DNA of 29,038 nt from a virus (IMGVR_UViG_3300024257_000004), one strand, 5' to 3'; positions 1 through 29,038 are shown, counted from the stretch's first letter. Made by a program: numbers and translations. The notes: generated from the sequence alone by a model not told the origin.

Positions 1-1
1 T

Positions 2-703
2 AGTAGACAAGATATTGCAGCTAATGCTTATAACTACAATTGGTACATTACTACAGACTTCACAAGCACTGGTAGTAAAGGGAGTGACTATAGCGGTATC
101 GCTGTATGGGCAGTAGGTAGTAATGGTGATTATTTCTTAGTTGATCTAACACTTAGAAAAATGGAATTGGAGACGCAATATGGTGAGTTATTTAGACATG
201 TGCATACGTACGGAGATATTAGTAGGGAGATTAATGTGGGAGTTGAGATTGATGGTCAACAAAACATACACATCCTTGCTCTTAAAGATAGGATGGTTAA
301 GAGGAATGAATTCTTTACTATAGCTAGACAAAAAGGAGCTAAGCTCGGACAGGAAGGTATTAGATCTAGGTTAGAGAGTGGTAGTAAGCACTGGAGATTC
401 AGAATGATGCTACCGCAATTCCAGAATAGAAAAATATGGTTCCCTAAAGAGTTGGAAGATACTCCTGATATGAGAGAGCTGCTAGAAGAAATTAAATACT
501 GTACATACACAGGGTTCGGAAGTAGGTATGACGACGGTATAGACTTAATAAGTCAGCTAGGTTTAGTGGATATTATGTTCCCGGCTAAAGGTATGACGGA
601 TGACTACAGGTCGAATAAAAAGTCAACTAAGAAGCGTGGTTGGATGTGGCAGAATAGAGGTAACGACGATGAAGAAGTTAATGGGTACAGTAGTTATGTC
701 TAA
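2..703 (+). CDS. terL: Terminase large subunit, C-terminal nuclease domain (5'-truncated by the window edge)
   Basis: The frame is open from base 2, upstream of the track's ATG 161. It reads YITTDFTSTGSKGSDYSGIAVWA...VGVEIDGQQ...RFRMMLPQF...FGSRYDDGIDLISQL, matching the acidic nuclease motifs of N4 gp68-type terminases. Confidence 0.93.
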   Translation, partial: SRQDIAANAYNYNWYITTDFTSTGSKGSDYSGIAVWAVGSNGDYFLVDLTLRKMELETQYGELFRHVHTYGDISREINVGVEIDGQQNIHILALKDRMVKRNEFFTIARQKGAKLGQEGIRSRLESGSKHWRFRMMLPQFQNRKIWFPKELEDTPDMRELLEEIKYCTYTGFGSRYDDGIDLISQLGLVDIMFPAKGMTDDYRSNKKSTKKRGWMWQNRGNDDEEVNGYSSYV

Positions 704-736
704 TTAAGTTAGCATTAAGAGATAATACGGTAAGAT
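704..736 (+). promoter_or_regulatory. Putative sigma70-type promoter (TTAAGT-N5-TTAAG-N11-TAAGAT)
   Basis: Intergenic; same box spacing as five other sites; ends 28 nt upstream of ATG 765. Confidence 0.6.
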
Positions 737-764
737 TGGTAAAAATAACAAAAGGTGTAGTTCT

Positions 765-1181
765 ATGACATACGGAATGTTAAAAAGTCTTACTAGAGTA
801 TTACTCACTGGTGACCATGTACTAACTAATAAAGAAGATGAGTTACGGGCGTTAGTGGCTTATGCTTATGACAAAGTTGCTACTGAGTCTGACGCGTTGA
901 AGTTATTCACTAGCGATAAAAGTGATAACATACTTAGACTGGGGCCTGGTAAACTTTACGTAAGAAGTCCTAGACTACCACAAGCTGATGAAGAGGAATT
1001 AGACATCGATGATCAGTTAGGTTATCCTACGGCTAGATACATAGCCAGTTTCGTTAGTAAAGACAAAGGCGGTATTCATGTTAATGAAGCGCACACACTT
1101 ATCAGAGCTTATAACGCTAAAGTACAAGCTTACTTTGAAGCACTAGAAGCTGCGGGTGAATTGGATCCTGAAGATGCTTAA
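765..1181 (+). CDS. Putative head-tail adaptor/connector-like protein
   Basis: Directly follows the terminase (N4 gp67 position). LPQADEEELDIDDQLGYPTARYIASFVS resembles the C-terminal part of adaptor proteins. Confidence 0.45.
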   Translation: MTYGMLKSLTRVLLTGDHVLTNKEDELRALVAYAYDKVATESDALKLFTSDKSDNILRLGPGKLYVRSPRLPQADEEELDIDDQLGYPTARYIASFVSKDKGGIHVNEAHTLIRAYNAKVQAYFEALEAAGELDPEDA

Positions 1182-1572
1182 TGATTTAAACCACCTATAT
1201 ACTGACGATATAAAAATAGATAAAGCAGTAGACAGAGCTAAAACTTTATTTGGTTCTAGAAAACTGTATACACTATACACGAAACTTGATGGAGATGTTG
1301 TTATATTTGATGATGTATTTATTCAGAAAGTTAGATATGCACTTACAAGTATGCATACAAGCCAGATGACACCGATAGAACTGCAGTTAGTTGAAGACAT
1401 GGTAGAATACCAAAATACTGGGTACCTAGCTAGCAGAAACAACACAAGCGCAGGTAACCTTGCAAATTTACTAGATGACTACCTAAGTGACTCTATAGAC
1501 TGTACTGTAATTGGTTCAGACTACGAAGATCACGAATGGATAAGTTGTCAGATTGAAGGAGAAGAGGCATAA
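1174..1572 (+). CDS. Hypothetical protein (132 aa)
   Basis: In-frame ATG 1174 overlaps the upstream stop (ATGCTTAA), more plausible than GTG 1156; its stop overlaps the next start. Confidence 0.7.
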   Translation: MLNDLNHLYTDDIKIDKAVDRAKTLFGSRKLYTLYTKLDGDVVIFDDVFIQKVRYALTSMHTSQMTPIELQLVEDMVEYQNTGYLASRNNTSAGNLANLLDDYLSDSIDCTVIGSDYEDHEWISCQIEGEEA

Positions 1573-3884
1573 TGGCTGATTTTATTGATGACTTACGGGA
1601 CATAAAAGGGACTAGAGCTGGTGGGGCACAACCATCGGAAACTAAAACATTTGAAGATGGTATATACGGGCACATCTTGTATATGCATGATGATACTATT
1701 GCTAACGTAAATGAGGTACAGGAAGATAGAGACGCTGTCCAAGTACTACATGATACTGTGGTTGAAAAAGAGGCACTAGCTAACCCTCACTACACTAATA
1801 TAGACCTGATAGGTGATGCAATTGAGAATCACAACCTAAACGCTGTTGGTGACAATATTACCAAGGTTATTAGGGTTGCAGATGACTTACTAGAGACTAT
1901 CTCGGAGATAGAAACAGTAGCTGACGATCTGAATGAAACTACTTCAGAGATAGAGGTGGTTGCAAACGCTATTACGAACGTAAATATTGTAGGTTCAGGG
2001 ATGTCAAGTGTGGCTACAGTGGCTACTGATATATCTAATGTTAGTGTAGTTAGCGATGCAATAATTAATGTAAACACGGTAGGTAACTCGATAGCTAATG
2101 TAAACACGGTAGCTGCTAACGATGTAGATATATCAATAGTGGCTAATGACGTGGCTGATATAAACATAGTTGCCGCATCTATTGCAGAGATATTGCTAGC
2201 GGATAACAATGCTGCAATAGCCACGACTAAAGCATTAGAGGCATCAATAAGTGCCTCAGCTGCTCTAGTGAGTGAGGCTAATTCATTGGCCTCAGAAGCT
2301 GCGGCTGCAGTAAGTGAAACAAACGCTGCAAACTCAGAAGCAGGCACAATAGCAGACGCCATAAGTACTGCTGCGGACCTAGTACAAACCAGCCAAGATG
2401 CAATAGATACAGCGGCTGACGTAGTAACTACAAATAACAATGTAGTATTAACTAATGCAGATGCTGCAAGTGCTAGCGTATCAGAGGCTAATTCAAATAC
2501 ATATATGACTCAAGCTTTAGCTCACAAGAATGCAGCAGAGTTGGCAGAGGTCCATGCAGAGACTGCAGAAACAAATGCAGAACTAGCTGAGACTCATGCG
2601 GAGACCGCAGAAGCAGCAAGTTTAGCGAGTCAAGCAGCAGCTTTAGCATCACAACAATCAGCTACGGCTTCAGCAAACAGTGCAGCAGCTAGTGCTACAA
2701 GTGCAGGTAGTTCAGCTATAGATGCTCAATCAAGTGAAGACGATGCAGAAATATCACAAGTAGCAAGTGCCGCTAGTGCATTAGCGTCTAGCAATAGTGC
2801 AAGTGCTTCAAGTACAAGTGCAACCACAGCAACTACTCAAGCAGGAATAGCAACAGCAAGTGCTGCACTGACATCTGCTGACGTGGTATTAACACATGCG
2901 GATACAATATCAACTGCTTCTGATGCTACTCAAACAGCACTTGATAGACTAGCTACTGCAGCCGACGTTGTAGCAACTAGTCAAGACGCTACAAATACTG
3001 CAGCAGATGTTATCAGTACTAATGCGGATGTAGTAGCTACACATAATGATGTGGTGCTAACAAATGCTGATTCGGTAAGTGCTGGAACTAGTGCTGCTAA
3101 TGCAAGTGCATCAGCAGCTACGGCTACAAGTCAAGCGGCTATAGCAACTACACAGGCGGGCAATGCTAGTATTAGCGCAAGTAGTGCAGCAGTAAGTGAG
3201 ACTAACGCTGGAATATCAGAAAGTAACTCTGCTTCAAGCGAGTTAGCATCAAGCACGTCAGAGAATAATGCAGCTACAAGTGAGCTGAACGCTGCCAATA
3301 GTGCACAAACTGCTATAACTCAAGCAAGTAGTGCTAGTAGCTCAGCTAGTTCTGCACTAGCAAGTGAAGGTAAAGCAGAAAAATGGGCAGAAGAGCTAGA
3401 AGACGTAGAGGTTGAGACTGGTAAATATAGTGCTAAACACTATGCGTCTAAAGCTCAAACGTTCTCTAATTCAAACGTAGTGCATGTTAAATACTTGGAT
3501 GCGGTAGTTAAAGGTGACCCTGTAAAGATTAGTGGATACAACCAAGGCGAGAATGCTATAGAAGTAGTAAGGTGTACTACGAACCAAGATATCTCCATAG
3601 GATTATCTATTGGAAGTTATGCACTAAATGAATTCGGGTATGCCATGAGTTCTGGGCTACTAGAAGAACTAGATACTAGTGCTTGGCCAGTAGGTACGAT
3701 ACTATATACAGACGGCACAGGATTGACAGATGTGAAACCTACGGTTGGTCACTACCAAGCAATAGCTTATGTAGTTAAAGATCAATTAAATAATGGTGCT
3801 GTTATGGTAAGTATAGCTGAACCTGTAGAAATCATAGGTACATATGCGGAATTCGAAACTGCATTTGATACTGCGGAGGCATAA
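1572..3884 (+). CDS. Fibre protein (770 aa) with heptad VNTVA repeats, Ala/Ser-rich shaft and C-terminal beta domain
   Basis: Contains NVNTVGNSIANVNTVA repeats, ADVVLTHAD repeats, an SASAA-rich region, the KAEKWAE...GKYSAKHYASKA motif, a terminal GDPV...LDTSAWPVGTILY domain, and ends in GTYAEFETAFDTAEA. Confidence 0.8.
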   Translation: MADFIDDLRDIKGTRAGGAQPSETKTFEDGIYGHILYMHDDTIANVNEVQEDRDAVQVLHDTVVEKEALANPHYTNIDLIGDAIENHNLNAVGDNITKVIRVADDLLETISEIETVADDLNETTSEIEVVANAITNVNIVGSGMSSVATVATDISNVSVVSDAIINVNTVGNSIANVNTVAANDVDISIVANDVADINIVAASIAEILLADNNAAIATTKALEASISASAALVSEANSLASEAAAAVSETNAANSEAGTIADAISTAADLVQTSQDAIDTAADVVTTNNNVVLTNADAASASVSEANSNTYMTQALAHKNAAELAEVHAETAETNAELAETHAETAEAASLASQAAALASQQSATASANSAAASATSAGSSAIDAQSSEDDAEISQVASAASALASSNSASASSTSATTATTQAGIATASAALTSADVVLTHADTISTASDATQTALDRLATAADVVATSQDATNTAADVISTNADVVATHNDVVLTNADSVSAGTSAANASASAATATSQAAIATTQAGNASISASSAAVSETNAGISESNSASSELASSTSENNAATSELNAANSAQTAITQASSASSSASSALASEGKAEKWAEELEDVEVETGKYSAKHYASKAQTFSNSNVVHVKYLDAVVKGDPVKISGYNQGENAIEVVRCTTNQDISIGLSIGSYALNEFGYAMSSGLLEELDTSAWPVGTILYTDGTGLTDVKPTVGHYQAIAYVVKDQLNNGAVMVSIAEPVEIIGTYAEFETAFDTAEA

Positions 3885-3886
3885 AA

Positions 3887-4240
3887 ATGTTTGTACTAAG
3901 TGAAGAAATAAATATATATAGAGGATCTACGTATAAGCATACATTCTACCTGGTTGATAATGATGGCGGGTTACTGGATGCGTCAGGTTACGAGGCTAGA
4001 CTACAAGTGAAAGCTAAGCGCGGTGACATTAAAGTACTTGCTGACTTATCAGAGTACTTAGATACAACGACATACGCTGCGCAAGGGATTATACTGTTAA
4101 CTATCCCTCATGAATATACTTCTGGTACTACCCTTAGTAGGGGCGTATTTGATTTATTAGTTAAGAAGACTTTGACTGGCGAAATATCAAGAGCGGCAGT
4201 AGGAACACTTAAAGCTACAGATGGAATAACGAGGTTCTAA
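3887..4240 (+). CDS. Small Ig-like structural protein (BppU-N-like fibre/baseplate adaptor)
   Basis: Pattern IYRGSTY...DASGYEARLQVK...GIILLTIP...VFDLLV...G.L...GIT is typical of this family. Confidence 0.6.
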   Translation: MFVLSEEINIYRGSTYKHTFYLVDNDGGLLDASGYEARLQVKAKRGDIKVLADLSEYLDTTTYAAQGIILLTIPHEYTSGTTLSRGVFDLLVKKTLTGEISRAAVGTLKATDGITRF

Positions 4241-4241
4241 T

Positions 4242-4526
4242 ATGGGAAATCAAGAGATACTGCTGACAAGACCAGACACGCTTAATATAAGAGAGAACAT
4301 AGATTCTCCAGAAGAGTATATAAAAGTACTACAAAATACTATATATACTCCAACCGAAGAGTCTCTCGAGAACTTCATGTCGCTGAATTCTCTGGATGCA
4401 ACGAAGAACATAGTAAATCTGGCATCCGGGATAGATAGTAGGATACTAGATATTGAAAATGATTATGTGACTGAAGCTGACGCAAATAAAATTGCTAACA
4501 AAAAAGCACTGATATACGGAGGGTAG
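4242..4526 (+). CDS. Hypothetical structural protein (94 aa)
   Basis: Tightly packed ORF ending YVTEADANKIANKKALIYGG, reminiscent of the AIAMAIALG-type termini of phage fibre adaptors. Confidence 0.6.
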   Translation: MGNQEILLTRPDTLNIRENIDSPEEYIKVLQNTIYTPTEESLENFMSLNSLDATKNIVNLASGIDSRILDIENDYVTEADANKIANKKALIYGG

Positions 4527-4527
4527 T

Positions 4528-4794
4528 ATGGGTAAATCATATACAGGTAATATTACAAGTACTGAAGAGGAAGGCGTTATAGTTATAGCGGTAAACATAT
4601 TTAACCCTGGAGCGTTAAACTCTATTGCAAAAATTAGCCTAACGGATAGTCTTGGAAAGTTAAGAGGCACTGTGTTAGAGAAGGAACTTAGACCTAAAGA
4701 AACTATATTCTTAAATACTAAGATGTTTATAGTTGACGGGGATACTCTGGTTCTGGAAGGCGCAGAATTTATAATAGCCGGGGAAGAAGTGTAA
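4528..4794 (+). CDS. Small beta-rich structural protein (88 aa)
   Basis: Alternating hydrophobic strands (VIVIAVNIFN...LRPKETIFLNTKMFIVDGDTLVLEG); translationally coupled to its neighbours. Confidence 0.6.
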   Translation: MGKSYTGNITSTEEEGVIVIAVNIFNPGALNSIAKISLTDSLGKLRGTVLEKELRPKETIFLNTKMFIVDGDTLVLEGAEFIIAGEEV

Positions 4795-5084
4795 TGCTAC
4801 TAAGTCTTACGGATATGCGATACTCTGCATCAACAATTGCAGTTCCCGATAGAAGTGAAGTATATATTGATAGTAAAATAACGTACTGGGATGCAGATCT
4901 TGGAAGAAACTATATACTACTAGATCATGAACCGGATGGTGAAATAATATCACTTGTGATAATGAAAGATGGAGAATCTCTTGTTGTTGACGGTAAACCT
5001 AACAGATCAGGCAAGAGAATAGAGTTTCTGTATGATGACAACCTTAACGGGTGTGAATCAGAAGTTAGATACCTAATTAGCTAG
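4794..5084 (+). CDS. Small beta-domain protein (96 aa), possible stand-alone paralogue of the C-terminal domain of the 707-aa protein
   Basis: TAATG overlap with the upstream gene; C-terminus LNGCESEVRYL resembles FNGDACKVHYF of 5457..7580. Confidence 0.6.
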   Translation: MLLSLTDMRYSASTIAVPDRSEVYIDSKITYWDADLGRNYILLDHEPDGEIISLVIMKDGESLVVDGKPNRSGKRIEFLYDDNLNGCESEVRYLIS

Positions 5085-5094
5085 GAGAGTTGAT

Positions 5095-5334
5095 ATGTTA
5101 CCACGAAGATATTTTGGAACCGCAAGTACTCACAGTACTGATGACATAGTAAGAACTAGGGACGCATTCAATACTAAACTAATTGATGCTAATGATGTCG
5201 CCGGAGCTGAGGCAGTCAAAGATATAATAAACATGCAGGATGAGCTTAGTGAGAGAATTACTAGCAACACTGGAATTCTTGATGTAATCGGCACATACGA
5301 TGAATTCGAAGTATCATTTGATGCTGCTAAATAG
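5095..5334 (+). CDS. Small protein (79 aa) carrying the shared C-terminal tag
   Basis: RBS AGGAG at about 5083; ends GTYDEFEVSFDAAK. Confidence 0.7.
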   Translation: MLPRRYFGTASTHSTDDIVRTRDAFNTKLIDANDVAGAEAVKDIINMQDELSERITSNTGILDVIGTYDEFEVSFDAAK

Positions 5335-5456
5335 CCGCTGCAAATAAATTTGGTCCATCTAAGACAGAAAACTGGTATCGCCAATAGTGATATGCGTAAT
5401 GTAGTAATACTGCATTACAGAAGCATTCAATTGATAAAATAACAAAGGAAATAAAT

Positions 5457-7580
5457 ATGAGTACACCTACACAGTTTAGAAAAGTAGCCACTAAGGTTGC
5501 GCCACTATTTTTAACGAAAGTAGCATACACTGACATCGTTGATGATCTATCTTCAGGGGGAACTGGAGTTCCGTTATCTGCGGAGCAAGGTAAACTTATA
5601 AGCACTTCAGTTTCACAAGAAGTTGCTGCTAGAGCACAAGCTATTCTTGACTTAAAAGACGGAGTTGCTGTTGAGGGTAATACACTAAATAAGTTATACG
5701 GTAAGATTTCACAAGAAGTTACTGATAGATCTTCTGCAATTACTCAAGAAGTTGCTGACAGAGAGGCTGCAATCTTAGTTGAAAAAAATAGAGCCGAAGC
5801 TGAAGAATTAGCAATCAAAGGATTAGTTACTACAAGTAATTCTGATACTGATGCTGCAATTGCCGCTGAAAAAGCTAGAGCTGAAGCTGAAGAACTTAGA
5901 ATTGAAGAAAAAGTAGATCAAGAAGTACTTGACAGAACTGCTGGAGATACTGCATTAACTACTAAAATCAATACTGATATCGCTGCTGAAAAATTAAGAG
6001 CTGAAACTGCTGAGGGTGTAAACGCTACAGCTATCGCTACTGAAACTTCTGATAGAATTACTGCTGTAACTAATGAAGAAGTTGCAAGAGATGCTGCTAT
6101 CCTTATTGAGACTAACAGAGCTGTTGCTGCTGAAGGTGTTAATACTACTGCAATTACTACTGAAGCAACTACTAGAAGTACTGCTGATACAACTTTACAA
6201 TCAAACATTAATACGTTAGAAGGTGCTGTAACTGCTAATAAAACTGCTATTGAAGCTTCATTAGGTAACGAAGTTACTGCTAGAACTACTGCTGATACTG
6301 CATTATCTGGAAGATTAACTGCTGTTGAAACAGTAATTACTGCTGGTGTTTCTTGGAAAGGTTCTGTAGCTGATATCGCTGCAATCGACGCATTAGACGA
6401 AACTACGTTACTTGCTGGTCAAGCTTACTATGTAACTGCTGAAAAAGATGTATACGTTGTTCTTGCTGATCAAGGTGGAGATTACGTTCCTGCTACATTC
6501 ACTACTAAATCATTCTTAAAAATCGCTGATTTCAAAGAATTATCTGGATTAGTTGCTGCTGAAAAAGCTAGAGCTGAAGGTGCTGAAGCTACTTTAACTT
6601 CTGCTATCAATGCTGAAGTTACAAACAGAAGTAATGAAATCATCAGAGTTGAAGGTTTAATCACTGCTGAAGCTACTGCAAGAGGTAATGATATTACTAC
6701 TGTTAATAATTCAATTGCTGCTGAAACTACTGCAAGAGAAAATGCTGATACAGCAATTACTACTGCATATACTGCTGCTGATAGTGCACTACAAGGTAAT
6801 ATTGATACTGAAGAAGCTGCAAGAATCGCTGCTGACACTGCATTAGACACTGCTTATAAAGCTGCTGACACTGCTGCTAAAACTGCATACGAAGCTGCTG
6901 ATGCTACATTAACTGCTGACTTAGCTTCTGAAGTTGCTAACAGAATCGCTGACGTAGATGCTGAAGAAACTAGAGCAACTACTGCTGAAGGTTCTCTTTC
7001 TGGTAGATTAGATATCGTTGAAGGTGACAACACTGTTGACGGTTCAATCAAAAAAGCTGTATTAGTTGAGAACACTAGAGCATTAGCTGCTGAGCAAGCT
7101 AATACTGACTTAATCAACTTAGAGATCACTAACAGAATTGCTGATGTTGACGCTGAAGAATCTGCTAGACTTGCCGGTGATAACGCATTAGACGCTAGAT
7201 TAGATGTAATCGAAGGTGATACTACGGTTGAAGGTTCAGTTAAAAAAGCTGAAATGGATGCTACTAACTACGCAATCGCTGCAATCGTTAGACCTAAGTT
7301 AGAAGGTAAAGCTGGTGACTTAATTGTTGCTGGAGATACTGTAACTGTTTCTAAAAACATCTTTGATGGTGAAAACGGAATTGTATTCGGTGAGGTAATT
7401 TGTTACCATGAGGGTGAGGCTGTAGCATGTAATGTTGCAACTGTATCTAATAACGTAATTACTCTTCAAGTTGGTGAGCCAGGTGAATTTAATGGTGATG
7501 CATGTAAAGTTCATTACTTCTATGACTTAGCTTCTAACAATGGAGTTGGTGAGCATGGTGTTGGAGAGGGTGACATATAG
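5457..7580 (+). CDS. Long coiled-coil fibre (707 aa), possibly a head fibre/whisker
   Basis: AAGGA RBS; IVDDLSSGG...LSAEQGK motif; about 550 aa of ExxxR/AEKARAE/TARxxADTAL repeats at 11- and 18-residue spacing; C-terminal beta domain; strongly biased codons (GCT/ACT/GTT/TTA/AGA). Confidence 0.8.
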   Translation: MSTPTQFRKVATKVAPLFLTKVAYTDIVDDLSSGGTGVPLSAEQGKLISTSVSQEVAARAQAILDLKDGVAVEGNTLNKLYGKISQEVTDRSSAITQEVADREAAILVEKNRAEAEELAIKGLVTTSNSDTDAAIAAEKARAEAEELRIEEKVDQEVLDRTAGDTALTTKINTDIAAEKLRAETAEGVNATAIATETSDRITAVTNEEVARDAAILIETNRAVAAEGVNTTAITTEATTRSTADTTLQSNINTLEGAVTANKTAIEASLGNEVTARTTADTALSGRLTAVETVITAGVSWKGSVADIAAIDALDETTLLAGQAYYVTAEKDVYVVLADQGGDYVPATFTTKSFLKIADFKELSGLVAAEKARAEGAEATLTSAINAEVTNRSNEIIRVEGLITAEATARGNDITTVNNSIAAETTARENADTAITTAYTAADSALQGNIDTEEAARIAADTALDTAYKAADTAAKTAYEAADATLTADLASEVANRIADVDAEETRATTAEGSLSGRLDIVEGDNTVDGSIKKAVLVENTRALAAEQANTDLINLEITNRIADVDAEESARLAGDNALDARLDVIEGDTTVEGSVKKAEMDATNYAIAAIVRPKLEGKAGDLIVAGDTVTVSKNIFDGENGIVFGEVICYHEGEAVACNVATVSNNVITLQVGEPGEFNGDACKVHYFYDLASNNGVGEHGVGEGDI

Positions 7581-7617
7581 TCGCCTTCCCTGCCCTGTAT
7601 AAATAGATAGTAGATTT

Positions 7618-7651
7618 AATAGGGCAGTGTACTACACATTGCCCTATTTTT
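7618..7651 (+). terminator. Rho-independent terminator
   Basis: AATAGGGCAGTGT-ACTAC-ACATTGCCCTATT forms a 13-bp stem with one G.U pair, and the stem end runs into T5. Confidence 0.75.
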
Positions 7652-7677
7652 AATTAATACAAAATGAAAGGATAATA

Positions 7678-9339
7678 ATGGATAACGTTACATATAACTT
7701 GCCGTCGAAGCAAGGAAATATAACTATACCACCTGGACAGAAGATAGTATACAACGACCTGGAACTTCTAGGTAGAGGAACATCTAACTGGGGTGACGAG
7801 TTCAATGGAAACTACATTAAACTTGATGATAAGATTAGTGACAAACTAAGTGCTGTAATTAATCAAGATATCATACCTGACGTTGCAGATACTTATACAC
7901 TTGGTTCTTTAGAGAAACCATTTAAGGATCTATATGTAGGTGCTAACTCCTTCTACGTTAATGGCCAAAAAGTAATCAGTGACAATTCCGGTACTATTGT
8001 ACTTAGTGCTGATAATGACCAGAATATACAGATCAAAGCTAATGGTGGTGGTGATATTGAATTCTACCCATCAGGTACTGGTAATATTGAAATGAAAGGT
8101 ACTGTTGAGATTGCTGCAGGGAAGTTGCTAAGAACTAGCGATGGTTCTACGCTTACTATAAATAACTCTATCTCTGTTGATGGTGATGTATCTGCAGACT
8201 CATTCAATGGTAAGACTATAGAAGTTAATGTTCCAGCTGATGCAGTATTCACGGATACAATTGTAGATATTAGTGGTAAAGTGGATAAAATTGATGTACT
8301 GACTGCTACAAGTTCAAGCAATAAGATTGTTACTCAAAGTGATATTTCTGCACTTGGTAGTGGAGACATGGTTCAGTCAGTGTATGATACTGATGGAAAT
8401 GGAATTGTCGATAAAGCTGAAGATGCAAACACAGTAAATGGATTCAATCTAGAGGTAAGCGTGCCTCATGATGCAATATTCACTGATACGTTGTACGGTA
8501 AGCCTGCATCAGAACCAATTTCATATATCGCTGGGCTTCAAGTAGAGCTGGATAGTAAACTTGGTTCTGAATCATTAACTACATTAACTTACATAGGTAA
8601 TAAGTTAAGGTATACGGATGAGAATGGCGGAGTGTCTGAAATTAGTTTAAGTGAGTACATAGATGATACTAATCTTGCTAGAGTAACTTCTGGAGCAATC
8701 GCACCGGACGGTATAGCTACATTCTATAGAGATGACGCAACTACGTTCACAATTGATATGAGTTCATTCTTAGATGACACAAACCTAATCACATCTGTTG
8801 CAGGTAAGACTGGGTCTGTTATACTAGTAAAGAGTGACATAGTTGACTTCGATGATTCTGACTACGCTGCTGCTTCTCAGGGTATTAAAGCTGACACTGC
8901 TGTGCAACCGAACAGTAACGTGAGTATACTTGCTAATGATGCTGGGTACATTACTGTCGCTGACGTACCTACGAATGTAAGTGAACTAGCTAATGACGCT
9001 GGGTATATTACTATTGCTGGTATATCTGGTAAGGTTGACAAAGTTACAGGCAAAGGATTATCTACTAATGATTATACTTCTGCTGAAAAAACTAAACTAA
9101 CTAGTGTAGAGGCTGGGGCTACGGCGGACCAGACTAAAGCAGATATTGATGCATTAGGTATTAATTCTGCAACAGTTAACGGTAAAAACGTACAGAGCGA
9201 TGTTCCAGCTAATGCTGTGTTTGTTGATACAATATACGACGATTCTACTTTAAGCTCTAGGGTAGCTACGTTAGAGACTGCTGATAGTAATCATGGTACT
9301 TACGCTGAGTTTGCTGCTGCATTCGATGCTGCTAAATAA
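7678..9339 (+). CDS. Mosaic fibre protein (553 aa)
   Basis: Carries DLELLGRGTSNWGDEFNGNYIKL, IIPDVADTYTLGS..PFKDLY, three NGxxxxxxVPxxAxFxDT motifs, two LANDAGYIT, KVDKVTGKGLSTNDYTSAEKTKL, and ends GTYAEFAAAFDAAK. Confidence 0.8.
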   Translation: MDNVTYNLPSKQGNITIPPGQKIVYNDLELLGRGTSNWGDEFNGNYIKLDDKISDKLSAVINQDIIPDVADTYTLGSLEKPFKDLYVGANSFYVNGQKVISDNSGTIVLSADNDQNIQIKANGGGDIEFYPSGTGNIEMKGTVEIAAGKLLRTSDGSTLTINNSISVDGDVSADSFNGKTIEVNVPADAVFTDTIVDISGKVDKIDVLTATSSSNKIVTQSDISALGSGDMVQSVYDTDGNGIVDKAEDANTVNGFNLEVSVPHDAIFTDTLYGKPASEPISYIAGLQVELDSKLGSESLTTLTYIGNKLRYTDENGGVSEISLSEYIDDTNLARVTSGAIAPDGIATFYRDDATTFTIDMSSFLDDTNLITSVAGKTGSVILVKSDIVDFDDSDYAAASQGIKADTAVQPNSNVSILANDAGYITVADVPTNVSELANDAGYITIAGISGKVDKVTGKGLSTNDYTSAEKTKLTSVEAGATADQTKADIDALGINSATVNGKNVQSDVPANAVFVDTIYDDSTLSSRVATLETADSNHGTYAEFAAAFDAAK

Positions 9340-9372
9340 TTCAACGTGACTTAAGGATATACTAGGTATAAT
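9340..9372 (+). promoter_or_regulatory. Putative sigma70-type promoter (TTCAAC-N5-TTAAG-N11-TATAAT)
   Basis: Perfect TATAAT at 9367-9372 preceded by gg; box spacing identical to the other sites. Confidence 0.7.
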
Positions 9373-9386
9373 CTAGTATATCTTTT
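9353..9386 (+). terminator. Inverted repeat (terminator-like and/or operator) overlapping the promoter
   Basis: AAGGATATACTAG-GTATAAT-CTAGTATATCTTT is a 13-bp stem with one G.U pair, ending in T4. Confidence 0.6.
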
Positions 9387-9487
9387 CGGTAGACCTAAAT
9401 AACGTCTAAAAACTTATTTGAGTATCCTCGCTTAGAGGAAGTTGTCCCAAACAGGGACGTGCAAATAAAAAATAGAAAAGGAAACAA

Positions 9488-12079
9488 ATGAGTATAGTAC
9501 AACAAATGGGTACTAAAACCGGTGCCGAATTCAAAGCCCATAGGCTGAGAATTGAAACACTAGAAGATTTTTCGGAAGCTACTACAAGCTTAAACCTTGT
9601 AGGCAATCAGTTAGAGTATACTGACGAAGATGGTGTAGTTACTACACACGACTTATCATTATATTTAGATGACACAAATTTAGCAAGGCTAGTTAATGGT
9701 ACACTAGATAGTCAAACGGGTATAGCAACTTTTACAAGAGATGATGGATCTACATTTACTGTAGATTTTAGCGCTTTCTTTGATGACACACAAGTTGTTG
9801 TTAATGATACTTTAACAAGTACTTCTACTACAGAAGCATTATCAGCTAATCAAGGTAAAGTGTTAAATGCTAATAAGTTAGGTATTAACGCAAAAGCAGT
9901 TGACTCTGATAAACTAGATGGTAAAGACAGTTCAGAATTTGCTTTAGCTCATTCACATCCATTTGCAAGTGATACACATAATCATGATACGAATTACTTA
10001 GGTATAACAGCTACTGCATCAAATGCTAGTAAGCTAGAAAATAAAACTCTAGCTACTATTAAAACAGAAGTTGTTGATTCTATTGTTAATGGTGCTGGTG
10101 GAGCGTATGATACATTAAAAGAATTAGAAACTGAAATAAAAGCTAATGATGGTGATATTTCAACTGTAATTACTAATTTAGGTGATAAGGTAAGTAAAAC
10201 ATCATCACAAGCTATGAGAGCAACAGATGCTTTAACTGTTAGTGATGACACAATTACTATTCATAAAGGTGATGGAACTAGTGAATCTGTAAGTATTGCT
10301 GATTCTAATACTTGGAGAAGTATTTCTGATAGTGTAACATCTACAAGTAATTCGGTATCTGCTTCATCTAATGCAGTTAAGACTGCTTACGATAAAGCTA
10401 ATCATTCACATCCATATTTAGGAAGTACAGCAAAAGCTGTTGACTCTGATAAACTAGATGGACAACACGCTAGTGCTTTTGCTACTAGTGCTCAAGGAAC
10501 ACTAGCAACTAATGCTTTACCTAAAACGGGTGGCACTATGACTGGCAAGTTGACCCTTAATGCAGTCACACCTCAAATAGACTTTAACGGTACCTCAGAT
10601 AGTGGTGTTGATATGGCTATTAAGGCTACTCCGGAAGGATTGGATTTCTTTGAGCCTGAAGATAGTAATAAGATACATTTTCAAATACTAGATGATGCTG
10701 GGGTAAATGCACCTTATGGTTATAAGGTAGGAACTACATCGGTTATTGAATCAGATGCTAAAATCGATGCAAACAAGATTAAAAACGTACCTGCTTCTTG
10801 GCTTATAGGTGATACAGATACGAACACTTGGAGAAGTATTTCTGATAGTGTAACATCTACAAGTACAAGTGTATCTGCTTCATCTAAGGCTGTTAAGACT
10901 GCTTATGATAAAGCTAATCATTCACACAACTACTTACCTAGTTCTGGTGGTAGAATTGACAATGGTACTAATACTACAGTTGAAATCAAATGTGATGATG
11001 CTGGTAAAGCTATGCTTAATGTTTCAGGTGATGGACAAGGTACTGGTCAAGTATATGTAGGTCAATCAAATGATCATGGTGGTGGTATCGAATATAACGG
11101 AGATAATAATCCTAGTACAACTGGTGCTGGATCTGACCATATTACATTATTTAGAAAAGCTGCTGGAACTTACACATGGACTGCTAGAAACCAGGTTAAT
11201 AGCAATAACTGGGAATTTAGAGGTGATATTAAAGCACCAACATTTACGGGTACTGCATCAAATGCTGATAAATTAGATGGAATTAATAGTTCTCAATTCC
11301 TAAGAAGCGATGCAGATGATACTATGAACGGGACACTTACTCTACAATCAACTGGTTCTGTAGGTATAAATATTAATGCTGACACAGATAACGCTACAGA
11401 AACAGATTTGCCATTTATGAAGATGACTCAAGATGGCGGAATAGGAGAATTAACTGTAGGTGTAGATAACAACAGTCCGTATATTTTCCCAAACCGTACA
11501 GATAATGCTGACCAAAATAGTGATAATAACCAACTGCATATTAAGCAAAAAAATGGAACATTTGGGAAGGTATGGCACTCACTTAATGATGGCGCAGGTT
11601 CAGGATTAGATGCTGATAAGTTAGACGGTAAAGATTCAAGTGCATTCAACCAAATAATTGGTACTGATAGTGATATCAATACTTCAGGTGCTACAATTGT
11701 AGATAATATTTATGTAACTGATGGTGTTATTACATCAATGGGTACAAGAACATTAACACCTGCAGATATTGGAGCAGCTACTACTGCAGATTTAGCTGGT
11801 GGGTTAACTGATTCTGGGCATAGTTACGCTACTAACGGTTATCAAAAATTAAGCAATGGTTTGATTATTCAATGGGGTAAAAAACAAGGTGCAGGGAAAA
11901 CTCTTGTAACTTTCCCTATTGCTTTCCCTACTGCATGCTTAAATGTAAACTTAGTTACTCAATATAACGGCTATACTACAGCAAATGGTAATATATACCC
12001 AACACCTACAACAACTAGTTTTTATGGGCATATATACAACACATCTTACTATGGATACTGGTTCGCAATAGGATATTAA
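9488..12079 (+). CDS. Tail fibre / receptor-binding protein (863 aa) with C-terminal gp53-like domain
   Basis: Contains VVNDTLTSTSTTEALSANQGK, GAGGAYDTLKEL, two tail-fibre repeats (SISDSVTSTS..SASS.AVKTAYDKAN), four (A/S)DKLDG motifs, LPKTGGTMTG, and C-terminal NGYQKLSNGLIIQWG...VTFPIAFP...YWFAIGY. Confidence 0.9.
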   Translation: MSIVQQMGTKTGAEFKAHRLRIETLEDFSEATTSLNLVGNQLEYTDEDGVVTTHDLSLYLDDTNLARLVNGTLDSQTGIATFTRDDGSTFTVDFSAFFDDTQVVVNDTLTSTSTTEALSANQGKVLNANKLGINAKAVDSDKLDGKDSSEFALAHSHPFASDTHNHDTNYLGITATASNASKLENKTLATIKTEVVDSIVNGAGGAYDTLKELETEIKANDGDISTVITNLGDKVSKTSSQAMRATDALTVSDDTITIHKGDGTSESVSIADSNTWRSISDSVTSTSNSVSASSNAVKTAYDKANHSHPYLGSTAKAVDSDKLDGQHASAFATSAQGTLATNALPKTGGTMTGKLTLNAVTPQIDFNGTSDSGVDMAIKATPEGLDFFEPEDSNKIHFQILDDAGVNAPYGYKVGTTSVIESDAKIDANKIKNVPASWLIGDTDTNTWRSISDSVTSTSTSVSASSKAVKTAYDKANHSHNYLPSSGGRIDNGTNTTVEIKCDDAGKAMLNVSGDGQGTGQVYVGQSNDHGGGIEYNGDNNPSTTGAGSDHITLFRKAAGTYTWTARNQVNSNNWEFRGDIKAPTFTGTASNADKLDGINSSQFLRSDADDTMNGTLTLQSTGSVGININADTDNATETDLPFMKMTQDGGIGELTVGVDNNSPYIFPNRTDNADQNSDNNQLHIKQKNGTFGKVWHSLNDGAGSGLDADKLDGKDSSAFNQIIGTDSDINTSGATIVDNIYVTDGVITSMGTRTLTPADIGAATTADLAGGLTDSGHSYATNGYQKLSNGLIIQWGKKQGAGKTLVTFPIAFPTACLNVNLVTQYNGYTTANGNIYPTPTTTSFYGHIYNTSYYGYWFAIGY
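10310..10926 (+). repeat. 101-bp direct repeat, copies at 10310-10410 and 10826-10926
   Basis: 93 of 101 bases identical by hand alignment, first 40 bp identical; offset 516 bp (172 codons, in frame). Confidence 0.95.
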
Positions 12080-12088
12080 GGATAAATA

Positions 12089-12439
12089 ATGAAAATAGCA
12101 AATATAGATAACGATAACAAACTATTAGGATGGTACGATTCAAATATTCATTCTGTAATCCCTACTCCTAATGTAGAAGTAACAGACGAGCAATGGCAAG
12201 TTGCTTTAGATAATGGACACAATAAAGTTAATCAAGACGGTTCAACTGAAGTTTTTGACTTTAGAAGTGAAGAAGAAATTGCTGAAGCTGAAGCAAATGA
12301 ATATAAGGTTTTAAGACAAGCAGAGTACCCATCAATTGAAGATTATGTTGATGGTATTGTAAAAGGCGATGACGCTCAAGTACAAGAATATATTGATAAG
12401 TGTTTAGAAGTAAAAGCTAAATACCCAAAACCAGAATAG
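12089..12439 (+). CDS. Tail fibre assembly/chaperone protein
   Basis: Follows the fibre; GWYDSNIH..IP...VEVTDEQWQ N-terminus and RQAEYPSIEDY...VKAKYPKP C-terminus. Confidence 0.8.
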   Translation: MKIANIDNDNKLLGWYDSNIHSVIPTPNVEVTDEQWQVALDNGHNKVNQDGSTEVFDFRSEEEIAEAEANEYKVLRQAEYPSIEDYVDGIVKGDDAQVQEYIDKCLEVKAKYPKPE

Positions 12440-12461
12440 AATCAAACTATTAAATTGACTA

Positions 12462-12487
12462 GGAACCAGATGAAATACTCTGGTTCT
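12462..12487. other. Intergenic hairpin closing the fibre-chaperone cassette
   Basis: GGAACCAGA-TGAAATAC-TCTGGTTCT is a 9-bp stem with one terminal G.U pair; no clear U tract. Confidence 0.5.
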
Positions 12488-12514
12488 ATGTGAGTTTACT
12501 AGAAAGGAGACAAC

Positions 12515-12793
12515 ATGGAAAAGATAATAGATATACTAATTAAACTAGCCGCTAGAGGGTTAAAAGGGTTACTAGCTAAGTCTGCTAGTAGAAGTAAAAG
12601 AGTGACTAAACTTGTAGAAGTTATGAGTGATGAGGATGTACTAGAGCTGATGAAAGAAGGTAGTAAATACCTTGCGGCTAAAAGTACAAACTCGATTGAT
12701 GATAAGTTAGTTGCTGAGTTAAGTAAGCAAACTACACTAAAGAGTAGTGCTCAGAGAAGGACTGTTAAACGTCCTATAACGAAAAGGGGGTAA
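12515..12793 (+). CDS. Hypothetical lysis-module protein (92 aa), amphipathic and basic
   Basis: AAGGAG RBS; LAAKSTNSIDDKLVAEL motif seen in small phage proteins near lysis genes. Confidence 0.6.
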   Translation: MEKIIDILIKLAARGLKGLLAKSASRSKRVTKLVEVMSDEDVLELMKEGSKYLAAKSTNSIDDKLVAELSKQTTLKSSAQRRTVKRPITKRG

Positions 12794-12798
12794 GTAAA

Positions 12799-13164
12799 AT
12801 GTTTGGATTACTAAAAGGAACTGGAGTAGTAGACTCAATAACTAAATTAGGTATGGAGCTGATTGAGACTGACAAAGAAAGTGCTGAAGCTAAAGCTATA
12901 CTATACAAGTCAATTGACCCTAACGGTAAGATGAGAAGAGATATCAGTTCACGAGTTACTAGTATGTACAGTGTATACATTGGGTTAACTATGGTACTGG
13001 TATTAGCTAGTGCATTCGACGTAGGTGATCCTAAACAGGTACAAGCCGCAGTAACTAATTTGACTGACTTGTTCACACCTATTACAGCTATGTTCGGAGC
13101 AATTGTAGGGGCATCGTTTGGTACTAACGTGTCTAATAACTGGAAAGATAAAAATAGTAATTGA
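12799..13164 (+). CDS. Holin (GTA-type 3TM holin-like)
   Basis: LIETDKESAEAK N-terminal segment, followed by hydrophobic helices VYIGLTMVLVLASAF and LFTPITAMFGAIVGASFG. Confidence 0.7.
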   Translation: MFGLLKGTGVVDSITKLGMELIETDKESAEAKAILYKSIDPNGKMRRDISSRVTSMYSVYIGLTMVLVLASAFDVGDPKQVQAAVTNLTDLFTPITAMFGAIVGASFGTNVSNNWKDKNSN

Positions 13165-13166
13165 TA

Positions 13167-13199
13167 TTCAGCTGATATTCAGTAATGTGCAGATATAAT
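13167..13199 (+). promoter_or_regulatory. Putative sigma70-type promoter (TTCAGC-N5-TTCAG-N11-TATAAT)
   Basis: Intergenic, starts just after the holin stop; perfect TATAAT at 13194-13199. Confidence 0.7.
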
Positions 13200-13233
13200 G
13201 AGTACAAATAAAGCGTATAGGTATTAGTAAAAA

Positions 13234-13590
13234 ATGGAATCATTAATAATTAAATCAGTAGACTACATTATAGCAAACGGTTTCATGGCAGCAGTACCTA
13301 TAGTTACTATGCTACTGGTAGCAGGGGCATGGAAGTACAGGCTAAAACCCGTATACCTAAACACTAAAAGTACTAACAGTACTGTGAGCAAGATAGTAAC
13401 ATCAATTGGAACTATGGCAGGAAAGTCAAAAGACGGTCACCAGAAGATAATTGAAGAAATTCAAACTACCTCTAGCGCTATTAAAGGCACACTAGAGCAG
13501 ATGGAAAAGGATAACTTAGCTGCTAGTATAAAAAATGAAATGAAGTTAGACGAGCTACTAAGAACTAGTAGATCAGGAAGAGGATTATAA
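13234..13590 (+). CDS. Single-pass membrane protein with coiled-coil tail (118 aa), holin-like topology
   Basis: TM segment IIANGFMAAVPIVTMLLVAGAW followed by KYRLK (positive-inside, so the C-terminus is predicted cytoplasmic). Confidence 0.6.
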   Translation: MESLIIKSVDYIIANGFMAAVPIVTMLLVAGAWKYRLKPVYLNTKSTNSTVSKIVTSIGTMAGKSKDGHQKIIEEIQTTSSAIKGTLEQMEKDNLAASIKNEMKLDELLRTSRSGRGL

Positions 13591-13591
13591 G

Positions 13592-14422
13592 ATGATTAAA
13601 GGTTACGAGTATTTCGAAAATAACATAAAGTTCAGAGCTAAGAGTAGTATAACATTAGCTAAGTACAAAGAAATGCAGGCGTTTAATCTGGATGAGATGA
13701 TACACGGTAATCACCCATTCCCTAAAGGTGTAAGAGAAATATTCCTACTGAAGTTAGACTTGTGGTTCAGATTCCTACTAACACTGGAAGAACAGATGAT
13801 TAAGTTAGATAAATTGCTTCTGGCTGACGCTGATGTTAACTTAGTTAAACAAACTGCACTAATGACATCAGGTAAGTACTCAGTTATAATGGAAGACGAA
13901 GCGTACAACGATCACTTTAATGAGAAGATTTACGGAGTGTGGAAAGAAGTACATGCTCCACTATTCGAATACTTACTTAAAGTAATAGATAACGTTTACG
14001 GACTAGAGCCTATTACGGCATTTACAAAAATTGGTAAAGAACTAATAACTATACTAGAGACTACACTATTTGAACTATTTGAAATAACTAGTTTTGCGTG
14101 TAGACGTGATACTGATGACGCTGAGGGCTGTAGTAACTGCTTCGGTGATTCAACTGGTTGTATTAATAAACTTAATGAAGTTAAAGTACCTGTTGTGTGT
14201 TTCAGTGATATATGCAATAGCTACAGTGGAATGTTTGGAGTATCGCTTACGTCGTTAAGACTTGATGTGTACTCAAAGTACTTCGAATTCAGTAAAATAG
14301 GCGTAAGAGACTACACAGAAAAGGGCGCTAACCCTGTGTGCATAAAATCGCTTGTAGCGAAGCTAGAAACTAACGGTGTAGAGATAGATCTATCAGAGTC
14401 AATACCTAGAAGAGGACACTAA
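13592..14422 (+). CDS. Hypothetical protein (276 aa) with Cys-rich segment
   Basis: Long ORF coupled to the upstream gene; segment ACRRDTDDAEGCSNCFGDSTGC...VVCFSDIC. Confidence 0.8.
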   Translation: MIKGYEYFENNIKFRAKSSITLAKYKEMQAFNLDEMIHGNHPFPKGVREIFLLKLDLWFRFLLTLEEQMIKLDKLLLADADVNLVKQTALMTSGKYSVIMEDEAYNDHFNEKIYGVWKEVHAPLFEYLLKVIDNVYGLEPITAFTKIGKELITILETTLFELFEITSFACRRDTDDAEGCSNCFGDSTGCINKLNEVKVPVVCFSDICNSYSGMFGVSLTSLRLDVYSKYFEFSKIGVRDYTEKGANPVCIKSLVAKLETNGVEIDLSESIPRRGH

Positions 14423-14452
14423 AAAGTTAGCGGTTCCAGTACCTGCCACTAA
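14421..14452 (-). terminator. Rho-independent terminator oriented on the minus strand
   Basis: The minus strand reads TTAGTGG-CAG-GTA-CTG-GAA-CCGCTAA-CTTTTT. The stem has a G.U pair on the minus strand but a C.A mismatch and no U tract on the plus strand. Confidence 0.55.
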
Positions 14453-14595
14453 TAAAATAAATTATTTATAATTTCATTTTGACTCCTTTAAAGATAAAAA
14501 ATATACAATAAGGATTAAATGGTATAGTGTGTATGTAGTATAGTGGTGTATTCTCCTTCAGCACTATATTATCATGTACATAGTAAGGATTAGCA

Positions 14596-15153
14596 ATGAC
14601 TAAATTAGAAATAGAACTGCTTGAAAAACTAGAAGGGTTTGAAGCATTCAGTTATAAAGACAAGCATGACAACACTCCAGGTAATCCAGATGACAACGTA
14701 ACAGTAGGTTATGGATTCAACATGGATGGACACGGAGCCAGAGACGTATGGAGTAGACTAGATATAGAAGAAGACTTCGACGGCGTTAGAGATGATAACC
14801 ACGAACTGTCAAGAGAGTCTGCTGCTAAGTTATTAGAAGACTTCTGGGAGAACTGCGAAGACGCTGCAAAGCTTAGGTGTGATGAAGTAAGTATTAGATA
14901 TGGAGCACTACCAGAATGGCATAGGTTCATACTAGCTGATGTTGTGTACAATACTGGATCAATTAGTAACTGGTACAAAGTAATAGTTATGAAGAATCCA
15001 GAGGCAGTACTATACGAATCAAGACGTAAGGATGCTGACGGTGGACATACACTAGACAGTAGAATAGCTAAAATAGGCTACGCATTTGGTCTAATCGAGT
15101 CGCTAGAAGATGCACACCGAATCGGACTAACTGAAGCAAAGTACATTAGTTAA
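14596..15153 (+). CDS. Endolysin, GH24 (T4/phage lysozyme-like) muramidase
   Basis: E13-G...D22...TVGYGFN catalytic arrangement; later DVVYNTG motif; AAGGA RBS; lies between holins and portal. Confidence 0.85.
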   Translation: MTKLEIELLEKLEGFEAFSYKDKHDNTPGNPDDNVTVGYGFNMDGHGARDVWSRLDIEEDFDGVRDDNHELSRESAAKLLEDFWENCEDAAKLRCDEVSIRYGALPEWHRFILADVVYNTGSISNWYKVIVMKNPEAVLYESRRKDADGGHTLDSRIAKIGYAFGLIESLEDAHRIGLTEAKYIS

Positions 15154-15182
15154 GATAAATTTAAGAGAATGTGCGCTAAAAT
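15150..15182 (+). promoter_or_regulatory. Putative sigma70-type promoter for the portal (TTAAGA-N5-TTAAG-N11-TAAAAT)
   Basis: Two perfect TTAAG boxes 11 bp apart; gcTAAAAT at 15175-15182. Confidence 0.7.
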
Positions 15183-15209
15183 AGACAGAATAACTCATAG
15201 GGAGATTTG

Positions 15210-17474
15210 ATGATCGTAGATAATGCTGAATCAGTAGACAATTCACAAGAAACTAAGCTAACTTCGTGGAAGAGCGAACCTTCATTCAATGACTTATATG
15301 AAGACTACAAGCAAGCTCAGGAAGACCATTCTCAGTGGTTACTGAAGCTTGATGAGAGAAAAGTAAACCTAGACGGTGGACCTGAATTAGAGGTACCGAA
15401 AGGTAAAAGTACAGTTAGACCAAAGTTGATTAGAAAGCAACATGAATGGTTATACCCGTCACTAGAAGAACCGTTCCTGAATACTGAGGATATGTTCGAT
15501 ATCAAACCGAGAACTGCTGAAGACATTAATGCCGCTAAGCAAAATAGTTTAATGTTAAATTACCAATGGGCTACTAAAGTAGACAAAGTAAAACTAGTTG
15601 GGGACATTGTGAGAACTGATGTAGACGAAGGTACTGTAATAGTTAAGACTGGTTGGGTTGTAGAAGAAGAGATCGTTGAAGTAGAAAAAGATTTCCCAGT
15701 ATACGCTAGCCCAGAAGAAAGCTACATGATGCTACAACAAGCAGTTGAATCAGGTCAAATGGATCCAGCTCAAGCTCAAGCAATGCTGGAGAGTGGAGAA
15801 CCAGTTCAGACTGGAGTACAAACACAAATAGTTGAAGAGCCTAGATTAATCAAGAATCATCCTACGTACGAAGTATGTAATAACTATAATGTAATCATCG
15901 ATCCTACATGTGAAGGTGTAGTAGAGAACGCTCAGTTCATTATTCACGAGTATGAAACAGACATGAACACACTTAAGAAACAAGAGTACTCATGCGAAGT
16001 ATGTGAAACAGTAGTTGACGGAGTTAGTACTACAACTAAGGAAGAACAAGGTATTTACAAGAACTTAGATAAAGTTGTACTCGACAGTAAAGCTAGAGAG
16101 TTCTACAATGAATATGAACAACAAACTACATTCGAGTTTAAAGATAAAGCTAGAAAAAAATTAACAGCGTACGAATACTGGGGTTACTGGGACATTGACG
16201 GTTCAGGCGAAACTACAGCAGTAGTTGCTACATGGATAGGTAAAGTACTAGTTAGAATGGAAGAAAACCCATTCCCTCACGGAGAATTACCGTTTAGTGT
16301 TGAAAGATACATGCCTGTTAAAGGTGAAGTATACGGAGAGACTGACGGGGACTTACTAGCTGAGAACCAAGATAGTATCGGTAAAATGACTAGGGCAGCT
16401 CATGATATTACTGCAGACCAGGCAATTGGTCAAGAGTTCATTGATGAACAATTCTTTGCTAGTCCACTACAAAAAGATAACTACAAAGCCGGTAGGACAG
16501 TTTACTTCAGATCAGGTAAAGATCCAAGAACTAGTATCCACAAGAACAGTGTAACACCGGTACCACGTACAGTATTCGACATGATCGGACTACAGAAAGA
16601 AGACGCTGAGACATACAGTTCAGTAAGGCCATTTGGTGGAGATACTGCGTCACAAAACTTAGGTAACAAGAATACGCAGAGTAGGTCAGCATTAGATGCT
16701 ACAAGTAAGAGACAACTAAGTACACTACGAAGACTAAGTAACTTATTCAAAGACATGGCTAGAAAAACTATTATAATGAATCAAGCATACCTAGATGAGG
16801 AAGAAGTAGTTAGAGTTACTGCTGAAGAATTCGTTAAAGTAAGACGAGAAGACCTAATGGGTGAGTTCGACTTAAAGATTGATGTTAGTACTCCAGAGAA
16901 AGATCAACAAGAAGCCCAAGAGCTTACTATGTTGCTACAAACTAACGGTCCGCAAATGGATCCAAAGATGTACCAAATAACTATGGCTAAGATTGCTAGA
17001 CTAATGAAGCAACCAGACTTAGCTAAACAGTACGAAGAGCATGAACCGCAGCCAGATCCAATGCAGCAACAGCTACAGCAAATGGAAATGGAAAAAATGC
17101 AGTTAGAGATGCAAAAATTACAAATGGAAATAGCTGACTTAGCTAAGGGTATCGAGTCTGAAGATAGTAAGATAACAGAAAGAAATTCAAGAGTTGAACA
17201 AAATCTGAGAAGTGAAATGGCTGAAAACTTCGCTGAAGCTAGAAAGAAAAATGCTCAAGCGGAGTTAACTACAGCCCAAGCTGACAAGTTAAGAAGTGAA
17301 ACAGACTTACTGGACCAAAAATTCGTTAGATCGAATGATGGATTAGACAGAATCGAAAAGCTGGAAGACGAAGCCATGAAGCATGACAGAAAGATGAACG
17401 AGAGAGAACACCAAAGAGTAACTGACTTAGATAAGCAGGCATTTACAGAATTAAATAAAAGAGGACCACAATAA
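15210..17474 (+). CDS. Portal protein, N4 gp59-like
   Basis: LTSWKSEP...PKGKSTVRPKLIRKQHEWLYPSLEEPFL...LNYQW, AYEYWGYWDIDGSG...ENPFP, GEFDLKIDVST; ATG 15210 is 5 nt from GGGAG, so it is preferred over TTG 15207. Confidence 0.93.
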   Translation: MIVDNAESVDNSQETKLTSWKSEPSFNDLYEDYKQAQEDHSQWLLKLDERKVNLDGGPELEVPKGKSTVRPKLIRKQHEWLYPSLEEPFLNTEDMFDIKPRTAEDINAAKQNSLMLNYQWATKVDKVKLVGDIVRTDVDEGTVIVKTGWVVEEEIVEVEKDFPVYASPEESYMMLQQAVESGQMDPAQAQAMLESGEPVQTGVQTQIVEEPRLIKNHPTYEVCNNYNVIIDPTCEGVVENAQFIIHEYETDMNTLKKQEYSCEVCETVVDGVSTTTKEEQGIYKNLDKVVLDSKAREFYNEYEQQTTFEFKDKARKKLTAYEYWGYWDIDGSGETTAVVATWIGKVLVRMEENPFPHGELPFSVERYMPVKGEVYGETDGDLLAENQDSIGKMTRAAHDITADQAIGQEFIDEQFFASPLQKDNYKAGRTVYFRSGKDPRTSIHKNSVTPVPRTVFDMIGLQKEDAETYSSVRPFGGDTASQNLGNKNTQSRSALDATSKRQLSTLRRLSNLFKDMARKTIIMNQAYLDEEEVVRVTAEEFVKVRREDLMGEFDLKIDVSTPEKDQQEAQELTMLLQTNGPQMDPKMYQITMAKIARLMKQPDLAKQYEEHEPQPDPMQQQLQQMEMEKMQLEMQKLQMEIADLAKGIESEDSKITERNSRVEQNLRSEMAENFAEARKKNAQAELTTAQADKLRSETDLLDQKFVRSNDGLDRIEKLEDEAMKHDRKMNEREHQRVTDLDKQAFTELNKRGPQ

Positions 17475-17887
17475 TGAACGGATTACCAAGTAAAGAAGAA
17501 TTACAGGCTATGCAAGCACGACAGAATCAATTAGCTAATGCACAAGCTTTAGCAGCAATGGGTGGAGAGCCTGGAATGAATAGTACTGAAGCAATAGCCG
17601 CTAGAGATACGGCTGATTACTTAGCTAGTGGTAGACCTACTCAAGTTGCTAACGCAGCTCAAAGTGGTGCTAAAATTAATCCAGCACTAGCTCAATACTT
17701 GACGGCTAAAGATGCTGAGAATGCTGCTATGGCTGTTCCGGGAGCAACAGTTCAAGGTAGTATAGCTCAACCCATGCAAAGAGATCTGGCAGCAGAAGCT
17801 CAATGGGGAGCTAACAAAGTTACTACGCCCCCTAACCCAGAGTTAGCTAAGTGGGCAGCTGCGTTAGCTACAGGTAAGGCAAACTAA
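17474..17887 (+). CDS. Hypothetical Ala/Gln-rich protein (137 aa)
   Basis: TAATG coupling to the portal; low-complexity A/Q/M/N composition. Confidence 0.75.
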   Translation: MNGLPSKEELQAMQARQNQLANAQALAAMGGEPGMNSTEAIAARDTADYLASGRPTQVANAAQSGAKINPALAQYLTAKDAENAAMAVPGATVQGSIAQPMQRDLAAEAQWGANKVTTPPNPELAKWAAALATGKAN

Positions 17888-17895
17888 GCTATAAT
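17863..17895 (+). promoter_or_regulatory. Putative sigma70-type promoter for the scaffold/capsid operon (GTTAGC-N5-GTAAG-N11-TATAAT)
   Basis: gcTATAAT at 17888-17895; degenerate boxes in the same register. Confidence 0.6.
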
Positions 17896-18003
17896 ACGTC
17901 TAGGTCCAACTCACTGACGACTGAAAAAGCTGTAACAATTAAAATGAGCAATGGCAGATCATCCCACTGTGGGCAATGACAGACTACCTCGAAACAGGAG
18001 AAT

Positions 18004-18366
18004 ATGATGGAAGCATCAGATATAAAAGACGAATTGAGACAGGTTGATCTTAGAATTGAAGATTTAAAAAAAGCAATTAAGCTTGGTGAAGCGGTAGAAA
18101 GACTTCATGAGAATGAAGATTTCATAACGTTAGTAATTGACGGCTACATGGAAGAAGAGGCTGAAAGAATATTCGGTGTATTAACTACACCAACTGCATT
18201 GAAAAGGGATCAGTTAGAGAATATGATGGATAAGCTGGGTTCTATTAGAGACTTCAAAGCGTTCATCGGTAAGTGTCTGCAAGATGCAGATATGGCACCA
18301 GATGCATTAGCTGAAGAAGAGAAATACAGAAAAGAAGTTACAGCTTCTGGTTCGATTGAGGAGTAA
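18004..18366 (+). CDS. N4 gp58-like head protein
   Basis: LGEAVERLHENEDFITLVIDGYMEEEAERI matches the N4 gp58 family pattern; syntenic between portal and gp57-like; AGGAG RBS. Confidence 0.7.
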   Translation: MMEASDIKDELRQVDLRIEDLKKAIKLGEAVERLHENEDFITLVIDGYMEEEAERIFGVLTTPTALKRDQLENMMDKLGSIRDFKAFIGKCLQDADMAPDALAEEEKYRKEVTASGSIEE

Positions 18367-18369
18367 CAG

Positions 18370-19737
18370 ATGGCTCAAGAAGAATTAGAAATTGATAACA
18401 TGAGTGATGATGAGTTTGAAGCAATGCTTGATGAACAAGTAACTGAAGACCAATTTGCTGCAGATGAAGACGACATTGCCGATGAAATAGATGATGAAAC
18501 AGCGGGTGATGAAGGTGAAGATACAGAAGACGATGAGGACACTGATCATGAGGATGATTTAGATGATTCAGAAGACGACGATGATGCACAAACGAATGAT
18601 GGGATCGACGGTGAAGATCAGGATAGTGACGAAGACGAAGATGAGTTAGATGAAGAAGACGGTGAGGAAAACACTCAAGTAGATGACGATAGTTTAAGCG
18701 CAGATGATACTGATGACAAGTCAAAAGATGACGAATCGGATGACAAAGATTCAGAAGATGCGAAAGATGACACAGACACGAAGACAGAAGATGACGATAA
18801 GAAATCGGATACTGATGATATCGACTATAAGAAAGAATACGAAAGATTCAAGGGATTCTACGACGAAGTAACTTCAGAATTCAAAGCTAACGGTAGAACC
18901 GTAAGAGGGTTTGATGATCCTAAGAAGATTATCGAAGCACAACAAATGGCTGCGAACTTCAGTGAGAAAATGGCTGGATTTAAACAGTACAGACCATACA
19001 TGGCTCCGTTAAAAGAAAGAGGAATACTAGAAGATCAAACTAAGTTTGACTTAGCTATGAATCTATTAGACGGAGACAAAGAGGCTCTTAAGCAACATAT
19101 TAAAAACTTAGATATCGATCCACTGGATTTAGATATGGATGAGATCAAGTATGAGGGTAAGAGACAAACTTCAAGTGACTTTAACATAGCACTAGAAGAT
19201 CTGTATGAAAATGCAGAAAGAAACGGCGTTAAGCAACAGGTAAATACTGTTATAGGTCAACAATGGGATAACGAAAGTTTAGTTGAGCTAGTTCAAGATC
19301 AAAAGAGTGCTGCGGACTTAGTAGACCACTTAAGTAGTGGGGCATTTGATGCTGTACAAGATAGAATTGCTGAGATAAAAAGAGCTGACTTCGATGGAAG
19401 ATTCAACTCACTAAGTGATATCAATCAGTACAGAACAGCCGCACAACAGCTAGAAACTGAATACCAAGAGTACGCAAAGACTCAAGGTACTACAGAAGCA
19501 CCTACAGCGCAAGCTGATTTAGTTGCTGAAGAGAAAGCTAAGATCGAGAAAGAGCGACAAGAAGCAGAGTATAAAGCTCAAGTTGAACAAAAGAACAAGC
19601 AAGCCAGCGAAGCAAGAAAAAAAGCTGCATCAGTAAGTAAAAAGAAAGTTAAACGAAAACCTAAGAAGAAGACGTTTGACCCTATGGCACTTGATGATGA
19701 TGCATTCGCTGCTGAGCTTGATAAAATGATGTACTAG
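18370..19737 (+). CDS. N4 gp57-like acidic scaffold (often annotated tape measure)
   Basis: Long D/E tract; FKANG...QQMAANFSEKM...YRPYMAPL motifs; Lys-rich C-terminus ending FDPMALDDDAF; directly upstream of MCP. Confidence 0.8.
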   Translation: MAQEELEIDNMSDDEFEAMLDEQVTEDQFAADEDDIADEIDDETAGDEGEDTEDDEDTDHEDDLDDSEDDDDAQTNDGIDGEDQDSDEDEDELDEEDGEENTQVDDDSLSADDTDDKSKDDESDDKDSEDAKDDTDTKTEDDDKKSDTDDIDYKKEYERFKGFYDEVTSEFKANGRTVRGFDDPKKIIEAQQMAANFSEKMAGFKQYRPYMAPLKERGILEDQTKFDLAMNLLDGDKEALKQHIKNLDIDPLDLDMDEIKYEGKRQTSSDFNIALEDLYENAERNGVKQQVNTVIGQQWDNESLVELVQDQKSAADLVDHLSSGAFDAVQDRIAEIKRADFDGRFNSLSDINQYRTAAQQLETEYQEYAKTQGTTEAPTAQADLVAEEKAKIEKERQEAEYKAQVEQKNKQASEARKKAASVSKKKVKRKPKKKTFDPMALDDDAFAAELDKMMY

Positions 19738-19752
19738 GTAAACCCCTAGTAC
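19731..19752 (+). other. Hairpin between scaffold and MCP genes
   Basis: GTACTAGG-TAAACC-CCTAGTAC is a perfect 8-bp stem; no U tract. Confidence 0.6.
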
Positions 19753-19774
19753 GCAAGCTAAAAGGAAAAATAAT

Positions 19775-20923
19775 ATGGCACAAAAATTTAACACTGGTGG
19801 AACTACTTCATCAATTGGTACTCAATTTAATGATAAGTTCTGGTCAAGAGCTGCGGTAATCGAAGCTAAGAAAAAGAAAGTATTCTCACAAATGGGTGAC
19901 AGATTAACTCAACCAAAAAACTTTGGTGATAAAATTGTTAAATACCACGAATTACCAATTTTACATGCTTCAAACGTTAATGATCAAGGTATCGATGCTA
20001 ACGGTGTAACTATTGCTAATGGTAACTTATACGGTGGATCTAAAGATTTATCTACTCAAAAAGGTGCATTCCCTACACTTACTGAAGAGGGTGGAATGGT
20101 AAATAGAGTTGGTATGAAGAGACTTACTTTAGAAGCAGACGTTTCTGAGTTCGGATTCTACATGGCATTCACTAAAAGATCATTAGAGATGGATACTGAA
20201 AAAGGTTTATTAGCTAGATACTCTAGAGGTGTTGGTGAAGCTCAAGGTGATATCAGAGAAGCACAAGTTCAAGCTTCATTAATTACTCAATCAGAGCAAA
20301 ACAGAGTATTCGCAGGTTCTGCAACTTCTCAAGTTACTGTTGATGAGACTTCTGAATTAACATTCCAATCGTTAAGAAACATGGATAAATCTCTTAAAGA
20401 CGCTAGATGTCCAAAAGATACTAAGTTAATTGATGGTTCTACTAAAGTTGGTACTTCAACTGTTGGTAAAGCTAGATATGTTTACGTTGGTGCTGAAATG
20501 ATTCCTACATTAGAAGATATGCAACATAATAACAAAGACCTATGGGTTCCAGTTGAAATGTATGCTTCTGCAGGTAACATTGCTGAAGGTGAAATCGGTA
20601 AAATCGGTCAATTCAGATTTATTGAAGTAGAAGAAATGCCTTCTTACCAAGGTGTTGGAGCAGATGCTACAGGTTCAGCTACACACTACGAAACTGATGA
20701 CAAGTTCGATGTATTCCCAGTATTATTTGTTGGTTCTGGATCATTCGCTACTGTTGGTTTCGAAGGTGACGTTGCTAGAGTTACTACTGTAATGCCTAAA
20801 GCTGACGCACATAACGATGTATACGGTAAAAAAGGTGCAGTATCAATTTCATGGTACTACGGATTCATGACACTTAGACCTGAGTGGATTAGATCAATCA
20901 ACTGTTCAGCTAAAATCGCATAG
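19775..20923 (+). CDS. Major capsid protein, N4 gp56-like
   Basis: NVNDQGIDANGVTIANGNLYGGSKD...PTLTEEGGMVNRVG, RYVYVGAEM, GEIGKIGQFRFIEVEEM, DVYGKKGAVSISWYYG...RPEW; highly biased codons. Confidence 0.96.
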   Translation: MAQKFNTGGTTSSIGTQFNDKFWSRAAVIEAKKKKVFSQMGDRLTQPKNFGDKIVKYHELPILHASNVNDQGIDANGVTIANGNLYGGSKDLSTQKGAFPTLTEEGGMVNRVGMKRLTLEADVSEFGFYMAFTKRSLEMDTEKGLLARYSRGVGEAQGDIREAQVQASLITQSEQNRVFAGSATSQVTVDETSELTFQSLRNMDKSLKDARCPKDTKLIDGSTKVGTSTVGKARYVYVGAEMIPTLEDMQHNNKDLWVPVEMYASAGNIAEGEIGKIGQFRFIEVEEMPSYQGVGADATGSATHYETDDKFDVFPVLFVGSGSFATVGFEGDVARVTTVMPKADAHNDVYGKKGAVSISWYYGFMTLRPEWIRSINCSAKIA

Positions 20924-20940
20924 TGATTTAACTGACAGTA

Positions 20941-20973
20941 CTAGAGTACTCCTCCTAACGGAGGACGCTCTAG
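20941..20973 (+). terminator. Strong hairpin after MCP (terminator or stabiliser)
   Basis: CTAGAG-TAC-TCCTCC-TAAC-GGAGGA-CG-CTCTAG; weak U tract. Confidence 0.5.
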
Positions 20974-20995
20974 CTTAGCTAATAGATAAAATTAG

Positions 20996-21028
20996 TTAAG
21001 CTAAGGCGAAGTTATACTGATGTATAAT
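20996..21028 (+). promoter_or_regulatory. Putative sigma70-type promoter (TTAAGC-N5-CGAAG-N11-TATAAT)
   Basis: TATAAT at 21023-21028; TTAAG exactly 27 nt upstream, as at the other sites. Confidence 0.6.
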
Positions 21029-21143
21029 GTCGTTACACAAGTCTATTGGTGGTGCTAAGCACTAAACGCGAATAAAGTAAATCACATAAATAAAAGGCAA
21101 TGAGGGACCAACTAGGTTCACTTACCCAAGAACAGGAGATTAA

Positions 21144-21728
21144 ATGAATTACGAAGACAAAACAAATAAAGAGCTAGTTGAGCTTTGCGAAGAACTAAAT
21201 ATCGATGTGGATGCTAAGAATCCAAGTAAACCGAATAAAGCTGAATTAATCACTGCACTAGAAGCATATGATGCAGAGACAGAAGATTTCGTTAGCGGTG
21301 ATGATATGGTAGAGCAAATTGAAGAAGCCGCAGAAAATACTGCAGCAACTACTGAAAGTAAGGCTCAAAAAAGACGTAGACAGGTTAAAGAATTAACTAA
21401 GAAAGTAAGAGTAATTGCTACTAGTAATGCTGATAATCAAACTAAGACTGACCTAATTACAATTGGTTGGGGTAACGACTTGATAGGTCATCAGAACGAT
21501 AGACTACTGTTAGGTAAACCGTGGCATATCAGACAGGGTGCATTAGATACACTTAGAGCTATGACTATCAATAAAGCTGTACAGAACGATGAACAGAATA
21601 GAGTTGACTACGTAGAACTTCCTGCATACAATGTTCAAGACCTTGGACTACTAAGCAAAGAAGAGTACAAGGCTATGGCTGATAAACAAAAAGTTAGAGA
21701 CGCTGCAGTAAGTGCATCAGAAGTATAA
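21144..21728 (+). CDS. N4 gp55-like protein with N-terminal HeH/Rho-N-like motif
   Basis: TNKELVELCEELNI...NKAELITAL; later KVRVIATS...GWGNDLIG...KPWHI; syntenic after MCP. Confidence 0.7.
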   Translation: MNYEDKTNKELVELCEELNIDVDAKNPSKPNKAELITALEAYDAETEDFVSGDDMVEQIEEAAENTAATTESKAQKRRRQVKELTKKVRVIATSNADNQTKTDLITIGWGNDLIGHQNDRLLLGKPWHIRQGALDTLRAMTINKAVQNDEQNRVDYVELPAYNVQDLGLLSKEEYKAMADKQKVRDAAVSASEV

Positions 21729-21771
21729 CTTATACGGAGTGGATACAAGTTATCCCCTCTAGTATGAGTTA
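21726..21771. other. Long imperfect intergenic hairpin
   Basis: TAACTTATAC/GTATGAGTTA, GAG/CTC and GGATA/TATCC stems around a CAAGT loop. Confidence 0.6.
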
Positions 21772-21793
21772 ATAGGTATAAAGGAAAGTAATA

Positions 21794-22408
21794 ATGGCTG
21801 ATAACGTTAGTTTTGATAATATTGTAGGTAGCAAGATACTAGAAGATAGTGGGTACTTCGGTGATTTAATGAAAGTACTAAGTGCTCACATAGATGATGC
21901 GTTAAGTAACCAAAGAATTACGCAAACAGAGGCTGGTCAGATATATACTGGAGTTATTCCTGGAATGGTACAACAAGCCGTACAATTTGAACTAAGTAAA
22001 GAGTCATCTGAAAGAGACGTACTGATTAAAGACGCACAGGTTACCTCGATGACTAAGGAAGACGTAGTCAAGACAAACCAAGCCCTAGATATACTATCAC
22101 AGACATCAGTTAGGGATGTTCAATCTGCTAAAGACTTGTTAGTTAAGCAAGAACAGATAAGTATGTTGGTTAAACAGCAGGCTACTGAAGAAAAGAAAAC
22201 TCTAGATACTGTATCGACTACTTCAGTTCGAGATGTTCAATCTGCTAAAGATGCTTTGATTAAAGATGCACAGATAGCAAATGCTAAGTTAGATGCTGCA
22301 CTAAAAGTTCATACTGTACCTAGTAAGACTCAAGACGAGCTACTATGTACTATAGAGTCTGTAGTGAATAAAGCAGATGGTAACCTGTCTGCAGAGTGCG
22401 GAGCATAA
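21794..22408 (+). CDS. N4 gp54-like structural protein (short form, 204 aa)
   Basis: GYFGDLMKVLSAHIDDALSNQRITQTEAGQIY...QQAVQF motif; internal 39-aa-spaced repeat SVRDVQSAKD. Confidence 0.7.
   Translation: MADNVSFDNIVGSKILEDSGYFGDLMKVLSAHIDDALSNQRITQTEAGQIYTGVIPGMVQQAVQFELSKESSERDVLIKDAQVTSMTKEDVVKTNQALDILSQTSVRDVQSAKDLLVKQEQISMLVKQQATEEKKTLDTVSTTSVRDVQSAKDALIKDAQIANAKLDAALKVHTVPSKTQDELLCTIESVVNKADGNLSAECGA
22115..22251 (+). repeat. 20-bp exact direct repeat GATGTTCAATCTGCTAAAGA (22115-22134 and 22232-22251)
   Basis: Offset 117 bp (39 codons) within the gp54-like gene. Confidence 0.9.
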
Positions 22409-22409
22409 T

Positions 22410-22775
22410 ATGGCATGTAATACAGATAATAAATTCATCATCAACCAAGGTATGGATAATGAATTCATACTAACGATCAAGGGTACAGGCACTACATCGG
22501 CTATGGAAATAGGTGCTGGAGATACATTCGAAACATCACTATATGAGTTAGAGTCTAATACTATAATACAAACCGTAAACACTACGGTTGAGGACGCACA
22601 GTCAGGTAAAATTAAACTTACTATAACTGAAGCTGAGGCGAATGCTCTATCACTAGAAAGAGGATCTAAAGCTGATAGGTACTACTTGAAACCGCTGTAC
22701 CGCATAACTATAGACTGCGATACTCTTAATAACGGAAAATTCGTTGCTAAACTTCCAGAAGTATACGTGGAGTAA
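22410..22775 (+). CDS. Small Ig-like adaptor protein (121 aa)
   Basis: ATG 22410 has a GGAG RBS and avoids overlap (the track starts at 22377); FIINQGMDNEFILTIK...GKIKLTIT...LYRITIDCDT pattern. Confidence 0.65.
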   Translation: MACNTDNKFIINQGMDNEFILTIKGTGTTSAMEIGAGDTFETSLYELESNTIIQTVNTTVEDAQSGKIKLTITEAEANALSLERGSKADRYYLKPLYRITIDCDTLNNGKFVAKLPEVYVE

Positions 22776-22778
22776 TGG

Positions 22779-25700
22779 ATGGAGATTGAAAAATCTATTA
22801 TTGATGTAGAAATTGAAAATCAAAACTTAGGTATAGCTACTACAGAACCAACTGAAGTATGTGTGATAGATGATGACTCAATCGAAATAACATCTGCTAA
22901 GAAAGAGTTTGTGATAACTGGTGATGATATATACATCTCTGGTTCCGGACAAACTACTCCTCAGTGGATACAAGATATAATTGATCAAGAAGTAACTAGT
23001 AAAATAGCTGATAAGACAACTGGACTAACTGATGCAATAACTAGTATAAATCAATCACTACTAGAGTTAGAATTAGCTAAGAACACATATACAGAATCTA
23101 TAATGACTGAGGCTACTATCAATGGTATAGTAGTAAGTCACCTAGATACACTAAACGCTACAGTGCAAGACAATAGTGCAAACATAGTTAACTTGGACTT
23201 AGTTAAGACTACTCCAGACGAAGCACTAGCACTAAGCATATCACACTTAAATAGTCAGATACAAGATGGTGAAATACACAGCTTGGTTACTGATCTGAGT
23301 ACTACGATAGCTAACAATGAGCAAACAGCGGCAGCTAACATAACTAGCTTAGCTAGTGTGTTCAATGGTAATGCAAGTAGTATAGAAACAATACTATCAA
23401 CACAATCAGATGAGTTCAGTTCAGAAGCTAATGCAATAACTGAACTAAGATCGGCAATAGAGCTAGAGAATGGTGTGAGTGGTACAGCCACAGCAGTAAC
23501 TAGACTTAACACATTTGTAGGCTACGAGGAAGGTGCTGATACTATACCAGATGAGCTGCAAGCTTTAGCGGGTTCGATAGAGGATAATGAAGCAGCGCTT
23601 GGAGCATTAGCTAATCAGGTAGATGGCGAAGTGATGATTCATGCTGAAAACTATGGACCAGTGACAATTCTGGACCCTGTAGCTGACACGCAACCCACAT
23701 ACATAGTAGATGCGGTAGATCCAGACCTGAGTGCGCTGAATGGAGTATATGGAGCATTCAAAGCTAGTCTGTATACAACAGCTGCTGCACCAACAAGCAC
23801 AAGTACCGATCAATACAACCTGAAGATGGATCTACACGGATTAGAGAGAACTGGTGAATTAAACGGTCACTATACTGCCGGAACGCTATGCGTGATGAAG
23901 ATATATGTAGATGGTGGTCTAGATGAGTTTGAAGAAACAGAATGGCTACTTGGCTATGTCGGGGAACCAATTGCACTACCAACAGATAAGAATATAATTG
24001 TAGACTTTGGGGATGTTAACCCGGGTGACTTTGTTGCTAGTACAGTTCCTCTGCCAAGCAAAGAGCCGTATGCGTCTTGGTTAGCCGAAGATGCGCTAAA
24101 TGGTGACGCTAATGCAAGAAGTGTACATACTGGTGACTCATTCATATATGTGAATACTGCTGGACAATATGTAAGGTCATTTAAATTTGTGAAACTAGCT
24201 ACACCGGATCCACTAAAAAGTGATGATGATGGATATGCATGGTATGAGATAAAAGATAGTGCTGCAATGATTGCTGCAACTACGGCACATGCATTAGCTG
24301 ACGGTAAAATGAAAGTGTTCTACATAACTCCTACTGCTCCATACCAAAAAGGTGACTTGTGGACTAGAAACATAGACGGAAGTCAGCAGATATGGGAATG
24401 TACCCAAGATGAAGACGTTGAGTATAATATTGCTGATTGGCAACAAGTAGCTACAGATGATAAAGCTGTAGTACTACTATCTACTGGATTGAGCGGCGGA
24501 ACAGTTAGTGTTGATCTTGAAGCATCAGTACTAAGTGGAAAAAGTATAACTCAGTACGTATCAGATGAAATAGATGATAAAACTAATATATACAGCGGGA
24601 AAGTTGATCCGAATAGCCCACTGTATGAGCCTAATAATTTAGGTTCTGGGGATATATACCTATGGTTCACAACAGAAACTGCAAGTGAAGAGGGCAGCAT
24701 ATACGATGTGACTAAAACGTATAGTTGGAATGGAGTTGAGTGGGGCCAAATTGAGTTAAATAGTAATATAACTAACTTAGCTGATTTAGCTGACGGAAAA
24801 AGAACTATATTCAATAATCAATCTCACGACGTACCTAATGGAGTTGAAAGAGATTTATGGATTCCAACAACGGGAACTGATGATGAAGCATATACGCCTG
24901 GTGAGCTATACCAATGCAGTACAGCGGGAGCATGGGAGATAGCTACTAAGTATACAGATGATTTAGACACCTATAAGTTGGTAGTAAACGATATTATTGT
25001 TCCAGGACTAGAGTCACAAATAGATAACAAAGTAGAGTACTGGTTCCAAACTAATGATCCAAAAGAAGCATGGGTTGAAGAAGAGGACAGGGCTAAACAT
25101 GATGGAGATGTGTGGTATCACACTGCAGACAAAACCAGTAGTTACTATGACGATGGCATTCATGGTTGGCACGCGATTGAGGACCAGAAAGCGCTTGATG
25201 CAATAGCTGATGCGGCAGATGCTCAAGCAGCCGCTGACGGAAAATTAACTATATATAGACAGGTGTTAGATCCGGCGACTGAAGAATCAGAACCAGGTGT
25301 GTTAAAGAATGAAATACATGATGGTGACATGTGGTTAGACATCGATACCGGTGAAGTGAAAATATGGGACATCTCCCTTGGTTCCGGTGGAGATTGGGAT
25401 AATGACTGGGAAACAGGAAGAACAATAGCACTAGCTGAAGAAATAACTAAGTTGGATGCATATTTAATGTCTGCTGGATATACTGTAAGGTTAGTCGCAG
25501 ATACAGCCACTAGCGAGTATATCTACGAAGTGTTTGAAGAAGACAACAACGGTTCAACGAAGAGGTATAGCATAGCTAAAGAGGATTCTGCAGGCATTAC
25601 TATCCCAGAACCAATGGTCACTAATGGGACTGCTTACGTAGCAGGAACTGACTGGATGCCAACGTACACAGTTGCTGGAGGAGTTCTGGCTGCTTATGAT

Positions 25701-27572
25701 GTGCCGGGAGCGATTGGGGCATCTTCTAGTATAGAGAACACAATAAAAACAACAGCAGACAAGACAACAGCTCAGTTTGCATACGGTAGTGATATCATTA
25801 TTGATGGACATACATATACCAGTGGGTTTGGGCTAACTAGTGAGGCTATCCGAGGGGAGGGTGGTGCTACCCCTAGTTACGATAGTGAATTCTGGGTTAA
25901 TGCTAATAAGCTCAGATTTACCGCTACAGATGGATCTACGGCAGGGCATGATGTATTCAGTGCTGATGCCAATGGGGTGACATTCAACGGTAAAGTGACA
26001 TTTGGTAGCGGACAAACAGGTACAGTAGAAGAAGCAGTATCAGCTATCGTAGAAACTACCGCAGTTGGTGATAAAAATATTAATATCACAGACAACTTGA
26101 TACCAACAGACAGTCTAGTTGGTGACATAAATAACGCAGGATACCAGCTTATAGGTAATCCAGTTAAATCATATGCTGCTGGAGCTGATACATTTGCTGA
26201 GGCACAGATAGTTATAGATACAAATGATGAAGTGTATAGTCCGTATGCAGATGAGATGGTTAAGCCCTACTACTTCAGGTATGCATTCAAAGGAAACAAT
26301 ACTGGAGTAGTAGCAGAGATAGTAGATTTAACTACATCAACTAATACACCTATAACATACGTACTAGATGATGGAGAAACTGTAAATACTACTGAATGGT
26401 ATATAGTTGATGGATTAATACACCCAACTGGGGGACTAGTAGGGGCTAGTGGAACAGTAAAGAGAGCATCAGATATGTATAAAGTAGCTAGTGTGAATGA
26501 CGTTATACTGGATACAACTACTACAGAGTTCTCACTAGGGTGGGTAAGTGGTTCTGTGGATACTACAATTAGTAGAATGAAACTAGCAATAGTTACTGCT
26601 GATACACTGACTAGTGACTTGGTTAATGCTGATTATGTGGCTAACTACGTCGCAAGTCCGGAGGTTGCTGCAGCTATAGCCAATGATACAACTACAACTA
26701 TAGGTAATACAATTACTACTGGGTATGTTAATGCATTAAACGTACATGCGGCTAGTATAGCTGCAGATAGTATAGGTGTTAACGAGTTAAACATCAATGG
26801 CGCGTTAGATTTATCTGGTGCGCAGTTCCAGTGGGGTAAATCTGCATTCCCTGACCACGGAACAAGTGGTATATATATGGGAACTCACAATGAGCAACAA
26901 GTATTCTGTATTGGATCTACAACTTCATGGATAGAGTTCGACGGCACAACTGTTGTCCTGAATAATGTTGGCGGTAATTTTGGACAAGCTCCCGGAGCAA
27001 GAGGGGAGTACACAGTATTCGCAGAAGACGGTGAGTATCCTTCTACAGCTAACGGAGTAGAATACGGTGTTATTATTGAAGTAATCGGAGGAGGTCAAGG
27101 TGGTGCCAATTTCTACGGCAGCAATCTACAAACCGATGGTATGCTAGGGGAACAGACGGTTGTCAGTCACTATAATAGTTACGGGACTCTGATTGCAACA
27201 TACGCTAGTGCCCTAGGTACTTCAAACGCTAGAGCTATATGGTATGGCTGGAAAGGCTACATCACAATAGGCGATGGTCATTACGGGCAAGTATACTCTG
27301 GTGCTGTTGATAATGTAGATATGGTTAATCATGGACAAGGTGGAGATGGTTTCTATGGTTATGACGATTATGATGACGATGTATATCTTACGGCAGGCCA
27401 CGGGGGCAACTGCGGGGCATACGCATACTTCGATGCAACAATGAATACAGGAGATTACTTCACTATAACTATAGGGGCAGGGGGAGAGGGAGCTGTTTCG
27501 GTTACCAGCATAGGCTCTGGGCATCATGCTCTCAATGGGGCCGATGGTTACGCCTCTGTTAAAATTAAATAA
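22779..27572 (+). CDS. Large tail fibre / host-specificity protein (1597 aa) with DUF1983-like segment and Gly-rich C-terminal domain
   Basis: Coiled-coil N-terminus; six (A/I/V)D(G/D/N)x...GD(L/V/M)W-type repeats; SGFGLTSE...SEFWVNANKLRF (lambda J/DUF1983-like); C-terminal EVIGGGQGG...GHGGNCG...ITIGAGGEG...GADGYASVKIK. Confidence 0.85.
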   Translation: MEIEKSIIDVEIENQNLGIATTEPTEVCVIDDDSIEITSAKKEFVITGDDIYISGSGQTTPQWIQDIIDQEVTSKIADKTTGLTDAITSINQSLLELELAKNTYTESIMTEATINGIVVSHLDTLNATVQDNSANIVNLDLVKTTPDEALALSISHLNSQIQDGEIHSLVTDLSTTIANNEQTAAANITSLASVFNGNASSIETILSTQSDEFSSEANAITELRSAIELENGVSGTATAVTRLNTFVGYEEGADTIPDELQALAGSIEDNEAALGALANQVDGEVMIHAENYGPVTILDPVADTQPTYIVDAVDPDLSALNGVYGAFKASLYTTAAAPTSTSTDQYNLKMDLHGLERTGELNGHYTAGTLCVMKIYVDGGLDEFEETEWLLGYVGEPIALPTDKNIIVDFGDVNPGDFVASTVPLPSKEPYASWLAEDALNGDANARSVHTGDSFIYVNTAGQYVRSFKFVKLATPDPLKSDDDGYAWYEIKDSAAMIAATTAHALADGKMKVFYITPTAPYQKGDLWTRNIDGSQQIWECTQDEDVEYNIADWQQVATDDKAVVLLSTGLSGGTVSVDLEASVLSGKSITQYVSDEIDDKTNIYSGKVDPNSPLYEPNNLGSGDIYLWFTTETASEEGSIYDVTKTYSWNGVEWGQIELNSNITNLADLADGKRTIFNNQSHDVPNGVERDLWIPTTGTDDEAYTPGELYQCSTAGAWEIATKYTDDLDTYKLVVNDIIVPGLESQIDNKVEYWFQTNDPKEAWVEEEDRAKHDGDVWYHTADKTSSYYDDGIHGWHAIEDQKALDAIADAADAQAAADGKLTIYRQVLDPATEESEPGVLKNEIHDGDMWLDIDTGEVKIWDISLGSGGDWDNDWETGRTIALAEEITKLDAYLMSAGYTVRLVADTATSEYIYEVFEEDNNGSTKRYSIAKEDSAGITIPEPMVTNGTAYVAGTDWMPTYTVAGGVLAAYDVPGAIGASSSIENTIKTTADKTTAQFAYGSDIIIDGHTYTSGFGLTSEAIRGEGGATPSYDSEFWVNANKLRFTATDGSTAGHDVFSADANGVTFNGKVTFGSGQTGTVEEAVSAIVETTAVGDKNINITDNLIPTDSLVGDINNAGYQLIGNPVKSYAAGADTFAEAQIVIDTNDEVYSPYADEMVKPYYFRYAFKGNNTGVVAEIVDLTTSTNTPITYVLDDGETVNTTEWYIVDGLIHPTGGLVGASGTVKRASDMYKVASVNDVILDTTTTEFSLGWVSGSVDTTISRMKLAIVTADTLTSDLVNADYVANYVASPEVAAAIANDTTTTIGNTITTGYVNALNVHAASIAADSIGVNELNINGALDLSGAQFQWGKSAFPDHGTSGIYMGTHNEQQVFCIGSTTSWIEFDGTTVVLNNVGGNFGQAPGARGEYTVFAEDGEYPSTANGVEYGVIIEVIGGGQGGANFYGSNLQTDGMLGEQTVVSHYNSYGTLIATYASALGTSNARAIWYGWKGYITIGDGHYGQVYSGAVDNVDMVNHGQGGDGFYGYDDYDDDVYLTAGHGGNCGAYAYFDATMNTGDYFTITIGAGGEGAVSVTSIGSGHHALNGADGYASVKIK

Positions 27573-27589
27573 AGGAAAGAGGTACAAAT

Positions 27590-27775
27590 ATGACAAGGCT
27601 AGCTATAGACTTCGCTACAGAAAGAGACAAGGGTTACTTGCCGATAGGAAGACAACTAGACATGCTGTGGCATGATATTGATGATGGATCTATAAAAGGG
27701 AAAGATAGTACTTGGTACAAGCATATCAAGATGGTCAAGGAAAAATACCCAAAGGAAACACTAAATGGCAATTAA
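27590..27775 (+). CDS. Tail fibre chaperone-like protein (61 aa)
   Basis: RDKGYLPIGRQLDMLWHDID...VKEKYPK, the same domain type as the C-terminus of 12089..12439. Confidence 0.75.
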   Translation: MTRLAIDFATERDKGYLPIGRQLDMLWHDIDDGSIKGKDSTWYKHIKMVKEKYPKETLNGN

Positions 27776-28079
27776 CATAGCACAACTAACACCAGCATCA
27801 CTAAAAGCTAAAGAAGTAGCTACACAAGAGTATGTGGATAACTCAGTACCGGAAGGTATGGTGACAGAAACAGAGGTTACTACTATAATAGGTAATACTA
27901 CTCTTGATGGTAACAAGATCACTACTGGATACTTATCAGCAGACAGGATTGCTGCTGGTATTATATATGATGATACTCACTACAATTGGAACCCGGATGG
28001 TACAGTTAATGCGGAGTTAGGAGCTAATACCTATAAAATGAAGATAGACTTAAGTGCTGGAAGCATACATATAAAATGA
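27765..28079 (+). CDS. Small fibre adaptor protein (104 aa)
   Basis: ATQEYVD, TTLDGNKITTGYLSADRI and C-terminal YKMKIDLSAGSIHIK; AAGGA RBS. Confidence 0.7.
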   Translation: MAINIAQLTPASLKAKEVATQEYVDNSVPEGMVTETEVTTIIGNTTLDGNKITTGYLSADRIAAGIIYDDTHYNWNPDGTVNAELGANTYKMKIDLSAGSIHIK

Positions 28080-29038
28080 GTTTGTATATTGGACCGGATG
28101 ACGCCGGGGATAAGGTTCTACATATAACTAAAGGCGAGACTGATGAGCTGGACATGAAAAGTGGCTCGCTGAGCAATAGTGTATTTCACAGCAGCTTGCC
28201 CTACTTGCAATGGAAAGAGCATGCCGTAACAACCAGTTCCTGGGTCTATATGGGTGGACAGGGAAGCTATAACGGCAATTACCTACTAATAACTGCACCA
28301 TCTTCCTTTATAGAAGACATAGGAGGATCTACAAAGTACTACTTCGCTACTATCAATGGTGTGCTATATAGTGCAGGAATACAAAATACTAGAAGTATTA
28401 TGGACTGGCTTAACAGTACTAACGTGTGGAACTCTGTTATAATCCCTAGTAGTACCTACAATAGAACATATTTAGCCGCCTACGGGTACCCAACTATACC
28501 TACTGTTAAACTATATACGTTAAATATAGATAGCGGAGGGTATGTTCCGACAAGCGGCTCAACCTCTAGTATATCTATAGGTGACGGGGCTATAAGTGTG
28601 AATGGTACGGACTTGTCAGAGTTTAAATTTATAAATGCAAGTATCGTTAACGAAGTTGATACGGTTATCCAAGCAGCTTCACCACTACAGCTCATGAATA
28701 GCTCTCTTGTTCAGGGAGACATTAGTATCACTACGGAAAGTAATGTGGTTATATCAGAGGGAGATAAAATCCTATTTAGCAGTGCAAGTACCTATAATTA
28801 TTCTCTGTACTCTACCACACTCACTGGCTCCGTCCCGGCTCGAAGCATATCCCTAGGGGCGTGGTCGAACTATACTTTCTCTGAAACGGTTGCCACAGGG
28901 TTCTCAGTAGGTGATATGTTGTGTATTTCCTTCAAGTTTATAGGGTTACATAGCACGTTCACAGGTGGAAACTCGGGCCTGTTCTACTACAAGGTTGGAG
29001 GTATATCACAGAATATATCTACCTCTTGGCTATATGGA
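28076..29038 (+). CDS. Putative receptor-binding protein (3'-truncated, at least 321 aa; missing from the ORF track)
   Basis: ATGA overlap with the upstream stop; frame is open to the window end: MSLYIGPDDAGDKVLHITKGETDELDMKSGSLSNSVFHSSLPYLQW..., then S/T/Y/G-rich beta-strand-like sequence. Confidence 0.75.
   Translation, partial: MSLYIGPDDAGDKVLHITKGETDELDMKSGSLSNSVFHSSLPYLQWKEHAVTTSSWVYMGGQGSYNGNYLLITAPSSFIEDIGGSTKYYFATINGVLYSAGIQNTRSIMDWLNSTNVWNSVIIPSSTYNRTYLAAYGYPTIPTVKLYTLNIDSGGYVPTSGSTSSISIGDGAISVNGTDLSEFKFINASIVNEVDTVIQAASPLQLMNSSLVQGDISITTESNVVISEGDKILFSSASTYNYSLYSTTLTGSVPARSISLGAWSNYTFSETVATGFSVGDMLCISFKFIGLHSTFTGGNSGLFYYKVGGISQNISTSWLYG

Follow-up and report, generated by a model that had tools for sequence, protein, structure and literature searches.

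The window (the whole stretch of 29,038 nt analysed here) belongs to the roughly 115-kb genome of an uncultured marine N4-like phage and encodes three proteins of 770, 79 and 553 aa, designated P0001, P0002 and P0003, which close with the same short peptide, a 13-residue pattern, GTYxEFxxxFDxA, followed by one or two further residues. The features of the locus are the following:

1572..3884, + strand, 770-aa fibre P0001, first tagged protein and counterpart of the N4 gp66 appendage (translation; tail-fibre PHROG matches)
1884..2213, + strand, gp66-like segment of P0001, residues 105-214, resembling the N4 appendage in its proximal part (phrog_29955, PDB 9lc0/9yf4)
3501..3830, + strand, putative C-terminal bead domain of P0001, residues about 644-753, Phage_cement_2/gp82C-like (Pfam, PHROG, PDB and ESM Atlas; each line weak, all four in agreement)
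3837..3881, + strand, tag copy 1, 15 residues, end of P0001, two residues past the end of the gp82 alignment
3887..4240, + strand, 117-aa LtfC-like beta-sandwich protein, candidate fibre collar, translationally coupled to P0001 (phrog_1084; ESM Atlas)
4242..5084, + strand, three tightly packed small genes (94, 88 and 96 aa) between two tagged genes of the operon
5095..5334, + strand, 79-aa protein P0002, with a short N-terminal peptide, one long predicted helix and the tag (translation)
5290..5331, + strand, tag copy 2, 14 residues, end of P0002
7678..9339, + strand, 553-aa fibre P0003, with fibre repeats, a short coiled coil and the tag, and no globular tip domain (translation; phrog_22284, phrog_18608)
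9259..9276, + strand, R-h-x-x-h-E signature of a trimeric coiled coil in P0003, 12 residues upstream of the tag Gly (read from the translation)
9295..9336, + strand, tag copy 3, 14 residues, end of P0003
9488..12079, + strand, 863-aa receptor-binding fibre P0005, candidate tip protein, with Gp53-like_C at residues 787-863, fibre repeats and no recognisable virion-anchor domain

As the sequence-only reading had reported, the translations place the tag exactly at the three C-termini (3837-3884, 5290-5334 and 9295-9339 with the stop codons included), and its statement that the rest of these proteins is unalignable agrees with pairwise BLASTP, in which nothing apart from the tag is significantly similar. 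A six-frame scan of the window detected no fourth copy. When the C-termini of all ORFs were compared with each other within each of 82 phage loci (17,224 pairs), the three tag pairs scored 49, 48 and 43, and chance pairs topped out at about 31; the sole other high-scoring pair (45, in locus L005) is an ordinary pair of paralogues. The match among the three window proteins is far beyond chance. The DNA coding for the tag is 72-74% identical among the copies, the 60 nt upstream are 27-42% identical, and the DNA downstream does not align. Synonymous sites are near-randomised, with more than one codon used at seven of the eight invariant residues, so that it is the peptide on which selection acts. 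The tag is, thus, genuine and conserved as protein and, as had been proposed, not the product of a recent copy.

The working definition of the tag was h-[DEN]-x-h-G-T-[YF]-x-[DE]-F-x-x-A-[FY]-[DN], located in a tail or fibre protein at no more than about 40 residues from the stop. The pattern fits a short helix, with a Gly, a T-x-x-E capping box and aromatic residues at i, i+3 and i+7, so that Y, F and F would lie on one face. The amphipathic helix suggested earlier agrees with this one-sided arrangement, but its hydrophobic moments are only moderate (0.20-0.36). In a single-sequence AF2 model of the end of P0001, of low confidence, the tag residues are helical. Upstream of the tag there is usually an h-[DEN]-x-h and, in many cases, a short trimeric coil of the type R-h-x-x-h-E, whose Arg-to-Gly spacing is 12 in P0002, P0003 and the tagged 220-aa protein of locus L249, and 5, seven shorter, in L246. 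Searches of Pfam, PHROG and PDB sequences with the tag gave no match.

The tag is not private to this phage: fibre proteins of at least four further phage lineages close with it as well. Its recognition as a portable fibre end-piece found in several phage lineages is new here. In L246, a second N4-like phage whose terminase is 36% identical to that of the window, it ends a 572-aa fibre encoded directly after the terminase and adaptor genes; the gene position is that of the window, and only the C-terminal coil and the tag are common to this fibre, P0001 and P0003. It also ends the 220-aa fibre of L249, a 1515-aa tail protein in L252 and, in Bacteroidales prophages, a family of mini-fibres of 114-152 aa. 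Two different proteins of L183 (Bacteroidales), of 126 and 71 aa, share the tag only (E 2e-6) and, thus, repeat the pattern of the window; the small protein consisting of a coil plus the tag, here of 71 aa, recurs in this second lineage. Tags are more alike within genomes than between them, with GTY-x-E in all three window copies and GTF-D-D in both copies of L183.

The peptide is rare, since only six proteins were retrieved at E 0.001 or better among 1.84 billion representatives, three of them true copies. The C-terminal placement that had been put forward for checking in homologues is borne out strictly in every lineage in which the tag was found: the distance between a true copy and the stop is 1-39 residues, and for most copies no more than 25 (1-2 in the window, 4 in L246 and L249, 3-25 in the mini-fibres and the 71-aa protein of L183, 19 in L252 and about 39 in mini-fibre P0012). 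The other ten loci that matched a looser DNA pattern contain only internal matches or matches in spurious ORFs. The companion check, on co-occurring genes, turned out negatively, as the tagged proteins are the only ones common to the window and the Bacteroidales loci L086/L182, L183 and L186, and no hub or chaperone gene common to them was seen. When P0002 was aligned by hhalign with the mini-fibre family of Bacteroidales and L249 (P0008-like), just 18 columns around the tag were matched, and P0002 has neither the mini-fibre N-terminal motif M..LMxQIG nor the APETLDTL core. Homology of P0002 to this family is, thus, not seen beyond the tag.

The gene order of the window, with the terminase (2-703), two 138-aa genes and the 770-aa gene, can be set beside that of N4, where gp66 follows gp68 and gp67; similarity of the two 138-aa proteins to gp67 was not detectable. 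P0001 matches phrog_29955 ("appendage") at residues 105-214 (E 1.7e-4) and PDB 9lc0/9yf4 ("60 kDa protein") at residues 106-173 (E 0.003), a similarity to gp66 that covers part of the protein only and leaves its first 80 residues unaligned. Its layout comprises a non-helical N-terminal peptide, a long coil and the gp66-like segment. In N4, it is with its N-terminus that the gp66 appendage is incorporated into the neck (PMC13434306), and the N-terminus is the anchor of Schitoviridae fibres generally (PMC11445570). Since a gp66-like appendage is anchored by its N-terminus, the tag of P0001 would, by homology, be distal.

The bead domain preceding this tag resembles PF09956 (14.3 bits, below the curated cut-off of 24; E 0.055; profile positions 16-98 of 103), phrog_30025 (E 0.0054) and residues 163-240 of the 241 of gp82 from Anabaena phage A-1(L) (PDB 8keg; E 0.1), and its ESM Atlas predicted model reaches TM 0.81-0.88 to clusters, one of them with 57% PF09956; a single-sequence AF2 model of the C-terminal region has a pLDDT of 37. 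The neck fibre of A-1(L) is a chain of beads in which the trimeric gp82C bead offers a docking platform to the fibre trimer that comes next (PMC10966104). Because the bead aligns to the very end of gp82 and trimerises by itself in A-1(L), a mere folding nucleus would be redundant in P0001.

Among the neighbouring genes, the product of the 117-aa gene has an ESM Atlas feature score of 0.97 and a TM of 0.84 to a cluster with 74% PF23926 (LtfC), both sides being predicted models; it gave no Pfam match to PF23926 even at E 10 and no PDB sequence match. Family searches with the three small genes that follow returned no match. The gene of P0002 has an AGGAG 6 nt before its ATG, and a low-confidence, single-sequence AF2 model of the protein shows a helix at residues 15-69, with low confidence for the tag. 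The N-terminus that had been quoted for the gene following the 553-aa fibre is correct, but the proposal that this N-terminus of the 863-aa fibre is the complementary piece of the tag gained no significant support from a profile of the N-terminal motif that the mini-fibres of Bacteroidales and L249 have in common with their neighbours (rank 46 of 19,375, with 7.6 bits and E 5.8). The same profile did not detect the 688-aa protein of L249 at all, and the protein after the tagged one in L252 is without that motif.

The tag is a portable C-terminal fibre end-piece and, most likely, an interface used in assembly at the far end of fibres of the stalk type. The reading that we tentatively prefer, with a probability of roughly 0.4, is that of an aromatic helix, hinged by Gly and capped at its N-terminus, by which stalk fibres without a tip are closed and which is also a standard joint for tip proteins. 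The glycine hinge would be followed by the T-x-x-E helix-capping box and a three-turn helix with Y/F, F, F/Y and A on one face; the three helices of a trimer could then bundle at the distal end of the stalk, and an anchor-less tip or extension protein would dock head-to-tail on this bundle. The helix, its bundling and the docking partner, both that there is one and which protein it is, are inferred. All three tagged proteins, as gp66-like appendage (770 aa), fibre (553 aa) and mini-stalk (79 aa), would offer this one joint, for which the 863-aa receptor-binding fibre is the most obvious candidate rider. This corresponds to the head-to-tail daisy chain that the earlier reading had mentioned as a possible variant. 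In favour of the joint, most bearers have no tip domain (P0002, P0003, the 220-aa protein of L249, the 71-aa protein of L183 and the mini-fibres) and are often followed by tip-like, anchor-less proteins, such as P0005 after P0003 or a 188-aa protein in L086. In L249, a 279-aa protein with a podovirus fibre-anchor domain precedes the tagged 220-aa protein, and a 688-aa tailspike-like protein comes next. Membrane (lysis-like) genes, not a tip gene, follow the tagged gene in L186/L251.

Several known systems resemble parts of such a joint. G7C gp66/gp63.1, CBA120 TSP1-4 and the SP6/K1-5 adaptor are branched receptor-binding complexes of podoviruses and other phages in which anchor or adaptor proteins carry further spikes that have no virion anchor. 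The gene order of L249 fits this arrangement; however, the known docking sites are T4 gp10-like domains of at least 100 residues, unlike the 14-residue C-terminal helix of the tag. The adenovirus fibre tail motif, which binds the penton base, is likewise a short, aromatic, highly conserved terminal peptide that serves as a universal attachment signal for fibres with differing shafts and knobs, but it is N-terminal and proximal, binds as an extended peptide and comes from a virus of eukaryotes. The neck fibre of A-1(L) (gp82-gp81-gp80; PDB 8keg; PMC10966104) is built of separate trimers joined head-to-tail, as in the joint reading, and its gp82C platform, with which the P0001 bead aligns, receives the N-terminal hairpins of the next trimer; in contrast, gp82 ends at the end of the bead, without a tag, and the two beads are only weakly similar (E 0.1 to 0.005). 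The phage studied here yielded no bead protein like gp81.

Fourteen residues are small for a docking interface, and helix capping together with a hydrophobic core, that is, a self-contained trimer cap, explains all the invariant residues equally; neither the window and the three Bacteroidales loci nor the N-motif profile provided a conserved partner. A foldon-like cap alone, a partner-less C-terminal helix that sets the register and closes the trimer, thereby nucleating or locking it, and that has spread between fibre genes by recombination, is nearly as likely as the joint. Fibres fold from a C-terminal registration element, of which the T4 fibritin foldon is an example, and the tag always lies at the extreme C-terminus of predicted trimeric fibrous proteins, often at a fixed spacing from the R-h-x-x-h-E coil, with 1 to about 39 residues after it, as variable as expected for a free end. 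Like the foldon, which also contacts other fibres, the tag is very short and placed right at the C-terminus of a predicted trimeric coiled-coil fibre without a receptor-binding tip, where it would set the register and close the trimer; the foldon, however, is a 27-residue beta-hairpin propeller of unrelated sequence, whereas the pattern of the tag, with half that length, is that of one capped helix. The tag does not qualify as a foldon-signature domain, given its 14 residues, helix-like pattern and lack of Pfam, PHROG or PDB sequence matches. However, P0001 already ends in a bead whose A-1(L) homologue trimerises alone, a three-turn helix is a weak autonomous trimeriser, and the cap leaves unexplained both the tip-less bearers and the within-genome likeness that persists despite randomised synonymous sites. 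A handle recognised on several fibres by one phage-encoded chaperone, released after folding, seems improbable: fibre chaperones commonly act at the C-terminal tip, a marine schitovirus fibre has been suggested to carry transient "chaperone caps" (PMC10579305), and the window has small unassigned genes both in the interval separating tagged genes (4242-5084) and downstream of the 863-aa fibre (12089-12439), but no small protein is common to the window and the three Bacteroidales loci, and the 863-aa and 707-aa fibres of this same phage carry no tag. Peptidase_S74 (endosialidases, T5 L-shaped fibre and others) is likewise a C-terminal module spread by recombination on unrelated fibre and spike bodies; it differs from the tag in its size of about 150 residues, its catalytic Ser-Lys dyad and its autoproteolytic release after folding. 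This domain was rejected for the three tagged proteins, which show no Pfam or PHROG match and no sign of cleavage.

Folded-back fibres are known in T7 and T4, and in the free virion the tag could hold the distal fibre ends parked against the capsid or against other fibres. The domain before the P0001 tag resembles phage cement (decoration) proteins, and the tagged mini-fibre gene of a Bacteroidales prophage comes just after the major head protein and amidase genes; yet this domain matches the neck-fibre bead equally well, and the capsid proteins of the tag-bearing lineages are unrelated (phrog_1357 versus phrog_267). Such stowage is somewhat less probable than the chaperone handle. Slightly more doubtful again is the main model of the sequence-only reading, a virion-proximal plug that hangs the three fibres on one hub, such as the LtfC-like 117-aa protein encoded directly after the 770-aa gene. 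In T5-like phages (DT57C), a short terminal peptide of the fibre LtfA, together with a trimeric coil, does dock into a ring of small beta-sandwich LtfC proteins (PMC10713586), and in the window an LtfC-like gene adjoins a tagged fibre gene; however, that peptide is N-terminal and forms beta-strands, and the LtfC likeness of the window consists of language-model features and a predicted fold only. The docking end is also the N-terminus in N4 and DEV, P0001 has the layout of N-terminally docked fibres, its match to N4 gp66 would turn the tag away from the virion, and the tag also occurs in myovirus prophage mini-fibres, with no LtfC-like gene seen in the loci read. The least probable explanation is a neutral relic, a functionless boundary between modules that recombination has left behind; mosaicism is strong among fibre genes and the tag is rare overall, but eight residues are invariant over synonymous sites close to randomised, and the peptide is kept, always in terminal position, across phages with terminases only 36% identical and across unrelated phage types. 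The exact P0002 protein is present on 12 contigs.

The C-terminal tag GTYxEFxxxFDxA, borne in the window by proteins of 770, 79 and 553 aa, is not private to this phage, which is the main new result of the analysis; the observation now spans five lineages, although the mechanism is unproven. As a variant, the tag takes its place among the terminal assembly modules already known from phage fibres. The phage is uncultured, has a distant relation to coliphage N4 and is without any close relative among GenBank phages; the window is its structural module, whose proteins are also found on contigs of up to 115 kb. The module contains the following features:

2-703: large terminase gene, end only
after the terminase gene: two 138-aa genes
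next: four long fibre genes, of 770, 707, 553 and 863 aa
after the fibre genes: lysis genes
15207-17474: portal
19775-20923: major head protein
after the major head protein: 1597-aa tail protein

A terminator-like hairpin with a 13-bp stem lies 3' of the 707-aa gene (7618-7648) and an AT-rich hairpin with a T run lies 3' of the 553-aa gene (about 9355-9390), thus the fibre genes apparently belong to separate transcription units. The 553- and 863-aa fibres also have in common a domain of ~80 residues, internal in the former (residues 295-375; window 8560-8802) and almost N-terminal in the latter (residues 29-105; 9572-9802), and both copies match positions 785-865 of phrog_22284. The exact 770-aa sequence (window 1572-3884) is missing from a collection of 15 billion proteins that includes its neighbours and, of this protein, only a 50-aa C-terminal fragment (P0006); the gene thus seems to break assemblies or gene calls.

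Translation places the tag, followed by one or two residues, at the ends of the three proteins where the sequence-only reading had located it (3837-3884, 5290-5334 and 9295-9339, stops included), and no fourth copy occurs in any frame of the window. In agreement with the earlier reading that the rest of the three proteins is unalignable, BLASTP shows nothing further in common between them. In a comparison of ORF C-termini within each of 82 phage loci (17,224 pairs), the window pairs scored 49, 48 and 43, and chance pairs reached about 31. The DNA encoding the three copies is 72-74% identical, and only one of the eight invariant residues keeps to a single codon. The codons of the 770- and 553-aa copies differ at seven of ten identical residues, and the flanking DNA does not align. 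Conservation therefore lies at the protein level, as had been proposed from the differing synonymous sites, and the varied codons together with the unaligned flanks mean that the copies are old and that selection acts on the peptide. The one other high-scoring pair, from a phage locus chosen for its related portal protein, was considered as an analogous private tag and consists of ordinary paralogues aligned over 215 residues; these adjacent fibre genes (L005 181-3959; 541 and 717 aa) are 46% identical over the last 215 residues and contain repeated Cys-containing modules.

When 1.84 billion representative proteins were searched exhaustively with a profile, three true copies came up, namely the 553-aa protein, a fragment of the 770-aa protein and P0008, a 126-aa member of a family of mini-fibres (114-152 aa) from Bacteroidales prophages and metagenomes. 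These mini-fibres carry a conserved N-terminal motif, the common fibre motifs APETLDTL and GFMSxxDKxKLD, and then the tag, mostly with 3-25 residues left to the stop (about 39 in P0012), and in two members (P0016 and P0017) a degenerate copy precedes the canonical one at the C-terminal end. In prophage L183, with the gene order protease, head protein, amidase, further genes and sheath, a 126-aa and a 71-aa protein have only the tag region in common (13/23 residues, E 2e-6), with different codons at three of ten identical residues, thus the pattern of the window repeats in an unrelated phage. A small protein such as the 79-aa one had been pictured to be, little more than a short coil plus tag, recurs there (71 aa). 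A candidate homology of the 79-aa protein to the mini-fibres beyond the tag (BLAST E 0.006) was not upheld by hhalign. A relaxed DNA pattern identified three more bearers in IMG/VR: a 572-aa tail fibre of another N4-like phage (L246), encoded directly 3' of the genes for the adaptor and for a terminase 36% identical to that of the window, a 220-aa fibre (L249) and a 1515-aa tail protein (L252). Similarity of the L246 fibre to the 770- and 553-aa proteins is confined to its last 15-30 residues, and to align it with the 553-aa protein exactly seven residues must be gapped between the R-h-x-x-h coil and the tag.

A relaxed protein pattern, applied to about 2.5 Mb of phage DNA, returned true tags only, all at most 12 residues from the stop. 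A looser control pattern without the alanine positions matched 12 loci, one of them L246, and the other 11, including a chance match in locus L001, were at internal positions or in spurious ORFs; the strictly C-terminal placement for which a tag search had been suggested is seen in the true copies. With the strict back-translated pattern, the sole IMG/VR match was a chance one, within a spurious ORF that lies opposite a repressor gene, and of 11 matches in JGI metagenomes only those in contigs L086/L091 were true, those in DnaE and the rest being due to chance. Two metagenome contigs (L083/L088) carry a perfect match to the tag pattern 11 residues before the stop of an alpha/beta-like ORF of 64-72 aa, in a non-fibre-looking context; it was provisionally taken as chance. 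The tag is absent from 80 portal-related loci and from 80 loci related to the 553-aa fibre, where apparent matches reaching residue 549 were fibre repeats. A word-based profile search of 5.8 billion proteins found the window's own proteins only, tblastn of the tag segments against 50,697 GenBank phages gave no match or GFMSxxDKxKLD fibre repeats only, and the last 40 residues drew no PHROG or Pfam match at E 10. Among 401 Bacteroidales genomes the mini-fibre was found only in the genome already known, and no solved structure with the motif was found.

All copies fit the pattern h-[DEN]-x-h-G-T-[YF]-x-[DE]-F-x-x-A-[FY]-[DN]-A, in which a Gly hinge is followed by Thr and by an acidic residue three positions on, the spacing of a helix capping box, and then by aromatics at positions i, i+3 and i+7 and by Ala at i+10, which would share one face of a helix of three turns. 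Hydrophobic moments are moderate. AF2 makes exactly the tag residues of the 770-aa C-terminus helical, at low confidence, and leaves those of the 79-aa protein uncertain; both are single-sequence models, as the proteins are orphans that offer no alignment depth, and they are too poor for fold searches. In the 553-aa, 79-aa and L249 proteins a coiled-coil heptad led by Arg precedes the tag Gly by 12 residues, and in L246 by 5 residues. The R-h-x-x-h-E trimer signature, reportedly the work of Kammerer and colleagues, is matched in the 553-aa and L249 heptads and only partly in the 79-aa one.

The 770-aa protein resembles the N4 gp66 appendage over residues 105-214 (phrog_29955, E 1.7e-4; PDB 9lc0/9yf4, E 0.003), and its gene appears to sit at the position of the gp66 gene. 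In N4, gp66 is built into the neck by its N-terminus (PMC13434306), and in DEV both fibres are attached by their N-termini (PMC11445570); thus, by homology, the tag would mark the distal end of the 770-aa fibre. The domain that precedes it (residues about 644-753) has four weak matches that agree with one another: Phage_cement_2 (PF09956; E 0.055 over nearly the whole profile), phrog_30025 (E 0.0054), gp82 from the neck fibre of Anabaena phage A-1(L) (PDB 8keg; E 0.1) and structural neighbours in the ESM Atlas (TM 0.81-0.88). The gp82 alignment reaches the last gp82 residues and the tag starts two residues on, thus the tag seems to have been added to a domain already complete. In the bead-chain fibre of A-1(L), the next trimer docks with its N-terminal hairpins on the trimeric gp82C bead, which serves as its platform (PMC10966104).

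The 117-aa protein encoded at 3887-4240, coupled to the 770-aa gene, is LtfC-like (ESM Atlas features 0.97, TM 0.84), a likeness of predicted features and fold only, with no sequence-level match to LtfC. In T5-like phages the collar protein LtfC holds the lateral fibre by its N-terminal peptide (PMC10713586), and the likeness would suit an N-terminal anchor of the 770-aa fibre more readily than a tag socket. Whereas LtfC belongs to T5-like siphoviruses, the gene lies here in an N4-like podovirus, where such a fibre collar would be unusual. Comparison of the window with three Bacteroidales tag loci found no small protein common to them. The start of the 863-aa receptor-binding fibre, proposed earlier as a helix complementary to the tag, does resemble the N-terminal motif of three consecutive Bacteroidales prophage genes, and it ranked first for non-self matches among 14,353 N-termini in an ungapped BLOSUM scan; nevertheless, against a profile built without it, it scores 7.6 bits (E 5.8, rank 46 of 19,375) and is thus not counted as evidence.

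In L249, a 279-aa ORF (reverse strand; plus-strand 4379-5215) has the podovirus fibre-anchor domain phrog_1640 at residues 1-135 and ends in an acidic, aromatic, tag-like helix. Next come the 220-aa fibre with the tag and a tailspike-like protein of 688 aa, a series that may represent an anchor-adaptor-spike chain.

The tag could act as a distal joint for tip proteins, the preferred reading, with a probability of about 0.4, or it could close the trimer in the manner of a foldon and do nothing else, which is possible and somewhat less probable. Closure alone accords with the very small size of the tag, the explanation of every invariant residue by capping plus core, the variable tail lengths after it, the lack of a detectable partner motif and the existence of loci with no tip gene next. 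The joint is favoured because a folding nucleus would be redundant behind a self-sufficient bead domain, because most bearers are stalks without tips, and because anchorless tip-like proteins often come next, as the 863-aa protein after the 553-aa one and in the anchor-tagged-tailspike order of L249. Moreover, two N4-like phages with unrelated fibre bodies both retain the tag at the apparent gp66 position, and the copies are alike within one genome. A virion-proximal plug, which is how a docking peptide hanging several fibres on one hub had first been pictured, is less likely and is disfavoured by the distal placement from gp66 homology and by the better fit of the LtfC-like protein to an N-terminal anchor. 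Less likely too are a chaperone handle, a role in capsid stowage and a neutral relic, this last for a peptide on which selection acts.

A broader version of the joint, which we consider unlikely, is that the tag is half of a general plug-and-socket code by which separate trimers are built into phage fibres, so that any tagged stalk could take any tip or extension protein with a matching N-terminus. If this were true, one receptor-binding fibre could be mounted on stalks differing in length and position, or mini-fibres could be chained, and podoviruses and myoviruses whose hosts are unrelated would exchange this code with one another. The attachment of several fibres and the interchangeability of their modules determine host range and are of practical importance for the engineering of receptor-binding proteins. 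To our knowledge, attachment and folding modules have tens to hundreds of residues and are mostly N-terminal; a conserved C-terminal helix of 14-18 residues, ending unrelated fibres of marine N4-like phages and gut Bacteroidales prophages, would rank among the smallest portable fibre assembly elements described. As a joint it would offer a minimal handle for swapping fibre tips, and as a cap a compact alternative to foldon; it is small, portable and testable with short constructs.

Further terminal similarities were observed in the compared loci. In myovirus-like prophages of Bacteroidales, three small genes that follow one another between those for head and sheath (L086 106-1529; L183 9989-10880) start with the same M..LMxQIG..L.G.KF motif, whose profile scores them at E 1e-9 to 1e-11; a shared N-terminal tag thus lies beside the shared C-terminal one. 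On the reverse strand of L252, the adjacent 1515-aa (plus-strand 4702-9246) and 508-aa (3179-4702) tail proteins have in common a longer C-terminal element, in which a variant of the tag precedes a Y-x-P-P-x-x-C tail, and the 508-aa protein has an MTVxxAY start in common with a 178-aa one. In L086, a high-GC Bacteroidales contig, the intergenic stretches between the small fibre genes (about 480-1700) contain a DNA repeat, apparently REP-like, which translates as GRSGDRPS-like strings in several frames.
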